Source of the DNA: Escherichia phage vB_EcoM_01
Length of the DNA: 64,000 bases
Sequence record: PP129558
Strand: one strand, 5' to 3'
Shown here: one piece after another, positions 1 to 64,000 of the stretch
Numbering within the stretch: the first letter of the stretch is position 1
How the letters are laid out: each line of letters opens with the position of its first letter
Translations under genes and position numbers: made by a program
Notes under the pieces: model-generated
Database searches by the model: none
The model's input: only the letters and a program-made list of their open reading frames with translations
What the model was told of the DNA's origin: nothing

Positions 1-236
<236 letters not shown>

Positions 237-682
237 GATAAATAAGTGTTTGTGTGATTTATAATCAGGTGGCCCACCTTGTCGCTATGTTGGCATGAGC
301 CTTGCATAAGTCATTGAATACGAATGATAATTATTCTCATTCGCATGATATTTGGGAATTGTCGCTGCGTGGACCTGACGGCCCGAAAATTCGCGTTAAG
401 CACTTCTTACGTATGCGCCATGATTTTTGCCATATGATATTGATTCTATTAGATATTCTTGCCATGATTGCCATGAAACAGGGTGTCCCGAAATAATCTC
501 TCCCCGTGGATATTTTGGGTTACTTTTTATACAAGAGTGGGGTGTCAAAAATAATCGGTATATATGGGATAATTGATAGGAATCCCCTATGATAATTCGA
601 TTGTAATTCCTTAAGATTGATCGTATGATGTTGGTGATTGATGATTGCCATGAAAGATGGCTAACGATGAGAGGAGATTATC
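237..682 (+). promoter_or_regulatory. Non-coding leader with repeated ATGATTGCCATGAAA-type motifs upstream of the first gene
   Basis: 15-nt motif at 464-478 and 641-655, related copies at 417-438 and 459-470; no ORF with RBS. Confidence 0.35.
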
Positions 683-1057
683 ATGCAAGAGAGTAAAAAT
701 GTTCCGTTGAGTAGTGCAACATTACTTCGCTTCTATAAAGCATGGATTGCCAACTATCCTGCAATGAATCGCACAACGAGTGGCTTATGTGGTTGTCTGG
801 TAGATTATGTAAATGATTTTGTTGGTGAGACACCTAGAGAAGAAGATAGAAAATGGCGTGATCATTTGTTGGACCGTTTGAAATATGAAATGAGGAAACA
901 ATTTACATGTGCAGGGCTGGACTACAATCTTCCGTTCAATGTGGATTGCATGGATTACCTTTCAGAGTGTATAAACTTGGCGTGTCATACCAACACGTTA
1001 CGTCTTCAGTGGGTGAAAGATCGGATTGAAGATGCAAATAATGCTTGCATTGAATAA
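683..1057 (+). CDS. Hypothetical protein; member of 5-copy paralog family (GLCxCL ... GL..PF ... RxxWVKxR)
   Basis: GAGGAG RBS; motifs shared with ORFs at 4886, 8106, 11403, 12708. Confidence 0.5.
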   Translation: MQESKNVPLSSATLLRFYKAWIANYPAMNRTTSGLCGCLVDYVNDFVGETPREEDRKWRDHLLDRLKYEMRKQFTCAGLDYNLPFNVDCMDYLSECINLACHTNTLRLQWVKDRIEDANNACIE

Positions 1058-1106
1058 AGATGTTTGTATAATGGATGACATAACAGATAGCCAATGAGGA
1101 GATGAA

Positions 1107-1316
1107 ATGAAGAATTTGAAAACTGTCACAATGTTCTTGACTGATCCTACACGTGTGCAAGCACTGGCTAAAGCCAGCCGTGTAGCTGTAGAATTCCAAA
1201 ACTTTAAGCCGTCCGTTGTGACAGGCAGTGAAACGTGTGTTATCGATTTCATTAACGAATACTTCCGAGGGAATCCGGTTGGTCGTTACTTTATTAAGGG
1301 TCTGAAGGATGCATAA
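1107..1316 (+). CDS. Hypothetical protein
   Basis: ORF with GAGGAG RBS. Confidence 0.4.
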   Translation: MKNLKTVTMFLTDPTRVQALAKASRVAVEFQNFKPSVVTGSETCVIDFINEYFRGNPVGRYFIKGLKDA

Positions 1317-1539
1317 TATGAAACGCATGAAAATTCGTATTGAGAATGATGGTGGTTATAAAGGATTGGCACATGCAAAATTTCCACTTGTGTTGGAAGC
1401 TACAGTGGAATACAGTGGGCTTGCTCATGTACGATTCTCGAAGATGATGGAAGTGCAGGAATGGTTTTGGGACGAGATAGATGCACGAGAAGGGGAAGAT
1501 TATGTTTTCTTTCCTCATGAATATAACATTGTTTATTAA
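1309..1539 (+). CDS. Hypothetical protein; C-terminal W-F-W-D-E-I-D...DYVFFPHEYNIV motif shared with ORF 5596..5817
   Basis: ORF; paralog similarity read by eye. Confidence 0.4.
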   Translation: MHNMKRMKIRIENDGGYKGLAHAKFPLVLEATVEYSGLAHVRFSKMMEVQEWFWDEIDAREGEDYVFFPHEYNIVY

Positions 1540-1542
1540 AGG

Positions 1543-1791
1543 TTGTGTGCAATGATCACACCACAACAGAACGCAGCAGCAATGGATCTTCTTGATAGTT
1601 TGTATTTCGATAATTGGTACTCTGAATGTGAATGGATGAATATGCAAACTCTGAAAGAGAAGACAGAAGCGTTGATTACAGTAGATCAATTTCTTGCAGA
1701 GACGGAAAGAATGAATTATGATATGGCATCTCGCGCACGACGCGTTTCCATTTTCAATAAAATGTTAGCATTATGGGGAGGTAGAAAATGA
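1543..1791 (+). CDS. Hypothetical protein
   Basis: ORF in dense same-strand array. Confidence 0.4.
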   Translation: MCAMITPQQNAAAMDLLDSLYFDNWYSECEWMNMQTLKEKTEALITVDQFLAETERMNYDMASRARRVSIFNKMLALWGGRK

Positions 1792-2249
1792 GACAATTCA
1801 CTGTACTGGCAGCTTATGTGCAATGTGTTCACGACTATGTTAGTGCTCATACAGGTGTGCTGGAAGTTACCAGTAAAATTGAAGGTAATATGGGTACTGT
1901 CTGTGTGCAACATACTTTATCCAATGTACCGTTTAAAGTGTTCACTGTTGTAGCTGCCGATTACAATCGTGTAGATGTGCGTTTCTTGGATCATAATTTT
2001 CGTAACGCGCTAGATAATATCGAAGATTATCTTCCCGTGAAACCTTTGTCATTTCCACCAAATCGTGCAAATAATGTAGTGACAAATCTTAATGAAAGGA
2101 ATGTGGCTATGCACAAAAAAGTCCGTCAACTGAAAACGCTGATGGAAATGCAAGAAGAGATTGAAAAAGAACTGAAAGAAGATTTTGGTATGCTTCCAAA
2201 AGACGCTTTGAAATGGTATGATGAGTTAGGAGGAGAGAACAATGTTTAA
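1788..2249 (+). CDS. Hypothetical protein
   Basis: ORF, GGAGG RBS, start overlaps upstream stop. Confidence 0.45.
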   Translation: MRQFTVLAAYVQCVHDYVSAHTGVLEVTSKIEGNMGTVCVQHTLSNVPFKVFTVVAADYNRVDVRFLDHNFRNALDNIEDYLPVKPLSFPPNRANNVVTNLNERNVAMHKKVRQLKTLMEMQEEIEKELKEDFGMLPKDALKWYDELGGENNV

Positions 2250-2691
2250 AGAAGGTCATGTTTACCGTTTCCAGGATGAAGATTATATGCGACTATATTC
2301 TACCTTTGATAACAGTATTGCTGCTATCATCGGAGAGAATTTTTTCGAGGTGTTGAGCACTGATGCAAATGGTAATATCTTGTCAATGGTTGTGATAGGT
2401 ATGAGGGACGGTATTATCACTGCTGGCGATGGGGATCGTTACATAATCAATTCTGCTCATATAGATTATTTTGTTGACGGCGGTGGTCGTGGAAAACCCC
2501 AAGAAGAGCCTGTTGATACAACAAAAGAAGAGTGGTATGTTGTAATGACTGGTGACACCTGTATCTCTGGATCTCAAAGTTATGAAGAAGCTTTGAAAGA
2601 AGCAGCAGAGCATAAAATGACTAATCCTACAGAAGAGGTTGAAGTTTATAAACGTTTGGTTGTTGCTACCATCGGCGTATCTTTTGTTTAA
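2242..2691 (+). CDS. Hypothetical protein
   Basis: ORF with AGGAGGAG RBS. Confidence 0.45.
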   Translation: MFKEGHVYRFQDEDYMRLYSTFDNSIAAIIGENFFEVLSTDANGNILSMVVIGMRDGIITAGDGDRYIINSAHIDYFVDGGGRGKPQEEPVDTTKEEWYVVMTGDTCISGSQSYEEALKEAAEHKMTNPTEEVEVYKRLVVATIGVSFV

Positions 2692-2703
2692 AAGGGGNNT
2701 NTT

Positions 2704-3141
2704 ATGTTNAAAGCTAATGCTGTTTACTGTTTCAAAAGTAAAGCTGCCTGTGAAGCTTTCTCTGTGATCTCGGATGAAAATTTCAAAATGGCAGCTTTGA
2801 TTGAAGGGTCTTGTTTTCGCGTCGAAGATGTTAGTGAATCAGGGTCTGTTTGCTCATTGACTTTATTGGACAGCGGGGATATTATTGAAGCTGGACAGTA
2901 TCCGTTCAGAAGTTGGGAGATATTGTTAGCTCGCGGAGAGCGTAACTTTTTTATGTGCGTGTCTGCGGGGGAAGTTGTGAAAGAAACTAAGGATGTTTCT
3001 GTTTACAATTCTGAATTTATAAGTTATAGTGAGTATCAACATCTGGAAGGCATTGTTGGTCACTTGTTATCTCTGATTGACATTGAATGTGACCTTCCTG
3101 AATCATTGAAAGAAGAGTTGAAAGCATTAGATCTGCTGTAA
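2704..3141 (+). CDS. Hypothetical protein (ambiguous bases near start)
   Basis: ORF; N bases at 2698-2709. Confidence 0.4.
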   Translation: MXKANAVYCFKSKAACEAFSVISDENFKMAALIEGSCFRVEDVSESGSVCSLTLLDSGDIIEAGQYPFRSWEILLARGERNFFMCVSAGEVVKETKDVSVYNSEFISYSEYQHLEGIVGHLLSLIDIECDLPESLKEELKALDLL

Positions 3142-3168
3142 TGTTTCGCACAACGAAAGGAGAATAAG

Positions 3169-3468
3169 ATGAATCTGACTGAACAGTTACGCCGTATTGC
3201 AAAAGAAGCTTCCTTCAACTTCCCTGTTGAAGAAGTGATCGAGACATGTTTTGCTGAAGCACGAGCGGGAAACTCTTCAAGAAATTTCACGCCATCTGAT
3301 TTTGGTCTGGATAATTCCCCTACCCACCCAGGGGCGATCTACAATCAGGTGAAGTGGATGGATGAAGCAGTAGCAATTCTTCGTGAGCGTGGGCTTATTG
3401 TTTATAAAGAAATGGATTTGAACGGGGCATACGAGTGGATCACTATTGATTGGTCGGAGGTGAAATAA
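3169..3468 (+). CDS. Hypothetical protein
   Basis: ORF with AAGGAG RBS. Confidence 0.45.
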   Translation: MNLTEQLRRIAKEASFNFPVEEVIETCFAEARAGNSSRNFTPSDFGLDNSPTHPGAIYNQVKWMDEAVAILRERGLIVYKEMDLNGAYEWITIDWSEVK

Positions 3469-3677
3469 TGGTTACTATCACATTGACAGTTACACAAGAG
3501 CAAGCAGAAGAATTACGTGATGCACTGGCATATATGGGACGCGCTTATTATATGCCTCACAAATCTCAAGATGTTTTTGCTACAGCCGTTGAGAAAGCTT
3601 TAAATAAATACCAAGAAACTCATGCCGTTCCTAAAGTATCAGCGGAAGAGTTTGGCACTTGGCACGAAGTTCACTGA
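3450..3677 (+). CDS. Hypothetical protein
   Basis: ORF with GGAGG RBS. Confidence 0.4.
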   Translation: MVGGEIMVTITLTVTQEQAEELRDALAYMGRAYYMPHKSQDVFATAVEKALNKYQETHAVPKVSAEEFGTWHEVH

Positions 3678-3687
3678 GGAGGTTTCG

Positions 3688-3921
3688 ATGAAAGGTAACA
3701 AGATGAAAGTTAATCAAGTGCCGAGCGCATACACTTTGTGGCTTGCACGAGCGTTACACCAGACGATCAAAAACCCTAAGAAGCCAATGAAGAGCGGGAA
3801 GAAGTTTATGTCTAAGGGCAAAACAACCTTTGGCTTCACTCGTATGTCTGTTAAGATGAAAAGACTGGGGTACAAGCCAAACTACGCTCGTTACCCTTCT
3901 GAATACAACTGGTTTGACTAA
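3688..3921 (+). CDS. Hypothetical Lys-rich basic protein
   Basis: ATG at 3688 preceded by GAGGAGG; table ORF 3622 trimmed to RBS-supported start. Confidence 0.4.
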   Translation: MKGNKMKVNQVPSAYTLWLARALHQTIKNPKKPMKSGKKFMSKGKTTFGFTRMSVKMKRLGYKPNYARYPSEYNWFD

Positions 3922-4019
3922 AAGGAGGAAGATTATGGCTACTTTTCAACAACTGAAAGATGTTTCACGTTTAGTAAGAAAAATCCGAGAAGCAGACGCT
4001 GCTGCTGTCTCTTATACAN

Positions 4020-4609
4020 NNNNNNNNNNNNNNNNNNNNNNNNNNNNNNNNNNNNNNNNNNNNNNNNNNNNNNNNNNNNNNNNNNNNNNNNNNNNNNNNN
4101 NNNNNNNNNNNNNNNNNNNNNNNNNNNNNNNNNNNNNNNNNNNNNNNNNNNNNNNNNNNNNNNNNNNNNNNNNNNNNNNNNNNNNNNNNNNNNNNNNNNN
4201 NNNNNNNNNNNNNNNNNNNNNNNNNNNNNNNNNNNNNNNNNNNNNNNNNNNNNNNNNNNNNNNNNNNNNNNNNNNNNNNNNNNNNNNNNNNNNNNNNNNN
4301 NNNNNNNNNNNNNNNNNNNNNNNNNNNNNNNNNNNNNNNNNNNNNNNNNNNNNNNNNNNNNNNNNNNNNNNNNNNNNNNNNNNNNNNNNNNNNNNNNNNN
4401 NNNNNNNNNNNNNNNNNNNNNNNNNNNNNNNNNNNNNNNNNNNNNNNNNNNNNNNNNNNNNNNNNNNNNNNNNNNNNNNNNNNNNNNNNNNNNNNNNNNN
4501 NNNNNNNNNNNNNNNNNNNNNNNNNNNNNNNNNNNNNNNNNNNNNNNNNNNNNNNNNNNNNNNNNNNNNNNNNNNNNNNNNNNNNNNNNNNNNNNNNNNN
4601 NNNNNNNNN
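4020..4609. other. Assembly gap (N run) with duplicated flanks and adapter remnants
   Basis: 3856-4006 repeats at 4630-4780; CTGTCTCTTATACA at 4007-4018 and ACACCACGTCTG at 4610-4621. Confidence 0.8.
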
Positions 4610-4708
4610 ACACCACGTCTGTTGTNNAGATGAAAAGACTGGGGTACAAGCCAAACTACGCTCGTTACCCTTCTGAATACAACTGGTTTGACTAAAAGGA
4701 GGAAGATT

Positions 4709-4885
4709 ATGGCTACTTTTCAACAACTGAAAGATGTTTCACGTTTAGTAAGAAAAATCCGAGAAGCAGACGCTGCTGTGCGGAATGCACTAACGCCAGC
4801 AGAGCGTGAAGATCTTGAAGAGGAGGTGAAAACAGCCGAGAATGCTTTTGCTGCGTATCTTTCAACACTGTATACAGGAGGTTAA
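4709..4885 (+). CDS. Hypothetical protein (5' end also present in duplicated flank at 3935)
   Basis: AAGGAGGAAG RBS then ATG; 59 aa. Confidence 0.4.
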   Translation: MATFQQLKDVSRLVRKIREADAAVRNALTPAEREDLEEEVKTAENAFAAYLSTLYTGG

Positions 4886-5200
4886 ATGTCAGAGGAACTT
4901 AAAGAATTTTATCAGGTATATCATAACTGGCTATTAGCTGGTGCTCCAGATAATAATCCTTTCTGGCATGATAAAGGGTTATGTAGCTGCCTATATCTTT
5001 GGTCTGGTGGTTATGATGACCTAAATTATGAAATGCAAATGCAATTCCGCGAAGCAGGTTTGTCTGAAGAATACCCGTTTGATGATGGGGATTGGTTTAA
5101 ATATGATTTTGCACAAAGAAACGGGCTGCTACATTTGAATGCTGCTCGTATAAAATGGGTAAAAGATCATGCCACACAGGAGGATGTGCAATGCCTATAG
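4886..5200 (+). CDS. Hypothetical protein; paralog family member (GLCSCL ... GLSEEYPF ... RIKWVKD)
   Basis: ORF with AGGAGG RBS; family motifs. Confidence 0.5.
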   Translation: MSEELKEFYQVYHNWLLAGAPDNNPFWHDKGLCSCLYLWSGGYDDLNYEMQMQFREAGLSEEYPFDDGDWFKYDFAQRNGLLHLNAARIKWVKDHATQEDVQCL

Positions 5201-5391
5201 TGTTTGTTTTCTTGGCAATTGTTATGGTGGTTCTTTTCGCTGCATGGCTTTGGGATTTTGACCCAGGAGCCGCGCAGCAAAGAGCTACAGACTTGAAAGA
5301 ACAATGTATTGTGCTCAAACATGAACGAAATGCGGAGAAATTTCTTGACCTGGAGTGTGATCGCCTTGTAAGATACAAGCAAGATAAATAA
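5191..5391 (+). CDS. Hypothetical small membrane protein
   Basis: Hydrophobic N-terminus IVFVFLAIVMVVLFAAWLW; AGGAGG RBS. Confidence 0.35.
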   Translation: MPIVFVFLAIVMVVLFAAWLWDFDPGAAQQRATDLKEQCIVLKHERNAEKFLDLECDRLVRYKQDK

Positions 5392-5405
5392 CCTTGAGGT
5401 GCAAA

Positions 5406-5594
5406 ATGGTAATTGAGATTAAACTTGAACATGCTGGGGCTGTTGCCTTGATCGCACAAATGCTTGGAGCAAAGATTGAAGAAGTGTATATCAACGCCTG
5501 GAGCGTAGAGATTGATGTTCCTATGGACAACATTGCTAATCGCTTGCTGGTGGCAGAGTGTGAACGCACCAACATAATCTACAAAGGAGCATAA
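5406..5594 (+). CDS. Hypothetical protein
   Basis: ORF with GAGGTG RBS. Confidence 0.35.
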   Translation: MVIEIKLEHAGAVALIAQMLGAKIEEVYINAWSVEIDVPMDNIANRLLVAECERTNIIYKGA

Positions 5595-5595
5595 T

Positions 5596-5817
5596 ATGAA
5601 AATTAGAGTTTGTGATGTATTGGGTTATGTTGGTTTTGAGAATGTTCAGATTCCTTTTGTTGTTGAAGCACATCTTGTTAGTGAGGATATGACAACATTC
5701 TTTGTTACGATAGAAGAAATGTCCAAAGTTGAGGGATGGGAGTGGTTTGAAGAAGATGTTTGGGAAGGTTGTGATTACGTATTTTTCTCTGACGAAGTGA
5801 ATGTTCTTGCGGAGTAG
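5596..5817 (+). CDS. Hypothetical protein; C-terminal DYVFF motif paralog of ORF 1309
   Basis: ORF with AAGGAG RBS. Confidence 0.4.
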   Translation: MKIRVCDVLGYVGFENVQIPFVVEAHLVSEDMTTFFVTIEEMSKVEGWEWFEEDVWEGCDYVFFSDEVNVLAE

Positions 5818-5819
5818 GT

Positions 5820-6026
5820 ATGTCTTGTTTTACAAAAGCAGTATCCATATGTAAGAAACAGTATGAAAGTGATTACGGAATATTTAATATTCCAGTAGAT
5901 CATACAGTGTATTGTTCATGTGGTAGCAGAATGAAGAAAACAGTGATTTATGCGGATAATGGAGATGAACTTGTTCCAGTTATGGTTTGCAAAGCTTGTC
6001 ATTCTGTTAAAACATTAAAAGCGTAA
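5820..6026 (+). CDS. Hypothetical small Cys-rich (zinc-ribbon-like) protein
   Basis: CSCGS ... CKACHS spacing. Confidence 0.4.
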   Translation: MSCFTKAVSICKKQYESDYGIFNIPVDHTVYCSCGSRMKKTVIYADNGDELVPVMVCKACHSVKTLKA

Positions 6027-6121
6027 GGAGTCGGGACACCCGACGATTGGAGCTAAAAATTTTGCGTACAACCCTTTCCGCCCAACAGGGGCGCGTCGGG
6101 TAAATAAAGAGGAGAGTTTAT

Positions 6122-6520
6122 ATGAAAAAGATCATTGTAGGTTTATTGCTACTCGTTGCATCACTTGGAACAGCAAATGCGTCTCAAGTTTATGAGTGTG
6201 TGTCAGATGTGGTTGTTAAAAATCTGAAAGGTGAAGTGATTTCTGGTCCTAAGAAAATGGCTTCTGTTGTCATTAATAAAGATAACTCCTTTATCCTTAA
6301 AAATTCAGGTGGTGCTTTGATGAGTGGCATTCTGCAATACACAGGAGAAAAAAGTAAAGATGGTAGTGCTATGTACGGTTCACAACAATTTATTGGCACT
6401 ACTGAAGTAGTAATGATGCGCACAGAGTATCGAGACACTTTGGCTTGGTTTGCATTTCTAAAAAATGATAAAACAATAACGAATGTTCTTACTCTAGAAG
6501 CTGATTGTACGCAACGATAA
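6122..6520 (+). CDS. Hypothetical secreted protein with N-terminal signal peptide
   Basis: MKKIIVGLLLLVASLGTANA signal-like N-terminus; GAGGAG RBS. Confidence 0.5.
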   Translation: MKKIIVGLLLLVASLGTANASQVYECVSDVVVKNLKGEVISGPKKMASVVINKDNSFILKNSGGALMSGILQYTGEKSKDGSAMYGSQQFIGTTEVVMMRTEYRDTLAWFAFLKNDKTITNVLTLEADCTQR

Positions 6521-6529
6521 GGGGGATTT

Positions 6530-6976
6530 ATGACTAAAATGAGACATTACGCTGTAAACTGCAACGATGTTTGGCGTTTGTGTCCTGATGATCCGACAGA
6601 AGGCACATTTGTAAGATATGAGGATTATAAAGAGTTATCGGATGCTGTAGTCGCATTGTTAACAGATATCCGTTCACGTTATCCAGGACAAGATTTCACT
6701 TGCCCTCACATCAAACTTCTTGCCCTTCTGGTAGAAGGTGAGAAAGAAGTGGAAGATGGCTTCAAGCGTGTAGAGTATCAAGGTGAAACTTTAGAGGTTC
6801 CTGAATTTGTTAATTATATTGCAACAGATTCGAGTGGCGAGCGTTATGGCTACAGCCATAAGCCAGAGATTCCTGATTGGATTCCCGCTTGGAGATATTC
6901 CGTTAGTACCGGAGACTATATCTTCCTTGGTGTAGGTAGTAGTAAGGATTGGCGTTTCTCTTTGACAGAGGTTTAA
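6530..6976 (+). CDS. Hypothetical protein
   Basis: ORF with GGGGG RBS. Confidence 0.45.
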   Translation: MTKMRHYAVNCNDVWRLCPDDPTEGTFVRYEDYKELSDAVVALLTDIRSRYPGQDFTCPHIKLLALLVEGEKEVEDGFKRVEYQGETLEVPEFVNYIATDSSGERYGYSHKPEIPDWIPAWRYSVSTGDYIFLGVGSSKDWRFSLTEV

Positions 6977-6980
6977 TAAT

Positions 6981-7244
6981 ATGAAAGAGACATTGCCAGC
7001 AGCATACCGTTTGAATGATGAACGTATTTGGGAGTGGACCGACGTTTCTTGTTTTTACCCTGAAATAGTTCAATATTGGCGAGCAAAAGGGTGTGTTGTA
7101 GTTATCAACCCTTGTGGACCAGTGGATGAAGATTGCTTGTATCTCGATGGAAAGTGGCACAGTTATTGTCGCTGGCCTTTTGAGTGGATGTGTAAAGAAG
7201 ATCTCCCAGAGGGTTGGGAGTATCCAAAAGCAAATAGGAGATAA
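6981..7244 (+). CDS. Hypothetical protein
   Basis: ORF. Confidence 0.4.
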   Translation: MKETLPAAYRLNDERIWEWTDVSCFYPEIVQYWRAKGCVVVINPCGPVDEDCLYLDGKWHSYCRWPFEWMCKEDLPEGWEYPKANRR

Positions 7245-7245
7245 T

Positions 7246-7608
7246 ATGTCTAAAGATTTTGTTGAAGTGTTTGTCAAAGATGAAGAAACTGGTTTAGGCA
7301 CGGGTTTCATTTGTGAAGAAACTTTTAAACGTGAACAAGAAAAAGCTATCCTTATGCGAAACTATGATCATGCATTAGAACAATGGAAAAATGCAGAACA
7401 AAAATGCAAAAACCTTTATGCAGAAAATAGAAAACTACAAGATCAAATGGAGTTGTTAGCTATCAGTTTACGATCTCTCATTTTGGCTGTAGAAGACGGT
7501 TTTAAAAATCCAGATGGTTTTCCTGTGAGCGATATTGAACATGATTTGTATCTTGCTCGTGGTGCTTACTTTTATGTTAAACAGAAGTCTGTAGAAGGAG
7601 AGAAGTGA
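7246..7608 (+). CDS. Hypothetical protein
   Basis: ATG at 7246 after GGAGA RBS; table ORF 7114 trimmed. Confidence 0.45.
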   Translation: MSKDFVEVFVKDEETGLGTGFICEETFKREQEKAILMRNYDHALEQWKNAEQKCKNLYAENRKLQDQMELLAISLRSLILAVEDGFKNPDGFPVSDIEHDLYLARGAYFYVKQKSVEGEK

Positions 7609-7805
7609 TGGAAGAAAAACTGGAACGTATTATCGAGTTAGCCATGTCTATTGGCTACGACGATTGTTTTCTCCAAACTATTGGAGAAACACAGAACGAT
7701 TACGACTCTTGGGTGAAAGAGTTGGAAGAACTCAAAACTTCCTTGATTGCTGACTTTGCTGAAGCCGAGGATAAAGCAGATCGTTACAACTATCTGTGTC
7801 GATAA
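7608..7805 (+). CDS. Hypothetical protein
   Basis: ORF with GAAGGAGAG RBS. Confidence 0.4.
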   Translation: MEEKLERIIELAMSIGYDDCFLQTIGETQNDYDSWVKELEELKTSLIADFAEAEDKADRYNYLCR

Positions 7806-7808
7806 ACC

Positions 7809-7836
7809 TTGACATTTATTTTATGTATGGTATACA
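7809..7836 (+). promoter_or_regulatory. Sigma70-like promoter (TTGACA-N16-TATACA)
   Basis: Consensus -35 with AT-rich -10 upstream of gene 7868. Confidence 0.45.
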
Positions 7837-7867
7837 TACATTATCAACGTGAGCAAGGTGGTGTAAT

Positions 7868-8140
7868 ATGAATAAAGATCGGTTTCTTTCTTTAGTCGCG
7901 GAAGCTCCTTTTGATGTTCTTGGGGTGAGATTATGGAAAGACAGAAACTATGGGTTAGATGTTCAAACATACTCTCTTTGGTTGGTTGGGGAGCACAGCT
8001 TAGATGAAAGCTTGTGCATGGGTAGGGATTCTCGTTCCCTCTGTTTAAAGTTCAGAAGCTTAGAACGCGCAAACAAAGAGCAAGAAAAACTAACGAGGTG
8101 GCTAAATGAAAACAAGCACAAGGTTGATGGAGTTTTATAA
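7868..8140 (+). CDS. Hypothetical protein
   Basis: ORF downstream of promoter. Confidence 0.4.
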   Translation: MNKDRFLSLVAEAPFDVLGVRLWKDRNYGLDVQTYSLWLVGEHSLDESLCMGRDSRSLCLKFRSLERANKEQEKLTRWLNENKHKVDGVL

Positions 8141-8432
8141 AATTTATCTAGCATGGATTGATGTTGGTGCTCCTGATGGTAAACCTTTTCGGCGGGATTG
8201 TGGTTTGTGTGCCAACTTGTTCGATTATGTGCACAGAGGTAATTACAACCCCATTATAACAACCTTGTCAGATGAAATGCACGCACAGTTTTACCACAAA
8301 GGGTTGAGTCAAGCACTCCCTTTCAATGAGAACTACGATGCATATATCTTAGAATCAGATGCAGAGGTATGTCACCTGAACGTGGACAGGATTAATTGGG
8401 TAAGAGATCGTATTGCAGAGGAGGATGAATAA
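8106..8432 (+). CDS. Hypothetical protein; paralog family member (GLCANL ... GLSQALPF ... RINWVRDR)
   Basis: ORF; family motifs. Confidence 0.5.
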   Translation: MKTSTRLMEFYKIYLAWIDVGAPDGKPFRRDCGLCANLFDYVHRGNYNPIITTLSDEMHAQFYHKGLSQALPFNENYDAYILESDAEVCHLNVDRINWVRDRIAEEDE

Positions 8433-8659
8433 TGTCGGATTATAACTGGTATGAACTTGAGGCTGTTTGTCAGTTTTATGACTCAATAGTTCTGCGTGAT
8501 CCAATCTGTCAAGAATTGAGTCGCCGTGCAAGTGCATTGGCAATCCGTGTTAAAATAAACGGTTGGAACGCAGATTTGGAAAAAGAGTTGGAATTTCTCT
8601 TAGAAAACACGCGGGTCTTCCGCAAAGTGTTCCCTGAATGGTTTGAGATGGAAGAATGA
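8432..8659 (+). CDS. Hypothetical protein
   Basis: ORF with GAGGAGG RBS. Confidence 0.4.
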   Translation: MSDYNWYELEAVCQFYDSIVLRDPICQELSRRASALAIRVKINGWNADLEKELEFLLENTRVFRKVFPEWFEMEE

Positions 8660-8877
8660 TCATGTGGATTGTGCGTCTTAAGTATGATGGCCCTAATCCT
8701 TGGGTGAGAACAGTTTGCGGATGTGATACTAAAGAGTCAGCAGATAAAGCTGGAAGAATGATAAGTGCCTTTTATAATAGTAAACCTCTTTGTTTAGAAA
8801 TGTCTGGTGTGGTTTGTATGAGCATGTTCGAATACTACTCTTATGAGATCAAAGAACACCAAGGGGAATGGAAATAA
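8656..8877 (+). CDS. Hypothetical protein
   Basis: ORF overlapping upstream stop. Confidence 0.4.
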   Translation: MIMWIVRLKYDGPNPWVRTVCGCDTKESADKAGRMISAFYNSKPLCLEMSGVVCMSMFEYYSYEIKEHQGEWK

Positions 8878-8881
8878 ATAG

Positions 8882-8910
8882 TTGACAGAAGGATCTGTCT
8901 TTGTCATAAT
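8882..8910 (+). promoter_or_regulatory. Sigma70-like promoter (TTGACA-N17-CATAAT)
   Basis: Motif upstream of gene 8940. Confidence 0.45.
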
Positions 8911-8939
8911 CATCTCATCGAAACAAAGAGGAGAAAATC

Positions 8940-9395
8940 ATGAAAAAATTTATTTGCACCCGTTCCACTAACAGTGATATCCTTGTAGGTAAGGTTATCA
9001 AAGGAGAACTCTTCCATGCAAACGGTAAGAAATATATTCTGCTGAAAGATTCTTTCAACGGGGAATATCCGCGCTGCACTTTCTTCAATTACAACACTCC
9101 ATTTGCTTTAGAAGGAGATGCTTGGGACTGGGCTGAACTTCATCCTTTCTGTGAAGATGGACAGACAGAAGAGCAGGAAGAATCTACGGGAAGTTTACGT
9201 GATAAACTGCGTAATAAAGCACTGCAAGCAAATTCCCATTTTACTGAAATGGTAGACGCCGTTCTATTAGAGANNNAAGANNGNGCAAATGTTGTAGCTA
9301 CAATGCTACGTGCAAAAGGTTTGGATGTAACATTGGCAACCGCAGAGCACAGTATTTTTGGGATTATCAAACACATCGTTATTAGTTGGAACTAA
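8940..9395 (+). CDS. Hypothetical protein (contains ambiguous bases)
   Basis: ORF with GAGGAG RBS. Confidence 0.45.
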   Translation: MKKFICTRSTNSDILVGKVIKGELFHANGKKYILLKDSFNGEYPRCTFFNYNTPFALEGDAWDWAELHPFCEDGQTEEQEESTGSLRDKLRNKALQANSHFTEMVDAVLLEXXXXANVVATMLRAKGLDVTLATAEHSIFGIIKHIVISWN

Positions 9396-9405
9396 AGGAG
9401 AGAAT

Positions 9406-9705
9406 ATGCAAGTTGAAGACCTGATCCACATTCTGAATAAAGCTAAAGAGAAGGGTGCTATCAAAGACTGGAAACGTGAAACAAGTGAAGATTTATCTCA
9501 TTGTTGCCGAGAGTTTTACATCGAAGGTATTGCTAACGATCATTATACTATCGAATGGTATATCAACTTAATGACCCTTAAGCACGGTTCGTTTGAGGTT
9601 TGGTTTGATGACATTGATGTAAATGGTTTTCATCCTGGCTATAAAATCGCTATGCAGTTATCTTATCGTAGAGAAGTTGTAGCACATTTGGGTTTACATA
9701 ACTAA
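9406..9705 (+). CDS. Hypothetical protein
   Basis: ATG at 9406 after AAAGGAGAG; table ORF 9358 trimmed. Confidence 0.4.
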   Translation: MQVEDLIHILNKAKEKGAIKDWKRETSEDLSHCCREFYIEGIANDHYTIEWYINLMTLKHGSFEVWFDDIDVNGFHPGYKIAMQLSYRREVVAHLGLHN

Positions 9706-9715
9706 GGAGAAAAGA

Positions 9716-10039
9716 ATGCAAGCAGTTGTTAACGAAGCTATTATGAACTTATCCTTCTTGTTGGCTGGTTTAGGAGGTGTTCTCATAGGTTTGGCTCTTA
9801 TCTGGTGTATTCGTCGATTAATCGGGTACCGACAAAAAGGTGTTTCATGTTTTGTATCTTACAATTTTACAACTGCTTACAGCAATGAGGTTGGATCTGG
9901 CAATGCTCAAGCATTTTTACCAACATATCCTCCTACGGTGGAAGATATTCGAAACTTGGAAGTAGAACTTATGGGACTAAGTGATAACTATACATCTCTA
10001 GTTATTCAAAATATTTTTCGACTAAAACAGGAGGCGTGA
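9716..10039 (+). CDS. Hypothetical membrane protein
   Basis: Hydrophobic segment LSFLLAGLGGVLIGLALIWCI; AAGGAG RBS. Confidence 0.4.
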   Translation: MQAVVNEAIMNLSFLLAGLGGVLIGLALIWCIRRLIGYRQKGVSCFVSYNFTTAYSNEVGSGNAQAFLPTYPPTVEDIRNLEVELMGLSDNYTSLVIQNIFRLKQEA

Positions 10040-10252
10040 ATGAAGGTACATTACCCTCATCCCTTTGATCCTAAAAACAAAGCCGTAATTCTTCGTCAGT
10101 GGCAACGGGTTTGTCGTACTAAATGTCCAATCAATAGCCCACACAATGTAGACAAGGACTATCTTGGGACATTTGTTGAATACACTTACATAGACAAAAA
10201 CAAGCGTAAACAACATGTCGAGGAATACTGCTTAAGAGTAGAATGGCTGTAA
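10040..10252 (+). CDS. Hypothetical protein
   Basis: ORF with AGGAGG RBS. Confidence 0.4.
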   Translation: MKVHYPHPFDPKNKAVILRQWQRVCRTKCPINSPHNVDKDYLGTFVEYTYIDKNKRKQHVEEYCLRVEWL

Positions 10253-10264
10253 ATAATAAATACC

Positions 10265-10293
10265 TTGACAAGTGTTTATTCGTTTTGTAAAGT
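10265..10293 (+). promoter_or_regulatory. Sigma70-like promoter (TTGACA-N17-TAAAGT)
   Basis: Motif upstream of recombinase gene. Confidence 0.45.
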
Positions 10294-10322
10294 GAGAATA
10301 CAGCAATGGTTTAGGAGTGGTT

Positions 10323-10994
10323 ATGAAAAAGTTTGTTGTTTACAGTCGTCTTTCTAAACAGAAAAAAGGTGAGGCACAATATGGTATGGAGAGCCAAGAG
10401 AATGATATCCGTTACTTCTTAGACTCTGTGCCTGATGCGGAAGTTATTGGTCAATTTTCTGAATACTATTCGGGTAAGGGCGATTGGAAGCAACGTAAGG
10501 AACTGGTTAAAGCGGTTGAAATGTGTAAAGCTACCGGAGCAACTTTATTGGTAGCTAAAGTTGACCGCTTGGGTCGTAACAACGCCTCCGTAGCAACTCT
10601 TCTAGAAATGATTGATGTTAAGATAGCCATCATGCCAGACGCAGATAAAATGGTTATACAGCTTCTGTCTGTTCTGGCTGAACAAGAAGTTAGAGGTATT
10701 GCTGATCGTATTAAAAAGGGGCTTGCTGTAGCAAAAAGCAAAGGTGTTTTATTAGGCAGTGCTAATCCTAAAACTGCCGCTGCACGTAGAAAAGGAAAAA
10801 TGGAATACAACTCTGTTAAAGCAGACGCTTTTGCAGAGACATTCCGTGAACGCTTGGAGATCCTTAGAGATTTAAATACACCTTACAAAACTATTGCTGA
10901 AAAATTCAATAGTAAGAAAATAGCAACAGCACGTGGTGGTAAATGGGATGCTAAAACTGTTTCTCGTTTGTGTGCCAGACTGAACATTAAATAG
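10323..10994 (+). CDS. Small serine recombinase (resolvase/invertase family) with C-terminal DNA-binding region
   Basis: N-terminal YSRLSKQ (candidate catalytic Ser) and VDRLGRN motifs typical of resolvase catalytic domain. Confidence 0.6.
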   Translation: MKKFVVYSRLSKQKKGEAQYGMESQENDIRYFLDSVPDAEVIGQFSEYYSGKGDWKQRKELVKAVEMCKATGATLLVAKVDRLGRNNASVATLLEMIDVKIAIMPDADKMVIQLLSVLAEQEVRGIADRIKKGLAVAKSKGVLLGSANPKTAAARRKGKMEYNSVKADAFAETFRERLEILRDLNTPYKTIAEKFNSKKIATARGGKWDAKTVSRLCARLNIK

Positions 10995-11002
10995 GAGAGG
11001 AT

Positions 11003-11413
11003 ATGAAACAAGAAAATGAATCTATAGATCACTTAATCATGCTGTCAGCCCTTTTTGCCGGATGGGACGTATTTTTTGAAAATTTGTTCAATTCTGCTAC
11101 AGATGGTTCCGATTTTATGCGCCAGTTTAAACGACGAACTGTTGAGGACTATGCTTTCTATTCAGGTCGGATTGAAAAAGGTTACGAAGATACAAATACA
11201 ACACTCACCATTAAAGTTTTAGATGTGATGTTTAGTGTTATAGATGCTATCGACGAAAGTCTTCCGATCCTAGATAATTGTAATACGAAAGCCTATGTTT
11301 ACAAAATAGCTCGTGCTTATGTGTCTGCAAACAGTTGTCTTCTTTCCACCCAAATTGCGGTGAACAATCTTGCCAACTTGTTCGATGAAGGAGAAACTTT
11401 TTATGACAATTGA
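11003..11413 (+). CDS. Hypothetical protein
   Basis: ORF with AGGAGAGG RBS. Confidence 0.4.
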   Translation: MKQENESIDHLIMLSALFAGWDVFFENLFNSATDGSDFMRQFKRRTVEDYAFYSGRIEKGYEDTNTTLTIKVLDVMFSVIDAIDESLPILDNCNTKAYVYKIARAYVSANSCLLSTQIAVNNLANLFDEGETFYDN

Positions 11414-11768
11414 TTTGAAGTGTAAGAGGATTCTTTTAGATTTCTATAATAATTGGTTAGAACACCTCCGTCTCTTTCCACGAGAAAGTGGTTACGCTGA
11501 TGTTGGCTTATGCCGAGGTCTACGTATGTATATAAGTGATGAATTTCGAGCCGATCATTCTTTAGCATATTCTGTTTATGGTATGCAATTAGCCAGTTTT
11601 GAAAATGCTGGTTTAGATACAACTTTCCCGTTTAACACAGCAAAATCTTTTGAGCAAGAGTGTAAGGAAAAACGTTGCATGTTTAATGAAAAACGTGTAC
11701 AGTGGGTTAAGGAGCGAGTTAAACAACTGGAACAAGAGTTAGATTTCTTCTATGATGAGGCAGAATAA
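11403..11768 (+). CDS. Hypothetical protein; paralog family member (GLCRGL ... GLDTTFPF ... RVQWVKER)
   Basis: ORF; family motifs. Confidence 0.5.
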   Translation: MTIDLKCKRILLDFYNNWLEHLRLFPRESGYADVGLCRGLRMYISDEFRADHSLAYSVYGMQLASFENAGLDTTFPFNTAKSFEQECKEKRCMFNEKRVQWVKERVKQLEQELDFFYDEAE

Positions 11769-12040
11769 TGGATAGACAAACCTTAAAAACAATGGCAGAT
11801 GCCACTAATTCCCCGTACTTTGAAAAAGTAAGTAAATTGGTAGCTCAAGCCGCAGAGGAAGGATATTATAACATAAACATCCACAACCCAAGTCTTATAC
11901 TAGAAATGCCAAGTGATAAGAAGATACAAGAGAGTATCTGTGAAGGTATTGTTAGTTATTGGCGCGAGCGTGGGTGTGGTGCAAACATGGCTTTAGACAG
12001 TGCAAACATTGTAAGATATATAAATATTTCTTGGGGGTGA
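11768..12040 (+). CDS. Hypothetical protein
   Basis: ORF. Confidence 0.4.
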   Translation: MDRQTLKTMADATNSPYFEKVSKLVAQAAEEGYYNINIHNPSLILEMPSDKKIQESICEGIVSYWRERGCGANMALDSANIVRYINISWG

Positions 12041-12044
12041 TTTT

Positions 12045-12656
12045 ATGATTCAATGCACTCATATCCAAATTACTTGGAGAGATGAACTTTACCATTTAGG
12101 ACAATTTACTGTAGGGGAAACATACCCTGTCATTAAACATAATCCTAACATCGCAAACTTTGACAGGATGGTTCTTGTTGAGGACGATTTAGGTCAAACT
12201 TATTCTTTAGATCTAAAATATCCGTTTTCTTACGGCTACGATTGGATCGTTACTTTTGAAGACGTGGAGGAAAATAAAGCAATGAACGAAAAAAATTCTT
12301 GGTATTATCGTTGTGAACTGCCGCCAGTAGGCGAAAAGGTTATCTTTGTTCCTGATTTGGAAAGATATTCTTGGGACAGTTCTTATTCTGTTCCTAAAGA
12401 AGGCACCGAAGTTGAAGTTATTGCACATCGCACAACTTCGCATGGTAACGATGTAGCAGTTGTTTTCTGGGATGATGAAGGCGCTGCTTGTGCAGGTGGC
12501 TTTGTTGCAGGTAATTTTGAACCCCTGCCAGATCCTTTGAAGGAGGCAATTTTAGGCGTAGCTTCTTTTGGACTCTCTTACACATCTGCACAAGAGATCG
12601 TAGAAGGTATTTTAAACGGTACCGTTCCAAACGAAATTTTTAAACAGATTAAATAA
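12045..12656 (+). CDS. Hypothetical protein
   Basis: ORF with GGGGGTG RBS. Confidence 0.45.
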   Translation: MIQCTHIQITWRDELYHLGQFTVGETYPVIKHNPNIANFDRMVLVEDDLGQTYSLDLKYPFSYGYDWIVTFEDVEENKAMNEKNSWYYRCELPPVGEKVIFVPDLERYSWDSSYSVPKEGTEVEVIAHRTTSHGNDVAVVFWDDEGAACAGGFVAGNFEPLPDPLKEAILGVASFGLSYTSAQEIVEGILNGTVPNEIFKQIK

Positions 12657-12661
12657 TAATT

Positions 12662-12690
12662 GCACCCCGTTCTGCGGGGTGTTATTGTAT
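12662..12690 (+). terminator. Rho-independent terminator-like hairpin (CACCCCG-TTCT-GCGGGGTG + T-rich)
   Basis: GC stem then TTATTGTAT directly after stop of gene 12045. Confidence 0.5.
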
Positions 12691-12707
12691 ACGTAAAGGA
12701 GGCGCTA

Positions 12708-13046
12708 ATGTATTACACTGAAGACTACATATTGTATAACTTTTTTAAAGGCTGGTTGGAATGGGCGGAAAAAGCTCCTGTTGGAGATTGTGTTTTTCCT
12801 TGGGACTCTCGTCAAGGTTTGTGTCGTTGTTTGGAAGACTGGCTTATAACCACAAGCTACAATTCAGAGACTAAGAAATCTACATCAAAGAGACTAAAAA
12901 TGTTATTTGAAGAAGATGGTTTAGATCCGATTTATCCTTTCGGTGCTGAAAGCTTCCACAATGGTCTTTTTCTTGGCACTCAACATTATGACAAAGATCG
13001 CGTAGATTGGGTAAAAGAAAAGGTAGCACAGTATGAATGGGGCTAA
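12708..13046 (+). CDS. Hypothetical protein; paralog family member (GLCRCL ... GLDPIYPF ... RVDWVKEK)
   Basis: ATG at 12708 after AAAGGAGG; family motifs. Confidence 0.5.
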   Translation: MYYTEDYILYNFFKGWLEWAEKAPVGDCVFPWDSRQGLCRCLEDWLITTSYNSETKKSTSKRLKMLFEEDGLDPIYPFGAESFHNGLFLGTQHYDKDRVDWVKEKVAQYEWG

Positions 13047-13236
13047 GACTTATCATCGTTGGTTAGAAAGTTATATTAAGAAATGTGAACTTGGTGTTCC
13101 AGGCTATACTTACGACACGGACGAGATTCTTGATGAAATGGAAGTTTGGTTTAAAGAGCCTCGTGAACTATTGGAAAACATTCTAATGGCTTGGGATGGT
13201 ACGGCACAAAGCATTGAAGGAGGTAGAAATGAGTAA
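13033..13236 (+). CDS. Hypothetical protein
   Basis: ORF, weak RBS. Confidence 0.35.
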   Translation: MNGAKTYHRWLESYIKKCELGVPGYTYDTDEILDEMEVWFKEPRELLENILMAWDGTAQSIEGGRNE

Positions 13237-13365
13237 GAAATTGTTTAATATTCGTGAGAACCGTGATGGATCGTTCTCTGTAGTCAATGAGTTTAACGTT
13301 TCGGTTGGGACTTTTATTACTAAACGTCAAGCAGAACAAGTAAGAGATACTTTAAACAAGTAAAT
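13229..13365 (+). CDS. Hypothetical small protein (44 aa)
   Basis: ATG after GAAGGAGG RBS. Confidence 0.3.
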
Positions 13366-13380
13366 TTTTAAGGGGGACTT

Positions 13381-13800
13381 ATGTTAGGTAAGATCAAAGC
13401 TTTTTTCAAACGTATTGTTGAAGGAAGTCCAACAGAAGGTGCATTAGGAAGATCTCTAACAGGAGAACCACTTGCCATAATTTCTATCAGTCGGCATGGT
13501 GGATATTCCATTCGACAAACACCTTTAGGTATAGAAGGTAGTATGCTTTCTTGGACAATATCTCAAGTTGGTGATAACAGACTTGCAGCTATAGCGTTAC
13601 TTCGTGGGGAGTATGACCACTGTTTATCAGCATCTTGTAAGAAGCACCTCATAGAGCACATTAGAGACAGAGTAGAAAGAGAAGGCGGATACTTCTTCGA
13701 AACTAAGAGAAACGAACAAGGAACTCTTGACTTCACTAAGGTTTACTGGGACAATCATACTCGTCAAACTGTTGAACAACTTCTGGAGGAAAGATGTTAA
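13381..13800 (+). CDS. Hypothetical protein
   Basis: ORF with AGGGGGA RBS. Confidence 0.45.
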   Translation: MLGKIKAFFKRIVEGSPTEGALGRSLTGEPLAIISISRHGGYSIRQTPLGIEGSMLSWTISQVGDNRLAAIALLRGEYDHCLSASCKKHLIEHIRDRVEREGGYFFETKRNEQGTLDFTKVYWDNHTRQTVEQLLEERC

Positions 13801-14003
13801 AAGCTTTTGCTGTATACTCTACTGTAGGATTCTTTTATTGGATTATAGTTGTTGTTGGATGTTGGTTGGGTTCTTCTGTTGTGATGGGAGAATGGTTAAC
13901 ATACAATGTATTTGAATGGGATGTAGTTTGTAGATCATTGCTTGTTATATGGACTGCTATTGTTTGTTGGATAACTGTTAGTCTAACATTAGATCTATAT
14001 TGA
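13794..14003 (+). CDS. Hypothetical small membrane protein
   Basis: Two hydrophobic segments. Confidence 0.35.
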   Translation: MLKAFAVYSTVGFFYWIIVVVGCWLGSSVVMGEWLTYNVFEWDVVCRSLLVIWTAIVCWITVSLTLDLY

Positions 14004-14363
14004 TTAATAGATGGTAGATAGATGATCATAGTTTATCTACCTTCACTTACGTTTCATACCTCACTATCGTGAGTAACATGAAACATTATTATATAGAAAT
14101 CTACTACTCGCTATCGCTCGTAAACATATGTTTAGGGTACCATATTTTTTTGAAAAAGTCAATGCTGACTCACCTATCAATTATCTGTTTAAGATAAGTC
14201 TTACCTATCAATCTAACTCTTAACTAGTATTGCACCTATAGTAAGACTATTCCTATAGTTATTAACCATCTTCTTCTGTAGAATGTAATTAGATCCTTGA
14301 CAAACTCACAAAGCTTGTGTTACATTGTGTCTCACAGGTGAATAATACCGAACAGGAGGAAGA
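14004..14363 (+). promoter_or_regulatory. 360-bp non-coding region with repeated CCTATCAAT / CCTATAGT motifs and a TTGACA-N17-TTACAT promoter (14297-14325)
   Basis: No ORF with RBS; direct repeats; promoter-like motif before gene 14364. Confidence 0.4.
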
Positions 14364-14579
14364 ATGAGTTCCAATTTTCTATACAAAGCAAAAGATTCAC
14401 GAGATGGAGAGAACCATTGGTGGTTGATCACAGTAGATGGTGTTATCATCCTACCGTGGGACGGAGAGACGAAAGTTCAAATACTAGAGAAAGTAAAAGG
14501 TGTTAGTTTTAATGTTAGTCATGACATAACAACTTTCAAAGCTTTTGCTATGAATCCTAGTCTTGTTGCTGAATGGTAA
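14364..14579 (+). CDS. Hypothetical protein
   Basis: ORF with AGGAGG RBS. Confidence 0.45.
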   Translation: MSSNFLYKAKDSRDGENHWWLITVDGVIILPWDGETKVQILEKVKGVSFNVSHDITTFKAFAMNPSLVAEW

Positions 14580-14592
14580 TCCAGGAGAAGAT

Positions 14593-14811
14593 ATGACTAA
14601 AATGTATGCAGCCGTTGATAAGCTGGATGGGTCTGATTCTGTTTTTATTTTGAATAAAATGGGTGTCTTAGTTTATGCCCGAACTTCTCAAAACATAGAG
14701 CACCAAGTGGAAGCAGCACAAATTTTAGAGCAAATAACCCCTCCATACCTATACTCAAATGTTGAGCGTTTTAACGATGCACTTGGTTTGACGTTAATAG
14801 CGGAATGGTAA
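14593..14811 (+). CDS. Hypothetical protein
   Basis: ATG after AGGAGAAG RBS. Confidence 0.4.
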   Translation: MTKMYAAVDKLDGSDSVFILNKMGVLVYARTSQNIEHQVEAAQILEQITPPYLYSNVERFNDALGLTLIAEW

Positions 14812-15011
14812 TAATGGCGAAAATGTTGAAAATTGATAATGTCGTAACAATCACTACGTCCATACCTTGTCCTCCTATGTCTTGCCCCTATTGTGGTGGT
14901 GCAGGATATGTTATGGCGGATGTAGGTCAAATTTACGAGTGTAACCCGTGCAAAACCACAGGTTATATCCAAATAGAATCAGAGGAGAAACACTATGAGC
15001 CAAAACGCTAA
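14805..15011 (+). CDS. Small protein with DnaJ-type zinc-finger repeats (CxxCxGxG x2)
   Basis: CPYCGGAGY and CNPCKTTGY motifs. Confidence 0.4.
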   Translation: MVIMAKMLKIDNVVTITTSIPCPPMSCPYCGGAGYVMADVGQIYECNPCKTTGYIQIESEEKHYEPKR

Positions 15012-15444
15012 AGAAAAAGAAGTAATCACGGTAATCCGTCAGATGGAAGGTGCCGAAAACAATGCTTTTGTTACTAAGATTCTTCTTAATATCTTTGAAG
15101 ATGTTATTTTAAACAATCCTGGTCATAAAGATTATCAGTATGATGTTATGATGGGTGCTTTGCTTGAGATTAACAAAAACACTTTTGCTGAATATGAGCA
15201 ACACATGCTTTTACCAGAGGAAGATCAGGATTATTTGTTATCTGGTGCTTTAAGTGCACAAGAAAATTTCTACCACGTTCTTAATATGGCTTATGCAGAT
15301 GAACTTGCTGTCTCCCTTGAAGAGCGGATTCAAATGGTTCGTGACGTAATGAATGAACAAATCCAAGAAGTTGAAGATCTGGTAGCAGAGCCTTTAGCAG
15401 AAATTCGTGCAGCTATTGAAAAACAAAAAGGAACTCAATCATGA
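14995..15444 (+). CDS. Hypothetical protein
   Basis: ORF with GAGGAG RBS. Confidence 0.45.
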   Translation: MSQNAKEKEVITVIRQMEGAENNAFVTKILLNIFEDVILNNPGHKDYQYDVMMGALLEINKNTFAEYEQHMLLPEEDQDYLLSGALSAQENFYHVLNMAYADELAVSLEERIQMVRDVMNEQIQEVEDLVAEPLAEIRAAIEKQKGTQS

Positions 15445-15606
15445 TGCAAGTAGGTGATGTGGTTTGTCTTAAAGGTGCAAACAAACAAATGACAGTAATA
15501 GAAAGTTATGGTGAATCTTGTAAAGTAACTTGGTTTGATGAAAACGGGGAGTTGCAACACGCTATATTCGATCAAAAAGCTTTGAGGAAGGTTGAAGAAA
15601 AAGAAT
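15441..15606 (+). CDS. Hypothetical small protein (55 aa)
   Basis: ATG after AAAGGA; fills gap between genes. Confidence 0.35.
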
Positions 15607-15868
15607 GAGCCATCCGTCAATATTTTTCTGTTTTGTAGATCTTGAAAACGAGTCTTTAATCGTTGATAGTGAGGGTTACTTCACTTATTGGGAATCCGAG
15701 CACGAAACTATAAGTGTAGTGAAAGAAATTATGCAAACCAATCCAAACCTACCAGCGCATAAGTACGGTATTGCAAAAGTGTTTGTTACTAAAACAGAGT
15801 ACACAAAAGAGCGAAGCACTTTGTACCATAATATTGAAGTGATTCACTATTTCAAAGATGTTATTTAG
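15605..15868 (+). CDS. Hypothetical protein
   Basis: ORF. Confidence 0.4.
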   Translation: MSHPSIFFCFVDLENESLIVDSEGYFTYWESEHETISVVKEIMQTNPNLPAHKYGIAKVFVTKTEYTKERSTLYHNIEVIHYFKDVI

Positions 15869-15876
15869 GAGGTTAT

Positions 15877-16485
15877 ATGGAAGAGAAGATTTGGGATGGT
15901 AAAGATCCTTTAGAAGTTGGACACGTAGCGCGTGTCAAAAAATCTACTACAGGTCCTGGTTTTTCTGGTTTGTATCATATACCAGAAGAAGGTCAGCACG
16001 TTACAATTTTGGCTCGTGACAAACAAAACGGAGCAACGCCTGTGTGGATTGTTCGTTGGTATGACAAAGATCTTAACATTTGCTTGTCACCTATTATGGC
16101 TCATTTGCTGGAAGCCCCTTGCTCTGAAGAAGCTCTAATTTTTGTTTCGGCTTTTCAGAAAGCCACAGGTTTAACATTAGATGCAAAAGATGTGCAAAAA
16201 GCATTTGACATTATTCAGGAAGACAACGATACTACATCTAACGACGAACTGGTTGAAGTTACAATCTTATCTTCAGCAGATATCCGAGAGATTGATAATT
16301 GTGATTTTCCAATCACATTTAAAATGTCGCAGAAAGACATGCAGTCATCTGGAAGTTGTTTTGGTATACCTCGTTGGTTTTTTGATTCTATCAAAAATTC
16401 TACTACAGAGGGATCAGACTATGATCAAGATGACATGCTTTGGTTCTTAAAAAACCGAGAGATTGTTCTCTCACCACTTAAATAA
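15877..16485 (+). CDS. Hypothetical protein
   Basis: ORF with AGGAGG RBS. Confidence 0.45.
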   Translation: MEEKIWDGKDPLEVGHVARVKKSTTGPGFSGLYHIPEEGQHVTILARDKQNGATPVWIVRWYDKDLNICLSPIMAHLLEAPCSEEALIFVSAFQKATGLTLDAKDVQKAFDIIQEDNDTTSNDELVEVTILSSADIREIDNCDFPITFKMSQKDMQSSGSCFGIPRWFFDSIKNSTTEGSDYDQDDMLWFLKNREIVLSPLK

Positions 16486-16495
16486 GGAGAAATAA

Positions 16496-16597
16496 TGGTT
16501 TCATTTATCGTAGGTGTAGTTGTAGGCTATCTTATTAACAAATATCAAGACGTTATCACGGCAAAAGTAAAAGACATTTTAGACTCATCTAAATAAT
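16496..16597 (+). CDS. Hypothetical tiny membrane peptide (33 aa)
   Basis: AAGGAG RBS; hydrophobic. Confidence 0.3.
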
Positions 16598-16648
16598 CTA
16601 TCAAAGCTGCATCTTCAATAGGTGCAGCCTTTTAAAAGGAGATATGGC

Positions 16649-16822
16649 ATGACTAAACGCACTGATTTTAAATGTATGCATTGTGGGAAATCTTTTGGGG
16701 ATCATCAAGCTCGCACATTCAACTGTCCACGTAAAGGTCGCGGAAATTTTAAAGGTTTTAATCCCGCACATGTTTATTCTCCAGATTACGATAAGCCAGA
16801 AGAAGAAAAATTTGTTATTTAA
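16649..16822 (+). CDS. Hypothetical small zinc-finger-like protein
   Basis: CMHCG ... CPRKG; ATG after AAAGGAG. Confidence 0.4.
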   Translation: MTKRTDFKCMHCGKSFGDHQARTFNCPRKGRGNFKGFNPAHVYSPDYDKPEEEKFVI

Positions 16823-16834
16823 TAAGGAGGTCAT

Positions 16835-17116
16835 ATGGAACTCGTTCAAGAATTGTATAATGCTTTAGGAGCAAAAGGAAAAGATTGGCCCGAACATGCG
16901 CTTATTGCTATAAGAGACTCCGATGGTGAGATTAAGTTTTCAAGTGTAAGTAAAGAGCACATCGTAGAAACAAAACTGGGTATTTACATGCGTGGAACTT
17001 ATTGCTTATTCAACACCAGAATGGTAGAAGCTCCTGTTATTGAAGATGGAACAAAAGATTGCCCCACAATCGTAACAAAAGCTGAATATGAGAAGTTTTT
17101 CTACGCTAAGGCTTGA
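16835..17116 (+). CDS. Hypothetical protein
   Basis: ORF with AAGGAGG RBS. Confidence 0.45.
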   Translation: MELVQELYNALGAKGKDWPEHALIAIRDSDGEIKFSSVSKEHIVETKLGIYMRGTYCLFNTRMVEAPVIEDGTKDCPTIVTKAEYEKFFYAKA

Positions 17117-17160
17117 CACAGAAACAATACTATAGGATAGTGATCCTATCGTAGCAATAG

Positions 17161-17183
17161 AACCCGCTTCGGCGGGTTTTTTC
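17161..17183 (+). terminator. Rho-independent terminator (CCCGC-TTCG-GCGGG + T6)
   Basis: GC stem, UUCG loop, T run. Confidence 0.65.
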
Positions 17184-17207
17184 ATATCTGTAGCAATAGG
17201 AGGTCGT

Positions 17208-17438
17208 GTGTTAAATAAAATCGAAGAAGGTTGTATGGCATTTTTGGTAGATAACCCGTTTCCCTTTATGGTTAAGGTCCATGTAGGAGAGTATTTAGGT
17301 TATGACGAATGGGATTGTAGTATCAATAGTGAAATGCACCACTACCAACCAACAATACTTAAGACGGATCAAATGGCGCGTATTACAGTAGAGGATGAAT
17401 TGATCATTGAGTTATACGAGAGAGCACTACACAAGTAA
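17208..17438 (+). CDS. Hypothetical protein
   Basis: ORF after AGGAGG. Confidence 0.4.
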   Translation: MLNKIEEGCMAFLVDNPFPFMVKVHVGEYLGYDEWDCSINSEMHHYQPTILKTDQMARITVEDELIIELYERALHK

Positions 17439-17480
17439 GCTAGAACCCACCTAAATCGAACAGAGACGCTCTAAAATAGA

Positions 17481-17509
17481 AAAGGCACCCACTTGGGTGC
17501 CTTTGTTTT
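17481..17509. terminator. Terminator-like hairpin at strand switch (GGCACCC-ACTT-GGGTGCC + T-rich)
   Basis: Between convergent genes. Confidence 0.5.
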
Positions 17510-17780
17510 ATTCTTCGTTAGATTGCGTTTCAGAGGCGTTAAATTCGGTTTCAGTACAGCTTGCTAGGTAACTTATGTTTTGCATCACTACAACTACAGG
17601 TGTTTGAAGTTTATCTTCTAGCCCAGCAGCCACTTGAGCCAAGGCGTTATCAATATTTGATTTCCTAACGCCTGTTCCATGCCCTGTTGCCAAGTAAAGA
17701 TTACCTTCCCCTTTTTGTGTAGCATTGGCAAAGTAGTAAACGTAATGTGCAAGGTAGTAATCACGGATTTCTTCAGTCAT
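17508..17780 (-). CDS. Hypothetical protein
   Basis: ORF with AGGAGA RBS. Confidence 0.4.
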   Translation of the reverse strand: MTEEIRDYYLAHYVYYFANATQKGEGNLYLATGHGTGVRKSNIDNALAQVAAGLEDKLQTPVVVVMQNISYLASCTETEFNASETQSNEE

Positions 17781-17798
17781 TTTATTCTCCTAATAAGA

Positions 17799-17816
17799 AA
17801 GGGGCCGAAGCCCCTT
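17799..17816 (-). promoter_or_regulatory. Intercistronic GGGGCTTCGGCCCC hairpin (UUCG tetraloop), copy 1 of 3
   Basis: Identical 14-nt hairpin also at 29844-29857 and 36012-36025. Confidence 0.5.
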
Positions 17817-17823
17817 GAGTGGT

Positions 17824-18624
17824 TTATTTGTTTAAGTGGTCTTCGACCATTTTAATGAAACCTTCATTGCTGAAGGCTGTTGCAGCTTTTTCTCGGTAAA
17901 CAAAAACTCCACGATCTTCATAGAGAAGTGTTTCTTCGTAATTAACTCCAGGGTTAACTACAACCATTTTTGTTCCGATGTTAAGAGCAGGAAAAAGCTC
18001 CCAGTTAAAATTGATAACTTGATTAGAGCAACCCACTACAATCACCATATCTTGAGCCGTCAAGCCGTCTAAGATGTGGTACATATCGTTATACAATGGG
18101 GCAGTCTCCCCAAAGAACACTACATTGGGCTTCACATACTTGTAATCATCTACATCGATAGCAGCATAGCCAACATCTTTGATGATTCTATTGTCTACGA
18201 TCACTTCAGGCAGGAAGCCGTGAACATGTAGAACATCTTCATGAACAACACCTGCTTGTTCCAGAAGATCATCTACGTTTGTCGTGATGTTGATAACACG
18301 ATCACAGCCGTACTCTTGGAACCACTCTGCGATCTGGTAATGCGCAGCGTTAGGAGACACACTATCCATCTCTACGCGACGTTTATTGTAGAAGTCATGA
18401 GTTTTACGGTAGAGGTTGTATCCCTCTGCATCTAATCCACCAACAGCGCCAGGAACACACTGTTCTTGCTGGTAGCCAGCACGGAAATTGAAAATATCGC
18501 ACACTTCAGAAAGGTCGTATTCATCCCACAAAGCTTTCCCACTATCTGTATCAGTGCGGAAAGTACGTACACCGCTATCGGCGCTTAGACCCGCGCCGCT
18601 GATCACTATTAATCGTCTTGGCAT
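17824..18624 (-). CDS. Sir2-family (sirtuin-like) NAD-binding protein without visible zinc-ribbon module
   Basis: ISGAGLSADSGVRTFR, TNVDDL, HG, VVFFGE, VVGCS motifs; GAGGAGG RBS. Confidence 0.7.
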   Translation of the reverse strand: MPRRLIVISGAGLSADSGVRTFRTDTDSGKALWDEYDLSEVCDIFNFRAGYQQEQCVPGAVGGLDAEGYNLYRKTHDFYNKRRVEMDSVSPNAAHYQIAEWFQEYGCDRVINITTNVDDLLEQAGVVHEDVLHVHGFLPEVIVDNRIIKDVGYAAIDVDDYKYVKPNVVFFGETAPLYNDMYHILDGLTAQDMVIVVGCSNQVINFNWELFPALNIGTKMVVVNPGVNYEETLLYEDRGVFVYREKAATAFSNEGFIKMVEDHLNK

Positions 18625-19112
18625 TCTTCCTCCTCATAATCATCATAATCTTCGTCATCCAAATCGTACACTTCGTCTTGAGAATAACTCACTTCAAAGT
18701 AAATATCAAACTCCGCAAACAAACGTAGAATGTTGGACATGCTGTAATAATTATCGTAGGCAGATTCAGCTTCATAGTAAACATAAAGCAAATGGTTAGC
18801 CTTATCATCTTCCAAATATTTCCCGTCTGCATACGCATAGTCTGCATATGCTTTACCTGCATCTTCCACAAGAGAACGATCAAGCAGAGTAGGAAATGGT
18901 TTCTCTTTTTCTTTTAGTTTGCTCACCAACCAGTGTGCAATATCATGCCAATCTGCATCCTCTCCGCTGAAGCAGCTTGCGACTTCGCCAAACTTGGCAT
19001 CTCCTAAGTCTCCGCTAATAGTGATCATGGTTGAACTATTGTAACCACAAGTCTCGCAATTTGAACAACTGTTGTGCACATGAATTTCTACTTGAAACAT
19101 ATTTCCTCCCAT
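18609..19112 (-). CDS. Hypothetical highly acidic protein, start-overlapped with Sir2-like gene
   Basis: D/E/Y-rich C-terminus; 16-nt overlap with downstream gene. Confidence 0.4.
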   Translation of the reverse strand: MGGNMFQVEIHVHNSCSNCETCGYNSSTMITISGDLGDAKFGEVASCFSGEDADWHDIAHWLVSKLKEKEKPFPTLLDRSLVEDAGKAYADYAYADGKYLEDDKANHLLYVYYEAESAYDNYYSMSNILRLFAEFDIYFEVSYSQDEVYDLDDEDYDDYEEEECQDD

Positions 19113-19114
19113 AA

Positions 19115-19145
19115 AAGAAAAGCCCCCTGAAACAGGAGGCTTTGT
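19115..19145 (-). terminator. Terminator-like hairpin on minus strand
   Basis: GCCTCCTG-TTTC-AGGGGGC + T-rich on minus strand. Confidence 0.45.
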
Positions 19146-19158
19146 TCAGATATCGGCA

Positions 19159-19771
19159 CTATACCAGACTTTCAAGGTATTTGTCAAGGGCTTCTTGATC
19201 ACCTTGACAAACATAGCAACGGAAGTCTTGAGCCGAAGGTTGTTTATTTTCATCCCAGTCCCAATAAACATTACCCTTATAACGTGAACCAGGAAACTCA
19301 AAAGAGGCTGTATGTGTAATGTATCCTGGGCCACCAGTGAAATCACAGAATGAGAATTGAGGATATGCCGCCTTTACTGCCTCAATAAACCAAGCTTTAC
19401 GATCTAAGGCTTCATTGATGCTATATGCATGTCTCTCCATTTCTTCCCAAGTTTTCCAGACACTTCTCTCATCAGGAGAAAAGACAAGCNATTCNGGANG
19501 NGNANNNAGNNGACTCCTCCAGTTTTGAGTAATCAAAAGCAGAATATACCCACCAACCATCCTCCAGTAAGGCTTTGATAGGGACGAAGCCTTTATCAGC
19601 ATATTGATCGAATTGTTTGACACGGTGGCTTGTGCAGTCTTCAAACTCACATTCTAAACGATATGCACCTTTTCGACGAGCCTCAAGACCGTGTGTACTG
19701 AAAATAACAACACTTCCTTCACCATCATTACGATCTACTTGATAAGCAACTACTGGTTTTGAATTTGACAT
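19159..19771 (-). CDS. Hypothetical protein (ORF interrupted by ambiguous bases at 19490-19512)
   Basis: Two table ORFs in same frame across N-containing stretch. Confidence 0.4.
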
Positions 19772-20454
19772 TATTTCTCCTTATCTAGAAGATTGTTAGA
19801 CAAAAACACGGCACGAGCAAAACCACGTGCGGTTAGGGATCTAAGTTGTTTTGTTTTTGCACTAGCTCCACCTAAGCTTTTCCAACCCCAGAAGCAGCCT
19901 ATATGATCTACTGGTTTCTTCACTGGTTGAACAAAACCATTGCCGTGCCAAATACAAGTTTTCTTTGTATACCCATCACGGGTAGGCATTTTAGGATGAA
20001 AGCTTCCTTCCTCTTCAAACAAATACTCACCATACTCATAAGGATCAAAGTAAAAATCGGGTTTACGCCATAAGGTTGAAAGTTTACCTACTGGGTTCTC
20101 AATCATCCAAGGAACATTATATTTGTTACCCAAAGCTTCCACTACACGAATATTAGCTAAAGCTTCATCCAATTCCTCTGTGCTGCGTTCGTGTTTGCTA
20201 CCACTACCTGCTAACATAGTGCAAGGTGGAAATCCAAAAATAATATCGGGTTTAGGTATCCCATGATCTTCAGGGTTGAATGTAGAATCTATCCAGGCAT
20301 TCACATAGGTTATGTTTGGGTGCTCCATCCTAACCTCGTATTTACCGTGATCCCCTTCATCAGCGTTTACACAAAAACACTTGTGACCTGCTTCGGCATA
20401 ACGTAACACCATGATCCCAGATCCGTCAAACATAGACAAAACTGTTTTACTCAT
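19771..20454 (-). CDS. Short DNA (cytosine-5)-methyltransferase-like protein
   Basis: FDGSG (motif I-like), GFPPC (motif IV-like), ENP (motif VI-like). Confidence 0.45.
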   Translation of the reverse strand: MSKTVLSMFDGSGIMVLRYAEAGHKCFCVNADEGDHGKYEVRMEHPNITYVNAWIDSTFNPEDHGIPKPDIIFGFPPCTMLAGSGSKHERSTEELDEALANIRVVEALGNKYNVPWMIENPVGKLSTLWRKPDFYFDPYEYGEYLFEEEGSFHPKMPTRDGYTKKTCIWHGNGFVQPVKKPVDHIGCFWGWKSLGGASAKTKQLRSLTARGFARAVFLSNNLLDKEK

Positions 20455-20860
20455 TACCCCTCCATTCAAGACAAGCCATAACTTTACGCCAATCACTTTC
20501 TGTAAGAAAAATCTCGTTTGCTTTCTTCCACAAATCTAAATCGTGAAGGGTTGGAATACGATATGTTAGTTCACAGAATCTATGCTCTGCTTCTGTAATA
20601 TAACCAAAATGCAGAGCCACATCGTGAAACCAACACCAACCATGCATCTCTCGAACAACATGGTCATGTTGAGACATTATTTTATGCCGTAAACCTAACC
20701 AACAAGGAACAGATACTTTAGTAGTCTTTAATCTGTGTTCAACAGTATTAGAGTATTCAATAATAGCTGTCAGTTTCAATCGTGCTTTTTCTAAATCCTC
20801 ATGCGTCACTTTGAAATAACTTTCTGAAAGATATCCACACATATTAATAACCTCCTTCAA
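20447..20860 (-). CDS. Hypothetical protein
   Basis: ORF. Confidence 0.4.
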   Translation of the reverse strand: MKEVINMCGYLSESYFKVTHEDLEKARLKLTAIIEYSNTVEHRLKTTKVSVPCWLGLRHKIMSQHDHVVREMHGWCWFHDVALHFGYITEAEHRFCELTYRIPTLHDLDLWKKANEIFLTESDWRKVMACLEWRGNE

Positions 20861-21785
20861 AAGGCTTTACTACATGTTGATTAGCTTTAAAACGTTCAAC
20901 ATAGTCGTTTTCGCCCATGTTTTCATATAGCTTAATAACAACATAAAAGTTTTCCCAAGCATATTCCCTAAACCAACCACTAGTGATGGATGTGCAGACT
21001 TTAGATAAAGCCATTATAAAACTTTGCTTAGGGGTTGGACCTCCGATCTCTTCACCGAAAGGAATTTGTGAACGTTCCAAAGCCAAAACACACGCTTCTT
21101 CATAAACACCTAACAGCCGCACATGTTTTGGTTGAGCAAAAAACTTTTCTTTGCTGGTCATAACTTCACTTCCATCTTTCATATAAGATTTATATGCTGG
21201 AGCATCCATTAACGCGATTGCTTCATGGATAGAATCATGATCATAAACATACGGAACCTCGTCACCTTTAAAGAACTCTTTACTTTTTACGTTTAAGTTC
21301 GGATGAGAGTAAGTGTATGTTTCTCTCTCACGCAACTCATAAATACTCTTAAGATTTTCTGGGATCTTTGCGCCCAGTGACCGCATGAAATGAATATCTT
21401 TCATAGTTTTAAAGAAGTGAGGACTATCCTTTTTAAAACGATGACTCATTTTAAGAAGGTAGAGCACATCTAAAGGAGCAACAACATGTCCAGCGTAAGT
21501 TCGACGAACATCATCAGAATCTTCACAATAACTAATCAAAGCTTCTGTGCTATCTCCTTGAGAAGCAATATCGTATTCCAAATGTGCACCAGCTATCATT
21601 TTGACATGGCCTTTGTTCCCTTTACGTTCTACAAGTTCAACAAACTCGTCTTGAGAGAACATTTTTGATAATTCTTCCCACTCTTGTTCTGTACACAGGT
21701 AATCTAAATCTACACAAGGGCGATACAAGTCTTTTCCCATGCCCATAGCATGAATTTGTAATGCACGGCTACCAATTAACACCAT
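20844..21785 (-). CDS. Hypothetical protein with N-terminal GS...DxD motif (possible nucleotidyltransferase fold)
   Basis: LIGSRA ... CVDLD near N-terminus; weak. Confidence 0.35.
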   Translation of the reverse strand: MVLIGSRALQIHAMGMGKDLYRPCVDLDYLCTEQEWEELSKMFSQDEFVELVERKGNKGHVKMIAGAHLEYDIASQGDSTEALISYCEDSDDVRRTYAGHVVAPLDVLYLLKMSHRFKKDSPHFFKTMKDIHFMRSLGAKIPENLKSIYELRERETYTYSHPNLNVKSKEFFKGDEVPYVYDHDSIHEAIALMDAPAYKSYMKDGSEVMTSKEKFFAQPKHVRLLGVYEEACVLALERSQIPFGEEIGGPTPKQSFIMALSKVCTSITSGWFREYAWENFYVVIKLYENMGENDYVERFKANQHVVKPFEGGY

Positions 21786-21845
21786 AATATTTCTCCTCTA
21801 TTGGTTGATAGGTTAAGTTTATCAAGCTTCCAGATTCCTGTCAAT

Positions 21846-21866
21846 AAAAAACCCGCCGAAGCGGGT
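21846..21866 (-). terminator. Rho-independent terminator on minus strand (CCCGC-TTCG-GCGGG + T6)
   Basis: Same stem as the plus-strand terminator at 17161. Confidence 0.6.
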
Positions 21867-21875
21867 TATTATTTA

Positions 21876-22148
21876 CTAACACATTGAGGAAGAAGAGATC
21901 CAAACACCTCTTGTGGTTAAACCATTTTCATCCAACTCTACACCATAATCTTCACAAATGAAATCAATATAGTGATCTGCGGCTGGCGTTCCTGTAGGGT
22001 AATAAGTTTCTCCGTTACCGTAGTCACCTATCCAAGCTTGTTCCTGAAACTGTTCACAAAGTTCTTCAATTTCCTTACGAAACTTTCTTTGTGCTTGTTC
22101 CATCTCTTTAACTTTCTTTTTTATCAGCAGTTCGCCTTCAGACTCCAC
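21876..22148 (-). CDS. Small acidic protein with C-terminal GVWISSSSMC tail
   Basis: ORF; tail shared with neighbours. Confidence 0.45.
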   Translation of the reverse strand: MESEGELLIKKKVKEMEQAQRKFRKEIEELCEQFQEQAWIGDYGNGETYYPTGTPAADHYIDFICEDYGVELDENGLTTRGVWISSSSMC

Positions 22149-22157
22149 AATCTCTCC

Positions 22158-22376
22158 TTAACAGCTACTACTGTGCCAAACGCCTTGAGAATTAACAACG
22201 AAACCATCATCACCTTCACCATAACAAGAAGAGGATTGCCAATCTTCAAAACAGATTGCGTCATCTTCTAAACTAAGACCAAAACCAGCATCTTCAGCTT
22301 CTTTTGTAAGTTCGTCCACCAAAGCCATAATAGCTTGGGCTTTTTCAGTTAATTCTTCAACATTACGATAACTCAT
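22158..22376 (-). CDS. Small acidic protein with internal WQSSSC and C-terminal GVWHSSSC
   Basis: ATG after GAGGAG RBS. Confidence 0.45.
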   Translation of the reverse strand: MSYRNVEELTEKAQAIMALVDELTKEAEDAGFGLSLEDDAICFEDWQSSSCYGEGDDGFVVNSQGVWHSSSC

Positions 22377-22684
22377 TAGTATTTCTCCTCTGGTTGGAAA
22401 ACGGAACGACAGGCCCACATAGAAGCTTCTTTCAACTTAGTCTTTGCTATTGAAATTTGGTCAAGGCGGGTGGATATATTGGTAGACTCTTCCAAATCTT
22501 CACAATCATCCAGTTCAGCCCACAATTCAGACATTAGAGCATCAAAGATTAATCCTAATCGAACTTCAGCATCTTTAATAGCATTCACTTTACCAATTTT
22601 GTCATCGGTATGCGGTTTATAACCTTTGATATCTTCGATTCCCACTTTACCTCCTATTAACAACTTAAAGAAGATGGATGCCAA
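22376..22684 (-). CDS. Hypothetical protein (weakly supported, overlaps neighbours)
   Basis: ORF only; no clear RBS. Confidence 0.3.
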   Translation of the reverse strand: MASIFFKLLIGGKVGIEDIKGYKPHTDDKIGKVNAIKDAEVRLGLIFDALMSELWAELDDCEDLEESTNISTRLDQISIAKTKLKEASMWACRSVFQPEEKY

Positions 22685-22854
22685 TTTGTTCCAGTATTCT
22701 CATTTTCATCTTCTGGATCATAATAACCACCCATCCCATATTCAGGGGAGAAACTGAAACCTTCACCAGTCTCGTCTGCTAACTGCTCTGCTTCCGCTAA
22801 AGCCTCATAAGCTGCTTTTACGGCTTCTTCTACTGTTTTAAACTTGGTCGTCAT
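22657..22854 (-). CDS. Small acidic protein with C-terminal NWHPSSLSC tail
   Basis: ORF; tail motif. Confidence 0.45.
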   Translation of the reverse strand: MTTKFKTVEEAVKAAYEALAEAEQLADETGEGFSFSPEYGMGGYYDPEDENENTGTNWHPSSLSC

Positions 22855-23128
22855 AAAATTTCTCCTCTCCTAAAGACATGTTGACATGAAATGCGCGGTA
22901 TGTAAATTCGTTGTCCGTTGTGTTAGAATAAAACTCAAATTGAACAACACCGTCTTGAGAAGACAAATACATGCCAATTTGAACTGTTCCTTCTGGTACC
23001 AGGTAAGCATACTCTGGGCGTAGTGTTACATTGTAAAAATAAAGTTCCCCAACACCCATTTCATCCCAAGCTTCCCAAGCGGTAACGAAGTTACTTTCAA
23101 AACTTGTTACTGATCCGAACTCTGCCAT
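22838..23128 (-). CDS. Hypothetical protein
   Basis: ORF. Confidence 0.4.
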   Translation of the reverse strand: MAEFGSVTSFESNFVTAWEAWDEMGVGELYFYNVTLRPEYAYLVPEGTVQIGMYLSSQDGVVQFEFYSNTTDNEFTYRAFHVNMSLGEEKFYDDQV

Positions 23129-23619
23129 AAAACCTCCTCAATCTTGTAGTTTGACTCCATCTCCAACACATTTCCACGAACGTCTCTCCGAAGAAAGGCA
23201 TAAGCTTTATTAGGTATTGTAGACTCATATTTAACCATATCTGGCACAGCAAAAGATACTACTACTCCTGCTGGGCTTCTGTCAAGAGCCTTATTAATAT
23301 TTCTAAGGATATCGTTAGCCAAGATTTCTGCCAATTCTCCAAGAACAGTTTCGGTTATATCTTTATATCCCATTAAATATTTGTTGATATCTTTCATCTC
23401 TGTATTGTTCAGAGTATAGTCCAAAGGATAGAAATTCAAAGCGGAGTCACTTTTATGTGTCCACATGAAATGCACCCGATCCGAGCAGAATCGTAACCCT
23501 CTACGAAGAATATCTTCTACAACAGGCAGAATTTCTTTTGTCACATCATTAACCATGTTGTAATCTAAGATTTCTGCCAAGTTTGTTCTTTGTTCACCAC
23601 GTTTACGTCTAGGAATCAC
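23107..23619 (-). CDS. Hypothetical protein
   Basis: ORF. Confidence 0.4.
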   Translation of the reverse strand: MIPRRKRGEQRTNLAEILDYNMVNDVTKEILPVVEDILRRGLRFCSDRVHFMWTHKSDSALNFYPLDYTLNNTEMKDINKYLMGYKDITETVLGELAEILANDILRNINKALDRSPAGVVVSFAVPDMVKYESTIPNKAYAFLRRDVRGNVLEMESNYKIEEVLWQSSDQ

Positions 23620-24187
23620 TTGTTATCGCCCTCATTACCAAAGGTCGTAGAAAATCGTAAATCTCTTGTTTTGTTTTCCCACGAATGTTTAAACAAGGAA
23701 CATTATTGGCTTTAGCTATCTTCCAAGCCGTAGCTGTTCCACCTTTTGCATCTCCATGTTTATCAGTATTAGCACAAGCCAACAAGAAACATGATGGAGC
23801 AGGATTCTCCAAATCTCTGCCTAACACTTGATGCACATTACGTTGGTGCAATTTTCTAGCACCCTGCTTAAGCTTTTCATAAGCTGGGTGAACATCTTTG
23901 ATCCATTGCACAGAGATAGCATAGTTCATTGTATCTGGTTTTGCAAGAACAATAACATCACCTGGAATCTGATTACCTTTGAAATTTTCCCAAGGAACAT
24001 AAATCTCCTTGTTAGTAGGATTTTCAGACTCTTGGACACCTGTTTCAAAAGCAGAATCACTACCCTCTGCCTTCCCAGACCGTAATTTAAACCCAAGGTT
24101 TGAAAGCCATTTCCCTATGCCTACCATCAAAGCCCACTCTTCTTCAGATATGTCCCTACTTCCAACTCCCGTATAGAACAGTTCTGC
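23609..24187 (-). CDS. DprA/SLOG-like Rossmann-fold protein
   Basis: GVGSR ... SGKAEGSDSAFETG ... GGTATAWKIA pattern; GAGGTG RBS. Confidence 0.4.
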   Translation of the reverse strand, partial: AELFYTGVGSRDISEEEWALMVGIGKWLSNLGFKLRSGKAEGSDSAFETGVQESENPTNKEIYVPWENFKGNQIPGDVIVLAKPDTMNYAISVQWIKDVHPAYEKLKQGARKLHQRNVHQVLGRDLENPAPSCFLLACANTDKHGDAKGGTATAWKIAKANNVPCLNIRGKTKQEIYDFLRPLVMRAITSDS

Positions 24188-24197
24188 CATAATCACC

Positions 24198-24506
24198 TCA
24201 ACAAGTAATTTCAAAAGGTGTATAGGGTTCCGTATTTCTCATGATCCAAGGACTGCTAGGATTGCTCGGATCATAAGGACCAAAAGGTTTTATGGTAGGT
24301 TGTGTTTCTTTCTTCTGAATCTCTTCAAAAATACGACGAAGTTCAGAATATTCTTGATCCACCATAAGATTCGGTGCATCTGATTCTACAGCTTGCAGGT
24401 TATCTTCCTTAAGAACAATCTCACGAACAAGATTAACATCTTCTGTTTCTAAGATAACTTCTTTACGGATATTACCTACACTTTGAATAATTGTAATCTT
24501 ATACAT
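24198..24506 (-). CDS. Hypothetical protein
   Basis: ORF. Confidence 0.4.
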   Translation of the reverse strand: MYKITIIQSVGNIRKEVILETEDVNLVREIVLKEDNLQAVESDAPNLMVDQEYSELRRIFEEIQKKETQPTIKPFGPYDPSNPSSPWIMRNTEPYTPFEITC

Positions 24507-25249
24507 TAATCCTCCTCAAGAGTTGAATAAAATTGAAGACCACCGTCCATATCGAAATAAGCAAATGTTAAGTTATTATTGAACACAGATCCAGTATCCA
24601 TATAAACACGATTCGCATTGATAATAGGTGTTTTTACATAAGAGTGTCCATGAAACACATAATCCACACCCATCACAACAGGAAGTTTCATTCCCTCTTT
24701 AGCACAGTCTACCATATCTCTGTCCCACATAAGTGCTTCAGCAAAACGGTTTTCCTGTGTTTTTGTCATCTTCGAAATGTATTCTGGAATATCTGTTACA
24801 GGGAGATATTCCAAAGAAGATGGATACCCACCATGAATAAACGCAAGTTTCATGCCTCTGTAGTTAACAATGAGAACAACAGGTAAATCTTCTGTCATCA
24901 TTGCTAAGGCTGTAGCTCCTTCTTCACCACATTCTTCAAAGACCGTATATCCTCCATTTTGATACCAACACTCGTAGTAGCTACGATCTCCTTCCAGCAT
25001 ACCTTTAATCATCATGTCTTCATGATTGCCACGAATAGCATAGCGATTGTGTTTACGAGTAAATTCTAAAACACAACGAAAGTTTTGCTTTCCACGGTCA
25101 GTAAGATCTCCTAGAGATACAACCACATCTGTATCTCGGATACCTAACTTTGCCTTTCCTTTTTCATACAAATTATAACAACCGTGTAGATCTCCAATTA
25201 TAAAAAGATCTTGATCGCTTTTAACAGTAATTTCTCTGTGTATGATCAC
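24506..25249 (-). CDS. Ser/Thr protein phosphatase (calcineurin-like metallophosphoesterase, PP-lambda type)
   Basis: GDLHGCY, GDLTDRG, GNHE motifs. Confidence 0.75.
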   Translation of the reverse strand: MIIHREITVKSDQDLFIIGDLHGCYNLYEKGKAKLGIRDTDVVVSLGDLTDRGKQNFRCVLEFTRKHNRYAIRGNHEDMMIKGMLEGDRSYYECWYQNGGYTVFEECGEEGATALAMMTEDLPVVLIVNYRGMKLAFIHGGYPSSLEYLPVTDIPEYISKMTKTQENRFAEALMWDRDMVDCAKEGMKLPVVMGVDYVFHGHSYVKTPIINANRVYMDTGSVFNNNLTFAYFDMDGGLQFYSTLEED

Positions 25250-25575
25250 TTATCCTCCTCAAAATCTAAGAAAATAAAAATATTCACCTTTCCTTCAATC
25301 TCTTGTTCTAAAACAAGATCGGCAAATTCTGCATAAGCTTTCTCTTCAACTTTTTCAATATGTTCTGCGGCATCTTTAAAAGGCGTATCCCCATCCACCT
25401 TTACTAATAAGAAAAGAGATCGCATTTCGACGTTTTTACTGTTACGAGGAAGGAAATCTACAGCTTCAACAATTCTCCAACCCAAATAGCCAGGGGTTTT
25501 ATGAATCTCCCCTAAATACTTTTCTAAGATTTTACGACCCTCGTCGATAAGGGCTTGTTCTGTAGTAATTTCCAT
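25246..25575 (-). CDS. Hypothetical protein
   Basis: ORF. Confidence 0.4.
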   Translation of the reverse strand: MEITTEQALIDEGRKILEKYLGEIHKTPGYLGWRIVEAVDFLPRNSKNVEMRSLFLLVKVDGDTPFKDAAEHIEKVEEKAYAEFADLVLEQEIEGKVNIFIFLDFEEDK

Positions 25576-25585
25576 TCCTTCCTCC

Positions 25586-26158
25586 TCAAATTATTAACGA
25601 AACCGCATGACTAAATCTTGGTTCAGATATAACCTCTGCTACAGTCACATATGTATCGTGCAGCCAAAAAGATTCTACTCTACAAACACAAATACCGTTG
25701 ATAATGAAATCTACACAGGCTTTATTATTTTCGCACACTTGTTGACTATAAACAACCCCTAAAGAGTCATAAAGTGATCTCACTGTTGCTACCATTTCAT
25801 CTGTTTCGTCTTCCTGTGAAACAAAGAAAACGAATACAGACAAGTTATTAGCGAAAGTATTGCTATTCTCTACTTCAACCGACTTACAAGGTAAAAAGGA
25901 GTAATATTTACCGTTAGGTATCAATTTCGCCTCAACCTGGTTAAGTATGCTTTGAGATGGTTTTGTTACATAAAAAAGATTTTCTGTTGGGTTTTCAACA
26001 TTACTCCTTACTATGCAACGAGTGGGGTTCGAAGGATCAAAAACATGATCGAAATCGACACACACAGGTAAGTTAACAACTTTAAACTTTTTGCTAAGAA
26101 TGCTTACTGCTGTAAAAATCAAACCAGCATTTATTTTGCCAGTGAAAGTTGAACGCAT
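25586..26158 (-). CDS. Hypothetical protein
   Basis: ATG after GAGGAG RBS; table ORF trimmed. Confidence 0.4.
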   Translation of the reverse strand: MRSTFTGKINAGLIFTAVSILSKKFKVVNLPVCVDFDHVFDPSNPTRCIVRSNVENPTENLFYVTKPSQSILNQVEAKLIPNGKYYSFLPCKSVEVENSNTFANNLSVFVFFVSQEDETDEMVATVRSLYDSLGVVYSQQVCENNKACVDFIINGICVCRVESFWLHDTYVTVAEVISEPRFSHAVSLII

Positions 26159-26172
26159 AACTACTCCTCGGA

Positions 26173-26367
26173 TCATTCTACCAAAGAGAATTCCGCCTCT
26201 TCCAGGTAGATTACAGACCTTGTTGCATGATATTTAACGCTCCAGAAATTACCTTCGCGCCGTAAAAGTATCTCATTCACATCAAGATTGCTTAGAAAAA
26301 CCATATAACTTAAAGCTTGTTGACGCGTTGAGAATTGTTTCTCTAAAAGTTCTTCTCCGCTCTGCAT
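26173..26367 (-). CDS. Hypothetical protein
   Basis: ORF. Confidence 0.35.
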   Translation of the reverse strand: MQSGEELLEKQFSTRQQALSYMVFLSNLDVNEILLRREGNFWSVKYHATRSVIYLEEAEFSLVE

Positions 26368-26412
26368 AATCCCTCCTTAAAATACTCCCTCCGAAAAGGG
26401 AGTATAAGTATA

Positions 26413-26616
26413 TCACGTAGTTGTTATGTTGTCTTCTTGGATTCTAGAATCCACTTCTGCAAACATATCTTCTGCACTGTAATTATTTCCAGTCCAGCGT
26501 GATAAAAGGATAGCACCAATCTCTTTTGCATGAGATTCGGACTCCGCATAAACGTTAGTCCCAGTGTCACCTTTTTTCTTTTCATGTGCATAAATGCAGT
26601 AATAATTGTAAGCCAT
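26413..26616 (-). CDS. Hypothetical protein
   Basis: ORF. Confidence 0.35.
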   Translation of the reverse strand: MAYNYYCIYAHEKKKGDTGTNVYAESESHAKEIGAILLSRWTGNNYSAEDMFAEVDSRIQEDNITTT

Positions 26617-26852
26617 TAATCTTCCCAGTCATTGCCCTCGGTAGAGTGAACTAAAGCTCGCACGATACCACCGTAATCTACTGCCTGATTTGCAGCATGT
26701 TCGGCATAAACTTCAATGGCTTTTTTGAAGAAAAGAGCAGTAGCTGCTTCAATATTATCCATTTCGCCATCTACGTCAGTAGAAAGTGAAAGGTTGAGGC
26801 TTTCATCTACTTCATCAAAATCAATAGCCACTGTCATAATTAGTTTACCCAT
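26616..26852 (-). CDS. Hypothetical acidic protein
   Basis: ORF. Confidence 0.35.
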   Translation of the reverse strand: MGKLIMTVAIDFDEVDESLNLSLSTDVDGEMDNIEAATALFFKKAIEVYAEHAANQAVDYGGIVRALVHSTEGNDWED

Positions 26853-26864
26853 AGTTCACACTCC

Positions 26865-27374
26865 TTAAACAAAATAAAATGGTTGAGAGAGGCCCAAACG
26901 ATTCTTTGGGTCGTATACATACCAAGCGTATGCTGTCTTATCTGTTCCACCTGCAACAAACGAAGGCCGTTCTGAAAGGACTATAAGGTTTGTTGGTGGA
27001 TTCTTTTGATGGAACTCTCGTCGTTTCTTTGACTCCAAGAAGCCCAACCGAAGAAGATAAATACAAACATCCGCCTCTTTTAAGCTCTTTTCCAAGAACT
27101 CCATTGCTAACTTAAATGGAGGATTTGTGATTATAATGTCGGGACGATTTTCCCATTCATGACTAAAATAATCTTTACCTTCTTCAAGTTCGCAATATTC
27201 TGAACCTTCAGGAAAATGGCGATAAATCGCTTCAGCTTCACCTCTGCAAGGTTCTGCAAAAACCCAACCTTCTTCCTTTAGATTTTTGAAATCTATAACA
27301 CTAAACAAACTATTGATTGCTTTTTGCGGTGTCGGATAATAATCGCTCGTTGGGCGATCATAATCTAATGCCAT
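26865..27374 (-). CDS. DNA N6-adenine (amino) methyltransferase
   Basis: DYYPTPQ near N-terminus and catalytic NPPF motif. Confidence 0.6.
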   Translation of the reverse strand: MALDYDRPTSDYYPTPQKAINSLFSVIDFKNLKEEGWVFAEPCRGEAEAIYRHFPEGSEYCELEEGKDYFSHEWENRPDIIITNPPFKLAMEFLEKSLKEADVCIYLLRLGFLESKKRREFHQKNPPTNLIVLSERPSFVAGGTDKTAYAWYVYDPKNRLGLSQPFYFV

Positions 27375-27792
27375 CTAAAATCTCCTCTTTTGTAATATTA
27401 TCCAACTCTTTAAAGGATGAAATCTCGTTTAATAATCCTATTTGATCAGCCTCTAGAGGATAAGTGTTTTTATCTGTTTTTCTAGACAGAATATCTTCAA
27501 CAAACTTATCAATAGCCAAAGAAGAATCATAAAATTTTAAAAGTTGGTAATCCATAGGAGATATTTTGTCATCTCTTAGAAATATTTCTAACATGTTTTC
27601 AGGAGTATCGTGGTTTAGTTTATGTTCACCAAAAATATTAACTTCGTAAACATCTTTGCCAAACCAACGTTTTTTCTTTTCAACAGTATAGGTTTTTGCC
27701 ACCAGACCATCTAAACAGTTTCTTGCCCTCTTACATGTTTGACGGTAAGAGTGGATAGCGCCTTCAACAAACTTAGCAGGAACTTGTAACAT
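27358..27792 (-). CDS. Hypothetical protein
   Basis: ORF. Confidence 0.4.
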   Translation of the reverse strand: MLQVPAKFVEGAIHSYRQTCKRARNCLDGLVAKTYTVEKKKRWFGKDVYEVNIFGEHKLNHDTPENMLEIFLRDDKISPMDYQLLKFYDSSLAIDKFVEDILSRKTDKNTYPLEADQIGLLNEISSFKELDNITKEEILDGIRL

Positions 27793-27837
27793 TATTAATC
27801 TCCTATGTTTAAGAAATGCCCCCGAAGGGGCAGTTTG

Positions 27838-28530
27838 TTAAATAGCGGTTCCTTCGAAATCCGCCACATTTACGAGATTAATATTTTCAGATTTAGAAGT
27901 CAAGTTGTTTTCTGCAACAGATTTTTCTTCAGTATCCGCCTCGTTACCTGCCACGTTACGAGGTTCTTCTTCACCGTAGGGATTACCGAATTTCAAAAGA
28001 TTGATCAATTCTTCTTTGGAGAAGTTTTCTAAATCATCGTCTGTTAATTCAATAATCTCGTCTTGTTCTTCAATAAATGTTTCACCACCAGAAAAAGCAT
28101 CTCGCTTTTTAGCTACTTCCATAGCCTGTTCTGGTGTTGCCCCTGCATCAAGAGCAGCTAAAGCAAAGTCTGACCCACTTCCTACCGCATAATATTCTTC
28201 ATCAATCGGATATGCACGTGTTGGGTTGTTACCTTCGTGCAGGAAAATACGTCCGTCTGGATGAACAACAAGTGCAATAAACTCTTCATCTTCTTTATCT
28301 GGATCAGAGTGAATCATCAAACCAGGGACAGCATCACGTGCTGCTTCGCACTGTAGATTTTGTTCAAACCATTGAAAGAAAGAAAGCACGGAGGTCAGAC
28401 GACCAGCACCACCTACAAGGTAATCTCCAATTTTTCGGACCTTTTTGAAATTAATAGAATCTACACGTCCACCAAAAGTTACCTTACCATCACTCAAAAT
28501 CTTATTTTTGGTTGCAATAATTGTCGTCAC
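27838..28530 (-). CDS. HslV-like N-terminal-nucleophile peptidase (proteasome beta-like) with acidic C-terminal extension
   Basis: MTTIIATKN (Thr after Met), KKVRK, GGAGR, AVGSGSDFALAA resemble HslV. Confidence 0.65.
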   Translation of the reverse strand: MTTIIATKNKILSDGKVTFGGRVDSINFKKVRKIGDYLVGGAGRLTSVLSFFQWFEQNLQCEAARDAVPGLMIHSDPDKEDEEFIALVVHPDGRIFLHEGNNPTRAYPIDEEYYAVGSGSDFALAALDAGATPEQAMEVAKKRDAFSGGETFIEEQDEIIELTDDDLENFSKEELINLLKFGNPYGEEEPRNVAGNEADTEEKSVAENNLTSKSENINLVNVADFEGTAI

Positions 28531-29033
28531 TATTCTTCCTCCTCTGTTAATGTTTTAAGAACCGCTTTCCCACCATTCACATATTTGCAGATGTATTCTA
28601 TCGCACGTAGTGTCTCTTTGTCAACAAAAATTTGATCAGACGTTGCGAGCGGGTTATTAAGAAGATCACTGCAATCACGAACAAGCAGTGCTTTCTTATT
28701 AAACAAATTACTTAAGAACAGTAACTTCGCCTCTTCTTCTGTTATGTGCAGAAGGCTAGGATCGGAGCCAGCTATTCCTATTATACAATCAAACAAGCTT
28801 TCTTTACTATCAGAAAGTTCTTGAAAATGGTTTAAAAGCCAATCTTCTCCTAGACACCAACATTTAAACATTTCCAGTTTATCTCGGAGGGTCATATTCT
28901 CTAAAGTAAGAGCAATCTCTTTTTCAATATGGTTTACACAAATTTGACGAAATTCGTTAGGTTTTACGAGTCCCGTTTGATAGCACTCATCTATACCGCT
29001 TCTTCCGATAGCTATTGTTGCTACACCCATCAA
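28530..29033 (-). CDS. Hypothetical protein
   Basis: ORF. Confidence 0.4.
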   Translation of the reverse strand: MMGVATIAIGRSGIDECYQTGLVKPNEFRQICVNHIEKEIALTLENMTLRDKLEMFKCWCLGEDWLLNHFQELSDSKESLFDCIIGIAGSDPSLLHITEEEAKLLFLSNLFNKKALLVRDCSDLLNNPLATSDQIFVDKETLRAIEYICKYVNGGKAVLKTLTEEEE

Positions 29034-29065
29034 TCCTCCTTATAAATGGCTTCCCTGCCATGTTA

Positions 29066-29824
29066 TTAAATAAACACTTCAGTAATCAGTTTAGACAAAC
29101 GTCCACGTTTATTATCGTCCGTTGTCAGTTCAACGTATCCAATAAAATCTACAATTGGCTCACGAACACCTTCTTCATTTTCTGGATATAAAAGTTCCAA
29201 AATTTGATGCAGACCATTGCTACGTTTTTTAATTGCATATGTCTGGCGAACATCGCCTAATACAATAACATGCGTATTAATACCTGCACGTTCAATAAGA
29301 AGTTTAAGTGTTTCTGTTGACATAAGTTGTGCTTCGTCAATAATGACGATTGTATTATCCAGGGTGGCCCCCAACAAATAGTTAGGAATATTCAATTCGA
29401 TCTTACCTGATCCAATATCGTTTTCCAATTTGTTGGCTGTCATGAATTGCTGGAAAATACGTTTTGTAGATTCATAGTGTGCTGCTAGTTTATCTGTTTT
29501 ATCTCCAGACAAGAAACCAATCTGGTCATCTCCGACTTCAGTAGGGTTCTTGATAAAAAGTAGTTTACGGAAGTCTCCTGAACGAAGCATCTGCAAAGCT
29601 TTCCATAAAGCAACAGAGGTTTTACCAGTCCCTGCCGGAGCATTTACAACAGTCAGATCATTCCAAATCATGCTTTGAACAATCTTATTTTGGTCCCCTT
29701 CAGGCATAAATTCATCTAAACGGTAATCGTCATTACCTACCGCTTTTGCTGCATAACGGCTTTCAATCTTTGCTGAATTAGCCAGTTTCTGCCGTTGTGT
29801 TTTAGCTGCGGTTTTATTTCCCAT
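29066..29824 (-). CDS. phoH: PhoH-like P-loop ATPase
   Basis: Walker A APAGTGKTS; Walker B IIDEAQ; start set at internal ATG with AAAGGAG RBS. Confidence 0.75.
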   Translation of the reverse strand: MGNKTAAKTQRQKLANSAKIESRYAAKAVGNDDYRLDEFMPEGDQNKIVQSMIWNDLTVVNAPAGTGKTSVALWKALQMLRSGDFRKLLFIKNPTEVGDDQIGFLSGDKTDKLAAHYESTKRIFQQFMTANKLENDIGSGKIELNIPNYLLGATLDNTIVIIDEAQLMSTETLKLLIERAGINTHVIVLGDVRQTYAIKKRSNGLHQILELLYPENEEGVREPIVDFIGYVELTTDDNKRGRLSKLITEVFI

Positions 29825-29843
29825 AGTAGCACTCCTTTTAGAA

Positions 29844-29857
29844 GGGGCCGAAGCCCC
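29844..29857 (-). promoter_or_regulatory. Intercistronic GGGGCTTCGGCCCC hairpin, copy 2 of 3
   Basis: Identical to copies at 17803 and 36012. Confidence 0.5.
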
Positions 29858-29861
29858 TTTA

Positions 29862-30362
29862 TTAGTTGTAAGCATCTAAAGTTCCAGAAGTCAGAACTTT
29901 AATTACTCGTTCAGCACGGTTTGGCGTCTGGCTATACCATCGGCTTTTACGCATGTTTTTACCTGCTTGAGTATAATATGCATTGCTGATTAAAGTCAAG
30001 CTATTTTGAAACCCTTCAGCACCTTTTAACCCCAACTGGAAAACCATGTTGATTATTCCCAATTTACGAGTATCACTCACCTTATCATAGATTGGTGATA
30101 AGATAGCACTGTTTTTTATGTCTCTCTTCACTTTTGCAACATCATCAGCAAAGATTTGACGGGCTTCTTTTTCTGTGATAACTCCATTGGTCTTACGACC
30201 AAGAAGATTATCTAAGATTTGAATAGCCTTTGCTTTATCTTTTATTTTAGTCAGAAGGTGTCCTATGCCGACTGTCCAATAACCAAGATGGTCTTGATAA
30301 ACAGTAAGCTTCAGTCCTTCATCGACTCGTAGCATATCAAACTCATCTACTACTTTAGCCAT
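29862..30362 (-). CDS. T4-type lysozyme (endolysin, muramidase)
   Basis: LRVDEGLKLTVYQD ... GYWTVGIGHLLT and SRWYSQTPNRAERVI closely match T4 gene e lysozyme. Confidence 0.85.
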   Translation of the reverse strand: MAKVVDEFDMLRVDEGLKLTVYQDHLGYWTVGIGHLLTKIKDKAKAIQILDNLLGRKTNGVITEKEARQIFADDVAKVKRDIKNSAILSPIYDKVSDTRKLGIINMVFQLGLKGAEGFQNSLTLISNAYYTQAGKNMRKSRWYSQTPNRAERVIKVLTSGTLDAYN

Positions 30363-30364
30363 TT

Positions 30365-30520
30365 ACTTCCTATTCGTCGTCTCCTACTCCGTGATCCAAC
30401 TCATTAAACAACAGGTGTTCTGGAGAAGTTTCACGTTTTGGTTTCGTTTTCTTTATGTTGGACTTCAGCTCATTTGCCAAAGCACGAGAAAAGATCTTAC
30501 GTTTCTGTTTACTTTTCATA
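30365..30520 (-). CDS. Hypothetical small basic protein (51 aa)
   Basis: Small ORF filling gap; Lys-rich. Confidence 0.3.
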
Positions 30521-30524
30521 ATTG

Positions 30525-30785
30525 TTACTCCGCAATTTGAGCCATGAGATCACGCAGTTCGGTAAAACCGCCTACGTATGTTACCTCCCCGTTCACTTCA
30601 GACAGAATTTGTGGAAATGTGCGTGGAGGAACTCCGGTAAGATCAACAACTGTTTTAGTCATTGATTCTAAATCATAGTCTTGGTCAAGACTTAAATATT
30701 CAAACTGTTTATTGCGCATGGTTAATAGTTGTTTTGACATTTCACAAAATTGACAGTTAGGTTTACCAAAAATTACAAATTCCAT
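30525..30785 (-). CDS. Glutaredoxin (NrdH/Grx-like redoxin)
   Basis: CQFC active site, TFPQI, GGF motifs. Confidence 0.75.
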   Translation of the reverse strand: MEFVIFGKPNCQFCEMSKQLLTMRNKQFEYLSLDQDYDLESMTKTVVDLTGVPPRTFPQILSEVNGEVTYVGGFTELRDLMAQIAE

Positions 30786-31627
30786 TACCTCTCCTTATTA
30801 AGTAATACTGCTAAAGACTGTTCAATACCTTTATTTAAATCTGATTTTGTAAGATAGTGACTGGTTACTAGTTGTGACTTCACCGGACGTGCTGCTGGAG
30901 CATTATAGGTTGAAGCTGATACCGCCGATATCTTAACAGGTTCTGGCATCTGTGTCAAGATCTTTTCCGCAAACTCCGCCCAAGAAATAAGATGGCTTCC
31001 TGCAAAATGGTAAGTCTTAACAGACCTTGACCAACCTGTTTTTAATACTTCAAAAATAGCTTCTGCTAAATCTGGAGCATATGTTGGACAAGAGAACTGA
31101 TCAGCAACAATAATAAAATCACGTTGTCCATCATTATAGCGAGACAACATGGTTTTTAGAAAGTTATTTCCAAATTCACTATATACCGAGGCTGTTCGAA
31201 TAATATATGCATTTGGATTAACTCCTCGCACCATTTTTTCACCAAGTTCTTTCGTATACCCATAATTGTTTATTGGGTTAGGTGTAGTATCTTCAAAAAT
31301 AGGATGAGAATAATTAAAAATATAGTCTGTAGAAATATGCACAAAATCAATTCTAAGTTTGCTGCACACTGCTGCAATGTTTGCAGGTCCATACGCATTA
31401 ACAGCCAAAGCAGTAGCAAAATCCTGTTCAGCTTTATCTACAGCCGTATAAGCGGCGCAATTAATAACGCCATCTACATAATCTTCAACAATAGCGTTTC
31501 GCACAGCTTCAAAATTTGTAATATCTACACGTTCTTTAGGATAAATTAAAGATACATTTGAAGGAGCCACTTTACGTAAAGCTTGTCCCAGTTGTCCATT
31601 ACCACCCAATACCAGATATGTTAGCAT
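30785..31627 (-). CDS. rmlD: dTDP-4-dehydrorhamnose reductase
   Basis: N-terminal GGNGQLG Rossmann motif, YGYTK (YxxxK), last in rml gene order. Confidence 0.75.
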   Translation of the reverse strand: MLTYLVLGGNGQLGQALRKVAPSNVSLIYPKERVDITNFEAVRNAIVEDYVDGVINCAAYTAVDKAEQDFATALAVNAYGPANIAAVCSKLRIDFVHISTDYIFNYSHPIFEDTTPNPINNYGYTKELGEKMVRGVNPNAYIIRTASVYSEFGNNFLKTMLSRYNDGQRDFIIVADQFSCPTYAPDLAEAIFEVLKTGWSRSVKTYHFAGSHLISWAEFAEKILTQMPEPVKISAVSASTYNAPAARPVKSQLVTSHYLTKSDLNKGIEQSLAVLLNKER

Positions 31628-32187
31628 ACACCCTCGCTACGTAACTGTTGAAAAGATTTAGCCATTGCATCTTTTGTTGATAGAATAGGTTTAAAACCTT
31701 CGTCAAAAATCATATCGAAGCCCCAATCGATCCCTATATCAGGATCATCCCAACGTAAACTTTGTTCACTAGAAGGGTCGTATGGAGTTGTGCATTTGTA
31801 TTCAAAGATAGCATCCATACTCAAAACTATAAAACCATGTGCCAAACCAGGTGGAAGCCAAAACTGCGTATGGTGCCGTGCACGAAGAACAACACCGTCC
31901 CAAGCACCGTAAGTTGGACTATCTTTACGTAAATCTACAGCGAAATCCAAGACTTCTCCGCTTACACAACGAACAAGCTTACCTTGCGGGTTATTTGTTT
32001 GAAAGTGCATTCCTCGCAAAACACCGAAGTTTGATTTAGACATGTTATCTTGAACGAAAGTTTGTCTACCAATGATATCTTCGTATTTTTGTTCATTATA
32101 TGTTTCTAAAAAGAAACCACGATCATCTTTATAAACATCTGGTTTGATAATTACCGCACCTTCAATTTTTGTTTTTTCTACTTTCAT
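31621..32187 (-). CDS. rmlC: dTDP-4-dehydrorhamnose 3,5-epimerase
   Basis: [15 protein letters not shown] motif; ATGA start/stop overlap with rmlA. Confidence 0.7.
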
Positions 32188-33062
32188 TTTCTCTCCGCTA
32201 ATTTGAGTAGGTATTGCCCGTACTCTGTTTTCTTCAGTGAGTTTCCATGATATACCAAAGTCTCTAAAGAAATCCACCCTTTTTTGAAAGCAATTTCTTC
32301 CAGGCACGCAATCTTCAATCCTTGACGGTTCTCAATAGTCTGCACGAATTGACCAGCTTCCATCAGACTGGCGTGTGTTCCTGTGTCAAGCCAAGTAAAT
32401 CCTCGTCCGAGAACTTCCACTTGTAACTTCCTGTCTTCGAGGTAGCTGCGATTGATATCTGTGATCTCCAGTTCTCCACGCGCGGAAGGGGTTACTTCTA
32501 ATGCACGTTGAACAACAGAGTTATCATAGAAATACAAACCTGTGACAGCATAATCTGATTTAGGATTTTCAGGTTTCTCTTCAATAGAAATAGCTTGACG
32601 ATTACTCCCAAATTCAACCACACCAAATCGTTCAGGATCTTTCACCAAATACCCGAAGATACAAGCTCCGCCACAAACATCTACCATCTCACTGGCGTTA
32701 ATCAGTAGTTTACCAAAGCTTTGTCCGAAGAATAGGTTGTCACCTAAAATAAGAGCAACAGAGTCTTCTCCGATAAAATCTTTACCGATGATGAAAGCGT
32801 CCGCAAGACCTCGTGGCTCGGATTGGATTGCGTAAGTGAGTTTTATCCCAAACATAGACCCATCTCCGAGAAGATACTCAAAGTCTTCCTGATCGCCTGG
32901 TGTGGTGATGATTAAGATATCCTTAATGTCAGCCAACATCAATACCGATAAAGGGTAGTAGATCATGGGTTTGTCATACACAGGGAGCAATTGCTTGCTC
33001 ACACTGCGTGTTACCGGATGAAGGCGGGTTCCACTTCCTCCCGCCAAAATAATACCTTTCAT
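32184..33062 (-). CDS. rmlA: Glucose-1-phosphate thymidylyltransferase
   Basis: [19 protein letters not shown]-terminus. Confidence 0.85.
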
Positions 33063-33070
33063 AACCCTCC

Positions 33071-34063
33071 TTAAATCTTCTCACTCCACCATTGAGGGTT
33101 GTTTAAGTACCATTCAATCGTTGAGTAGAGATCTTGTTCAAATGTAGAGTTTGCACTCCAACCCAGTTCAGACTCTATTTTAGAAGGATTGATTTCATAA
33201 CGCAAGTCATGTCCTTTACGATCTTCAACAAAAGTTATCAAGTTGGAAGAAGGGTAGGTTCCTGCTTCTGGATGTACAGTATCCATGTAGTCACAAACCA
33301 TATAGATGATCTCCATATTGGTTTTGGGATTACGTGTTCCAACATTATACGTTTGACCTGGTTCTCCACCTGTTGCCACTTGAAGAATAGCTCGCGCATG
33401 ATCCTCAACAAAAAGCCAGTCTCGCACCTGATCGCCTTTACCATACACCGGAATCTCTTTATTCGTCAAGATACTTGTGATGATTTTTGGGATCAGCTTT
33501 TCTGGATGTTGATAAGGTCCAAAGTTATTGGAGCAGTTGGTTATCACAACAGGTAAACCGTAGGTACGGTACCAAGCTTTCACAAGATGGTCAGATGCTG
33601 CCTTAGACGCACTGTACGGGCTTGAAGGGGCATAAGCTGTCTCTTCGGTAAAGGGAACGCCAGAGTCTGCCATATCACCGTACACTTCGTCTGTGGAGAC
33701 GTGTACGAACATCTTCAGTTTATTTTTTGGGAGGAGCCTTGCAGCTTCCAATAAATTGTATGTACCAATAATATTGGAGTCGATGAAAACTCGTGGATTC
33801 TTGATAGAATTATCCACATGACTCTCTGCCGCTAAGTGAATGATGAAATCGGGATTGCACTCTACTACTAAACTTTTTACTTGGGCTTCGTTTGCCAAAT
33901 CTGTCATGCTTAGTTTAACGTGAGTGATATCGCCTACATTCTCAATATCTGCTGCATAGCTCATCTTATCAACGACAAAAACTTCGTTATTAGGATCTTG
34001 ACAAAGAGAGCGCACCACGGCACTCCCAATAAAACCAAGACCACCTGTTACCAGATAGCGCAT
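33071..34063 (-). CDS. rmlB: dTDP-glucose 4,6-dehydratase
   Basis: TGGLGFIGS Rossmann motif; YSASK catalytic motif. Confidence 0.85.
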
Positions 34064-34072
34064 CAGTTCTCC

Positions 34073-34399
34073 TTACCAGACGTTTTGTGATACTAATGTT
34101 TCAGTTTCAATATTATACTTATTAAGCAGTTCAAAATAGATCTCATTCGCTTTTTTATTTAAGCTTGTGAGGTCTATGGCACAAGCACCACAGCCGCTAC
34201 ACAGCTTGACACCGAAGACACAATCTTCAGGATCTGCATCGTACCACGGGGAAATGTTGTCCAAGCCCAAACCTTCGCAGAGAAACCAATTAAAGTCCCC
34301 ATCGAACTGGTCTTCAACTTGTGGGTCGTCTCCAAATATTTCTTTCCATTTATCATATGGTGCACCCTGTAACATATGCCATTCGATATCAATACCCAT
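34073..34399 (-). CDS. Hypothetical Cys-rich protein
   Basis: CSGCGAC cluster. Confidence 0.4.
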   Translation of the reverse strand: MGIDIEWHMLQGAPYDKWKEIFGDDPQVEDQFDGDFNWFLCEGLGLDNISPWYDADPEDCVFGVKLCSGCGACAIDLTSLNKKANEIYFELLNKYNIETETLVSQNVW

Positions 34400-34553
34400 T
34401 ATTCATCTCCTCCTCTTCTTGAGCAGCTTTAATAATTGCTTCATAAATATCGTAAGCAATACCTCCACAACATCTAGCTTCGAAAGCTATTGCTTCTGCA
34501 ATGTGATCTGTTAATTCTCGTGGAATGCGGACATACTCTTTTTCACTCTCCAT
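34389..34553 (-). CDS. Hypothetical small acidic protein (54 aa)
   Basis: Small ORF overlapping neighbours at both ends. Confidence 0.3.
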   Translation of the reverse strand: MESEKEYVRIPRELTDHIAEAIAFEARCCGGIAYDIYEAIIKAAQEEEEMNNGY

Positions 34554-34695
34554 CTTCTACCTCCAACCCTTCTTTTTCAAAGACTACTACTCGTCCCTCA
34601 CCATGACAATTCAGGCAAGGAAATGTTACCATAATTTCCACTTCCATCTGTCCCGTCCCACCGCACACAGGACAAAAAATAAGTTTTTCAGCCAC
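34543..34695 (-). CDS. Small DnaJ-type zinc-finger protein (50 aa)
   Basis: CPVCGGTG and CLNCHGEG; GTG start after AAGGAGG. Confidence 0.35.
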   Translation of the reverse strand: MAEKLIFCPVCGGTGQMEVEIMVTFPCLNCHGEGRVVVFEKEGLEVEDGE

Positions 34696-34904
34696 TATTC
34701 CTCCTTAATTATTTCAAACTTGGCAACACCATTTACAATAATATGACCACAAGACATAACTCCTAGCCAAGGATCGCCGTTTTTCTTCAGGCGTTTACCG
34801 AATACATCACAAAAACCATTCTTCATTTCAGAGGCTTCATAAGAAGCCCCTTTGTCAAAAACGTCTTTGAATGTGTCGATTATACCAACACATTTCAAAA
34901 TCAT
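34695..34904 (-). CDS. Hypothetical protein
   Basis: ORF. Confidence 0.35.
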   Translation of the reverse strand: MILKCVGIIDTFKDVFDKGASYEASEMKNGFCDVFGKRLKKNGDPWLGVMSCGHIIVNGVAKFEIIKEE

Positions 34905-35989
34905 TCGAAGTCAAGCTCCTCATCATCAGAGAGATCTTTGTTAGCTGAATTCAATTTGTAGTTAGTTAACTGAATCTCTTGGGCTGCTGACTGAATCAAA
35001 TCAGGATTCAACCATTTTTCCATCCAAGCTAAAGGACTATGTTTAGGTGCTTTAAACTTGGCTTTCATTTTCAATCGACGATAAATAGGGGCAGCATTGA
35101 AATAAACCCACTGTTTAGACAATTCGGCGTTAAGACCTACAATAAAACGCCCTTCACTAAACAGGTAGTCACACCACTGTTCCTCTTGTTCAACAACAGT
35201 GTCGAGAATCAAAGTCAACTCTTCGATATTGTCTTCGTAAATTTTACGCCAAATTGGGTCATGCATCAATGCATCAATTACAGCATAATCCATCTTAACA
35301 TGCAAGATTTCATCTAGCATAATTTTCTGGATCAGTTTACAAGCCCCAACAAACAGTTGTTGTTCTGCCATAGCAAAAGTAGCAGAGAAGGAAGATATAA
35401 ACTGAATACCTTCTAATCCAATCAGGGCTACCATCCCTTTAAGAATCAGCAGTCGAAGTTCATCGTTAGCTTCAATCAATCCTAGAGCATACTTATGACC
35501 AGCTTCTTCCAACTGACCCATGATATCAGCAATGATACCCATACGATTGAAAATTTTATCATTAATCATAATCTGATTGATGACTTCGATTGGATCTGGA
35601 GTACATTGACGGATTATTTCAGAATACGTTAACGCATGGAGAACTTCCATTTCACTCTGCTTCATCATCATAGCACAGGCTTCATTGTTACTCAAGAATG
35701 GAGAGAACAAAGTGATGATTGATTTTGCAAGAGAATCATTTTCCCATTGGAACGATAAGTTTTTAATCATAACATCATAGTTGTTTTTAGAACAAGCTAC
35801 GAAATCTTTACGTGTCTGATCCAGATTGACTTCATTCTCATCCCAATCTTGTGCTTTTTGAAGTTTGTAGAGTTTGTGCATCTCTGGATAAGTTACGTTA
35901 ACAGAATCAAAGATCCCTAATTGTTCCCCTAAAAATACTGGATATTTTCCTGTTTTGTAAACTTCATTGTGTAAATTAATTGCTGCCAT
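34901..35989 (-). CDS. nrdB: Ribonucleotide reductase small (beta) subunit
   Basis: Size and position next to nrdA; assigned mainly by context and family resemblance. Confidence 0.75.
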   Translation of the reverse strand: MAAINLHNEVYKTGKYPVFLGEQLGIFDSVNVTYPEMHKLYKLQKAQDWDENEVNLDQTRKDFVACSKNNYDVMIKNLSFQWENDSLAKSIITLFSPFLSNNEACAMMMKQSEMEVLHALTYSEIIRQCTPDPIEVINQIMINDKIFNRMGIIADIMGQLEEAGHKYALGLIEANDELRLLILKGMVALIGLEGIQFISSFSATFAMAEQQLFVGACKLIQKIMLDEILHVKMDYAVIDALMHDPIWRKIYEDNIEELTLILDTVVEQEEQWCDYLFSEGRFIVGLNAELSKQWVYFNAAPIYRRLKMKAKFKAPKHSPLAWMEKWLNPDLIQSAAQEIQLTNYKLNSANKDLSDDEELDFE

Positions 35990-36011
35990 TTAAAATTCTC
36001 CTCAATAAAAA

Positions 36012-36025
36012 GGGGCCGAAGCCCC
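36012..36025 (-). promoter_or_regulatory. Intercistronic GGGGCTTCGGCCCC hairpin between nrdA and nrdB, copy 3 of 3
   Basis: Hairpin + T-run then GAGGAG RBS and nrdB ATG; duplicated at 37013-37026 by assembly. Confidence 0.5.
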
Positions 36026-36123
36026 TAGTTTCATCACATCTTGCAAGCTTCACAACCACCATCAGAATCTTCTTGTGCTAAAGAGTCTGCTGATTTTGTT
36101 CTACTATTAAGGTAATACAATGA

Positions 36124-36975
36124 NNNNNNNNNNNNNNNNNNNNNNNNNNNNNNNNNNNNNNNNNNNNNNNNNNNNNNNNNNNNNNNNNNNNNNNNNNNNN
36201 NNNNNNNNNNNNNNNNNNNNNNNNNNNNNNNNNNNNNNNNNNNNNNNNNNNNNNNNNNNNNNNNNNNNNNNNNNNNNNNNNNNNNNNNNNNNNNNNNNNN
36301 NNNNNNNNNNNNNNNNNNNNNNNNNNNNNNNNNNNNNNNNNNNNNNNNNNNNNNNNNNNNNNNNNNNNNNNNNNNNNNNNNNNNNNNNNNNNNNNNNNNN
36401 NNNNNNNNNNNNNNNNNNNNNNNNNNNNNNNNNNNNNNNNNNNNNNNNNNNNNNNNNNNNNNNNNNNNNNNNNNNNNNNNNNNNNNNNNNNNNNNNNNNN
36501 NNNNNNNNNNNNNNNNNNNNNNNNNNNNNNNNNNNNNNNNNNNNNNNNNNNNNNNNNNNNNNNNNNNNNNNNNNNNNNNNNNNNNNNNNNNNNNNNNNNN
36601 NNNNNNNNNNNNNNNNNNNNNNNNNNNNNNNNNNNNNNNNNNNNNNNNNNNNNNNNNNNNNNNNNNNNNNNNNNNNNNNNNNNNNNNNNNNNNNNNNNNN
36701 NNNNNNNNNNNNNNNNNNNNNNNNNNNNNNNNNNNNNNNNNNNNNNNNNNNNNNNNNNNNNNNNNNNNNNNNNNNNNNNNNNNNNNNNNNNNNNNNNNNN
36801 NNNNNNNNNNNNNNNNNNNNNNNNNNNNNNNNNNNNNNNNNNNNNNNNNNNNNNNNNNNNNNNNNNNNNNNNNNNNNNNNNNNNNNNNNNNNNNNNNNNN
36901 NNNNNNNNNNNNNNNNNNNNNNNNNNNNNNNNNNNNNNNNNNNNNNNNNNNNNNNNNNNNNNNNNNNNNNNNNNN
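36124..36975. other. Assembly gap (N run) flanked by 148-bp exact duplication
   Basis: 35976-36123 equals 36976-37123. Confidence 0.8.
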
Positions 36976-37034
36976 ATTAATTGCTGCCATTTAAAATTCT
37001 CCTCAATAAAAAGGGGCCGAAGCCCCTAGTTTCA

Positions 37035-39275
37035 TCACATCTTGCAAGCTTCACAACCACCATCAGAATCTTCTTGTGCTAAAGAGTCTGCTGATTTTGT
37101 TCTACTATTAAGGTAATACAATGATTTGCCACCCAGTCTAGCAAAATTCAAAATAAACTGCATCTCAGCTTTCACGGATAAACGTCCACCTACCAATTTA
37201 GAATAATCTAGCCAAGAATCACAAGAAATTCCTTGGTCAGTAAACTTGGTAAAGATACCATACATTTCTGCAAGGTCTTTAGCCGGAGTATCCCAGGCAG
37301 ATTGGTAGAACATTTTCAGTTTTTCGTAGTCTGGAACAATAAATAATACACTACCTTTCTGACTTTGTTTATACATAATGGTATCACGAACAGGATACAG
37401 AGAGTTAGTAGTATTGCTTACCAAACTGCTGGACTCATTAGGTGCAATAGCAGCCAATACACTGTTACGGATACCACCTTGTTCAATGATTTCAGCACGT
37501 AAGCCTTCCCAGTCCATTTTAAGATCAAAATTACCGATACTATCTACTGTTTTAGCATAAGTGTCAATTGGTAGCCAACCTTGAGGCCATTTGGTCTTAT
37601 CGATCCATTCTGCATTACCTTTTTCCTTAGCCAGACGCAGAGAGGCTTTTGCCAACCAGAAGTAATGACGTTCTGCAAGTTCATGCATTAATTTTTTAGC
37701 ATAAGCATCTGAATAATTTACAAAATTACTTGCCAAGTAATGCGCTAAGTTTGTAATGCCTACACCAATAGATCTACGTGCTTTAGCAGTTATTTCGTTA
37801 TGTTTAAATGGATAATCCATTGTTTCAATAACGTTGTCAATTGTCAATACAGTGTAGTATGCAACATCTTCATATTCTTCAGGTAATACACGACCAGCAA
37901 CAATAGAAGATAAGAAGCATAAAGCCAATTCTTGATCTTCTGTATTCTCACCAGTAAAGAGATCCGGCATACTGTGGAAAGCTTTAGTTGGTAAGAAGAT
38001 CTCTTGACACAGGTTTGATTGATACACCGTATCCAGGAAAGGTGTATGGTTGTTAACGTTGTCAGCAAAGAACATGTAAATACGTCCTGTTTCTGCACGT
38101 TGAACAATAATCTCTGTCAGAAGATCACGAGCCTTAACAAATTTTTTCTTAATGCGACGACGGCTTACTTTGTCATAAACTGCATCAAACTCTTCTTCAC
38201 TTTTATACAAAGCTTCATAAAGTTCTGGAGCATCATCACAACTAACTAACATCCAATCTTCGTTTTTTGCTGCTCGACGCAAGAATGAACGGTTAACAAC
38301 AATAGAATAATCCAGTTTGTCTACTCGTTTATCTATAGGTGTTGTTGGATTCTTCAGTCGAATCAGATCGTCGAAGTCTGGTTCAAGTATGGTAAAGGTA
38401 ACTGTAGCACTACCTCCACGGCTTGCTTGCTTCGAAGCTCCAACACTATCTTCCATCCATTTCAGATATGGAAGAAGACCACCATGAATAATACGATTAT
38501 TCTTAACACCTTGACCTGTGGCACGAGTTTGAAGATTAACACCAATACCTGCGTTATTTAACGTATACTCATGAGCTAAGTAATTAGCAATGGCTAAAGA
38601 CTCTGCTGTATCGTCTGCGCGGAATAAACAACAAGACGCACTTCCTTTGATTGGAGTTCGTAGAGTTGTCAGATACGGCGATGGCAGATTAATCTTAAGA
38701 TCGCTAACATAAGTATAAAGTTTTTTAATATCTTCTATACGGCGTTCTTTTGGTTGGATCTCCATAACCTTCATTGCGATACCAATGAAAAGAAACTGTG
38801 GAGACTCATGCACAACATCGTTTACTGCATCTCGAATAAGATATTTATCTACCATCTGACGTAAAACAGAATAACCATAAGTTAGATTTTTATTATGCTT
38901 TACAATCTTACCGATTTCTTTGATCTCTTCATCAGTATAATCCATTTTAGCCCAATGTCCACGTTCTACCATATCATGATAAAAGGTATTCAGTGAAGGG
39001 ATACTGTGGTATCCCCCATGAGCCTGTTTGTAAATCATACCCAGAAGAAGTCTTCCTGCCATATCACTGTAAGCTTGTGTTTTCTTGTCAATACACGCTG
39101 CAATCATTGCTTTATGCAGATCACGTGTAGACACACCGTCATAACACCGCTTCACAGCTTCTAATTCAATTTCAGACCAGTTTAGTTTACCTGCTGCAAA
39201 TTCAGACCACTTGCGAAGTTTTTCTGGATTAAACTCCTCTGTCTTACCGTTAGATTTAGTTACAAAACGAATCAA
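37035..39275 (-). CDS. nrdA: Ribonucleotide reductase large (alpha) subunit, class I
   Basis: 746 aa; multiple conserved Cys including C-terminal pair; context with nrdB and glutaredoxin. Confidence 0.8.
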   Translation of the reverse strand: MIRFVTKSNGKTEEFNPEKLRKWSEFAAGKLNWSEIELEAVKRCYDGVSTRDLHKAMIAACIDKKTQAYSDMAGRLLLGMIYKQAHGGYHSIPSLNTFYHDMVERGHWAKMDYTDEEIKEIGKIVKHNKNLTYGYSVLRQMVDKYLIRDAVNDVVHESPQFLFIGIAMKVMEIQPKERRIEDIKKLYTYVSDLKINLPSPYLTTLRTPIKGSASCCLFRADDTAESLAIANYLAHEYTLNNAGIGVNLQTRATGQGVKNNRIIHGGLLPYLKWMEDSVGASKQASRGGSATVTFTILEPDFDDLIRLKNPTTPIDKRVDKLDYSIVVNRSFLRRAAKNEDWMLVSCDDAPELYEALYKSEEEFDAVYDKVSRRRIKKKFVKARDLLTEIIVQRAETGRIYMFFADNVNNHTPFLDTVYQSNLCQEIFLPTKAFHSMPDLFTGENTEDQELALCFLSSIVAGRVLPEEYEDVAYYTVLTIDNVIETMDYPFKHNEITAKARRSIGVGITNLAHYLASNFVNYSDAYAKKLMHELAERHYFWLAKASLRLAKEKGNAEWIDKTKWPQGWLPIDTYAKTVDSIGNFDLKMDWEGLRAEIIEQGGIRNSVLAAIAPNESSSLVSNTTNSLYPVRDTIMYKQSQKGSVLFIVPDYEKLKMFYQSAWDTPAKDLAEMYGIFTKFTDQGISCDSWLDYSKLVGGRLSVKAEMQFILNFARLGGKSLYYLNSRTKSADSLAQEDSDGGCEACKM

Positions 39276-39291
39276 CTTCTCCTCCCTATTA

Positions 39292-39546
39292 TTAATGCAT
39301 ATTCAAAACATCTACATCATAACCGAACTTCATTTCATTAAAAAGTCCATTAGCATATAGAAAACCTTCAAAATGAGTTATGTCATCAAACCCTTTTGCT
39401 TTTGCTCGACGGTCTGCTTCTTGTCTTTTAGGAGATAAACGTTTTGAAGTGTCTAGAATTACAGTTACATTACAACCAACAGTTTCATCAAAATAGACTT
39501 CGATTTCACAGCCTTCATATTTATTATCAGTCATTGTCCCTCTCAT
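39292..39546 (-). CDS. Hypothetical protein
   Basis: ORF. Confidence 0.35.
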   Translation of the reverse strand: MRGTMTDNKYEGCEIEVYFDETVGCNVTVILDTSKRLSPKRQEADRRAKAKGFDDITHFEGFLYANGLFNEMKFGYDVDVLNMH

Positions 39547-39953
39547 TGATTAGTATCATCTGCTTTCGCAGGATCATAAGAGTTACCGAAATCATCCATC
39601 TTAATATGTGACGCACCCCAACCTGTAAATTCTTCATCACCAAAATGAAAAATATCATTTTCTTGGTAGATTCGTTTAAAACCACAATTAGGTGAAACAG
39701 GGAAAGTGAAAAGCGTTGTATTTGCAAACACTACTCGCTTATCGTTATTGCTTCGGATATTCACATTACGCTCAACAGAATAGTGTGAATCTTCAGCCAT
39801 ACCCAGCATTACAAGCGACGCTCTAATAACAGCATTTTGTTTCTCGTGTGGGATATTGCCATTGTGTTTATTTGATTCTAGTTTCCAGATAGGGGTAGAC
39901 ATTACAGTAGACATGCTTACGGTAGCCCAAGTTGTAGTATTTACTAATGACAT
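39543..39953 (-). CDS. Hypothetical protein in nucleotide-metabolism cluster
   Basis: ATG after AAGGAG RBS; no confident motif. Confidence 0.4.
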   Translation of the reverse strand: MSLVNTTTWATVSMSTVMSTPIWKLESNKHNGNIPHEKQNAVIRASLVMLGMAEDSHYSVERNVNIRSNNDKRVVFANTTLFTFPVSPNCGFKRIYQENDIFHFGDEEFTGWGASHIKMDDFGNSYDPAKADDTNQ

Positions 39954-40051
39954 ATTTTCTCCTTCATTTTGAATGGGAGGACTCACCTCCTCCCAGTATT
40001 GTGCTATATTATACTAAAACTAATACTAAAGTCAATAATTATTTAAACAGA

Positions 40052-41050
40052 TCACCATTTAGTATGATTTGTTAAAAGTTGACGATGTTGAATCCAGCCT
40101 TTGAAATTGCCAGACCAAAACTTACCATTACGATCTACATGGGTAATACCTGGTTCCCAAGAGTTAAAATCCCAAGGAGCATTGATAAACAAATCTTCAA
40201 AACAGTTCTCTCCATATTGTTCGCATGTTTCTTGCATTGGAGTCGCTTGATGTTCAAACGGAGAAGCATGAACCTTGCGCCCAGTCAGCAAACGACCATA
40301 GATATCTAAAGCTTTATCTTTAGTTGCATTTAAACGACGATAGCTAACCTGTGCACAACACGAAGCTGAAATAGCTTTGGCTTCTTCCAAAGTAAGCACA
40401 ACAACTTCTCCAGATTCATCTTGAACGTAGTATCCACCAAAAACAAAATGATCGTCACCTTCTGTGCCAATATTATCATAGAAATGGTCTACATAAGGTG
40501 TGTGCCATTGCCCTGGTTTCAGCACTTCTGGTGTAGATTCTTCATACTCTTTGTGCATCTCTTTAGCCAAAGCTTCGATAGTAGGATCGGCTTCTTTGTC
40601 ATCACGTAGCCACCAGAAATTTTCATATTCTGTTGCTGTCAGAACTGTTTTAATTCGTTGGAAAGGTTCCAGAAGACGGTTTGCAACTTGTTTGTGGTAC
40701 CCTGCCAAAGAGAATTCTTCTGCAAAACGTGCTGCACTAAGCGCGGCAAGATCCCACCACTCTTGAGCAGTATAACCTGCATCAATAAGAGCGTCATGAT
40801 CAACACCTTTATCCTGCATACCAGGTTGGTTAGCCCCAAAACGATAAGGACGAGCAGGTTGATTTCGCACCATTTCAATCAGTGTTTTAACAGGTATAGC
40901 ACGGCTAGAAGCAGCATTACGACTGAACAGGCGGTGAGTCATCAATTCTGAATGAATAATACGTGGATATTCTAGTTCAAAAGTTACAATCTCTTTTCCG
41001 TCTTCAGTGATGGAATGCGCAATAATACTAGCCGAAATCTGTTTTGTCAT
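40052..41050 (-). CDS. thyX: ThyX-like flavin-dependent thymidylate synthase (variant THR in place of RHR)
   Basis: ELMTHRLFSRNAASSRAIP resembles ThyX RHRxxxxxxxS signature; 332 aa is longer than typical. Confidence 0.55.
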   Translation of the reverse strand: MTKQISASIIAHSITEDGKEIVTFELEYPRIIHSELMTHRLFSRNAASSRAIPVKTLIEMVRNQPARPYRFGANQPGMQDKGVDHDALIDAGYTAQEWWDLAALSAARFAEEFSLAGYHKQVANRLLEPFQRIKTVLTATEYENFWWLRDDKEADPTIEALAKEMHKEYEESTPEVLKPGQWHTPYVDHFYDNIGTEGDDHFVFGGYYVQDESGEVVVLTLEEAKAISASCCAQVSYRRLNATKDKALDIYGRLLTGRKVHASPFEHQATPMQETCEQYGENCFEDLFINAPWDFNSWEPGITHVDRNGKFWSGNFKGWIQHRQLLTNHTKW

Positions 41051-41059
41051 TTTTTCTCC

Positions 41060-41668
41060 TTAGTTTTTAAAATTGTTCAAAGTGTTAAAAACATCCAAAC
41101 ATGTTAGCCACTGATCTTCTAAACCTGTGATCACAACATTTGGTTTTTTCTTTAGTTCTTCTAGATGGTTATCTTTATAAGGCGTATTAAAATATATTTT
41201 AACCACTTCATCTGGAAAATATAGTAGGTTATCAGCCCTGTCATCTATTGCTATATCACAAGGCAATAAATATTTTTCTTTCGTAGCAAAAAAGCCGTTG
41301 CCAGATCCTTTGCTAAAATCAATCGTATCTAATGTTCTTAAAACATGCTTATGTTTAGAACTTAAGTGACCACCTTTTGTCACACTTGCGATCAAAAGAT
41401 TGCTACCTTTTCTTGAAACATACTTTAAGAAATCTGGCATACCTGTAACAAAACCCATTGTATCATAGAGATGAGGATTATCCAGAAATCCGTAAGGATC
41501 TATGTTGAACTCTTCCCTGAAACCAGGAAAATAGTTGGTAAGATCGTAATCTGCATTTTTTGTGAATGTGTCGATTTTAACACCAAGTCCACTAATCTTA
41601 TTCAACCATTCTAACCAAGCAACATCTAATGGAGCCACAACTAAATCCCAATCACATACTATCTGCAT
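41060..41668 (-). CDS. HAD-superfamily phosphatase, possible 5'-deoxyribonucleotidase
   Basis: N-terminal VCDWDLV (DxD); context. Confidence 0.45.
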   Translation of the reverse strand: MQIVCDWDLVVAPLDVAWLEWLNKISGLGVKIDTFTKNADYDLTNYFPGFREEFNIDPYGFLDNPHLYDTMGFVTGMPDFLKYVSRKGSNLLIASVTKGGHLSSKHKHVLRTLDTIDFSKGSGNGFFATKEKYLLPCDIAIDDRADNLLYFPDEVVKIYFNTPYKDNHLEELKKKPNVVITGLEDQWLTCLDVFNTLNNFKN

Positions 41669-41704
41669 AAAACCTCCTCTCTCTTTTAGTATAGTTATCT
41701 TATA

Positions 41705-42280
41705 CTAACTTTCAATTTCCTGCAATAGGATTTTGACTATTTGTTTACGGCGTTTAGCTACTGTGCTTTCAGGTTCTATTTTACGCTTCTTCAACCAAGC
41801 TTTATCTTTCTTAGCTCTACACAAAGCTATCGCTTCTTTTTCAGCTTTTGCTTCTTCAAAAGATATGCCTTGCTTGTCTGCATAAGCAAGAATAGAGTTG
41901 CACAATTTACAAACCATGCGCAAATCTTCTTCTTTCACATAGATTAAACGGAAAACAAAAAGAGGAATATCATCAAAACATTGAAGTTGTTTTGCTGCGT
42001 GAATATGATCCACTTGGAAGTCTTTCATTCCTCCTCTATGTCCACATATTTCGCACTCACAATTCCAAACTTGTTTTGGTTTTCCAGTTTTCTTGTCTAT
42101 CATCACATTGCCGTCTTTATCTACGCGATCAACTTTAAAACGCCTTGCATTGATAACCTTAATTTTATTAGGGTGTCTCATCCATGCTTTTCTAAAACAT
42201 CCTCTAAGATAAGTATAAAATTCCGCTTGTGTTTTCCAGGGTGTTCCTTCACCCCACATTATTTTTGGTTCACCTGCCAA
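41705..42280 (-). CDS. HNH endonuclease (free-standing, homing-endonuclease-like)
   Basis: CECEICGH ... VDHIHA ... CKLCNS. Confidence 0.65.
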   Translation of the reverse strand: MAGEPKIMWGEGTPWKTQAEFYTYLRGCFRKAWMRHPNKIKVINARRFKVDRVDKDGNVMIDKKTGKPKQVWNCECEICGHRGGMKDFQVDHIHAAKQLQCFDDIPLFVFRLIYVKEEDLRMVCKLCNSILAYADKQGISFEEAKAEKEAIALCRAKKDKAWLKKRKIEPESTVAKRRKQIVKILLQEIES

Positions 42281-42329
42281 TATTGCTCACCTTTTTAGCT
42301 GTATATTCCCCTGGTGGGATATTGTGTTT

Positions 42330-42357
42330 AAAAAACAAAAGGCGGTCTAACCCCGCC
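42330..42357 (-). terminator. Rho-independent terminator on minus strand upstream of HNH gene
   Basis: AAGGCGG-GGTTAGA-CCGCCTT + T-rich on minus strand. Confidence 0.5.
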
Positions 42358-42447
42358 TTGCACATTGTTTCTGGAATAGTCAAAGTTAGTAAAAGTTTAT
42401 CACCTTTTCGGTTGAATATTTTATAAACTTCTCCTGCTCCATATTGT

Positions 42448-42849
42448 TTAGTATTGCTCGCCACTAATACGTTCCTTAAGTTGTTTAATAGCTTCAACTG
42501 CATCTACATAAGAAGAGTTATACATGTGTTTCAGTGCCACTCGGATTAAAGGATCTTTTGTGAAGAAATCAATAAGAAGCATAGCTTGATCATGTTTAGC
42601 TGCATTTGTCATAGATGGATAATTTTCACGAACCATATACGTGTTATTTTGCATAAGGGTTCTTTCTAGTTCGATACAATGAATAGCTTTATCTAGGTTA
42701 ATCTGACGTTCACCTTTAATACGTGTTGCGTATTTTGCCAATTTGCAAAAACAAGGTGTGCCACCAACCAAATAAGTTAGTTCGATAGGTTGCATTGCCA
42801 TTTTTGTGTAGTGATCACCGTCAACCTGATTATCAAAAGCATTAGACAT
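42448..42849 (-). CDS. Conserved phage protein of unknown function (GDHY motif)
   Basis: VDGDHYTKMAMQPIE N-terminal motif. Confidence 0.4.
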   Translation of the reverse strand: MSNAFDNQVDGDHYTKMAMQPIELTYLVGGTPCFCKLAKYATRIKGERQINLDKAIHCIELERTLMQNNTYMVRENYPSMTNAAKHDQAMLLIDFFTKDPLIRVALKHMYNSSYVDAVEAIKQLKERISGEQY

Positions 42850-43114
42850 AATTTTCCTCCTGAATTCCTACTGCGCCTTCTTCTGGGTAATCTGTATAAT
42901 AAGCTACCCTACCTTGATAGATAACATCACCATCATCATTGTAGATTGCTGTATCTTCTTGAATTGTTATTTTAACGTCAAGTAAATCGGGGTCTTTCTC
43001 GATGGTGTAGTTTAAACCTAACATTTCAAACAGTTCGAAAATTTCGTTACCTGTTAATGTAATGCTCATATTTCCTCCTTTTATTGTGGTTAGCAGAGTA
43101 TACACTAATATCAA
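42842..43114 (-). CDS. Hypothetical protein
   Basis: ORF. Confidence 0.4.
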   Translation of the reverse strand: MILVYTLLTTIKGGNMSITLTGNEIFELFEMLGLNYTIEKDPDLLDVKITIQEDTAIYNDDGDVIYQGRVAYYTDYPEEGAVGIQEENYV

Positions 43115-43155
43115 ATTTTTGTCAATAAAAAAGGGAGCAATAAGCTCCCTGATTA

Positions 43156-44115
43156 TTAGATTCCAATAATAGTTGCTGCTCGTTTATCTTTGGATCTGGT
43201 GTTTGCTCTACTACGTGACAAACCTCCACAAGATTCACAACGAATGATATCGAAAGAACTTACCGCAGTGTGGTATTGTTTACCAGTAACAACGTGAACG
43301 TGATCACTGCCACAACGAGAACAACGGACCTTCTCATCTGGGTAATAAGCGGATAAGTTAGGATGCTGTGGAATCCACGGAAGGATTTTCATATACAAAT
43401 CACGGAGCGAAACAACATCACCATCATTGTAAATCTGCATACGTTCAAAAGCATCACGATCACCTTCACAACATGCTTTCCATAAAGGGAACCCCTCGTT
43501 ATCCAGTTTTTCACTTTCTGTTTCGAAATATGCTCCCATTTCTTTAAGGGAATTGGAAGGAAGTGCAAATTGTTTCTTAGCTGCCTTCAATGTATCAACA
43601 ACTACATAATTAGAAGGAGGAGCCATATCGTGATATGCAAATCGTTGGTTAATGTATGCACGGTCAAACTTATATCCGTTGTGTGCCACAACTACATCTG
43701 CCTCATTCAGAAGGTTCCAAAGATCTTGGCAAAGCTCCCAATCATCTGTATGATCAATATCAAAAAGAGGATAAGAAGACAAGTTCTTACCTTCCACTTC
43801 ACCAGTATACAGGTCGGCAGAAGAGTAAGATAACAAATAACCCCTACGAATTACTTGATCTGGAGAAATGAAGGCTTTGAATCGACGGAAAGTATATGCA
43901 ATCTCTGGTGCAGTTTCAACATCAATAATTTTAATAACTGGTTGTTTCTTTTTAACTGGCTCTTGTTTACTTGCTCCGAATCGTGCAAGGAAATCGTTCA
44001 CTGTGCTTTTTCTTGTTGGACTACCTAAAACAATTGCTGCAATATTGCGAGAAGACATACCCTCTGCACTCATACTAAGGATATCTGCTTTCTGCTCTTC
44101 TGTTAATCTGCTCAC
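43156..44115 (-). CDS. DEDD-family 3'-5' exonuclease with N-terminal HTH-like region
   Basis: IIDVETA, VVAHNGYKFDR, YNDGDVV exo motifs; C-terminal Cys cluster. Confidence 0.6.
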   Translation of the reverse strand: MSRLTEEQKADILSMSAEGMSSRNIAAIVLGSPTRKSTVNDFLARFGASKQEPVKKKQPVIKIIDVETAPEIAYTFRRFKAFISPDQVIRRGYLLSYSSADLYTGEVEGKNLSSYPLFDIDHTDDWELCQDLWNLLNEADVVVAHNGYKFDRAYINQRFAYHDMAPPSNYVVVDTLKAAKKQFALPSNSLKEMGAYFETESEKLDNEGFPLWKACCEGDRDAFERMQIYNDGDVVSLRDLYMKILPWIPQHPNLSAYYPDEKVRCSRCGSDHVHVVTGKQYHTAVSSFDIIRCESCGGLSRSRANTRSKDKRAATIIGI

Positions 44116-45230
44116 TCTGCCTCCTGTTGCGAGATGTATGACTGAAGCATACTCTCAAATGTTGTATCGTCATTATCCCAGCGTTTCATGTATACCAACT
44201 GGAAAATTGTTTCTATCCATTCATCTGTTGTCATATGGACTTCTTCTCCATCCCAAGAAGTAAAATTAACACCATCTGGGAACCATGAGTAGTAAGTATC
44301 TTTAACTGTTTGGAAAAGTTCTGCTTGAGTTTTACAAGCTGAAAGAAGATTAAAACAAGTAATATCTCCGAACTTAATATCAAAATCTTGATAAGGTCGG
44401 ATACTATCTGTTTTATCTCCCATTAGCATCTGATATGCTAACCAGTAACTGCCCCAACCTTTAACTTCTTTCTTTTTACCTTTATCTACGATCCATATGT
44501 CGCCAATAGACTCGTCAATAAGAATTATATCTGGATTTTTAAATACTCCATCCTCTTTGTAGAAATTAAAAAGGATACTAGGAGTATGTAAACTATCTTT
44601 ATCTATAGATACAACGATATAAGAAAATTTACCCGTCCTTTTATAATCTTTATAACCTTGGAAACCATACTTCTCTAACTCATCATCAGCTTCTATTACA
44701 GTAACAACATCACCATTGTGGAACTCCACAAGATAATCTTTGGTTTCTGAAAGCTGGAGTGGTTTGATATCTAATCGTTCAGATTTATATTCTACAGGCA
44801 TTTTGAAGGCGTGTCTGAAAGTTTTTCCTACGCCAATAACTCCGCAATATTTTTCTAAACGTAGATGTTTTAGAATACCTAAGACTTTTGTTTTAGCTGC
44901 TTGGAAGGTGTGTCCGATATCTTCTGGCGGGTATTGCTTATCAATGATTTCGAACTCTTCCTTTGTGAAGGGACGTTTGTTTTTGGAGGCTCTTTCTGCA
45001 TTTGTATCTCCTAGCCAACCTCCAATTTTAGTCTTGCTTTTACCCCAAAACTCTGTCTTATTTTTAAATTCCTTTTGAGCACCTGAAGGGATGTGCTTCG
45101 CAATGATTGTTCTTTTCTCTAATGCAGACGCTGCTTGGAAAGCGATCTGATCGTAATCAATTGCAGCTATTGTTTCTTCGTTGACATATAAATGAAGATC
45201 TTCAGGTTTAATTAAAATATAACCGCTAAT
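44112..45230 (-). CDS. rnh: T4 RNase H-like 5'-3' exonuclease / flap endonuclease; start codon uncertain (no in-frame ATG/GTG/TTG upstream of 44801)
   Basis: IAAIDYDQIA and MGDKTDSI resemble T4 RNase H; ORF open to stop at 45240 with GGGGGG SD and in-frame ATT at 45230. Confidence 0.55.
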   Translation of the reverse strand: MSGYILIKPEDLHLYVNEETIAAIDYDQIAFQAASALEKRTIIAKHIPSGAQKEFKNKTEFWGKSKTKIGGWLGDTNAERASKNKRPFTKEEFEIIDKQYPPEDIGHTFQAAKTKVLGILKHLRLEKYCGVIGVGKTFRHAFKMPVEYKSERLDIKPLQLSETKDYLVEFHNGDVVTVIEADDELEKYGFQGYKDYKRTGKFSYIVVSIDKDSLHTPSILFNFYKEDGVFKNPDIILIDESIGDIWIVDKGKKKEVKGWGSYWLAYQMLMGDKTDSIRPYQDFDIKFGDITCFNLLSACKTQAELFQTVKDTYYSWFPDGVNFTSWDGEEVHMTTDEWIETIFQLVYMKRWDNDDTTFESMLQSYISQQEAE

Positions 45231-45243
45231 ATTTCCCCCCTAA

Positions 45244-45453
45244 TTATTCATCGTCATCCTCTGTTGAGAATGTTTTAGTATACGGACATTGACGACTTTT
45301 CGGGATTGCTATAACTTCATCTTGGTTAGCGTTAGAATAGTAGCAATATTTTGTATTGCCATTAACTTCAGAATCAGACAAGATTAAAGTAATTTGACCT
45401 GCTGCTACTGTGAAACTAAAAGCTAAAAGAACGACTGTCAGAATCTTTTTCAT
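45244..45453 (-). CDS. Small secreted protein with signal peptide
   Basis: MKKILTVVLLAFSFTVAAG N-terminus. Confidence 0.45.
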   Translation of the reverse strand: MKKILTVVLLAFSFTVAAGQITLILSDSEVNGNTKYCYYSNANQDEVIAIPKSRQCPYTKTFSTEDDDE

Positions 45454-45456
45454 AAC

Positions 45457-45490
45457 GCCTCCTAAAAAGCCTACCTCATTAAGTAGGTAG
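45457..45490 (-). terminator. Terminator-like hairpin on minus strand
   Basis: GCCTACCT ... AGGTAGGC + T-rich. Confidence 0.45.
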
Positions 45491-45525
45491 GCATAATATC
45501 ATAACTAATCCCGCAAGTCAAGAAC

Positions 45526-46404
45526 TTATTTAAGGATTGTTGCTTTGGTTAAATCTTCCATCAGACCTCGAATCTCATTGAAGCACAGAAGGACCGAAGC
45601 TTCAATACTACCTTCTTCGTCTGCAAAATATTTCGGAAAACGTAGTTTAGAAAGTTTAAACTCTTTATCCACTACAAAATCTACAACACCGTCATATTCA
45701 AGACCGATTGCAACAACATCTTTACCATCTTCTTTTAGTTCGACAGCTTTAGACTCGTATAGGGATTCTTTACTCCAAACAACAACGCCCTCGCTATCCT
45801 CCATTTTGATATAATTTCCGAGAGTAATACGATCTGCTTCGTGATTCTCCAGCAATTCACCAAAACCTTTCACAATAGCTTCTTCATGCACACTAAAACC
45901 TACCGAAGGGAAAGTCCCCAGAACGGAACGGAGGAAAGAAGTAATCTCTTCTGCAACCTTTTTACTTCCATTAAGAACATAAAGAAGATTCGTAGTTTTA
46001 TCCAGAACCACATAATTGAAGAAATCTTCCGGTTCGGTTTCTGGGAGCAGACCAAATTCAATATCAGCTTTCAGGACTTTCATGTCTTCTTTAGCTACAA
46101 AGAATTCTTGGCCTTGGCTTTCCATATCTACTCGAATTTCTTCCAGGCGTTCATTAAGAAGACGTTTAACTTTCTTCTTGTCAACTTTCTTAACAGATTG
46201 ACCAACCTGGAGGAGTTCCAGATCGGAGAACTCTTTTACGTATTTCCCATCATCTTCAAAACGAACCAGACCAATAGTATGGGCTTGAGATCCTTCGGCA
46301 GGTACAAAGTCAATCGGAAATTCGTTGAACTCGTTCAGAGACGCTACAGAAGCATTATCACCAGCAACCATCGGAAGTGCAGATTTAAAAGATTTAACGA
46401 ACAT
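45526..46404 (-). CDS. Hypothetical protein
   Basis: ORF. Confidence 0.4.
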   Translation of the reverse strand: MFVKSFKSALPMVAGDNASVASLNEFNEFPIDFVPAEGSQAHTIGLVRFEDDGKYVKEFSDLELLQVGQSVKKVDKKKVKRLLNERLEEIRVDMESQGQEFFVAKEDMKVLKADIEFGLLPETEPEDFFNYVVLDKTTNLLYVLNGSKKVAEEITSFLRSVLGTFPSVGFSVHEEAIVKGFGELLENHEADRITLGNYIKMEDSEGVVVWSKESLYESKAVELKEDGKDVVAIGLEYDGVVDFVVDKEFKLSKLRFPKYFADEEGSIEASVLLCFNEIRGLMEDLTKATILK

Positions 46405-46461
46405 ATATTTCCTCCTATTATTTAACTCTCACAATAACCGCCCCGAAGGGCGGCTTACAGA

Positions 46462-47190
46462 TTATTTCTTAGCAATGATTTTTGCAATATCAGGTTTAAC
46501 AAAGGTAGAAGGCTTCATGATCTTACCTTTATCATCAAAGAACACATACACTTTCTGTTTTTCATTATAAACAGCATGAACACCAGTGTATGCCCCTTCT
46601 GGACGATTGGCATTTCGTTCTTCAATTGCAGCGCATTCTTGTGCAATGGCTGAATCGATATCCGAAGTTTTCCAAGTTTTCAGCAACTGTTGTTTAGTTG
46701 GATACTTGGAATCATTACTTTTCAATACCTCTTTAATAACTTTCTTTTCTGGATATTTTGAACGGATTAGAGTGTCACGAGACATACGCATAATACCAGC
46801 AGCCATTAGTGCCATTTGAACTGGCTCTGTAAATGTTTGTTCCAAAGCATCAAAATCAGTATACACAGTTGGAGTAAAAACATCGCCTACAACATAGTCC
46901 AAGAAATTCATCGTATGTTCTTCACCAAAGAACATGTAAGTAAGATAACTGGATACTACAAAAATATCCGCTGCTGCATCCAAGAGTTCTACATGATCGT
47001 TTACTTTCGCGGCTGTTTCATACTCTTTAAGCTCTTCACGAACGAACCCGATTTGGGACATAAATAGCTCTTGAGTGAATTCAGGTTGTTCACCACCTCG
47101 TGCTTTGGCATTCCAATCAATTACGTGCTTTGCTGCATTTTTGAAAAATTCAGTATCGAATTTAATATCTTTAAAAAAATTCTCGATCAT
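46462..47190 (-). CDS. MazG-like nucleoside triphosphate pyrophosphohydrolase (tentative)
   Basis: REELKEYETA (EExxE) and ELLDAAADI (ExxD) motifs. Confidence 0.45.
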   Translation of the reverse strand: MIENFFKDIKFDTEFFKNAAKHVIDWNAKARGGEQPEFTQELFMSQIGFVREELKEYETAAKVNDHVELLDAAADIFVVSSYLTYMFFGEEHTMNFLDYVVGDVFTPTVYTDFDALEQTFTEPVQMALMAAGIMRMSRDTLIRSKYPEKKVIKEVLKSNDSKYPTKQQLLKTWKTSDIDSAIAQECAAIEERNANRPEGAYTGVHAVYNEKQKVYVFFDDKGKIMKPSTFVKPDIAKIIAKK

Positions 47191-47199
47191 TATAACTCC

Positions 47200-47382
47200 T
47201 TATTTAAAATAGCTTTCTAGAAAGTTGCTAATATTTACTACAGACTCACCCATGTAAATCCCTGCGAAACCGAAAACAAGCATACGTGGAATATTGAAAT
47301 ACCATTTATCTGCCGGAAAAGATGCCAGAATTACGATAGCAATTGCTATCAACATCATAAGAATTGTTGCTAAAATTATCAT
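47200..47382 (-). CDS. Small hydrophobic membrane protein (lies in duplicated segment)
   Basis: MIILATILMMLIAIAIVILA; GGAGG RBS. Confidence 0.35.
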   Translation of the reverse strand: MIILATILMMLIAIAIVILASFPADKWYFNIPRMLVFGFAGIYMGESVVNISNFLESYFK

Positions 47383-47622
47383 AAAAATGCCTCCAGGTAT
47401 TTTGCACAATGATAAGCTAAGAACATTTTTCCTCCTTATTCTGCTGGTTCCCAAGTGCCTGGGATCATTTCTCGAATACGATAGCAATTGCTATCAACAT
47501 CATAAGAATTGTTGCTAAAATTATCATAAAAATGCCTCCAGGTATTTTGCACAATGATAAGCTAAGAACATTTTTCCTCCTTATTCTGCTGGTTCCCAAG
47601 TGCCTGGGATCATTTCTCGAAT
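47339..47622. repeat. Exact tandem duplication of ~142 bp (probable assembly artifact)
   Basis: 47339-47480 identical to 47481-47622, includes 3' end of ligase gene. Confidence 0.7.
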
Positions 47623-48708
47623 ACGAACACCAACAGGTTTTGTTGGAATACCTTCATCTGAAAATTCTTCATACTCTATTTCAACGAACTGATTAATCAA
47701 GGTAGAAGCATTCTCTGCTTTACGATAATTGATAGTCTCATGAGCATCTTTACGCATTAAGAATTCGACTACTTTACCATTTTCCATCTCACCTGTCAAC
47801 ACTCCATCACCATTTTTATCACTTTTTGAATTTGTTACTTTAACTTCAAGGGTGTGGCGAGGCTTACGTTTAATAACGTCATAAGAACGTTTATCAAATT
47901 CGTAAACTCCGTGAGCATTACGATATACTACACCTTCAGCTTTCTCAAGTAAAGCTTTTTCATAGAAAGCATCAAACTGTTCTTGGTTTTCAATATACTC
48001 TGTATGAACTACGCAAATAAGCTCGTCAAGACCATAATCTTCAACTACTGCCTTAAGAGCAGCAAGAACATCAACACGTTTTTCAAACGGTAGATCTGGA
48101 ACTGGAATATCGTATACGTAATAATTCAGCAAAGGTGTATTTGCATTATGCTTCTTCCAGGCACTGTTAATTTGTTGCAGACTAAGGACACCTAACCCAG
48201 CAAACACTTCACCATCAAGAGGATGACCAACAACTTCACTAATAAAGTTTGGAATACCTTTCCAATGAGGTGGCAGGTTATACACTTCTCCAGCTTTTGA
48301 TAAACACTCCCCTTTCATGTTAATCATAGAACGTAACCCGTTCAGTTTGTATTGTGCATAACCAGGGAACACAACCCTTTCAGGATAATCTTTATAATCC
48401 TGGCATTTCATTGGTGTGGAAGGAACATGGTTTTCAGCTTCTTCTTTTGTTTTATAATAGCCATTCTTTAACTGTTTTGTCCATTTGGCAAAAGCTTCAA
48501 GTTCAGCTTGTTCTTCTGGTGTTGTTTCATTGGAACGACCGATGTTTTTTGCTTCTGCTGTATAAGATTTTTCTGTGATTTTTCCACCTACCCTTCCATG
48601 AGCTACAGTAACAACTGCACCATCTGTATACACTGTCCACTGTTTAAGTTTTCCTTTTGAATCTTTACCATACAGCGTTTGATTTGTTTGTTGCATTAGT
48701 CCTCCCAT
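47581..48708 (-). CDS. ATP-dependent DNA ligase
   Basis: KLNGLR adenylation motif, DGEVF, 375 aa. Confidence 0.6.
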   Translation of the reverse strand: MGGLMQQTNQTLYGKDSKGKLKQWTVYTDGAVVTVAHGRVGGKITEKSYTAEAKNIGRSNETTPEEQAELEAFAKWTKQLKNGYYKTKEEAENHVPSTPMKCQDYKDYPERVVFPGYAQYKLNGLRSMINMKGECLSKAGEVYNLPPHWKGIPNFISEVVGHPLDGEVFAGLGVLSLQQINSAWKKHNANTPLLNYYVYDIPVPDLPFEKRVDVLAALKAVVEDYGLDELICVVHTEYIENQEQFDAFYEKALLEKAEGVVYRNAHGVYEFDKRSYDVIKRKPRHTLEVKVTNSKSDKNGDGVLTGEMENGKVVEFLMRKDAHETINYRKAENASTLINQFVEIEYEEFSDEGIPTKPVGVRIREMIPGTWEPAE

Positions 48709-48917
48709 TTAAAAACTGAAATTTTCAATCTGTTACACACTTCATCCAAATCTGCGTCGAGTAACGTTGTAGATGTTGCCAACATATAATCAATGCTTGT
48801 GAAACCTTGCCCTTTGGCATAGTCAAGCATATCTTCATACATATCTTCAAGATCACCGTCATCAAAAGTAGCTAGAAAATCCTCGTCCCCACTACGAACA
48901 TAAAATGCAGTACTCAT
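48696..48917 (-). CDS. Hypothetical acidic protein
   Basis: ORF. Confidence 0.35.
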   Translation of the reverse strand: MSTAFYVRSGDEDFLATFDDGDLEDMYEDMLDYAKGQGFTSIDYMLATSTTLLDADLDEVCNRLKISVFKWED

Positions 48918-49102
48918 TCATCTTCATCCCAAGATTCAAAAACGCAGCAATCATCGGTTTCTATAATACCAACACGTCCGCAGGTATTGCAAGTGATTTT
49001 ATCACCGTAGAATAAATAATTTTTATCACCCTCTGTGTTTACAGTTATGTCATTACTACCACAAGGGCAAGTCAGCCAACCAACAACGATATCTTTTTTC
49101 AT
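48914..49102 (-). CDS. Small zinc-ribbon protein
   Basis: CPCG ... CNTCG. Confidence 0.4.
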   Translation of the reverse strand: MKKDIVVGWLTCPCGSNDITVNTEGDKNYLFYGDKITCNTCGRVGIIETDDCCVFESWDEDE

Positions 49103-49111
49103 AATCCCTCC

Positions 49112-49438
49112 TTAAGCGTTCAGTTCGTTGTTGAGTTCGTAAATCTCTTCTTGAAGAGCATCAATCTCTTCCTCCAAACGGGAGATCTCTTCTTTTAGAT
49201 ATACCATTTCTGATTCTTTCTCTTCTAATTCATTTTCAAATTTTACTTTATTCGCCTCATTTTCATAATGCAGTTCAGCGTAATCATCACGCATTTGTTC
49301 AATAAGATGAATCAGAGATAAGATATAGTTATCCCCAGTTTCATCTCGCCACTCTTCCCCGTGGCGCAAGATTGTGATTCGTCCAGTATCTTCATCTAAA
49401 ATTGTCTCATATTTACGATCATCTGTATAAATCTGCAT
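49112..49438 (-). CDS. Hypothetical coiled-coil protein
   Basis: Heptad-rich E/L C-terminus. Confidence 0.4.
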   Translation of the reverse strand: MQIYTDDRKYETILDEDTGRITILRHGEEWRDETGDNYILSLIHLIEQMRDDYAELHYENEANKVKFENELEEKESEMVYLKEEISRLEEEIDALQEEIYELNNELNA

Positions 49439-49447
49439 TATTTCTCC

Positions 49448-49852
49448 TTATTGAAGTTTAAGTGAACCACGAAGACGCTTCTCTTGCTGATCACGAATAT
49501 ATTGTGGAACCTCGTGAATTGAATCATTACCGTGCCTATTTTCAACAACTAAAGAGATAACTTGATAACCAAACTCTTCAGCAAGAGTTAGATAAGGTTT
49601 AAGTTCTTTCTCTGTGGTTGAAGTGTTAGAAACAATAATCTTGTTAAGATTAGATGCCATAGCATCACGAACAATACTCTGACACCATGCGTGTGCTTTA
49701 CCTACATTTTCTGGCTTCCAATCGTAAACACCACTTTCTGTGTAATGATATTGATCTGCCTCACAGATAGGCCAATAACCTTCAGAAATAATTTCTGCTA
49801 CTGTAGATTTACCAGCACCTGAAACGCCACGTAAAATGATAAGTTGTTTCAT
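49448..49852 (-). CDS. Polynucleotide 5'-kinase (T4 Pnk kinase-domain-like P-loop kinase)
   Basis: Walker A GVSGAGKST at N-terminus, ~134 aa, adjacent to ligase. Confidence 0.6.
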   Translation of the reverse strand: MKQLIILRGVSGAGKSTVAEIISEGYWPICEADQYHYTESGVYDWKPENVGKAHAWCQSIVRDAMASNLNKIIVSNTSTTEKELKPYLTLAEEFGYQVISLVVENRHGNDSIHEVPQYIRDQQEKRLRGSLKLQ

Positions 49853-50785
49853 TTATCCTCCAAAGAAGTTTTCGATTTTTTCACGTCGCTCTTGCTGATT
49901 TAAAGCAGCCCATTGAGTCTTCGTAAAATTATTTCGAATCCATTCTAACAAAGCGTAATATTCTTCGTCAACAATTTGTTTGGCATTTTTTGGATTATCC
50001 CAAATCAGATCCCACTTTTTATCTCCACCGCGCATAAGAAACTTCTTAGTAAGATAGTGTGGTGATTTAATTTTTAAAAGTAAGTTGAACGGATAGTTTG
50101 TTTCACGAACTACAAACCCTTCGTGTTTACAATGCTTAGACATTTCAACAACATCTGAAAACTTAACCATTGGATGAACTTCAGGACGCTTAAATTTGGT
50201 GACAGAAGCAATCCCATCAAGAGCACCTTCAGGTAACATAAAACTTGTCCCATCAGGATTTTGAATTCTGGCACCAATTAAGTATGCACCTGGTTCTTCT
50301 TCGACAATATGTGGATCAGAAGGATCACAGATTTCAAAAAGGAAAGTTGCTTTTGCACTCTCTGTCCATTTGATGAAATGTTCTATGTCATCACACTCTG
50401 AAACAATACGATTCTTTGCAATACTTGCAAAATCTGATTCAAGGCTTCCTGTTGTCGATACAATAAGCTGACCTTTATATACACCTACAGAGGCCATAAA
50501 ACCATTTACTTTACGAACCACATCTACAAATTCATCCGCTGGTAGATCTGTGCCATTCTCAAAACGATTAAAAATCTTAGTGAAAGGCCAAATAACAACA
50601 TTGTCATCAGCGTCAACAACGATTCCGCGACATTCTAGAAGACGAGAATCAATGTTCCACAGGTTATCCCAGAAAACTTTGTTCTTATACTTAAGAACAG
50701 ATAGACCAGAATACTCTCCTTCTTTATATGTTTTCTTATGAACTAAACCTTTTTCAACCAAATCGTCGCAATTAAATTTAGTCAC
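49853..50785 (-). CDS. Nucleotidyltransferase-type ligase, probable RNA ligase
   Basis: KVNGFM (KxNG), EGFVVRE, LLKIKS motifs; RNA assignment from operon context. Confidence 0.5.
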   Translation of the reverse strand: MTKFNCDDLVEKGLVHKKTYKEGEYSGLSVLKYKNKVFWDNLWNIDSRLLECRGIVVDADDNVVIWPFTKIFNRFENGTDLPADEFVDVVRKVNGFMASVGVYKGQLIVSTTGSLESDFASIAKNRIVSECDDIEHFIKWTESAKATFLFEICDPSDPHIVEEEPGAYLIGARIQNPDGTSFMLPEGALDGIASVTKFKRPEVHPMVKFSDVVEMSKHCKHEGFVVRETNYPFNLLLKIKSPHYLTKKFLMRGGDKKWDLIWDNPKNAKQIVDEEYYALLEWIRNNFTKTQWAALNQQERREKIENFFGG

Positions 50786-50786
50786 A

Positions 50787-51338
50787 TTACTCTCCTTTGA
50801 TTATTTTGTGATGGTCTACAGTTACGATATCTCGTTTACTCATCATAGAAATTATCTCATCAAAATGTAAGATTTTTCCATGTGCATCCCAACCCACATC
50901 TAACATTTTACCATAAGCTTCATCAGGGAAAGATCCGTGGGAATGCCCATGTAGCATGATTGATCCACGACCTTGTTTATTCCAGGAGGCCATAGGGTAA
51001 TGGCTTAAGACGAAGAACAGCTTCTGATATTTCACTTCGTCATAATACACCACTTCTCCATACTCTGCAAGCACTTCTCGGTGTTTGCTGTAATCATGGT
51101 TCCCAACACAATAAGTGATATCCCCTTGGAGGCGGGAAGCAATCTTACGGGTATCTTCTTCAGTCCCGAAACAGAAGTCACCCAAATGCCACATCTTGAC
51201 ACCTGGACTCGTAGCGCATTTATTCCATGCTTCGATCAGTGCTTCTGTCATGTGGTCCATATCTTCCCACGGTCGATATTCAGGAGCAAACTCTCGTATA
51301 CGTTTGTGCATAAAATGCAAATCACTTGTAATAAACAT
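50787..51338 (-). CDS. Calcineurin-like metallophosphoesterase (candidate 2',3'-phosphatase of repair cassette)
   Basis: SDLHFMH, GDFCFG, GNHD, HGHSH motifs. Confidence 0.6.
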   Translation of the reverse strand: MFITSDLHFMHKRIREFAPEYRPWEDMDHMTEALIEAWNKCATSPGVKMWHLGDFCFGTEEDTRKIASRLQGDITYCVGNHDYSKHREVLAEYGEVVYYDEVKYQKLFFVLSHYPMASWNKQGRGSIMLHGHSHGSFPDEAYGKMLDVGWDAHGKILHFDEIISMMSKRDIVTVDHHKIIKGE

Positions 51339-51694
51339 TAGTATAATCCCTCGCTAAATAGGTCACGATCATGACCATTACGTTCGTAGTCAATCTGGTC
51401 TGCGTGTTTTGCAATAATGTATGCATCTTCACGACTCCACCAATTGTAGTATTGATCAATAAAACCTTGATTGTTTGGAAGACAATGCACTTTATCAAGC
51501 ACACCTGCTTCTTTCAATACATTCAATTGTGCTGATAATACAGGATTTGCATGTCGAACACAAGGAATAATTAACTCTTCACCATTATTCAAAATATATT
51601 TATTCGCAGCACAGACGATAACACGTTGCGCATAATGACCCTCACCAATCCAGGTAAGAGGTTGGTAACAAATGTTCTGATCAATACTACTCAT
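51338..51694 (-). CDS. Hypothetical protein
   Basis: ORF. Confidence 0.4.
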   Translation of the reverse strand: MSSIDQNICYQPLTWIGEGHYAQRVIVCAANKYILNNGEELIIPCVRHANPVLSAQLNVLKEAGVLDKVHCLPNNQGFIDQYYNWWSREDAYIIAKHADQIDYERNGHDRDLFSEGLY

Positions 51695-51912
51695 TAAGTT
51701 TCTCCTTAATAGTGAACACGAATCATTTTAATACCATAACGCAGCATGGATTCTTTTGCAAGCATATAACACGTTGCGCATAATGACCCTCACCAATCCA
51801 GGTAAGAGGTTGGTAACAAATGTTCTGATCAATACTACTCATTAAGTTTCTCCTTAATAGTGAACACGAATCATTTTAATACCATAACGCAGCATGGATT
51901 CTTTTGCAAGCA
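51619..51912. repeat. Exact tandem duplication of ~147 bp (probable assembly artifact)
   Basis: 51619-51765 identical to 51766-51912. Confidence 0.7.
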
Positions 51913-52210
51913 TGAATTTATCCCCAGCGGCGGGGTTAGAAGTATGCACGAAAATGGTAGGTGAACCAAAGCAAGGTTTACCAAACGCCAGAAGTTCTTC
52001 CAGGTACAGGAAAACATCATACCCATCTTGGTCTGACTCCATACCCAAATCGTTGTCAAAATGCCACTCGTCTACAAAACGATAACCCTTCTGCACCTCA
52101 TTCATGTAACGAGAGGCAAGAAGTTCCTGTGAGGTTTTAAACCAGATTGCATCTGGACAACCATAATCTTTTGGATCACGTAAATCATCAAGCCAAATAA
52201 TAGTACCCAT
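51854..52210 (-). CDS. Hypothetical protein with N-terminal IIWLDDxRDP motif
   Basis: ORF. Confidence 0.4.
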   Translation of the reverse strand: MGTIIWLDDLRDPKDYGCPDAIWFKTSQELLASRYMNEVQKGYRFVDEWHFDNDLGMESDQDGYDVFLYLEELLAFGKPCFGSPTIFVHTSNPAAGDKFMLAKESMLRYGIKMIRVHY

Positions 52211-52220
52211 ATAACCTCCT

Positions 52221-52691
52221 CTAAGCTGGCATTATTAAAAAAGAACTCTCCACTTCAAAATGCCAATCATCCACAAGCCCTGATTCCCAATCCTTCTCTT
52301 CATGGAAAGAGCAAATCCAACGGTACATACCTGGCGGTGTATTCTCAACATCTTCTGGCAACCCGTAATCCAAAGCTGTCAAACCGTTCTCTGTAAAACT
52401 AGGATGGAGATTAGGAGCTTTCAATACAGAAACCATGCCTCCAACATCTACAGCCACAATCCACTCTGTCATGTATGGGCTGTCATATTGAGGCTCATCA
52501 GAACCTACCTCAACAGCCTCTGTGCGTAAGATGATAATAGCCTGCTCTGTGATTGGGGCTTTGACAATATAACCTTGGTCCTCAAAAAGATCGATAACCT
52601 CGAACTCATCGCCGTTTTCGACACCATAACTCTTATTCAAAGAGATAAACTTCGGGTTATCATCGTAAGCTTTAGTTACTTTAATTTTCAT
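52221..52691 (-). CDS. Hypothetical protein
   Basis: ORF. Confidence 0.4.
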   Translation of the reverse strand: MKIKVTKAYDDNPKFISLNKSYGVENGDEFEVIDLFEDQGYIVKAPITEQAIIILRTEAVEVGSDEPQYDSPYMTEWIVAVDVGGMVSVLKAPNLHPSFTENGLTALDYGLPEDVENTPPGMYRWICSFHEEKDWESGLVDDWHFEVESSFLIMPA

Positions 52692-52912
52692 TTTTCCTCC
52701 TTCACTTTAACCTCAAATTCTACAGGCTTACCCTCAATGTAAAAACACTGATACTCTGCCTTATCATCCTCATCACGAGGCCAAGTTACCAAGGAGTTAT
52801 AGCAATCTTCTGGTGCTTTGAAGATGGTTTTAGTCTCCACAGTAACATTCCCATTAAGTGTTGCCAATACCACCCAACCAGCTACAGGGATCATAGTGTC
52901 TCCACTTTCCAC
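52688..52912 (-). CDS. Hypothetical protein
   Basis: ORF. Confidence 0.35.
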   Translation of the reverse strand: MESGDTMIPVAGWVVLATLNGNVTVETKTIFKAPEDCYNSLVTWPRDEDDKAEYQCFYIEGKPVEFEVKVKEEK

Positions 52913-53073
52913 GTTTTACCATTATCAACCAAGGTCTTTGCTACAGCATACTCCTTCCCATTAACAAGGAAATAATAAACTATAAAAGATTTCCCGATTG
53001 TTACTGTCTTAGTAACCTCTACACGTTTAACACCTTGCATGTATTTTGCCTTACCGGAATAGAGTAAAATCAT
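52891..53073 (-). CDS. Hypothetical protein
   Basis: ORF. Confidence 0.35.
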   Translation of the reverse strand: MILLYSGKAKYMQGVKRVEVTKTVTIGKSFIVYYFLVNGKEYAVAKTLVDNGKTWKVETL

Positions 53074-53351
53074 TTTGCATTCCTCTTGTTGTTGATAACA
53101 TCCATAGCAGTATATGGTTTATTAGTGCCATGATACTCCAGAATCATTGGAGAGCCTTCTTGCACTACTTCAAAGATACCATAAACAGAACTTTCAGCAA
53201 ATACCATTTGCTTCGTGCCTTCATCGTTTACAACGAGAGAAAACTTCTTGCCTGTCCCGTTGAGGATCTCGTATTTCTTGCCAGCAGTGAATAATCCAGA
53301 GTACCACTCATTATCTGTTGCTTTTACACACTTCAGGAAAGTCTTGATCAT
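53070..53351 (-). CDS. Hypothetical protein
   Basis: ORF. Confidence 0.4.
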   Translation of the reverse strand: MIKTFLKCVKATDNEWYSGLFTAGKKYEILNGTGKKFSLVVNDEGTKQMVFAESSVYGIFEVVQEGSPMILEYHGTNKPYTAMDVINNKRNAK

Positions 53352-53463
53352 TTCTTTTTGCTCCTCTTTTTAGATTTCTCATACAAACCTAACACAGCCG
53401 CTTCTTTTGCACAAGTAGGAACTGAAGTCATTCCTCTTCTTTTTGCTTCTGGCAGTTGCAAAG

Positions 53464-53844
53464 TCCATATTCNGTCTCTTATNNNNNNNNNNNNNNNNNN
53501 NNNNNNNNNNNNNNNNNNNNNNNNNNNNNNNNNNNNNNNNNNNNNNNNNNNNNNNNNNNNNNNNNNNNNNNNNNNNNNNNNNNNNNNNNNNNNNNNNNNN
53601 NNNNNNNNNNNNNNNNNNNNNNNNNNNNNNNNNNNNNNNNNNNNNNNNNNNNNNNNNNNNNNNNNNNNNNNNNNNNNNNNNNNNNNNNNNNNNNNNNNNN
53701 NNNNNNNNNNNNNNNNNNNNNNNNNNNNNNNNNNNNNNNNNNNNNNNNNNNNNNNNNNNNNNNNNNNNNNNNNNNNNNNNNNNNNNNNNNNNNNNNNNNN
53801 NNNNNNNNNNNNNNNNNNNNNNNNNNNNNNNNNNNNNNNNNNNN
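53464..53844. other. Assembly gap (N run) with duplicated flanks
   Basis: 53322-53463 repeats at 53860-54002; AGAGACAG adapter remnant at 53845-53852. Confidence 0.8.
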
Positions 53845-53879
53845 AGAGACAGCTTTTACACACTTCAGGAAAGTCTTGA

Positions 53880-54233
53880 TCATTTCTTTTTGCTCCTCTT
53901 TTTAGATTTCTCATACAAACCTAACACAGCCGCTTCTTTTGCACAAGTAGGAACTGAAGTCATTCCTCTTCTTTTTGCTTCTGGCAGTTGCAAAGTCCAT
54001 ATTCCCCACCAATAGATTTGGTCTGCCGTGAGTGGTTCAGCCATTGGATCTGCCTCCTGCTCCTCAAGACGTTGCAACGCTTCTTCAATCTTCTCGATTG
54101 GTGTGTCAAAGACGAATGCCTCCGTATCAAACTTATCTTTCTTAGGAACTGATTTGGCTACTTTGAGAACCTCGTTTTTCGGTTTCTTAGTAACGTTCTT
54201 TGGCTTTGATAACTTCTTCGGTGTTTTCGCCAC
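53880..54233 (-). CDS. Hypothetical Lys-rich protein
   Basis: ORF. Confidence 0.4.
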   Translation of the reverse strand: MAKTPKKLSKPKNVTKKPKNEVLKVAKSVPKKDKFDTEAFVFDTPIEKIEEALQRLEEQEADPMAEPLTADQIYWWGIWTLQLPEAKRRGMTSVPTCAKEAAVLGLYEKSKKRSKKK

Positions 54234-54426
54234 TTACTACCTCCATACGATCTAAAAAGTCATTCACAAATCTCCAGTAACGTTGACCTGTTCTAAGATC
54301 TTCATAGATAACCACAGGATCAAACACTTTAGATATTCCGGCAGGTTTTGGAAATTCCACTACTGTATATAAACCACCTTTTGCTACACAAGAATAGGTT
54401 ACGCCTGTAATTGGATAGTTGCTCAT
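54187..54426 (-). CDS. Hypothetical protein
   Basis: ORF. Confidence 0.35.
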   Translation of the reverse strand: MSNYPITGVTYSCVAKGGLYTVVEFPKPAGISKVFDPVVIYEDLRTGQRYWRFVNDFLDRMEVVSGENTEEVIKAKERY

Positions 54427-54617
54427 TTCTTTACGTACTCCATGATTGGGGTATGGTCGCCAGTAAGCGTAACACGGCTGTAGGACACATCTTGTGTCTT
54501 CAATGTATCAATCCACTCTAAGAAGTGTTCTTTAGCTTCTGTGTAGTTCTGTGTGCCTTTAACAACGTGTATACCATCTAGCGTTACACGGAATACCATT
54601 TGAATAACGTCTTTCAT
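54423..54617 (-). CDS. Hypothetical protein
   Basis: ORF. Confidence 0.35.
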   Translation of the reverse strand: MKDVIQMVFRVTLDGIHVVKGTQNYTEAKEHFLEWIDTLKTQDVSYSRVTLTGDHTPIMEYVKK

Positions 54618-54730
54618 TTCTTACCTCCTTTGTTGTCAAAGTAGCTTACCAGAACATCGTGAACCACACACATGGCAAAAATCAGAACAATTGTTGCCAG
54701 GATTGGGTTCTCACTAATTAGTGCTATCAT
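54614..54730 (-). CDS. Tiny membrane peptide (38 aa)
   Basis: ATG after GGAGGTGG; hydrophobic. Confidence 0.3.
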   Translation of the reverse strand: MIALISENPILATIVLIFAMCVVHDVLVSYFDNKGGKK

Positions 54731-55037
54731 CTTTAACCACCTCCAATTGCCTTTCGAGTTTGACTCTGTTTGAGAACTGATAATGACACAACTTACATTG
54801 CATGTCAACAATCTGATCGTGATTTAACCCTACAATTTTAACTTCCTTTGCACCATCCCACTCCAAATACTCAAAGCCATCTAAATGATTACTCTTGTCC
54901 AACAGGAATGCTATCTGCTGCCATTCAATCTGAATATCATTTAAATGATATGCTGCACAGAAGATATCCTCATAGTAAAAGACGATCATTGTCATTGCTT
55001 CGTCTAGTACAACTACCTCTTGTCTTGTAAATCTCAT
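54714..55037 (-). CDS. Hypothetical protein (first gene of minus-strand block)
   Basis: ORF with GGAGG RBS. Confidence 0.4.
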   Translation of the reverse strand: MRFTRQEVVVLDEAMTMIVFYYEDIFCAAYHLNDIQIEWQQIAFLLDKSNHLDGFEYLEWDGAKEVKIVGLNHDQIVDMQCKLCHYQFSNRVKLERQLEVVKDDSTN

Positions 55038-55049
55038 TCTAGCCTCCTA

Positions 55050-55517
55050 AACGCGTCTCTGACACACTTTTTATATATAAGATGATAAATCACCTTACCT
55101 AGTAAGTAAACTTGCTCTACGAGCCTCTTATGAAGCTTATGTTATAGGCTATACTATTACTACCTGTTTAAGCAAGGTTTTGCACACAGAAATAATTTTT
55201 TAATAAAACTCTTGACTTTTGTGTTCGAAGTATGCTACCCTAGAAATCTATTAACGAGCGCAGCGAGTTAAGGTTTTAGGTTGTTGATGTAGTACTCTGT
55301 ACTCAAGTACTGTACTCCGTACTAGATTAATAATTATTAAATATTAATAATAAATAATTATTAGATCTAACAAACAGGTACAGTGTATCAGAACTGGTAC
55401 GTACAGATCAACTTCTATCAATTAAAAATAAAATAATAAATTATTATAAATAATACTTGATCTATAGATCAGTATGAAGTACAGTACGTAACATCTTAAC
55501 AAGAATGGAGGTGTGCA
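55050..55517. promoter_or_regulatory. AT-rich divergent intergenic control region with GTACT(C) iterons and a perfect palindrome
   Basis: Five GTACT repeats 55292-55324; palindrome TGATCTATAGATCA ~55458-55471; no ORF. Confidence 0.5.
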
Positions 55518-55703
55518 ATGATTAGTGAGAATCCGTGCAAATGGCATCATGTGCCTATTAAAGATTGTATGTCTTGTAATCCACGTTCTATTTATAACAT
55601 TGCATCTTATGATGATGACAATGTGTTAGACGATGATGAAGGCTGGGAGGATTTAGATTGGACTGGTTATGAAACCAAAAGGGATAAAATTATTCCTAGT
55701 TGA
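55518..55703 (+). CDS. Hypothetical small Cys-containing protein
   Basis: ORF with GGAGG RBS. Confidence 0.4.
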   Translation: MISENPCKWHHVPIKDCMSCNPRSIYNIASYDDDNVLDDDEGWEDLDWTGYETKRDKIIPS

Positions 55704-55740
55704 CTTAAGATATCCTTCGTGCTAAACTAGAAGTGAGGAG

Positions 55741-55992
55741 ATGCCGATCACTCCCCATTTGGGGTTCGAAGGATATATGCAAAATAGCTTTTATTTTAGG
55801 TGCCGTGCTTGTAATAGGCATTTGACAAACCACTCCAGACGTGATAAAAATGGAGTCATCAAGGAATCAGACCTCTGTTCTATTTGCACAGGTTTGGCTT
55901 TTGATGATAGTCCCGAAAGGGTTTATCAGCATCAATATATAACAGACGTTCTCGTGTCAAACTTGGTAGAGGACGAACAACTAACAGATTAG
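55741..55992 (+). CDS. Hypothetical zinc-ribbon-like protein
   Basis: CRACNRH ... CSICTG. Confidence 0.4.
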   Translation: MPITPHLGFEGYMQNSFYFRCRACNRHLTNHSRRDKNGVIKESDLCSICTGLAFDDSPERVYQHQYITDVLVSNLVEDEQLTD

Positions 55993-56000
55993 GAGGAACA

Positions 56001-56249
56001 ATGTCTCTATTAGAAAAACACGTGTTTGAAGATGGTAACGGCAATGCAGTTTTTCTTTTCCATCCAGAAAAATACACATCTGAAAATAATGGTACAACTT
56101 CTATTGTAATCACTAAAGATGTTAAAGTTATTGATTTCTTGGCTCTGATGCGAGAGATGGATCTTGAAATTAATACTTTTAACGCAGAAGCTTTGGTTGT
56201 TGCTCTTCTGGAAAAGAAAGATAGTGAAGAAGTAGCAGAATATGCTTAA
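56001..56249 (+). CDS. Hypothetical protein
   Basis: ORF with AGGAGG RBS. Confidence 0.4.
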   Translation: MSLLEKHVFEDGNGNAVFLFHPEKYTSENNGTTSIVITKDVKVIDFLALMREMDLEINTFNAEALVVALLEKKDSEEVAEYA

Positions 56250-56256
56250 ATAACTA

Positions 56257-56286
56257 TTGACAAACGTATCCTTCATATGTTAGGAT
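56257..56286 (+). promoter_or_regulatory. Candidate sigma70-like promoter ahead of ncRNA/tRNA region
   Basis: TTGACA at 56257, TAGGAT 18 nt downstream. Confidence 0.35.
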
Positions 56287-56299
56287 ACGTTCATCAAGT

Positions 56300-56490
56300 G
56301 TGGTAACAGGGTCGTTGATTTTTGTTAAGAGGGGCTTGCACTGCGGTAGTGTTAGAGACTACTTCTTCAGAGGTTAGCTACCAAAGAGGAAAAGGAATAG
56401 TCTCGGCTCAAGAACTTTTACGCTGAAAGTTGGGCTTGGTCTTAGAGAATGTAGCGATTCTCTACAATCGTCAGCGTCTCTGTTACCACA
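56300..56490 (+). ncRNA. Candidate structured small RNA closed by a long-range helix
   Basis: GTGGTAACAG (56302-) pairs with CTGTTACCAC (56480-); internal hairpins GAGACTA/TAGTCTC and AGAGAAT/ATTCTCT; no ORF. Confidence 0.35.
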
Positions 56491-56495
56491 TTTAT

Positions 56496-56570
56496 GGCCC
56501 TGTAGCTCAATGGGAGAGCTGTCGGCTCATAACCGATAGGTAGCTGGATCGAAACCAGCCAGGGCCACCA
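56496..56570 (+). tRNA. tRNA with CAT anticodon (Met, or Ile via lysidine)
   Basis: Hand-folded cloverleaf: acceptor GGCCCTG/CAGGGCC, anticodon loop CTCATAA, CCA encoded. Confidence 0.65.
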
Positions 56571-56572
56571 AC

Positions 56573-56647
56573 GTCTTTATGGTGTAATGGATAGCACAGG
56601 AGTCTTCTAAACTCTTAGTCAAGGTTCGATTCCTTGTAAAGACACCA
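56573..56647 (+). tRNA. tRNA-Arg (anticodon TCT)
   Basis: Acceptor GTCTTTA/TAAAGAC, T-arm CAAGG-TTCGATT-CCTTG, loop CTTCTAA. Confidence 0.6.
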
Positions 56648-56844
56648 GAACATTTTAACATGAATTAGCTCAAGTGATTTGAACCCACTACTGATCATGG
56701 TGGCAGAGAATGAGGCAAGTATGTCAGACATTATAAACAAAGGCCACGGTTATATTAGAAGACATAAATGCTCGAAGAGCACCGTTCGTGGAGAGCGGGG
56801 GTTGGTGGAGTCACCATTCATGGTAAAATGTTTTAAAAAACTAT

Positions 56845-56879
56845 TGACAACTAACATTATTTTATGTTAGATTATAAGT
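56845..56879 (+). promoter_or_regulatory. Sigma70-like promoter upstream of tRNA-Ser genes
   Basis: TTGACA at 56845; TTAGAT/TATAAG -10 candidates; upstream A tract. Confidence 0.4.
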
Positions 56880-56881
56880 AT

Positions 56882-56972
56882 GGAAGGGCAAATCGACGTG
56901 GCGACGAAAACGGTCTTGAAAACCGCCGAGCTTGAAAGAGCCTTGGGAGTTCGACTCTCCCTCCTTCCGCCA
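56882..56972 (+). tRNA. tRNA-Ser (anticodon TGA), long variable arm
   Basis: Acceptor GGAAGGG/TCCTTCC, loop CTTGAAA, T-arm GGGAG-TTCGACT-CTCCC; D-arm irregular. Confidence 0.55.
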
Positions 56973-56977
56973 GATTA

Positions 56978-57063
56978 GGTAGATTGGTGAAATGGTAGCC
57001 ACGACAGTTTGCTAAACTGTAGTCGGAAACGGCGTGTAGGTTCGAGTCCTACATCTACCGCCA
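56978..57063 (+). tRNA. tRNA-Ser (anticodon GCT), long variable arm
   Basis: Acceptor GGTAGAT/ATCTACC, anticodon arm ACAGT-TTGCTAA-ACTGT. Confidence 0.7.
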
Positions 57064-57193
57064 AGTTCTTTTTAATGTAGCTTACTTTAGCAGAGTAAAT
57101 CTTCGGCAAGTGGCGGTAACCACTTTACCGATACCTCATAGTTAGTGGTGAGAACACTGGCTATTTTAAAAAGAATTTAAATATTAGTATTTA

Positions 57194-57281
57194 GGTGAGT
57201 TAATTCCGTAGGGGTAGCGGGGCAGACTGTAAATCTGTTATCATTGCGATTCGGGTGGTTCGACTCCATCACTCACCACCA
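57194..57281 (+). tRNA. tRNA-Tyr (anticodon GTA), long variable arm
   Basis: Acceptor GGTGAGT/ACTCACC, loop CTGTAAA. Confidence 0.6.
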
Positions 57282-57287
57282 AATTAA

Positions 57288-57373
57288 GATGAGTTGGCTG
57301 AATGGTTTAAGCGGCGGACTGTTAATCCGTGTTCGAAAGAACAATATAGGTTCGAATCCTATACTCATCGCCA
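57288..57373 (+). tRNA. tRNA with long variable arm, anticodon uncertain (best fold reads GTT)
   Basis: Acceptor GATGAGT/ACTCATC, T-arm ATAGG-TTCGAAT-CCTAT; D-arm poorly formed. Confidence 0.45.
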
Positions 57374-57463
57374 GAATTATGGACTTGTAGAGTTAAGGTA
57401 AACCCCCAGTCGCCAATAGGCTTCTGGAATTGCAGGTATCGAATCCTGCCGAGTCCCAGCATT

Positions 57464-57538
57464 GCTCCTATAGTATAATGGCTATTACAACGGTTTTGTA
57501 ATCCGTGGATCTCTGTTCGATTCAGTGTGGGAGCACCA
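57464..57538 (+). tRNA. tRNA-Thr (anticodon TGT)
   Basis: Acceptor GCTCCTA/TGGGAGC, loop TTTGTAA, T-loop TTCGATT. Confidence 0.55.
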
Positions 57539-57811
57539 ACACAACATTAAGAGCACTGTGATTGATCGTCGTATCCTGTGCACAAGGTCTGCTCGAAAGA
57601 CAGTGTTCTTAGTATTGTGTTGATCACAAAAAGAGTCACCCGAAACTTGACCGGAGTAGGGTTGGATGGGGCAAAATGAGAAGCGGCTCTCCCATCGACA
57701 GCAACGAAGAATAATATTTGACTTTGGTTTTGTATTATTTTAAGTTAGCTTACCGAACGTAGGGCTAGTCACCCAACGGGATACTCGTCACTGTCCCAAT
57801 CAATAAAAGTC

Positions 57812-57840
57812 TTGACAACAAATAGTAAAATGTAGTATAG
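57812..57840 (+). promoter_or_regulatory. Sigma70-like promoter (TTGACA-N16-TAGTAT) inside tRNA region
   Basis: Motif upstream of tRNA-Gly. Confidence 0.45.
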
Positions 57841-57852
57841 TAAATATATAGG

Positions 57853-57926
57853 GCGTTCTTGGTGTAGCGGTAGCATTCCGTCCTTCCAAGTCGGCGGCAC
57901 GAGTTCGATCCTCGTAGAACGCTCCA
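57853..57926 (+). tRNA. tRNA-Gly (anticodon TCC)
   Basis: Acceptor GCGTTCT/AGAACGC, T-arm ACGAG-TTCGATC-CTCGT, loop CTTCCAA. Confidence 0.6.
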
Positions 57927-58024
57927 AATTATTTAATAAAGGGTTGCCAGAAAACTTTCTCTTTTACTCATGGTTTTCTCCTTCTCTCACACTTCTTCTG
58001 GTTGCCCTTCATTAAATGATTTAT

Positions 58025-58100
58025 TGGTTTGTAGTGTAGTCCGGTAGCACACGACACTTTGACTGTCGTAGGTTTGGTTCAAATCCAGACAGACCAGCCA
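58025..58100 (+). tRNA. tRNA-Gln (anticodon TTG)
   Basis: Acceptor TGGTTTG/CAGACCA, anticodon arm CGACA-CTTTGAC-TGTCG. Confidence 0.65.
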
Positions 58101-58267
58101 TATAACGGAATTTAGCTCAGTTTGGTAGAGCGTACGCTTTGGGAGCGTAGGGTCGCAGGTTCGAATCCTGCAATNCNGACAGACCAGCCATATAACGGAA
58201 TTTAGCTCAGTTTGGTAGAGCGTACGCTTTGGGAGCGTAGGGTCGCAGGTTCGAATCCTGCAATTCC
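58088..58267. repeat. Exact ~90-bp tandem duplication spanning tRNA-Gln 3' end and tRNA-Pro, N bases at junction (probable assembly artifact)
   Basis: 58088-58177 equals 58178-58267; Ns at 58175 and 58177. Confidence 0.7.
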
Positions 58268-58272
58268 GACCA
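58196..58272 (+). tRNA. tRNA-Pro (anticodon TGG); a redundant copy at 58106-58182 lacks a proper 3' end
   Basis: Acceptor CGGAATT/AATTCCG, anticodon arm TACGC-TTTGGGA-GCGTA, T-loop TTCGAAT. Confidence 0.65.
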
Positions 58273-58278
58273 ATTAAA

Positions 58279-58352
58279 TGTTTCGTAGTTCAATGGTAGA
58301 ACCCACGACTGATAATCGTGAGACACAAGTTCGATTCTTGTCGAAACAACCA
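58279..58352 (+). tRNA. tRNA-Ile (anticodon GAT)
   Basis: Acceptor TGTTTCG/CGAAACA, anticodon arm CACGA-CTGATAA-TCGTG. Confidence 0.7.
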
Positions 58353-58430
58353 GTTTCCCGTTAGACTTACAGGATAAGAGATCCACAATTTATTGTGACG
58401 CTGGTTCGAATCCAGCACGGGATACCTAAT

Positions 58431-58509
58431 AGCGGGATAGAGGAGTCTGGTCGTCCTCGCCAGTTTCATATGCTGGAGATCATTGGTTCAAATCCAATTC
58501 CCGCCTCCA
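58431..58509 (+). tRNA. Second tRNA with CAT anticodon (Met/fMet or Ile2), A1-C72 mismatch
   Basis: T-arm ATTGG-TTCAAAT-CCAAT, anticodon arm CCAGT-TTCATAT-GCTGG. Confidence 0.5.
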
Positions 58510-58623
58510 AATATCGCTTGCCAGCGGTATCTTTGAAGACCTTGCCTGGTTCCTTCTAAGATGGAGGGGTGCGACTCCTTAACGCACAATTATAATAAAT
58601 CATTTCAAATTAACAGTATTTAT

Positions 58624-58650
58624 TAGCCTCCTTATTGGAGGCTTTTTGCT
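58624..58650 (+). terminator. Rho-independent terminator after tRNA cluster
   Basis: AGCCTCC-TTATT-GGAGGCT + TTTTT. Confidence 0.55.
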
Positions 58651-58666
58651 ATCTATTGAATAAAAC

Positions 58667-58695
58667 TTGACTTATTATTTTTTATATGTTAAGAT
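58667..58695 (+). promoter_or_regulatory. Sigma70-like promoter (TTGACT-N17-TAAGAT)
   Basis: Motif upstream of gene 58717. Confidence 0.4.
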
Positions 58696-58716
58696 AAAGT
58701 TTAGGAGGATTTTATT

Positions 58717-59013
58717 ATGCCTAAACTAAAACGTGGTCGTGGAAGACCAACAGCCGAAATGCAACAGATTTACGCAATGGATGCGGCGCAAGCAAGTGTA
58801 AAAGAATTATTTGCAGAGCATTATTTAGAAGCTATGCGGTATATTGTTGAACTTGTTAATGATAAGGATGCAGCAAAACCTCTCCGCTTCCAAGCAGCTA
58901 AAGCTATTAAAGAGCAAGTAGAAGAATGGTTAGAAGAACATTATGAAGCTATGGAAGAAGAAACCCCTGCCGTGCAGAATACAGATGACGTTCCTAAAAA
59001 GATCGTAATCTAA
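58717..59013 (+). CDS. Hypothetical protein with N-terminal RGRGRP basic motif (possible DNA-binding)
   Basis: AGGAGG RBS; KRGRGRPT AT-hook-like motif. Confidence 0.45.
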   Translation: MPKLKRGRGRPTAEMQQIYAMDAAQASVKELFAEHYLEAMRYIVELVNDKDAAKPLRFQAAKAIKEQVEEWLEEHYEAMEEETPAVQNTDDVPKKIVI

Positions 59014-59153
59014 TCCCTCTCCTCTCTTGGGGCTTTGCCCCTCCTCCTTGTTATTTTTAACACCCCTCTCCGAAAGGTTAGGGGCTTTTTTATTTTTAAT
59101 GCTTGCAATTGTATATCATTTTATGATAAGATCAGATATGAGGAGGATAAAAT

Positions 59154-59324
59154 ATGCGCAATTTTGTAGTTAAAAATGATTTTAACCGTTCTTCTTATCA
59201 TAAAGATAAAAAGAATGATTACACACGGGTTTGGAACTTGGAGGAAGAACTTTATGATGACAGAGAAGACTTGGGAAGAGATCCTAGCGGAGGCTCAACC
59301 AATGGAAGTGAAGAAGATAGTTAA
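59154..59324 (+). CDS. Hypothetical small protein (56 aa)
   Basis: Strong GAGGAGG RBS then ATG; preferred over out-of-frame table ORF 59176..59391. Confidence 0.35.
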   Translation: MRNFVVKNDFNRSSYHKDKKNDYTRVWNLEEELYDDREDLGRDPSGGSTNGSEEDS

Positions 59325-59374
59325 CAACGCCCCTTCTCTTCCTAAAATAAAATTTTATGAGGAAGTAGAAGATA

Positions 59375-59767
59375 ATGAATCTAAAGACTAAAACTGTATT
59401 AAGTTTTGTTTTAATTGTTGTTCTTATTCTTGCCGGAATGTTTGCTTATAACAAGATACGTGAGTCTGGCTACAAAGATGGTGTTGCCTATCAAACGCAA
59501 GTATATCAAGCAGCCCAAGCAAAAGCAAAACAAGATTTTGATGTTCTTCAAAAAAGAGCAGATGAAGAAAGAGCATTATTAAATACTCAAATAAACAACT
59601 TGTCTAAAAACAATGCACAATTAAAAGCAGATTTAGAGAAGAAGAAACAAACGATCAATGAGGATACAACGAATTATGCAAAAACTAATTCTGGCAGTAT
59701 GTCTTGCTTTGCCCCTAATGATGACGGGTTGTTCATCATCAACAAAAGTTTCCCCAGTTCTTATTGA
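59375..59767 (+). CDS. i-spanin (Rz-like): N-terminal TM anchor plus coiled-coil periplasmic domain
   Basis: TM segment VLSFVLIVVLILAGMFAY; charged coiled-coil; contains nested out-of-frame lipoprotein ORF. Confidence 0.55.
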   Translation: MNLKTKTVLSFVLIVVLILAGMFAYNKIRESGYKDGVAYQTQVYQAAQAKAKQDFDVLQKRADEERALLNTQINNLSKNNAQLKADLEKKKQTINEDTTNYAKTNSGSMSCFAPNDDGLFIINKSFPSSY

Positions 59768-60002
59768 TGAGTGTAAGGCTGTAGCCATAGAAAAGGTTAA
59801 AGGTCCAGATTCGGACTTGATGGATAAAGTATCGACACCTGTGCCATACACTAAAAATCAAATTGCAAAAGGGGTTAGTAGATCTGAAGTTGTTAACAAC
59901 CAAACTCAAAACAATGCTCTTTGGGAGCAAGATAGACGAAAGGTTCTAGGTTTACAAACATATATTAAAACACTGCAAGAAAAAGGTATTATTGCTGAAT
60001 AA
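59676..60002 (+). CDS. o-spanin (Rz1-like) outer-membrane lipoprotein, overlapping Rz in another frame
   Basis: Signal peptide with lipobox-like LMMTG-C; GAGGAT RBS; 92-nt overlap with Rz 3' end. Confidence 0.5.
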   Translation: MQKLILAVCLALPLMMTGCSSSTKVSPVLIDECKAVAIEKVKGPDSDLMDKVSTPVPYTKNQIAKGVSRSEVVNNQTQNNALWEQDRRKVLGLQTYIKTLQEKGIIAE

Positions 60003-60011
60003 GGAGGGAAT

Positions 60012-62087
60012 GTGGCAAAGAAAAAGGCAGCAGGTAGTTTAGCTGGAGTAGATATTGAAGTAAAGGCTCAACCAGGTAAACAGACTCTTGCAATGGATTT
60101 AATGCCAGAAGTTATGATTTATGGTGGTGCCGCTGGATGTGTTTCGGCTGAAACGGAATATCTTACAAAAGATGGTTGGAGGCAGATTAGTGAATATTCG
60201 GGAGAGGATATTTACCAATACAATCCTAAGAATAAGCGTTTAGAATTGGTAACACCTTATTTTGTAGAATATGATTTAAATGGAGATAACCTATACAGAA
60301 TAACAAATGGTGTAGGATTGTTCCAAGAACTTAGTATGGAACACCGTTTTGTATTCTATAAGAAAAAGAAATCAAAGAAACATTTCGAGATTCTTGTAGG
60401 AGATCTTATTGCATTACAGCAAATAGGAAAACCCCTGCAAGGTTATGTAGAAAATCCATTCGGTAAACGTGTTCCTTTTAACATACCTGGTAAAAAGAGC
60501 ACTTACTTAAAAATACACGAGGTTATTTCAACAGATGATAAGAAATATTGTTTTGAGACTCCAAGCAGCTATATTGTCTTTAGACGTGGCGATCACTGCT
60601 TCGTTACTGGGAATAGCGGCAAGTCTCGTCTGCTATTGCTGAAAGCTTTAAAATACGCCTACAAAGACCCTTTGTTTGGTGGAATACTTTTCCGTAAGAA
60701 CACCACTGCTCACCGTAAACCAGGTGGTCTGTTTACAGAAGCAAAACGTTTGTATCTTCCTTTACAACCACACGTAAAAGAAAGTACAATGGATATCATT
60801 TTTGAAGCCACTGGTGGTGGAACCCTCAAATTTGACCATTTGGAAAATGATAACGTAACAGCAGAAACAAACCATCAGGGTACACAGTATTCAATGGTAG
60901 GTTTTGACGAGTTAACCCACTTCACACAATATGAAATGCTCTATCTTCTGGGACGTATGCGTTCAGAGTCAGAAACAAGTTTCATGTTGTGCACATGTAA
61001 CCCTGACGCAGATAGTTGGGTTTTGAATTGGGTGTTACCTTATCTTGATGAGGGTGGTTATCCTAGAGAAGATATGTGTGGTAAACAAAAATATTTCATC
61101 ATTGTTAACGATGAACCTGTTTTTGCTGACACACCTGAAGAACTGAAAGAAAAATATCCAGAAAACTGTTTCATGGAAAACCCTAATACAGGGGAGACAG
61201 TTGTTATTGAACCACAAACTTTCGTATTTATTGGTGGGACAATATTTGATAACCCAGAACTCATTAGGCTTAACCCTAATTACCTAGCACAGCTTAAATC
61301 ACAAACAGCGATCAAAAGAGCACAGCTTCTGGACGGTTGTTGGTTTGCACGTATCCAGAAAGAATCTTTCTTTCAACGTGAATGGTTACATAAAATATCT
61401 TATAAAGATGTTCCTAACAATCTTAAACTAATGCGAGCATGGGATAAAGCTGTTTCAGTTCCTACAGAAACTTACCGTTATCCAGACTATACAACATCTG
61501 TCAAAATGGGTAAAGATCAAGATGGTAATATCTACATCTTTGGCGACTATGATTATGATGCTGTGGATGAGAAAAGTAAAATTTTCGGAAGGTTTCGAAG
61601 ACTACCTGGGGAAAGGGATAATTTGATTCTAAATCAATGTAAGATTGATGGACCAGAAGTTACAGTAGTGCTTCCTAAAGACCCATCTGGTGCTGGGACA
61701 ATAGAATACACAGAGTCTGCAAAGAAACTTATTCTAGAAGGTTTTGTTGTTAAACCAGATGCTATGCCAGGTAACAAGAAAAAGCTTCAGCGTTTTATGC
61801 CTTTTAGTAGTGCGTGTCAAAACGGCTTTGTTTATATTGTTGAAGATTCTTTCCCTAATGTGGAAACTTTAACCCACTTTTATAAAGAATTGGAATCTTT
61901 CAATGGTGAAAGATCTACAGCCACTATTAAAGATGACATTCCCGATGCTGCTGCCTCTTGTTTTAATACTCTGTCAAAAGAGAATACTTTCAAAGCAGTA
62001 GCAATCCCTACAACAACAAATGCTCCTACAGGATACAGTAGAATGAACAGCGGATTTCACCAACCGTATAGTGTCCGTAAAAGATAA
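60012..62087 (+). CDS. terL: Terminase large subunit (ATPase + nuclease), interrupted by a probable mini-intein
   Basis: Walker B MVGFDE; P-loop GGAAG / SGKS split by ~159-aa insert; GTG start after AGGAGGG. Confidence 0.75.
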   Translation: MAKKKAAGSLAGVDIEVKAQPGKQTLAMDLMPEVMIYGGAAGCVSAETEYLTKDGWRQISEYSGEDIYQYNPKNKRLELVTPYFVEYDLNGDNLYRITNGVGLFQELSMEHRFVFYKKKKSKKHFEILVGDLIALQQIGKPLQGYVENPFGKRVPFNIPGKKSTYLKIHEVISTDDKKYCFETPSSYIVFRRGDHCFVTGNSGKSRLLLLKALKYAYKDPLFGGILFRKNTTAHRKPGGLFTEAKRLYLPLQPHVKESTMDIIFEATGGGTLKFDHLENDNVTAETNHQGTQYSMVGFDELTHFTQYEMLYLLGRMRSESETSFMLCTCNPDADSWVLNWVLPYLDEGGYPREDMCGKQKYFIIVNDEPVFADTPEELKEKYPENCFMENPNTGETVVIEPQTFVFIGGTIFDNPELIRLNPNYLAQLKSQTAIKRAQLLDGCWFARIQKESFFQREWLHKISYKDVPNNLKLMRAWDKAVSVPTETYRYPDYTTSVKMGKDQDGNIYIFGDYDYDAVDEKSKIFGRFRRLPGERDNLILNQCKIDGPEVTVVLPKDPSGAGTIEYTESAKKLILEGFVVKPDAMPGNKKKLQRFMPFSSACQNGFVYIVEDSFPNVETLTHFYKELESFNGERSTATIKDDIPDAAASCFNTLSKENTFKAVAIPTTTNAPTGYSRMNSGFHQPYSVRKR
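60138..60614 (+). other. Probable mini-intein (159 aa) in terminase Walker A motif
   Basis: Starts with Cys (CVSAETEYL), ends ...FVTGN followed by Ser; removal restores GGAAGSGKS. Confidence 0.55.
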
Positions 62088-62090
62088 TTG

Positions 62091-62119
62091 TTGACAAAAG
62101 TCACTTTAAAGTGTATTAT
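62091..62119 (+). promoter_or_regulatory. Sigma70-like promoter (TTGACA-N17-TATTAT)
   Basis: Motif between terL and downstream gene. Confidence 0.5.
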
Positions 62120-62188
62120 AACTAGATAGGTGAGGTTGTATATAATACAGCCTTGCCTTAACGATTTTATACCTGACTGGAGGAACAA

Positions 62189-63754
62189 GTGTCAACAGGA
62201 AAAAGAACGTACACTAAAAAGTCAGAATACTGGGACAAAGGTGCTGCAAATAAAGCTGCTCTCTCTCCAACAAAAGAGGCAGAGAAAGAGAAAACGTTAC
62301 TCCTGTCACCTGAAATAGGAACGATCGGATTAAACTCAATCAAAGCATTTACGAATTTCATGCAACCTTATGAGACTCGTTTCCCAGAATGTATTCGCAC
62401 TTTTAAAGAGATGGGTGAAGACCCTGATGTAGCTACTGCTCTTGATGCTACATATATCTTTGTAGATAGAGCATTCTTTGATTTCAAGATAAAATACAAT
62501 GTAAACTCGGCAAAGTCAAGAAAAGCTGCTAAGTTTATTGATTACATGTTACGCAATATGCAAGCCCCTCTACGTCAATATGTTAGATCACTTTTGACAT
62601 ATAAGCAATATGGTTTTGCATTTGCAGAGAAAGTTTATGAGTTGGATGAAGATCCTAAAAGTCCTTACTTTGGGTATTGGCGATTAACCAAACTGGCTTT
62701 TAGACCACAAGACACTCTTCACATGGCTCAACCTTTTACATATTCGGCAGACGGACGTTCTATTCTATCTGTTAACCAGAATATCACCAATACGATGTTA
62801 GCTCCAGGCAATACAACTTTAGAAACTGGTATTAAAGAAATTCCTTTCAGTAAAGTTTTATTTGTTGGTAGCAACATTACAGAGAATAACCCACTAGGAG
62901 TTAGTCCGCTTTTAGCTGTATATCGTAGCTGGCGTGAAAAATCTCTTATTCAGGAATTTGAGGTTATTGGGGTATCTAAAGATTTAGGTGGTATGCCAGT
63001 TCTTAAGGTTCCAAGTGACATTCTAAACAGGGCATCTTTAGATCCTGCTGGGGATGAAGCACAATCTCTTCGAGTTCTCCAAGCCAACATCGCTAACCTG
63101 CACTCTGGTGAGCAAGCCTACATGGTATTGCCTTCAGACGTTTATGAAGGCACAGTGATGCGTCAATACGATCTTGTATTCCAAGGTGTTGATGGCACAG
63201 GTAAACAGTTTGACACTCAAGCACTAATCAAACAACGCAAGCTAGATATTTATAACCGCTTTGGTGCGGGTGTGTTGATTATGGGTGATGGTGATGCAGG
63301 AAGTTTTGCGCTTTCTGACAACAAACAAACACTATTGTCTCATTTTATTGAGCGAGATGTAGATATTGTTGTAGAAGCTATAAACTCTCAACTGATCCCT
63401 CAAACACTACGACTAAACAATATCTTCCTTTCTGATGAAGATATGCCTAAGTTTGTCAGTGGTGAAATGGGTGATCCTGATATTGAAGTAAATGCTAAAG
63501 CTATTCAGCAGTTGGTAGCCTCTGGTGCAATACCTTTAACCCCAGAAGTTATTAACGAGTTCCTTGAAAAAATTGGTTTTGAATATCGCATCCCTGACGA
63601 TATTGTTGCCAATAAAGAGAAATTCTTTGAATTCATGGATAACTATATGCCTGACAAAACTTCACGATCAGGAGATGGTTTAGCTACAGCGGGAACTGGA
63701 ACATCTGATACTGTTTCTGCTTTAGATCCTTCAGCACAAAACCTGTCGAATTAA
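62189..63754 (+). CDS. Probable portal protein
   Basis: 521-aa ORF directly after terL; assigned by position and size only. Confidence 0.5.
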   Translation: MSTGKRTYTKKSEYWDKGAANKAALSPTKEAEKEKTLLLSPEIGTIGLNSIKAFTNFMQPYETRFPECIRTFKEMGEDPDVATALDATYIFVDRAFFDFKIKYNVNSAKSRKAAKFIDYMLRNMQAPLRQYVRSLLTYKQYGFAFAEKVYELDEDPKSPYFGYWRLTKLAFRPQDTLHMAQPFTYSADGRSILSVNQNITNTMLAPGNTTLETGIKEIPFSKVLFVGSNITENNPLGVSPLLAVYRSWREKSLIQEFEVIGVSKDLGGMPVLKVPSDILNRASLDPAGDEAQSLRVLQANIANLHSGEQAYMVLPSDVYEGTVMRQYDLVFQGVDGTGKQFDTQALIKQRKLDIYNRFGAGVLIMGDGDAGSFALSDNKQTLLSHFIERDVDIVVEAINSQLIPQTLRLNNIFLSDEDMPKFVSGEMGDPDIEVNAKAIQQLVASGAIPLTPEVINEFLEKIGFEYRIPDDIVANKEKFFEFMDNYMPDKTSRSGDGLATAGTGTSDTVSALDPSAQNLSN

Positions 63755-63782
63755 AAATATTTAATATTTTTTAATTTTTCTA

Positions 63783-63811
63783 TTGACAAAACAACAAATA
63801 TCCTGTAGACT
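63783..63811 (+). promoter_or_regulatory. Sigma70-like promoter (TTGACA-N17-TAGACT)
   Basis: Motif upstream of partial gene. Confidence 0.4.
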
Positions 63812-63847
63812 AAGATTTATGGGATATCTGTTTTTAAGAGGTTTCAA

Positions 63848-64000
63848 ATGGAACTCAATAAAGATACACTGTGGGAACTCTTCAAAACCTTCGCTGGTTT
63901 TAAAGAGAATTCTGAATCCCAACAAGATTCTATACCATCTCAAAAACCTGAAACTCTAGTCAAACAAAATAAATTTGATGAAGAAAAGATGCAGGTTATT
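63848..64000 (+). CDS. Hypothetical protein, 3'-truncated at window end
   Basis: ATG after AAGAGG RBS; ORF open to window edge. Confidence 0.4.
   Translation, partial: MELNKDTLWELFKTFAGFKENSESQQDSIPSQKPETLVKQNKFDEEKMQVI

What the first reader, a model, noticed from the sequence alone, without database searches (positions are those of the whole stretch)
19771..20454. Unusually short C5-cytosine methyltransferase-like ORF
Motifs resembling C5-MTase blocks I (FDGSG), IV (GFPPC) and VI (ENP) occur in the canonical order, but the protein is only ~228 aa. It could be a minimal methyltransferase or a repurposed pyrimidine-C5-modifying enzyme. It sits next to an ORF interrupted by ambiguous bases (19159..19771).
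Basis: inference. Interest (0 to 1): 0.45.

Follow-up and report, generated by a model that had tools for sequence, protein, structure and literature searches.

The report
Short phage Dcm-like cytosine-C5 DNA methyltransferase
This is a real gene for a very compact (227 aa) phage DNA cytosine-C5 methyltransferase; it belongs to a large, already annotated phage family whose relatives have been shown to make 5-methylcytosine, so it is essentially ordinary.

Summary
The ORF is real: window 19771..20454, minus strand, 227 aa, with a GGAGGGG ribosome-binding site.

The window is a draft phAPEC8-like coliphage (Phapecoctavirus). The ORF is phAPEC8 gp194, which RefSeq already names "DNA methyltransferase". 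It matches PHROG 757 full length (E 1e-83). Relatives occur in about 1,490 phage records and 1,842 representative clusters, nearly all 200-260 aa, so the short length is the family norm.

The shortness comes from a missing N-terminal extension, a target-recognition region of about 41 aa (122 in E. coli Dcm) and a short C-terminus.

Two homologs about 50% identical have published evidence. The Drexlerviridae K42 Dcm puts 5mC on retron Ec86 msDNA and triggers that defence. Pantoea phage AAS23 gp52 sits in a genome whose DNA shows Dcm-type methylation.

Verdict: an already known kind. The target sequence is inferred (CCWGG), not shown. The interruption of the neighbouring ORF is an assembly artefact.

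The parts
19771..20454 (-). CDS for a 227-aa short Dcm-like DNA cytosine-C5 methyltransferase (stop codon 19771..19773). It is the ortholog of phAPEC8 gp194.
   Evidence: ORF list and translation. phAPEC8 annotation 'DNA methyltransferase', 684 bp. phrog_757 E 1.2e-83 over aa 1-225. AlphaFold2 model pLDDT 87.9 with C5-MTase fold matches.
20457..20463 (-). Shine-Dalgarno-like GGAGGGG, 2 nt upstream of the ATG. The stop codon of the upstream ORF (20447..20449) overlaps the start of the MTase gene by 8 nt.
   Evidence: Read directly from the sequence and ORF coordinates.
20416..20430 (-). Motif I, FDGSG (aa 9-13): the F-x-G-x-G S-adenosylmethionine-binding loop after beta-strand 1.
   Evidence: Invariant in 30 close relatives. 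In the wider family the pattern is L-(F/Y/C)-D-x-(T/S)-G. It aligns with HaeIII motif I.
20221..20235 (-). Motif IV, GFPPC (aa 74-78). Cys78 (20221..20223) is the predicted catalytic nucleophile.
   Evidence: C78 is present in 84 of 84 diverse relatives. It aligns with the PC of HaeIII and of E. coli Dcm. It corresponds to C82, which was mutated in the K42 Dcm mutant.
20092..20100 (-). Motif VI, ENP (aa 119-121), a variant of the canonical ENV. Glu119 is predicted to protonate cytosine N3.
   Evidence: E119 is present in 84 of 84 relatives and P121 is invariant. It aligns with the ENV of Dcm in hhalign. It corresponds to K42 E128.
19960..19968 (-). T-K-K (aa 163-165) at the start of a beta-strand, taken as the equivalent of motif VIII (canonical Q-x-R-x-R).
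   Evidence: K164 is present in 83 of 84 relatives; position 165 is K or R in 56 of 84. These correspond to K175/K176 of K42 Dcm, which were mutated as substrate-binding residues. The E119 to K164 spacing of 45 aa compares with about 52 aa in Dcm.
19855..19941 (-). Residual target-recognition region (aa 172-200, NGFVQPVKKPVDHIGCFWGWKSLGGASAK), lying between the motif VIII equivalent and motif IX.
   Evidence: The distance from K164 to R205 is 41 aa here (family range 34-54), against 122 aa from QHRER to RRLTPRE in E. coli Dcm. P177, W189 and W191 are conserved. The centre of the loop differs from tonn and AAS23.
19822..19842 (-). Motif IX-like RSLTARG (aa 205-211; family consensus RSLTPRGFARAV), followed by the C-terminal helix.
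   Evidence: The corresponding Dcm sequence is RRLTPRE at 400-406. R205 is present in 83 of 84 relatives. The model has helices at aa 199-206 and 210-219. No GN(A/S)V motif X is recognisable by sequence.
19119..21844 (-). Probable four-gene transcription unit containing the MTase. It runs from a promoter-like site (21816..21844) through a DUF7277/DUF7275 protein (20844..21785), a phrog_16551 protein (20447..20860), the MTase and the gp195 homolog (19159..19771) to a terminator-like hairpin (19119..19143).
   Evidence: The pattern scan is consensus matching only. phAPEC8 carries an annotated terminator at the position equivalent to window 21850..21867.
19159..19771 (-). Downstream, translationally coupled neighbour (the TAATG stop/start overlap lies at 19769..19773). 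It is the homolog of phAPEC8 gp195 (phrog_8514, unknown function). Here it is broken by ambiguous bases at 19490..19511 and a 41-bp gap.

Best explanation
The ORF encodes an orphan, S-adenosylmethionine-dependent DNA cytosine-C5 methyltransferase. It belongs to the compact 'phage Dcm-like' family (PHROG 757).

Mechanism, inferred from the established chemistry of C5-MTases:
- Motif I (FDGSG) binds SAM.
- The target cytosine is flipped out of the duplex.
- The Cys78 thiolate (FPPC) attacks C6.
- Glu119 (ENP) protonates N3.
- The methyl group is transferred to C5, and beta-elimination releases the enzyme.
- Lys164/Lys165 take the place of the motif VIII arginines that hold the flipped base and the backbone.

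The core from motif I to motif VIII has near-canonical spacing. The protein is short for three reasons. It has no N-terminal extension, only about 41 aa between motif VIII and motif IX where ordinary enzymes carry an 80-120-aa target-recognition domain, and a 22-aa tail after motif IX.

The gene is expressed from a four-gene unit on the minus strand. The enzyme most likely methylates replicating phage DNA, probably at CCWGG as in the two studied homologs. That would protect the DNA from EcoRII-type restriction whether or not the host has its own Dcm. A side effect is that such enzymes can be sensed by retron Ec86/Eco1.

What is shown here: the gene, the motifs, family membership and the predicted fold. 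What is shown only for homologs: 5mC formation. What is inferred: the target sequence and the biological role in this phage.
For: Gene and motifs.

Identity of the window: 99.5% identical to Dompiswa phage TSP7_1 and 98.9% to phAPEC8. phAPEC8 gp194 is annotated 'DNA methyltransferase'.

Family: phrog_757 E 1.2e-83, full length. 1,487 phage records, many annotated as DNA cytosine or Dcm-like methyltransferase. 1,842 representative clusters at E<=1e-3.

Conservation: C78 and E119 in 84 of 84 relatives, K164 in 83 of 84, R205 in 83 of 84.

Weak but correctly placed sequence matches: PF00145 aa 4-92 at E 0.18. Seven of 30 close relatives match PF00145, best E 3.1e-6. HaeIII E 0.099, with motifs I and IV aligned.

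Experiments on homologs:
- K42 Dcm is a 711-bp gene. Escaper phages disrupt it. Its expression raises 5mC on Ec86 msDNA by LC-MS, and the C82A/E128A/K175A/K176A mutant does not.
- The phage tonn ortholog is 236 aa with C82, E128, K175 and K176 at exactly those numbers (by hand count). It is 49% identical to the window protein, E 2e-71.
- AAS23 gp52 is 52% identical, E 8e-81. The authors report HHpred probability 99.7% to Shigella Dcm and Dcm-type methylation of virion DNA by restriction analysis.

CCWGG is not avoided in the window (60 observed, 70.7 expected). GGCC, CCGG and GTAC are at 0.36-0.39 of expectation, and CCSGG is at 0 of 5.9.
Against: - The curated Pfam C5-MTase model is not reached (11.6 bits against 22), and NCBIfam gives nothing.
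- Family profiles find no solved C5-MTase by HMMER.
- hhalign against E. coli Dcm, alone or as a shallow profile, gives probability below 2%, although it aligns PC...ENV in register.
- No motif X (GN[AS]V) can be recognised, and motif VIII is K-K rather than R-x-R.
- The motif II acidic residue is Asn30 here, against Asp in 79 of 84 relatives. The active K42-type and AAS23 proteins also have Asn.
- Nothing has been measured for this protein or for any Phapecoctavirus.
- CCWGG specificity of K42 Dcm was assumed from host Dcm and supported only by msDNA site mutants.
- The AAS23 digest did not exclude methylation by the host's own Dcm.
- The centre of the mini-TRD loop differs between this protein and both studied homologs.
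Confidence: 0.82

Rival explanations
1. It is an active DNA C5-methyltransferase, but its target is not CCWGG. With so small a recognition region it may read a shorter or degenerate site, or depend on dimerisation or DNA structure (hairpins, single strands) for target choice.
For: Only about 41 aa separate motif VIII from motif IX, against 122 in Dcm. The centre of that segment (KKPVDHIGCFWGW) differs from tonn (PKEEDKDNPGW) and AAS23 (DEVANSGNSNPGW). The best solved structural matches are DNMT3A/B, which have small TRDs, short CpG targets and work as oligomers (the DNMT3 properties are from established knowledge). K42 Dcm methylated an msDNA hairpin that host Dcm in MG1655 left largely unmethylated. 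No direct motif mapping exists for any family member.
Against: Mutating CCTGG in the msDNA abolished sensing of K42. AAS23 DNA behaved as Dcm-methylated in restriction digests. CCWGG is not depleted in this window while several other short palindromes are.
Confidence: 0.3
2. It is a repurposed C5-MTase fold. It may act on RNA or free nucleotides, or transfer a group other than methyl (for example carboxymethyl from Cx-SAM) as the first step of a base hypermodification.
Against: The homolog's product on DNA was 5mC by LC-MS. The neighbouring genes are Sir2, DUF7275/DUF7277 and proteins of unknown function. No TET, glycosyltransferase, CmoA-like or other modification enzyme was detected there. 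Structural similarity to 8yf3 is no higher than to plain C5-MTases.
Confidence: 0.05
3. It is a catalytically dead methyltransferase-like protein, kept for DNA binding or as a decoy against host defences.
For: It fails the Pfam gathering threshold. It has Asn instead of the usual acidic residue at motif II and Lys instead of Arg at motif VIII, and no recognisable motif X.
Against: Cys78, Glu119, Lys164 and Arg205 are conserved across relatives down to about 31% identity. The same Asn and Lys-Lys features occur in the K42-type enzyme, which is active in vivo, and its activity is lost on mutating those very residues.
Confidence: 0.03
4. It is not a gene: the motifs occur by chance in a spurious ORF.
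For: Each motif is only three to five residues long.
Against: There is a full-length family match at E 1e-83 and hundreds of homologs of the same length. The start has a Shine-Dalgarno sequence and is coupled to both neighbouring genes. The structure model is confident.
Confidence: 0.01

Closest known systems
Dcm of Drexlerviridae phage K42 (KarlJaspers-like), the trigger of retron Ec86/Eco1 (bioRxiv 10.1101/2023.08.16.553469; cited as established in PMC12916289)
   Same: Same family and architecture: 236 aa against 227 aa. The tonn ortholog is 49% identical over the full length (E 2e-71). All four residues mutated in the inactive K42 mutant are conserved: C82/E128/K175/K176 correspond to C78/E119/K164/K165. 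Both are orphan enzymes of virulent enterobacterial phages.
   Different: The phage lineage differs: a roughly 150-kb Phapecoctavirus myovirus against a roughly 51-kb siphovirus, and the gene neighbourhoods differ. The centre of the mini-TRD loop differs. Activity, target site and retron triggering are untested for this protein.
Pantoea phage vB_PagS_AAS23 gp52, 'DNA cytosine methyltransferase' (PMC8004638)
   Same: 52% identical, E 8e-81, 235 aa. The authors likewise found no conserved domain by BLASTP. They obtained HHpred probability 99.7% to Shigella Dcm (3ME5), and the virion DNA appeared Dcm-methylated in restriction digests.
   Different: The host and phage family differ. The digest evidence does not separate phage methylation from host methylation.
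E. coli Dcm / M.EcoRII-type canonical bacterial C5-MTases (Pfam PF00145)
   Same: Motifs I, IV (PC), VI (ENV/ENP) and IX (RRLTPRE against RSLTARG) occur in the same order, with similar I-IV-VI-VIII spacing. The probable target site, CCWGG, is the same, by inference from homologs.
   Different: Dcm is 472 aa against 227 aa here. This protein has no 92-aa N-terminal extension. The motif VIII to IX interval is 41 aa against 122 aa. The tail after motif IX is 22 aa against 72 aa. Motif VIII is K-K rather than R-x-R, and no GNSV motif X is seen. The Pfam model is not reached, and hhalign against Dcm is not significant.
Catalytic domains of mammalian DNMT3A/DNMT3B (closest solved structures)
   Different: Sequence identity is only 14-19%. 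DNMT3 enzymes are eukaryotic, carry regulatory domains, and recognise CpG as dimers or tetramers (established knowledge). Oligomerisation of the phage enzyme is untested.
M.HhaI / M.HaeIII, the textbook type II C5-MTases
   Different: They are about 327-330 aa and have a full small domain (TRD) of roughly 80-100 aa plus a distinct motif X. Each is paired with a restriction enzyme, whereas this gene is an orphan.

Membership tests
Short phage Dcm-like methyltransferases (PHROG 757; K42 Dcm, AAS23 gp52, phAPEC8 gp194) | Full-length match to the family profile | tested here: met
   phrog_757 E 1.2e-83, 281 bits, aa 1-225 against profile positions 13-223 of 247.
Short phage Dcm-like methyltransferases (PHROG 757; K42 Dcm, AAS23 gp52, phAPEC8 gp194) | Significant end-to-end similarity to the experimentally studied members | tested here: met
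   49% identity to the tonn ortholog of K42 Dcm, E 2e-71. 52% identity to AAS23 gp52, E 8e-81.
Short phage Dcm-like methyltransferases (PHROG 757; K42 Dcm, AAS23 gp52, phAPEC8 gp194) | Conservation of the residues whose mutation inactivates K42 Dcm (C82, E128, K175, K176) | tested here: met
   The equivalents C78, E119, K164 and K165 are aligned. The numbering was checked on the tonn protein.
Short phage Dcm-like methyltransferases (PHROG 757; K42 Dcm, AAS23 gp52, phAPEC8 gp194) | Compact single-domain size (about 200-260 aa) | tested here: met
   227 aa here. The 84 aligned relatives range 202-261 aa with median 235. Lengths are also listed.
Short phage Dcm-like methyltransferases (PHROG 757; K42 Dcm, AAS23 gp52, phAPEC8 gp194) | Formation of 5-methylcytosine in DNA, at CCWGG | not testable with these tools
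   Reported only for homologs: LC-MS on msDNA plus CCTGG site mutants, and restriction digests. No data exist for Phapecoctavirus.
C5-cytosine DNA methyltransferase superfamily (Pfam PF00145 DNA_methylase) | Score at or above the Pfam gathering threshold | tested here: not met
   11.6 bits against a cut-off of 22, E 0.18, aa 4-92 only. Seven of 30 close relatives match at E<=1, best 3.1e-6. One of 84 diverse relatives matches at E<=0.01.
C5-cytosine DNA methyltransferase superfamily (Pfam PF00145 DNA_methylase) | Motif I, the F-x-G-x-G SAM-binding loop | tested here: met
   FDGSG at aa 9-13. It aligns with HaeIII motif I.
C5-cytosine DNA methylltransferase superfamily (Pfam PF00145 DNA_methylase) | Motif IV, the Pro-Cys dipeptide with the catalytic cysteine | tested here: met
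   P77-C78. The Cys is present in 84 of 84 relatives. It aligns with the PC of HaeIII and of Dcm.
C5-cytosine DNA methyltransferase superfamily (Pfam PF00145 DNA_methylase) | Motif VI, E-N-V with the catalytic glutamate | tested here: met
   E119-N120-P121 (Pro in place of Val). The Glu is present in 84 of 84 relatives. It aligns in register with the ENV of Dcm.
C5-cytosine DNA methyltransferase superfamily (Pfam PF00145 DNA_methylase) | Motif VIII, Q-x-R-x-R | tested here: inconclusive
   T-K-K at aa 163-165 lies at the expected distance from motif VI: 45 aa here against about 52 aa in Dcm. K164 is present in 83 of 84 relatives. Equivalence rests on spacing and on the authors' superposition with DNMT3A, not on a residue-level structural alignment made here.
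C5-cytosine DNA methyltransferase superfamily (Pfam PF00145 DNA_methylase) | Variable target-recognition domain of roughly 80-120 aa between motifs VIII and IX | tested here: not met
   Only 41 aa from K164 to R205 (family range 34-54), against 122 aa in E. coli Dcm.
C5-cytosine DNA methyltransferase superfamily (Pfam PF00145 DNA_methylase) | Motif IX (R-x-L-T-x-R-E) and motif X (G-N-[AS]-V) | tested here: inconclusive
   RSLTARG at aa 205-211 resembles Dcm's RRLTPRE. No GN[AS]V is present. The C-terminal helix at aa 210-219 may take the place of motif X.
C5-cytosine DNA methyltransferase superfamily (Pfam PF00145 DNA_methylase) | C5-MTase three-dimensional fold | tested here: met
C5-cytosine DNA methyltransferase superfamily (Pfam PF00145 DNA_methylase) | Significant profile-profile similarity to a canonical member | tested here: inconclusive
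   hhalign of the family alignments against E. coli Dcm, alone or as a 21-sequence Dcm profile of Neff 2.1, gave probability below 2%. The template profile was too shallow. Published HHpred for AAS23 gp52 gave 99.7%.

The most novel reading that the evidence does not exclude
At about 227 aa this family may hold the smallest active DNA C5-methyltransferases. The target-recognition region is cut to about 40 aa and no structure has been solved. The evidence does not exclude that this Phapecoctavirus member reads DNA in an unconventional way. Possibilities are an obligate dimer resembling DNMT3, a preference for hairpin or single-stranded replication intermediates, or a target other than CCWGG. 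Its divergent mini-TRD loop could give it a specificity not yet described.
Probability: 0.25. Interest if true: 0.45.

Novelty: already known. Interest (0 to 1): 0.2.

Why it matters
For annotation, this settles the ORF as a genuine orphan Dcm-like DNA methyltransferase. GenBank submitters often leave it as 'hypothetical protein' because the Pfam and NCBIfam models miss it.

Biologically, such enzymes are anti-restriction tools, and in Drexlerviridae they are the signal sensed by retron Ec86/Eco1. Their presence in phAPEC8-like therapeutic-candidate phages may therefore affect host range in both directions.

Enzymologically, the family is a natural minimal C5-MTase without a normal TRD and without a solved structure. 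That makes it a reasonable target for structural work on how sequence specificity can be achieved with so little protein. None of this is new in kind.

Tried and rejected
1. The GTG start at 20496 (241 aa) was rejected. Homolog N-termini, the phAPEC8 annotation and the Shine-Dalgarno sequence all support the ATG at 20454.
2. NCBIfam gave no hit, even at E<=10.
3. HMMER profiles of the family against PDB sequences gave nothing relevant: none with the 30-sequence profile, and only chance SDR or kinase matches at E above 0.2 with the 84-sequence profile.
4. hhalign of the family against E. coli Dcm, as a single sequence and as a 21-ortholog profile built from genome contigs, gave probability below 2%. 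The Dcm orthologs were too similar to one another (Neff 2.1) to make a useful template, so this test is uninformative, not negative.
5. Model coordinates are not exposed in the sandbox. No residue-level superposition or active-site geometry check could be made.
6. A literature search found no methylome or restriction data on Phapecoctavirus.
7. The peer-reviewed version of the retron Ec86 study is cited by others but is not held in the library. Only the preprint was read.
8. Phage KarlJaspers itself was not among the 60 listed hits (45 further records were not listed). BASEL phage FritzSarasin carries the same 711-bp gene at 98.2% identity, annotated 'Dcm-like C5 cytosine methyltransferase'.
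9. A hypermodification-pathway reading was rejected for lack of any partner enzyme nearby.
Full report
**1. The observation**

The region holds a minus-strand ORF. The mechanical ORF list gives 19771..20496 from a GTG. The biologically supported start is the ATG at 20454, which yields 227 aa plus a stop codon. Three things support this start:
- GGAGGGG lies at 20457..20463, just upstream (read).
- Homologs begin at the same residue.
- phAPEC8 annotates the same 684-bp gene.

The gene overlaps the stop codon of the upstream ORF by 8 nt. It shares a TAATG stop/start with the downstream ORF.

**2. Where the window comes from**

The segment 18500-21800 is 99.5% identical to Dompiswa phage TSP7_1 and 98.9% identical to Escherichia phage phAPEC8, of the genus Phapecoctavirus in Stephanstirmvirinae. 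The ORF is phAPEC8 gp194. RefSeq names it 'DNA methyltransferase', one record calls it 'Dcm', and many GenBank submitters leave it as 'hypothetical protein'.

The window is draft-quality sequence, with 1,837 N in nine clusters. The cluster at 19490..19511 sits in the downstream neighbour and coincides with 41 bp that are missing relative to phAPEC8. In phAPEC8 that gene is an intact 217-aa ORF (gp195; phrog_8514, function unknown). The 'interrupted ORF' is therefore an assembly artefact and has nothing to do with the methyltransferase.

**3. Family**

The protein matches PHROG 757 ('DNA methyltransferase') over its full length at E 1.2e-83. tblastn finds it in 1,487 phage records, 64 of them at >=99% identity. 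These include Klebsiella weberviruses, T1-like Drexlerviridae, kagunaviruses, rV5-like phages and Arthrobacter phages. Many are annotated as DNA cytosine or Dcm-like methyltransferases.

A word-indexed search found 563 relatives. An exhaustive profile search found 1,842 representative clusters at E<=1e-3 and 738 at E<=1e-10. Almost all full-length members are 200-260 aa. The short length is the rule for this family, not a truncation.

**4. Is it related to C5-MTases?**

By sequence profile the relationship is only marginal:
- PF00145 gives E 0.18 and 11.6 bits against a gathering score of 22, over aa 4-92.
- Seven of 30 close relatives match PF00145, best E 3.1e-6. Only one of 84 diverse relatives matches at E<=0.01.
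- NCBIfam gives nothing.
- phmmer finds M.HaeIII at E 0.099, with motifs I and IV aligned.
- Family HMMs find no solved C5-MTase.
- hhalign against E. coli Dcm is not significant, although it puts FPPC...ENP in register with FPCQ...ENV. The Dcm template I could build was too shallow (Neff 2.1) for this to count as a negative result.

By structure the answer is clear. The AlphaFold2 model is confident, with pLDDT 87.9 and pTM 0.87.
- Foldseek gives DNMT3B/3A at E about 1e-8 with probability 1.00.
- In the viral structure library, family members named DNA-cytosine methylase come first, followed by canonical viral C5-MTases.

The authors of the AAS23 paper report HHpred probability 99.7% to Shigella Dcm for a 52%-identical homolog.

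**5. Anatomy**

In 84 relatives sharing 31-56% identity with the query, Cys78 and Glu119 are invariant. K164 and R205 are each present in 83 of 84.

Spacings compared with E. coli Dcm:

| Segment | E. coli Dcm (472 aa) | This protein (227 aa) |
|---|---|---|
| N-terminus to motif I | 92 aa | 8 aa |
| Motif I to IV | 84 aa | 69 aa |
| Motif IV to VI | 47 aa | 41 aa |
| Motif VI to VIII | about 52 aa | 45 aa |
| Motif VIII to IX | 122 aa | 41 aa |
| Motif IX to C-terminus | 72 aa | 22 aa |

The catalytic core is thus of normal size. The missing 245 residues are the N-terminal extension, most of the target-recognition domain and the C-terminal part.

Motif IX is recognisable: RSLTARG here, family consensus RSLTPRGFARAV, against Dcm RRLTPRECARLM. 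Motif X (GNSV) is not recognisable by sequence, and the last helix (aa 210-219) may take its place. Motif VIII is K-K instead of R-x-R. The motif II position is Asn30 in this subfamily and Asp in most of the wider family. The Asn also occurs in the K42-type protein that is active in vivo.

**6. Experimental evidence from relatives**

The retron Ec86 preprint (10.1101/2023.08.16.553469) reports the following:
- It isolated escaper mutants of Drexlerviridae phage K42, and all of them disrupt a 711-bp dcm gene.
- Dcm expression is toxic only in the presence of the retron.
- msDNA from Dcm-expressing cells has high 5mC by LC-MS. msDNA from cells with the C82A/E128A/K175A/K176A mutant, or with empty vector, has little.
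- Changing CCTGG in the msDNA stem-loop abolishes defence.

I could not obtain K42's own sequence. The Warwickvirus tonn gene, read from its internal Met, is exactly 711 bp (236 aa). By my hand count on the translation it has C82, E128, K175 and K176 at those numbers. The same 711-bp gene occurs at 88.5-100% identity in all 60 listed hits of 105 matching records, including BASEL phage FritzSarasin, where it is annotated 'Dcm-like C5 cytosine methyltransferase'. The tonn protein is 49% identical to the window protein end to end (E 2e-71), with C78, E119, K164 and K165 aligned. Later papers cite the finding as established.

Independently, Pantoea phage AAS23 gp52 (52% identical) lies in a genome whose DNA was reported as Dcm-methylated by restriction analysis.

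Two caveats apply. CCWGG specificity was assumed from host Dcm and never mapped directly. The AAS23 digest does not exclude methylation by the host.

**7. Context and likely role**

The gene sits in a probable four-gene minus-strand unit, bounded by a promoter-like site (21816..21844) and a terminator-like hairpin (19119..19143). These are pattern matches only, but phAPEC8 has an annotated terminator at the position equivalent to window 21850..21867. The gene's partners in the unit are a DUF7277/DUF7275 protein and two PHROG families of unknown function. A Sir2-family protein follows in the next unit. No restriction enzyme and no base-hypermodification enzyme is nearby, so this is an orphan methyltransferase.

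In the window CCWGG is not avoided (60 observed against 70.7 expected). GGCC, CCGG and GTAC are at 0.36-0.39 of expectation, and CCSGG is absent. This is weakly consistent with CCWGG being protected by methylation.

From established knowledge, inner-cytosine methylation of CCWGG blocks EcoRII-type enzymes. It does not create an McrBC site (RmC). A phage-borne copy would make protection independent of the host's dcm status.

**8. Verdict**

The alternative of a 'repurposed pyrimidine-modifying enzyme' is not supported.

The protein is a near-identical copy of an already annotated phage gene. It belongs to a large known family with published functional evidence, so novelty is 'already known' and interest is low.

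Two questions remain open, for this protein and for the whole family. One is the directly mapped target sequence. The other is how a recognition region of about 40 aa achieves specificity. No member has a solved structure.

Noticed in passing
window 19490..19511 (also 157-230, 2698-2709, 4019-4627, 9274-9284, 36124-36975, 53473-53844, 58175-58177): The window carries 1,837 ambiguous bases in nine clusters, three of them long (609, 852 and 372 bp). The cluster at 19490..19511 coincides with 41 bp missing relative to phAPEC8 and frameshifts the gp195 homolog. This is a draft-assembly artefact, not a biological feature.
   Followed up: yes
window 21876..22148, 22158..22418, 22657..22854 (all minus strand): Three adjacent small acidic ORFs (65-90 aa) share 25-32% identity and a distinctive C-terminal end: W-x-(S/P)-S-S...C (GVWISSSSMC, GVWHSSSC, NWHPSSLSC). 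They look like a small tandem paralog family of unknown function.
   Followed up: partly
window 17824..18624 (minus strand): A Sir2-family protein (PF02146 E 5.9e-20; phrog_2162 E 8e-102) lies two genes downstream of the methyltransferase, in the next transcription unit. Its role in the phage is unknown.
   Followed up: no
window 20844..21785 (minus strand): The first gene of the methyltransferase's transcription unit encodes a 313-aa protein. It consists of two domains of unknown function, DUF7277 (aa 1-87) and DUF7275 (aa 107-297, E 2.7e-75).
   Followed up: no
whole window (64 kb): Several short palindromes are strongly under-represented relative to a Markov expectation: GGCC 0.39, CCGG 0.36, GTAC 0.39, CTAG 0.53, and CCSGG 0 observed against 5.9 expected. 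GATC (0.92), GCGC (0.94) and CCWGG (0.85) are not. This suggests restriction-site avoidance for some targets and methylation or indifference for others.
   Followed up: partly
window 18609..19112 (minus strand): A 167-aa protein (phrog_9509, unknown function) has an N-terminal Cys-rich stretch (HNSCSNCETCGY) and a very acidic C-terminus (…DLDDEDYDDYEEEECQDD). It lies just after the terminator-like hairpin that ends the methyltransferase unit.
   Followed up: no
proteins P0125, P0199, P0209, P0211, P0258: A few representatives of the family are much longer (317-548 aa), with the methyltransferase module at one end; in P0258 it occupies residues 404-544. A BFVD hit shows the fold fused to a 1,397-aa helicase-type protein. 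These fusions might hint at partners or functions of the short enzymes.
   Followed up: no

Follow-up and report, generated by a model that had tools for sequence, protein, structure and literature searches.

Several described systems serve here for comparison. In GlnD/PII and MntA/HepT, a nucleotidyltransferase of the Pol-beta fold nucleotidylylates a small partner protein on a Tyr in a loop. In the MenA-MenT and AbiEi-AbiEii toxin-antitoxin pairs, a small upstream gene is followed by one for a ~300-aa protein with an N-terminal GS/GG...D-x-D motif. The Acb2/Tad1 proteins are small phage sponges for cyclic nucleotides, and epidermin-type peptides use a Ser and a C-terminal Cys in S-x-x-C spacing to form AviCys. 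Here we examined three small acidic phage genes that encode a C-terminal Trp/Ser/Cys tail. The closest entries are catalogue families with no assigned function: PHROG 899 for the small proteins, and Pfam DUF7277 + DUF7275 and PHROG 2141 for the protein encoded downstream. None of these entries records the tail motif, the subfamily structure or the linkage between the two families described below, and full-text searches for their names returned no papers. Literature searches with motif strings, RB69 ORF names and keyword combinations also found nothing relevant; a paper on the QueC family and one on jumbo phages proved unrelated.

The genes lie in a 64,000-nucleotide stretch of Escherichia phage vB_EcoM_01 (PP129558), referred to as the window. 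The region is 99-100% identical to phAPEC8-like phages of E. coli (Phapecoctavirus, Stephanstirmvirinae), in which the four genes between 21876 and 22854 correspond to gp188-gp191, all annotated as hypothetical proteins. The features of the locus are as follows.

22657-22854, minus strand: paralogue A, 65 aa, pI 4.05, with the motif Y-G-M-G-G and the tail N-W-H-P-S-S-L-S-C (ending ...TGTNWHPSSLSC); phAPEC8 gp188.
22376-22645, minus strand: an 89-aa Acb2/Tad1-hairpin protein (anti-CBASS cyclic-oligonucleotide sponge family), not a member of the tail family; its TAA stop overlaps the ATG of paralogue B (TAATG).
22158-22376, minus strand: paralogue B, 72 aa from the ATG, pI 4.05, with an internal D-W-Q-S-S-S-C followed by Y-G-E-G and a short tail, ending ...QGVWHSSSC; phAPEC8 gp190.
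21876-22148, minus strand: paralogue C, 90 aa, GTG start, pI 4.40, with the motif Y-G-N-G-E-T-Y-Y-P and ending ...RGVWISSSSMC; phAPEC8 gp191.
21850-21867, minus strand: an intrinsic terminator-like hairpin (AACCCGC-TTCG-GCGGGTT followed by a T run) directly after paralogue C; the same site is annotated as a terminator in phAPEC8.
21816-21844, minus strand: a sigma-70-like promoter match (TTGACA, 17 nt, TAAACT, with TG) ahead of the partner gene; this is a consensus match only, and the number of such matches in the region is not above the shuffled expectation.
20844-21785, minus strand: the partner gene, 91 nt downstream of C, encoding a 313-aa DUF7277 + DUF7275 protein (Pfam E = 2.7e-75 and 2.9e-13; phrog_2141); phAPEC8 gp192.

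We first asked if the three ORFs and their tails were real. A first-pass annotation made from the sequence alone had described three adjacent minus-strand ORFs with acidic, divergent N-terminal parts and a conserved Trp-Ser/Cys tail, and had suggested a paralogous family under selection for the tail. The observation was confirmed. No other real-sized ORF in the window carried such a tail, and no other ORF matched the family HMMs. PHROG 899, an independent profile, matched all three with E = 1.4e-13 (A), 7e-6 (B) and 5.1e-14 (C), in each case at profile positions about 148-221. The loose tail pattern occurred in only 4 of 4373 control ORFs from related loci. Each gene has an AGGAG-type ribosome-binding site. 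Compared with the orthologues in Pseudomonas phage PsgM04F, amino-acid identity was 72-82% and dN was 0.12-0.17 (0.12 for A) while synonymous sites were saturated; for B, dN/dS was 0.12. We therefore rejected chance similarity and non-coding ORFs, and regard these as coding genes under purifying selection. Two points of the description needed correction. The genes are not strictly adjacent, since the unrelated Acb2/Tad1-hairpin gene (PF24729, E = 1.2e-19; phrog_717, E = 2.4e-30) lies between A and B. Nor are the bodies merely divergent: with the tails removed, A-type and C-type profiles still aligned (hhalign 97.5%, E = 5e-12), although the B-type body aligned only weakly (66%, E = 6e-5), so that homology extends beyond the tail for A and C.

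A profile search of 1.84 billion representative proteins showed that the family is large, with 541 clusters at 50% identity (E ≤ 0.001) in which the match nearly always ran to the last residue. Pairwise BLAST between A, B and C was marginal or empty, indicating that they are old paralogues. The consensus is an amphipathic N-terminal helix, a small sheet with a Y-G-x-G turn (...A-D-E-x-G-x-x-F-S-F-x-x-A-Y-G-M-G-G-T-Y-Y-P), an acidic linker that often holds extra W-[D/E]-x-S mini-repeats, and G-W-x-S-S-S-x-x-C. In 143 of the 148 hits analysed (the best 150 minus relatives of the window), W at -7, S at -4, S at -3 and a terminal Cys were invariant; 93 of the 148 had a single Cys, and the median pI was 4.5. 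Some variants lack the Cys or extend one or two residues past it. We defined the family by a C-terminal W-x(1-2)-[S/P/A]-S-S-x(0-3)-Cys with Cys as the last residue, acidity, and a Y-G-x-G turn in most subfamilies; A, B and C all end in this way, and Y-G was invariant in one alignment of the family. Homologues of C were found in Edwardsiella phage PEi20 and Enterobacter phage Entb_45. Pfam and NCBIfam searches gave no family for the small proteins, and PDB sequence and profile searches for A and C gave nothing credible. Peroxiredoxin-4 hits to C (E = 0.04-0.4) were treated as chance. Every database entry returned by our searches calls the small proteins hypothetical or uncharacterized.

An AF2 model of C was confident (pLDDT 93.7) and placed the tail as a beta-strand plus a short helix packed into the domain (pLDDT about 85), rather than as a free tail. 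A fold search of BFVD returned only uncharacterised family members, consistent with a predicted fold that is new. This bears on the suggestion that the tail is a RiPP-like or scaffold-peptide core, remodelled by Ser dehydration and Cys addition, by AviCys-type chemistry on S-x-x-C-COOH or by a pearlin-like C-terminal pathway, and possibly released. The invariant Ser at -3 and terminal Cys, and the tandem precursor-like genes upstream of one enzyme-like gene, would fit such a scheme. However, the conservation pattern is the reverse of that of typical RiPPs, which have a conserved leader and a variable core, the tail is modelled as part of a folded domain, and B has S-S-S-C with no spacer. The neighbouring genes scanned carried only DUF7275/DUF7277, Sir2, DprA-like, methyltransferase-like and unknown families, with no LanB/C/M/D, YcaO, radical-SAM, protease or exporter family among them. 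The only lanthipeptide hit (SflA, NF038148, to B; E = 0.05, 13.5 bits against a cut-off of 25) did not fall on the tail. We consider this reading very unlikely.

We then asked if the tail genes have a conserved neighbour. RB69, a T4-like phage unrelated to phAPEC8, has the same layout: three tail genes, ORF139c/138c (apparently one gene split in two), ORF137c and ORF136c, are followed by ORF134c, which is 43% identical to window gene 20844-21785. A degenerate DNA pattern for the family gave 44 hits in viral contigs, of which about 13 were chance matches and about 31 were real loci. All 21 loci with enough downstream flank carried a DUF7275 homologue (35-50% identity) on the same strand within about 0-1.5 kb, directly after the tail genes, and the loci without one were exactly those cut off on that side. 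No other neighbour was shared across the loci; MazG-like, NrdH-like and SleB-like genes each occurred in only 8-10 loci and were rejected as parts of the module. In the reverse direction, 72 of 80 viral loci anchored on DUF7275 had at least one tail ORF within 5 kb upstream on the same strand, 61 had two or more, and some had five, against the control rate of 4 of 4373 ORFs. Most of the 8 misses carried variant tails. The arrangement was also seen in PsgM04F, in Acinetobacter phage Berthold and in all 6 hits among 185,579 prokaryote species genomes, all of which are contigs from metagenome bins. Tail genes often abut or overlap the start of the partner gene, which suggests coupled translation, although in the window the terminator and the promoter-like site separate the two. 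Gordonia phage Aphelion has a shorter DUF7275 homologue with no recognisable tail gene nearby, and Brevibacillus phage Sundance has, upstream of its homologue, an (EEEEYSSSYY)x2 ending that lacks the Cys.

Clustering of 315 tail ORFs gave at least 16 subfamilies, each single-copy per locus. A belongs to subfamily 0, the commonest type (60 loci), B to subfamily 2 (27 loci) and C to subfamily 1, which is shared with T4-like phages (33 loci). The x positions of the tail are conserved within each subfamily, and we conclude that the paralogues are ancient and non-redundant; this is what distinct partners or substrates would look like, rather than redundant copies. The same pattern raises the possibility of a non-covalent hetero-oligomer, assembled through the N-terminal amphipathic helices with or without the DUF7275 protein, in which the C-terminal Cys residues, each with its free carboxylate, would come together to hold a metal ion or cluster and nothing would be transferred to the tail. 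Consistent with this, genomes keep 2-5 different single-copy subfamilies, only one Cys per protein is conserved so that any metal site would need several chains, the tail is modelled as folded with subfamily-specific residues, and translation may be coupled to that of the partner. On the other hand, 11 of 80 partner loci have only one tail gene, the paralogue sets differ between phage groups, and not all variants end in Cys. We regard this alternative, in which the oligomer is only inferred, as possible but doubtful.

We next examined the partner protein. Twenty-two homologues share invariant G5-S6...D26-x-D28...E70 at the N-terminus, which resembles the Pol-beta nucleotidyltransferase signature but with a longer spacer than the classical motif, hG[GS]-x(9-13+)-D-h-[DE]-h plus a third carboxylate on the NTase fold. 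The C-terminal domain, rich in His, Asp and Arg, has invariant K112, H115, R135, R152, D182-H183-D184, H187, E229-E230, E237-R238 and S269-G-W271. Support for the nucleotidyltransferase reading is thin: one weak NTP_transf_5 hit was found, in 1 of 22 homologues (E = 0.026), and two GenBank records label a homologue 'putative nucleotidyltransferase'. Pfam, NCBIfam, PADLOC and PDB profile searches gave nothing beyond DUF7275/DUF7277, and hhalign of the partner profile against E. coli Cca and GlnE was negative. We also compared the C-terminal domain with the HD phosphohydrolases, which carry an H...HD...D metal-binding motif on the HD fold: H115, D182-H183-D184 and H187 are invariant, but there was no HD-family HMM hit. 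A single-sequence structure model had a pLDDT of only 35.9. The N-terminal G-S...R-x-x-x-D-x-D resembles motif I of AbiEii/MenT, and together with the small acidic genes directly upstream it suggests that the partner could be a toxic nucleotidyltransferase held in check or directed by antitoxin-like tail proteins. No hit to AbiEii (PF08843/DUF1814) or to any defence model was found at E ≤ 10 in Pfam or PADLOC for any of the 22 homologues, and up to five different antitoxins for one toxin would be unusual. The carriers identified by name are mostly large T4-like or phAPEC8-like myoviruses, which are virulent phages in which plasmid-style addiction makes little sense. This alternative seems unlikely.

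The module appears to be accessory. In RB69 it is inserted between e.2 and e.3, whereas in T4 those two genes abut. Acb2 is nested in the array in the phAPEC8 group, is absent from the same array in PsgM04F and lies 4-5 kb away in several T4-like phages; we therefore regard it as a neighbour in the same plastic region and not as part of the module. The accessory region also holds Sir2 and methyltransferase-like genes. It could be argued that the tail proteins are stand-alone anti-defence or host-takeover inhibitors, each blocking a different host protein as a nucleic-acid mimic or ligand sponge with the tail as a shared warhead, and that the linkage to DUF7275 reflects only a shared island. 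The small size, acidity and largely phage-restricted distribution of the proteins are consistent with this, as is the absence of the module from the syntenic site in T4. However, island co-residence does not explain same-strand, immediately upstream linkage in both directions across unrelated phage groups when no other neighbour is conserved, and we found no fold or sequence similarity to Acb2/Tad, Ocr or any solved structure. We consider this explanation unlikely.

The interpretation offered in the first-pass annotation was thus partly supported. The three genes are paralogues of one family, and the tail is its most constrained part. The Y-G-x-G motif and shared fold, the intervening Acb2 gene and the near-obligate linkage to the DUF7277+DUF7275 gene, which is the strongest functional clue, had been missed. 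Of the functions that it proposed for the tail (a metal- or ligand-binding site, a modification or recognition signal, or a precursor-like core), which computation alone does not separate, the linkage to an enzyme-like protein favours a modification or recognition signal, and a classical precursor core is disfavoured.

We tentatively propose that the family to which the paralogues A, B and C belong, one of small, acidic, cytoplasmic alpha/beta proteins, does not work alone but forms one half of a two-part module with the DUF7277+DUF7275 protein, and that the C-terminal Trp-x-Ser-Ser-x-x-Cys-COOH is the element through which each paralogue engages it. The more likely version is that the tail is an acceptor: the Pol-beta-like N-terminal domain would transfer a nucleotide- or phosphate-linked group to a tail Ser hydroxyl or the Cys thiol, and the His/Asp-rich C-terminal domain may remove it. 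The less specific version is that the tail is only a docking site. The extra W-[D/E]-x-S mini-repeats and the Sundance ending both look like a short linear acceptor or recognition motif. Against this proposal, the tail is modelled as folded, its subfamily-specific residues suit a structural role as well as an acceptor role, the transferase assignment rests on a motif, a terminator and a promoter-like site separate the array from the partner gene in the window, the Gordonia phage has a DUF7275 homologue without a recognisable tail gene, some variants, among them that of Sundance, lack the Cys, and there is no direct evidence of binding or modification. Our analysis establishes that the genes are real, that the family and its tail are conserved with a fold (as predicted) that is new, that the linkage holds in both directions, that the subfamilies are single-copy per phage and that the module is very largely phage-borne; physical interaction between the tail proteins and the partner, transferase chemistry and a role, probably in host takeover or counter-defence, are inferred. 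A more speculative and unlikely possibility is that the partner uses the tail serines or the terminal Cys as a primer or acceptor to build protein-linked nucleotides or short oligonucleotides, so that each paralogue would act as a decoy or sponge against a different host nucleic-acid-sensing or nucleotide-signalling defence. If true, this would be a new class of enzymatically armed phage counter-defence proteins.

The module is common. The partner was found in 700 of 50,697 deposited phage genomes, including the model phage RB69 and many E. coli, Klebsiella, Acinetobacter, Aeromonas and Pseudomonas phages; RB69 and phAPEC8-type phages grow on laboratory E. coli, which makes the pairing directly testable. 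A near-obligate pairing of an enzyme-like protein with sets of small proteins that share this C-terminal motif points to a biochemical activity not yet described in phage-host biology, for which a new protein modification, a new carrier or cofactor arrangement, or a new type of counter-defence are candidates.

In comparison with described systems, the Acb2/Tad1 sponges are likewise small phage proteins found in the same accessory regions, but the tail proteins did not qualify as members of that family, nor as DNA-mimic anti-restriction proteins of the Ocr or ArdA type, which have an elongated acidic fold that mimics B-DNA. Lanthipeptide or AviCys precursors share Ser residues, a C-terminal Cys with S-x-x-C spacing and tandem small genes next to an enzyme, but the tail proteins failed the RiPP precursor criteria, lacking neighbouring RiPP enzymes among the genes scanned and having a conserved tail within a modelled folded domain. 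MenA-MenT and AbiEi-AbiEii resemble the locus in gene order and in the N-terminal motif of the larger protein, but without an HMM match to AbiEii or any defence model, and here the module is very largely phage-borne with up to five upstream paralogues. GlnD/PII and MntA/HepT provide the working analogy of an enzyme with a G-S...D-x-D...E signature encoded next to small folded proteins that carry an invariant hydroxyl-bearing motif, although we detected no sequence homology, the motif here is a C-terminal Ser/Cys tail rather than a Tyr in a loop, multi-paralogue sets are not known in those systems, and transfer here is inferred only by analogy. On these comparisons the system lies outside every described kind; if the transferase idea proves right, it would turn out to be a distant variant of protein nucleotidylylation.

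We next looked at the genes that surround and interrupt the tail-protein array. Three features of the window were noted:
22376-22645, minus strand: a gene of the Acb2/Tad1-hairpin (anti-CBASS sponge) family, nested inside the tail-protein array.
17824-18624, 19771-20496, 23609-24214 and 24506-25249, all minus strand: genes of the surrounding block, comprising a Sir2-family protein, a methyltransferase-like protein, a DprA-like protein, and an ORF that aligns with the phAPEC8 gene annotated NinI-like phosphatase.
56496-58509, plus strand: a cluster of 11 tRNA genes (two Met, Arg, Ser, Asn, Thr, Gly, Gln, two Pro and Ile).

The TAA stop of the Acb2/Tad1-hairpin gene overlaps the ATG of the tail-protein gene B. 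This gene is absent from the same array in phage PsgM04F, and in several T4-like phages it lies 4-5 kb from the module. The content of the surrounding minus-strand block is consistent with an accessory or host-interaction region.

In environmental viral loci (L007, L014, L026-L028, L047 and similar), NrdH/glutaredoxin-like genes (about 75 aa) and MazG-like genes (about 137 aa) are interspersed with the tail paralogues in 8-9 loci, and a SleB-like secreted protein lies upstream in about 10 loci. In L014 (5350-5664), L016 (662-1066) and their relatives, which form cluster c10, acidic proteins located between tail paralogues carry an internal W-E-A-S-G-G-C-E-W-E-E-S motif and end in Y-G-W-N-V; these may be another divergent branch in which the Cys is not terminal. 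In locus L033 (3594-4166), one 190-aa tail protein has an N-terminal WYL_2 (Sm-like SH3 barrel) domain (E = 3.9e-8).

Two phages depart from the common pattern. In the locus from Brevibacillus phage Sundance (L135), the gene upstream of the DUF7275 homologue (3175-3456) ends in EEEEYSSSYYEEEEYSSSYYEED, where Tyr replaces Trp, the motif is duplicated and there is no Cys. This suggests that aromatic-Ser-Ser-Ser in an acidic setting is the core motif. In the locus from Gordonia phage Aphelion (L134, 3312-4103), a shorter DUF7275 homologue of 263 aa keeps the G-S...D-x-D motif but lacks the S-G-W-F-R motif. It has no recognisable tail gene nearby and sits next to a tRNA cluster, and the actinophage version may work differently.

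Finally, we compared the module-bearing region of RB69 with the corresponding region of T4. In RB69 (locus L002, 3995-4301), RB69ORF139c and ORF138c together look like a single C-type tail gene (YGSGRTYYP ... GAWVSSPALC) that appears to be split by a frameshift or by a sequencing or annotation error. Whereas RB69 carries the roughly 4-kb module between e.2 and e.3, these two genes abut directly in T4 (locus L137, 7653-8320), where vs.4, at the position expected for an Acb2-type gene, lies about 4.5 kb away in the same region.

Follow-up and report, generated by a model that had tools for sequence, protein, structure and literature searches.

The stretch of DNA analysed here (64,000 nucleotides, below referred to as the window) belongs to a Phapecoctavirus (phAPEC8-like) genome, with positions 20000-34000 showing 99% identity to Phapecoctavirus genomes, e.g., phAPEC8, ESCO13, tuntematon, and SKA64. 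It contains 1,837 masked N bases, found at 4019-4609, 36124-36975, and 53483-53844, as well as in scattered short runs. The gene in question encodes a small methyltransferase and lies on the minus strand together with the following features, listed in the direction of transcription.

27838-28530, minus strand: HslV/proteasome-like peptidase gene, just upstream of the block formed by the 144-aa ORF and the methyltransferase gene
27817..27832, minus strand: putative terminator-like GC hairpin between the peptidase gene and this block, from a consensus scan only
27358..27792, minus strand: 144-aa ORF upstream of the methyltransferase gene, phrog_15078, function unknown
27382..27386, minus strand: Shine-Dalgarno sequence AGGAG, 7 nt upstream of the methyltransferase ATG, a strong RBS as read from the sequence
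26865..27374, minus strand: methyltransferase CDS, an ORF with an ATG start encoding 169 aa, identical to phAPEC8 gp177 (YP_007348460.1)

At the methyltransferase start, the minus strand reads AAGAGGAGATTTTAG-ATG, and the encoded protein begins with MALDYDRPTSDYYPTPQ; the 3' end of the 144-aa ORF overlaps this start by 17 nt. Along the minus strand, the dTDP-rhamnose pathway genes are followed by those for glutaredoxin, lysozyme, PhoH, the HslV-like peptidase, the 144-aa ORF, and the methyltransferase, after which come several small ORFs of unknown function, a NinI-like phosphatase, and DprA. A 196-aa ORF at 25586-26176 (minus strand) is labelled 'histidyl tRNA synthetase' in RefSeq (phAPEC8 gp181), a doubtful label at such a size; it has no PADLOC match. 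The dTDP-rhamnose biosynthesis cluster (RmlA, B, C, D-like) occupies positions 30785-34063 (minus strand) amid genes of nucleotide and DNA metabolism. It has been speculated by others that such a cluster provides for DNA glycosylation, yet the phi92-like relatives are still sensitive to restriction (PMC8594841 for the sensitivity).

The preliminary description of the ORF had relied on two motifs, DYYPTPQ and NPPF, and both are indeed present, at residues 11-17 and 84-87, respectively. Along with two further conserved elements, they are located as follows, conservation being given for a 42-sequence alignment of the family (alignment A1).

27324..27344, minus strand: DYYPTPQ, residues 11-17, motif X-like N-terminal element; Y13, T15, and P16 invariant or nearly so
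27234..27254, minus strand: EPCRGEA, residues 41-47, motif I SAM-binding loop, following the model strand 39-41; E41, P42, and C43 invariant, G45 nearly so
27114..27125, minus strand: NPPF, residues 84-87, catalytic motif IV; T83, N84, P85, and P86 invariant
26958..26969, minus strand: RPSF (R-P-x-F), residues 136-139, opening the loop 133-148 before the last strands; R136, P137, and F139 invariant

The order of these motifs, YPTP (13-16), EPCRG (41-45), NPPF (84-87), and RPSF (136-139), is the linear X-I-IV-VIII order of the gamma class. NPPF is a part of IIITNPPF (residues 80-87), which by direct reading fits the PROSITE N6-methylase pattern PS00092, and among ORFs of at least 80 aa in the 64-kb window the methyltransferase ORF carries the sole [DNS]PP[YFWH] motif. 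The complete set of invariant positions in alignment A1 comprises T15, E41-P42-C43, T83-N84-P85-P86, R118, R136-P137, F139, and W151. RPSF is a candidate motif VIII and may form a DNA-contact loop. The protein is acidic (pI 5.2), which, like its lack of a recognition domain, counts against the DNA methyltransferase reading given below.

One departure from the family pattern concerns motif I, EPCRGxG, the last glycine of which is replaced by A/E in the window protein (GEAEA). The replacement of this third glycine is what a catalytically dead or non-enzymatic remnant, e.g., a SAM-binding decoy, might display; nevertheless, a remnant is highly improbable, as all invariant residues of the family are present, the protein is 100% conserved over many phage isolates, and the Bas51-type orthologue, discussed below, is active despite an atypical motif I of its own (CRNSASG).

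The gene is clearly real, and its match to phrog_799 'DNA methyltransferase', of which it is a member (E=2.8e-59, 202.5 bits, residues 4-163), is far beyond chance. Among the matches listed, a 100% identical protein occurs in at least 40 phage records, and tblastn finds the gene in 543 phage records, in 64 of them at identity of at least 99%. The identical copies are labelled "DNA methyltransferase" (RefSeq, phAPEC8 gp177), "DNA N-6-adenine methyltransferase", or "hypothetical protein". The gene is correctly annotated in dozens of public records, and the activity of its orthologue has been published; since it already bears the correct label, the impact on annotation is small. Several 'Campylobacter phage' records (MG065635-MG065690; B15, C12, A147, and others) are 99-100% identical here to E. 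coli Phapecoctavirus or Vequintavirus, which suggests that they are mislabelled or contaminant coliphage genomes.

A search of a library of 1.84 billion proteins with the 42-sequence profile retrieved 13,900 cluster representatives, and the homologues are stand-alone proteins of 160-260 aa. In Pfam and NCBIfam, neither the single protein nor the 42-sequence profile matched any model above threshold; the top Pfam match, EcoRI_methylase, scores 14.7 bits vs. a cutoff of 26.4 and covers the NPPF region only, and none of the gathering thresholds of Pfam N6_Mtase, Eco57I, and MmeI_Mtase is reached by the window protein. Similarly, a sequence search of PDB with the single sequence and with the profile yielded no significant match to any solved structure. 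Due to these null results, the family placement rests on PHROGs, fold, and orthology, and a family of ~14,000 clusters at 50% identity turns out to be absent from Pfam and NCBIfam and to have no solved structure.

The search for informative domain fusions among the best 150 of the 13,900 profile matches revealed nothing beyond tandem duplications and Zn ribbons, the latter as tails or inserts. In a subset of homologues, the RPSF loop accommodates an extra CxxC...CxC Zn ribbon (about columns 175-215 of alignment A1), and in the K139-like Vibrio phage homologues (orf8; locus L004 2971-3588) it is C-terminal instead. Two proteins, P0211 (560 aa) and P0242 (448 aa), contain two tandem methyltransferase domains behind an N-terminal hydrophobic signal-peptide-like segment (MRLKKLLMSTLLAVLELSSVCNA...), which is odd on a DNA methyltransferase.

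The AlphaFold2 model built from the family alignment (mean pLDDT 90.8, pTM 0.87) predicts a bare Rossmann amino-methyltransferase core. In the model, the chain ends ~15 residues past the last core strand, with no target-recognition domain, and pLDDT is lower at the 133-148 loop (73-86). The Rossmann-like fold, with motif I after strand 1 and motif IV after strand 4, is that of class I SAM-dependent (D/N/S)PP(Y/F/W) amino-methyltransferases, so that the preliminary assignment to the amino-methyltransferases agrees with both the motifs and the fold, which fit the (N/D)PP(F/Y) group. The fold search gave the following scores.

MmeI, DNA gamma class: 13.1
M.TaqI, DNA gamma class: 12.9
M.BseCI, DNA gamma class: 12.1
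CamA, DNA gamma class: 11.8
Type I HsdM, DNA gamma class: 11-12
PH1948, rRNA m6A: 13.3
METTL5, rRNA m6A: 12.9
ErmC', rRNA m6A: 12.0
KsgA, rRNA m6A: about 11

Thus, fold and motifs establish an amino-methyltransferase, with adenine N6 as the probable target, and DNA and rRNA substrates are not separable by fold. Human METTL5 also has the EQYPT...NPPF layout, and motifs alone could not rule out an rRNA m6A enzyme. Other lines of evidence make N6-adenine methylation of host or phage RNA (rRNA or tRNA), in the manner of METTL5/PH1948 or Erm/KsgA, a very unlikely function of the protein: structural alignments are longer with DNA methyltransferases (150-159 residues for most of them and 141 for M.TaqI) than with the RNA enzymes (139-141), no sequence match to an RNA methyltransferase is significant, the neighbours of prophage homologues are DNA methylases and replication genes, and a point mutation of the orthologue strips GATC 6mA from virion DNA (see below). 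METTL5 and PH1948, whose substrate is RNA, with TRMT112 as a partner in eukaryotes, have 18-19% identity to the window protein; with no significant sequence relationship and an orthologue acting on DNA, we rejected membership in this type. The Zn-ribbon inserts and tails of some homologues lend weaker support to a DNA substrate.

The evidence on substrate and specificity comes from the orthologues, which are ~85% identical to the window protein in Justusliebigvirus and 44-50% identical in Vequintavirinae (rV5, slur16, PVP-SE1, Certrevirus). In phAPEC8, PVP-SE1, and slur16, the methyltransferase gene is found downstream of the PhoH gene and the HslV/ClpP-like protease gene, and from this shared place we conclude that the Vequintavirinae gene is a positional orthologue. 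The protease–methyltransferase neighbourhood is kept across Phapecoctavirus, Vequintavirus, and Seunavirus. The Vequintavirus orthologue (177 aa) is 48% identical to the window protein over 168 aa; Vequintavirus orthologues are at least 98% identical among themselves and are named "putative N6 adenine methyltransferase" in the BASEL records. Residues D69 (GVDYL), D79 (VDCIITNPPY), and T83 of this orthologue align to D68, D79, and T83 of the window protein, respectively, all of them invariant or nearly so in alignment A1.

In a 2025 PLoS Biology study, escapers of retrons Asa1 and Squ1 were selected from the Vequintavirus Bas51, every one of which was mutated in the phage "N6 adenine methyltransferase", and the engineered substitutions D69G, D79G, and T83P each ended the retron defence against Bas51 (PMC12548924). 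Nanopore sequencing of virion DNA in the same study gave the following numbers of methylated-adenine sites (PMC12548924).

Bas51 wild type: GATC 1405, GTAC 509, other 576
Bas51 T83P: GATC 35, GTAC 511, other 349

The wild-type logo displays a distinct GATC motif, and most of the enzyme-dependent sites are GATC; the enzyme is toxic on overexpression, and host Dam is not mentioned in the study (PMC12548924). From the residue numbering and the annotation name, in place of a printed sequence, we infer that the Bas51 enzyme belongs to the family described here, and its inclusion means that the family acts on DNA. The preliminary reading of the ORF as an N6-adenine DNA methyltransferase thereby gains a 48%-identical syntenic Vequintavirus orthologue tied to GATC m6A in virion DNA (PMC12548924). 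For another relative, Certrevirus CB7, the ClaI digestion pattern was taken by its authors as Dam-type methylation. For Phapecoctavirus and Justusliebigvirus, the literature search brought up neither methylome nor digestion data.

Taking all this into account, we consider it likely that the window protein is a stand-alone SAM-dependent DNA N6-adenine methyltransferase of a large Pfam-unclassified family, with GATC as the most probable (Dam-like) target. GATC activity is experimental for the Bas51 enzyme only; by analogy, the Phapecoctavirus protein probably shares it, and at 48% identity its specificity could differ. This level of identity to the characterised orthologue, together with the different loop 133-148 (FVAGG-TDKT vs. 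FQSNGRTDGQ in the orthologue), would be compatible with a DNA N6-adenine methyltransferase that has diverged from the Vequintavirus orthologue and has a target other than GATC, and it is known that small methyltransferases can change specificity through few substitutions. We regard this divergence as rather unlikely, given that the genes are syntenic orthologues, that every family-invariant residue is kept, and that GATC is retained at the expected frequency in a window purged of many other palindromes. The window contains 263 GATC sites (O/E 0.92), with TGATCA and AGATCT also at expectation, numbers which show only that GATC is not avoided and not what the enzyme specificity is.

The Bas51 data also contain a hint of a looser recognition: the decrease of 'other' sites from 576 to 349 in T83P and the toxicity on overexpression may mean that specificity is looser than GATC. 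In the extreme, together with the absence of a recognition domain, they would fit a DNA adenine methyltransferase without sequence specificity, similar to Hia5/EcoGII, that covers the whole phage genome. Such an enzyme has a very low probability, since the wild-type logo is a distinct GATC and the dependent sites are mostly GATC, EcoRI, EcoRV, and other systems sensitive to adenine methylation retain their full effect on the relatives (PMC8594841), and under blanket methylation there would be no need to purge restriction palindromes as the window does. A Dam-like preference for GATC remains the reading that we adopt below.

Comparison with known systems places the window protein closest to the Bas51/rV5-type enzyme, to which it is similar in sequence (full-length identity of 48%), motifs, length (about 170 aa), the lack of a recognition domain, orphan status, and genomic position downstream of an HslV/ClpP-like protease gene. 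The differences are the phage subfamily (Vequintavirinae vs. Stephanstirmvirinae for the window phage), NPPY in place of NPPF, the 133-148 loop, and the extra 144-aa ORF inserted upstream in the window phage.

The phage Dam proteins of the T1/HP1/VT-2 type (PF05869) are likewise small, encoded by phages, and methylate GATC adenines as orphans; they are similar in size to the window protein and have NPPY/F, and structural neighbours of the window protein in BFVD bear this Dam name (TM about 0.58). Membership in PF05869 was considered and rejected: the window protein has no match to it, the orthologue scores 19.2 bits vs. a cutoff of 28.1, and hhalign of alignment A1 vs. T1 Dam gives a probability of 4%.

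Gamma-class enzymes (M.TaqI, MmeI, Eco57I, type I HsdM, CamA, M.BseCI) recognise their target with a large domain at the C-terminus or with a separate domain or subunit, whereas the window protein ends right after the core; lacking such a domain, it falls outside the canonical gamma class. E. coli and T4 Dam (alpha class, MethyltransfD12) are orphans as well, with m6A at GATC as the product probably held in common, and the window protein has no sequence match to this class in Pfam. The alpha-class Dam has a different motif order, DPPY, and an inserted recognition domain. The window protein is analogous to E. coli and T4 Dam in function and belongs to a different family.

The preliminary description had the enzyme as an orphan with no adjacent restriction endonuclease, and this is what the neighbourhood displays: the small genes next to it have no Pfam or PADLOC match and are assigned to unknown-function PHROGs, and neither they nor the HslV-like peptidase gene gave a nuclease match. 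A restriction partner, sought with PADLOC and in 34 bacterial loci of homologues, was not found; among the immediate neighbours at these loci there are five matches to the C5 DNA methylase family and none to nuclease families. In temperate phages and prophages, the homologues reside in early or replication modules beside C5 DNA methylases, GPA, DnaB, and repressors, again with no endonuclease. Since no endonuclease is adjacent, the methyltransferase is an orphan outside any restriction-modification system. The 144-aa ORF was considered as a specificity partner and rejected, as it is absent between the protease and methyltransferase genes in PVP-SE1 and slur16, the methyltransferase directly following the protease in Vequintavirinae; comparison with these two phages found no conserved partner gene of the methyltransferase.

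The biological role that the preliminary description had put forward, protection of phage DNA against host restriction, is not supported in its general form. Those relatives in which the orthologue occurs, Vequintavirinae and phi92-like phages, were reported as "exceptionally susceptible" to restriction-modification (PMC8594841), and a GATC mark protects only against GATC-cutting, methylation-sensitive enzymes of the MboI/DpnII type. The visible anti-restriction trait of the phage is strong palindrome avoidance: 23 out of 64 six-base palindromes are absent from the window, among them CTGCAG (0 observed vs. 12.2 expected), GGATCC (0 vs. 8.2), CAGCTG (0 vs. 7.7), and GCATGC (0 vs. 7.5), and the four-base sites CCGG, GGCC, GTAC, and CTAG occur at only 0.36-0.53 of their expected numbers (O/E about 0.36-0.39 for the first three). 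Moreover, as seen with the Bas51 enzyme, the methyltransferase is a liability: it sets off retrons, and its overexpression is toxic (PMC12548924). A general anti-restriction shield is thus weakly supported, which corrects the easy assumption that an orphan methyltransferase of a phage equals broad anti-restriction.

A narrower role may be proposed with some uncertainty, namely that the enzyme keeps the GATC sites of the phage methylated and in this way protects them from enzymes of the MboI/DpnII type and from MutH nicking of unmethylated GATC. Avoidance of SeqA binding or MutH cleavage is as plausible as restriction protection. In the proposed mechanism, the protein would be expressed from the long minus-strand block of early and metabolic genes and would bind SAM via the EPCRG loop and the acidic positions E62 and D68; the target adenine would be flipped into the NPPF pocket and methylated at N6. 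Methylation would act on replicating phage DNA, most probably at GATC, and as a consequence packaged genomes would be fully GATC-methylated whatever host Dam does.

In the predicted absence of a recognition domain, the site may be read by the 133-148 loop, possibly in a homodimer. This RPSF loop is the obvious recognition candidate because of the lower model confidence in it and because it is the insertion site of the Zn ribbon in other homologues. The natural tandem duplications in P0211 and P0242 suggest a possible dimeric action of this unit on the palindrome. Specificity might also be intrinsically relaxed, which would explain both the toxicity and the non-GATC sites. We tentatively propose, as a possibility that is well short of probable, a distinct Pfam-unclassified lineage of ~170-aa enzymes that attain Dam-like GATC specificity with no recognition domain, perhaps through the RPSF loop and a homodimer. 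If true, GATC recognition would have evolved here by an independent route, in what may be the smallest scaffold of any sequence-specific DNA methyltransferase; DamID-type tools could also profit from so small a Dam-like enzyme.

The window encodes a second small methyltransferase at 19771-20496 (minus strand; the RefSeq start is probably 20454), corresponding to phAPEC8 gp194 and phrog_757 (E=4e-84). It has C5-cytosine-like motifs FGFPPC and ENPVG and weak PADLOC matches to cytosine methylases, with no Pfam match. The ~510 'GTAC' 6mA calls in Bas51 are unchanged by T83P, and for this reason one might speculate that the second, gp194-type enzyme makes the GTAC modification. Just downstream of this second gene, the N run at 19490-19511 breaks two ORFs.

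Follow-up and report, generated by a model that had tools for sequence, protein, structure and literature searches.

The stretch of DNA analyzed here, 64,000 nucleotides from Escherichia phage vB_EcoM_01 (record PP129558) and referred to below as the window, carries a gene for a peptidase of the proteasome/HslV superfamily. Enzymes of this type are normally dependent on ring ATPases. The questions at this locus are which class of peptidase the phage encodes and with which partner, if any, it would work. The coding sequence occupies 27838..28530 on the minus strand and is complete, with 230 codons and a stop, filling the noted interval exactly. It starts with GTG, preceded at a spacing of 7 nt by the strong Shine-Dalgarno sequence GAGGAGG (28538..28544, minus strand), and the first base of this GTG doubles as the final base of the TAG that ends the upstream ORF (TAGTG junction, 1-nt overlap). 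A terminator-like GC hairpin followed by a T-rich run, recognized by its match to the consensus, lies 5 nt past the peptidase stop (27817..27832, minus strand). Some GenBank records annotate a 'repeat_region' inside the gene; our repeat scan gave no more than a short match at chance level there, and we discarded this feature. A sigma-70-like site with near-consensus sequence (28595-28624, minus strand; TTGACA, 18 nt, TAGAAT; 11 of 12 positions matching the consensus) is found within the 3' end of the upstream, gp174-like ORF, about 60 nt 5' of the peptidase start. Judged by this consensus match, the peptidase gene could be transcribed separately from the genes 5' of it.

The source region is 99.6-99.7% identical to genomes of Phapecoctavirus (phAPEC8, tuntematon and others), a genus of the Stephanstirmvirinae comprising E. 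coli myoviruses of about 150 kb, and the phage of the window is assigned to this genus. The public protein with 99.6% identity to the peptidase of the window is phAPEC8 gp175, labeled 'peptidase HslV family' in RefSeq; other submitters chose 'ATP-dependent protease subunit HslV', 'putative proteasome component' or 'putative 20S proteasome'. Homologues were found in 233 phage records, 106 of them from Escherichia phages, 36 from Vibrio, 28 from Caulobacter, 15 from Aeromonas and 10 each from Klebsiella and Rhizobium phages, the remainder from others. Window and phAPEC8 coordinates are about 6346 apart at the peptidase gene and about 2639 apart at the terminase gene (window 60012-62087), which indicates that the phage of the window is about 3.7 kb longer than phAPEC8 between these two genes. 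In a 267-aa database protein of Escherichia phage VEcB, a PhoH Pfam domain is joined to a segment that is 74% identical to 55% of the peptidase. This protein is probably an artefact of a frameshift or deletion by which the PhoH and peptidase genes were fused and gp174 was skipped.

Membership of the superfamily was supported by several independent comparisons. The Pfam model PF00227 (Proteasome) was matched with 25.6 bits, above its gathering cut-off of 22.4, and PHROG 1040 ('peptidase HslV family') with an E-value of 1.6e-63 across residues 1-229, so that the C-terminal tail also belongs to the phage family model. In searches of the PDB the best solved relatives by sequence were HslVs: 1m4y was found at 4.9e-9 with the single sequence and at 1.7e-14 with a family profile of 59 sequences, and the 20S subunit beta5 followed the HslVs at 3e-10 in the profile search. 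A search with a fragment of the core alone (residues 101-158) gave nothing informative in the PDB. When the family profile was aligned by hhalign to E. coli HslV and to human beta5 (reference sequences checked against PDB 1e94 and 1iru_L), the probabilities were 96.2% (E 2e-9) and 95.3% (E 2e-8), respectively. The AF2 model of the whole peptidase had a mean pLDDT of 83.9, mostly above 90 in the core, which adopts the alpha-beta-beta-alpha sandwich of Ntn hydrolases. Foldseek comparison of this model yielded HslV 6kui at 1.8e-10, BPH 5ovs at 6.5e-10 and archaeal and eukaryotic beta subunits at about 1e-9; overall the matches to HslV, BPH and 20S beta ranged from 1e-10 to 1e-8, with a probability of 1.00 and target-normalized TM scores of 0.55-0.69. 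Structure prediction and comparison with HslV, the check proposed at the outset, therefore places the protein in the proteasome/HslV fold. By profile and fold the peptidase is about equally near to HslV, BPH and 20S beta; in fold, 20S beta subunits (human beta5 is an example) and the Thiobacillus BPH (5ovs) match it no worse than HslV does. Heptameric rings are formed by BPH and by beta subunits; the phage peptidase was modeled here as a monomer.

The original prediction of an HslV-like, proteasome-type peptidase with an acidic tail is thus borne out by the Pfam, PHROG and PDB matches, by the fold and by the tail composition described below. All motifs quoted in its support were found again: MTT at the N-terminus, KKVRK at residues 29-33, GGAGR at 41-45 and AVGSGSDFALAALDAG at 115-130. 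The homology of the N-terminal part to HslV stood, while its length, given as about 170 aa, had to be shortened: based on the AF2 model, the invariant columns, hhalign and Foldseek, the catalytic core comprises residues 1-155 (28066..28530, minus strand).

The claim of a functional relative of HslV depended on conservation of the catalytic Thr, Lys and Ser, and this was assessed in 59 relatives with 26-99% identity. Thr1, Asp17, Lys33 and the serine of the GSG motif (proteasome-beta numbering) were invariant. In the numbering of the phage protein, T2, T3, I4, D14, K30 and G117-S118-G119 were found in 59 of 59 sequences, and G41, A42, G43, D144, G148 and G149 were conserved in at least 90% of them. 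S147 is present in the peptidase of the window and in the consensus RDxFSGG; it falls below 90% owing to a few distant, tail-less relatives that differ at this position. The equivalents in proteasome beta subunits are Thr1 for T2, Asp17 for D14, Lys33 for K30, Gly47 for G43, Ser129 for S118, Asp166 for D144 and Ser169 for S147, and Gly170 was matched as well. In the hhalign alignments TTI, KKVR and GSG were superimposed on E. coli HslV, and RDAFSGG on the RDAYSGG motif of beta5, which holds Asp166, Ser169 and Gly170. At this last position the phage peptidase resembles beta5 and differs from E. coli HslV, which has GDICIYT.

Every homologue starts with (A/G)TG ACN ACN ATH, that is, with M-T-T-I. 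Methionine aminopeptidase removes the initiator Met when Thr follows, and E. coli HslV matures in this way. From the start sequence and this specificity, the methionine aminopeptidase of the host should expose Thr1 without any propeptide. Taken together with the conserved catalytic set, this makes it very probable that the phage peptidase is catalytically active, as far as can be judged from sequence. Two adjoining PHROG-1040 genes were observed in Aeromonas phage 2L372D (gp210 and gp211; positions 3432-3983 and 4001-4885 of locus L001), one encoding a tail-less paralogue of 183 aa with an MTC start and with GSG changed to GCG, the other a tail-bearing protein of 294 aa. The sequences of this pair hint at a two-subunit or heteromeric version of the enzyme in Plateaulakevirus.

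An active site of this type need not act by degradation. An archaeal proteasome homologue, the connectase, is reportedly a ligase (PMC7980362), and with this precedent the phage protein might be a connectase-like, sequence-specific ligase or transpeptidase, or might process one phage or host protein at a specific site. New assemblies and functions are also considered possible for the recently described homologues (Fuchs et al., PMC8665760). The absence of helix H2 and the additional C-terminal module, both described below, do not conform to the classical design of such chambers. Against this reading, the active site is the hydrolase set of proteasome beta subunits, including D166, S169 and G170, and nothing in the present analysis points to a specific substrate. 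We consider non-degradative chemistry very improbable and continue with a peptidase that hydrolyzes its substrates.

The next question was whether this peptidase is an HslV in the strict sense. It is HslV-like, yet it is no HslV orthologue. With bacterial HslV (ClpQ) it shares the M-T-T start, the lack of a propeptide, the positions of Thr1, Asp17, Lys33 and GSG and a similar size. It differs in the absence of H2 and of an hslU neighbor, in the presence of a C-terminal tail and in its scores with the HslV equivalogs of NCBIfam, neither of which reached the cut-off: NF003964 gave 32.2 bits against a cut-off of 137, and TIGR03692 gave 31.4 against 157.75. In the AF2 model a single long helix (residues 45-67) leads into a loop (68-84) that takes the place of HslV helix H2, a strand (85-89) comes next, and the core ends at the strand 151-155, without S12 and H5. 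In a 142-aa homologue from a Caulobacter phage the segment that corresponds to loop 68-84 is absent altogether. The pocket of HslV that receives the activating C-terminus of HslU is lined by F54 and F57 on H1, A79 and K80 on H2, and Q114 (numbering of Ec/Hi HslV; PMC6429459), with H2 providing one half of it. Since H2 is missing in the model, A79 and K80 would be missing too, and the predicted pocket for the HslU tail is incomplete. F54 and F57 have hydrophobic counterparts (L/F) in the phage peptidase, and these retained H1 residues may, by sequence, still allow residual docking of HslU.

These features bear on the possibility that the phage hijacks an unfoldase of its host, the peptidase replacing or supplementing HslV on HslU, or on another AAA+ ring, and redirecting ATP-dependent degradation. 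The E. coli host encodes HslU, and any ATP-dependent degradation would need a host enzyme, as the phage has no unfoldase of its own. That HslVs are the nearest solved relatives by sequence, and that the H1 hydrophobics are retained, also speaks for such a hijack. It is weakened by the loss of H2 with A79 and K80, by scores far under the equivalog cut-offs, by the equal proximity of BPH and 20S beta in fold and by the separate clustering of PPH/RPC proteins in the survey of Fuchs et al. (PMC8665760). On balance we regard it as unlikely, and an HslU-independent peptidase is the reading pursued in the following.

The survey just cited (Fuchs, Alva and Lupas 2021, Bioinformatics; PMC8665760) described the proteasome homologues PPH and RPC of phages and their hosts as a cluster of their own. 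Helix H2 is absent from both, the C-terminal domains of RPC have no match among known structures, PPH measures about 140 aa, and RPC is listed in proteobacterial genomes only (PMC8665760). The phage peptidase fits this clade, in which we place it by its features. It comes from a tailed phage, lacks H2, has a compact core without S12 and H5 and carries a C-terminal extension of the RPC type. As in PPH/RPC, the core is of the compact group-I kind without a propeptide and keeps Thr1, Asp17, Lys33 and Gly47, and as in RPC the extension matches no known structure. It departs from the described PPH/RPC proteins in its larger core (about 155 aa against about 140 in PPH), in the loop at the H2 position, in a tail of 75 aa and, compared with the proteobacterial RPC, in being borne by a phage. 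Compared with 20S beta subunits and BPH, it is much smaller and has no propeptide, alpha-type partner or C-terminal S12/H5 elements. A scan of 1.84 billion representative sequences with the family profile returned 65 clusters with E-values of 1e-30 or lower. Nearly all of them bear a tail (183-350 aa), and they grade into proteins of PPH size (137-155 aa) at 1e-25 to 1e-31.

The tail was then considered separately. It had been described as a D/E-rich extension of about 60 aa; its acidity was confirmed, and its length had to be corrected to 75 aa (residues 156-230). With 27% D/E and a net charge of -15 it ranks in the top 0.4% of 75-aa segments from the long ORFs of the window. Relatives extend 44-224 residues past the core, in all cases with a negative net charge (-2 to -27). 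Both the AF2 model and the alignment delimit a conserved proximal element at residues about 160-182 (IELTDDDLENFSKEELINLLKFG; 27985..28053, minus strand), with two short predicted helices at 164-169 and 172-181 (pLDDT 85-91). The corresponding block, EL-T-x-E-x4-[FML][ST][KR]E[EQ]L[LIV]xx[LMI], is kept from coliphages to homologues in Aeromonas and Vibrio phages with just 33-35% overall identity. As its first 25 or so residues form a conserved helical element, the tail is more than acidic filler. The distal part (residues 183-230; 27841..27984, minus strand) is acidic, of low complexity and predicted to be disordered, the pLDDT falling below 50 at residues 190-214. Its sequence and length differ among relatives, some of which carry Cys- and Trp-rich or other domains instead, and the extreme C-termini are unrelated. 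A profile of the tail alone had no significant match in the PDB (best E 0.24). We therefore describe the tail as bipartite, with a conserved, predicted helical hairpin followed by a variable, acidic and predicted disordered segment. We rejected the idea that the tail imitates the HslU C-terminus or an HbYX motif in cis, as the C-termini are not conserved. Fuchs et al. (PMC8665760) pointed out that in these homologues the C-termini are oriented away from the presumed rings and could be sites of interaction.

A strongly acidic tail in all relatives could also mean that the protein is a decoy or inhibitor. Phages are known to make acidic proteins that mimic DNA, and the peptidase or its tail might titrate or poison a host factor by forming mixed rings with HslV, by binding HslU or by presenting a nucleic-acid mimic to a basic DNA-binding protein. 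Conservation of the catalytic set over 26-99% identity, which indicates selection on catalysis, argues against this role, as do the lack of conservation in the distal tail sequence and the absence of any match to a defense or anti-defense model; the PADLOC models of both kinds matched neither the peptidase nor its two neighbors. We find the decoy distinctly improbable and retain an active enzyme with a tail that serves it.

The statement that no HslU-like ATPase is adjacent holds at the locus and across the whole phAPEC8 genome annotation: the complete annotation contains no Clp, Lon, HslU or FtsH-type protein, and no hslU was found at the related phage loci that carry the peptidase. The only AAA protein in phAPEC8 is gp014, which we rejected as a partner on two grounds: it is similar to clamp loaders and DnaC, and its occurrence is phylogenetically uncorrelated with that of the peptidase. 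The gp014 family occurs mainly in large phages of Gram-positive hosts (Enterococcus, Bacillus, Staphylococcus), and the peptidase in phages of Vibrio, Caulobacter, Aeromonas and Rhizobium. In phAPEC8 this AAA-type ATPase is followed by gp013, a CapR-domain/HNH endonuclease (positions 39005-41404 of locus L007, outside the window).

The immediate neighbors offer two further candidates. The peptidase gene is the last of a minus-strand block that comprises genes for glutaredoxin, a T4-type lysozyme, a PhoH-like protein, the 167-aa ORF and the peptidase. The 167-aa ORF (28530..29033, minus strand), a homologue of phAPEC8 gp174 assigned to PHROG 14834, shares the start/stop overlap with the peptidase gene. 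Its product is predicted to be all-alpha (pLDDT 92) and has no informative structural neighbor. Homologues of gp174 (hmmsearch E 1e-31 to 1e-83) lie directly 5' of the peptidase, or one small ORF apart, in every Stephanstirmvirinae-like locus sampled, and one of these loci again shows a 1-nt overlap. At the Aeromonas, Vibrio and Caulobacter phage loci that carry the peptidase, gp174 was not found. Gene order and the 1-nt overlap make gp174 a candidate cofactor of the peptidase in Stephanstirmvirinae. In Vibrio phage 1.193.O a gene for an IS605 OrfB/TnpB-type transposase (positions 2767-3867 of locus L002; Pfam OrfB_IS605, Cas12f1-like TNB) is situated just 5' of the HslV-like gene, at the place that gp174 takes in Stephanstirmvirinae.

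The PhoH-like P-loop ATPase (29066..29875, minus strand) is encoded by the first gene of the conserved block PhoH/gp174/peptidase. This arrangement, with the 167-aa ORF in its position, is kept in Stephanstirmvirinae loci, and in Aeromonas and Vibrio phages PhoH is found 3-6 genes 5' of the peptidase. One could thus imagine that PhoH, alone or together with gp174, serves as energy-dependent partner in a new ATPase-peptidase pair. PhoH, however, matches P-loop families of the PhoH/SF1-helicase type and not AAA+ unfoldases, and in Caulobacter phage CcrPW no annotated PhoH lies within 4 kb of the peptidase gene. The same loci also have lysozyme, glutaredoxin and DprA in common, so that the linkage probably reflects inherited gene order. 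We give this pairing very little credence, and an enzyme acting without HslU, with gp174 as candidate helper, stays the preferred reading.

Other genes of the region were noted in passing. Adjoining the glutaredoxin (30525-30785) and lysozyme (29862-30362) genes are dTDP-rhamnose genes on the minus strand at 30785-33062, encoding an RmlD-like reductase (30785-31627), the RmlC epimerase (31621-32307) and the RmlA thymidylyltransferase (32184-33062). Elsewhere in its genome phAPEC8 has four glycosyltransferases, which together with the rhamnose genes suggests a sugar modification directed by the phage. At 25586-26176 (minus strand) an ORF of 196 aa falls into PHROG 4806, 'histidyl tRNA synthetase', of which phAPEC8 has two (gp181 and gp042). 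Far too short for HisRS, it probably represents a HisRS-like or anticodon-binding-type fragment or a mislabeled family.

A C-terminal extension on a phage protease also evokes head maturation, as C-terminal targeting segments are known from prohead proteases. With this precedent, the peptidase could be a capsid-maturation or virion-packaged protease whose tail is a capsid-targeting signal. But phAPEC8 already has a conventional prohead protease of the S78/XkdF type, directly after the portal gene (Pfam E 1.4e-11; PHROG head maturation protease), and on this ground a prohead-protease role was rejected. The peptidase gene, moreover, is grouped with nucleotide-metabolism genes on the other strand, at a distance of about 30 kb from the head module. 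A role in the capsid is therefore extremely unlikely. As to annotation, this gene after the portal, phAPEC8 gp117 (positions 16487-16966 of locus L006), called 'DNA methyltransferase' in RefSeq, is a head-maturation protease of the Peptidase_S78_2/XkdF type (Pfam E 1.4e-11; PHROG 3017); the RefSeq label is probably a propagated mis-annotation. Its homologue in the window would start near 63850 and run past the window end.

The explanation that we favor as a whole, and consider fairly probable, is an active threonine peptidase ring of the PPH/RPC type that is independent of HslU, uses its tail as a docking or selectivity module and has gp174 as a cofactor. The peptidase would be expressed as part of the gene module for nucleotide metabolism and replication in a lytic, phAPEC8-like coliphage, and methionine aminopeptidase of the host would expose Thr1 with no propeptide to remove. 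It would then self-assemble into a ring-shaped chamber, as its relatives do, and might, independently of HslU, act on peptides or on proteins that are unfolded or loosely structured. The tail would point outward from the ring and either recruit basic partners or substrates or regulate access. That relatives exchange the distal part for other domains supports a module for recruitment or selectivity, and the acidity of the tail suggests that the partners are basic. The product of the overlapping upstream gene, gp174, may assist as a lineage-specific cofactor. In the absence of an activator, free HslV has very weak protease activity (PMC6429459), and by this measure the unassisted phage enzyme might be nearly inert. 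In the literature on phage HslV and PPH proteins we found no experimental work and only mentions in genome announcements, and a paper on jumbo phages remarks that HslV genes occur without HslU.

In summary, the gene and its family assignment were already public through the RefSeq and PHROG labels and the PPH/RPC survey, and the analysis does not discover a gene. It adds a sharper class for the peptidase, which is of the PPH/RPC type and no HslV orthologue, as well as the bipartite anatomy of the tail and the linkage to the overlapping gp174. A more daring version, which we hold to be unlikely, would be a viral 'mini-proteasome' that is independent of any unfoldase, in which an H2-less ring, with its conserved helical hairpin and an exchangeable acidic or domain-bearing tail as a built-in arm for recruiting substrates and, in Stephanstirmvirinae, with the help of the all-alpha gp174, removes specific basic host proteins during takeover, such as nucleoid, defense or translation factors. 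If true, it would represent a new regulatory logic for proteasome-like proteases. A widespread phage clade with an intact active site that has lost the helix for HslU docking and has a modular tail of its own is a natural test case for the targeting of a proteolytic chamber without an unfoldase, and the peptidase may reveal what a lytic phage needs to degrade.
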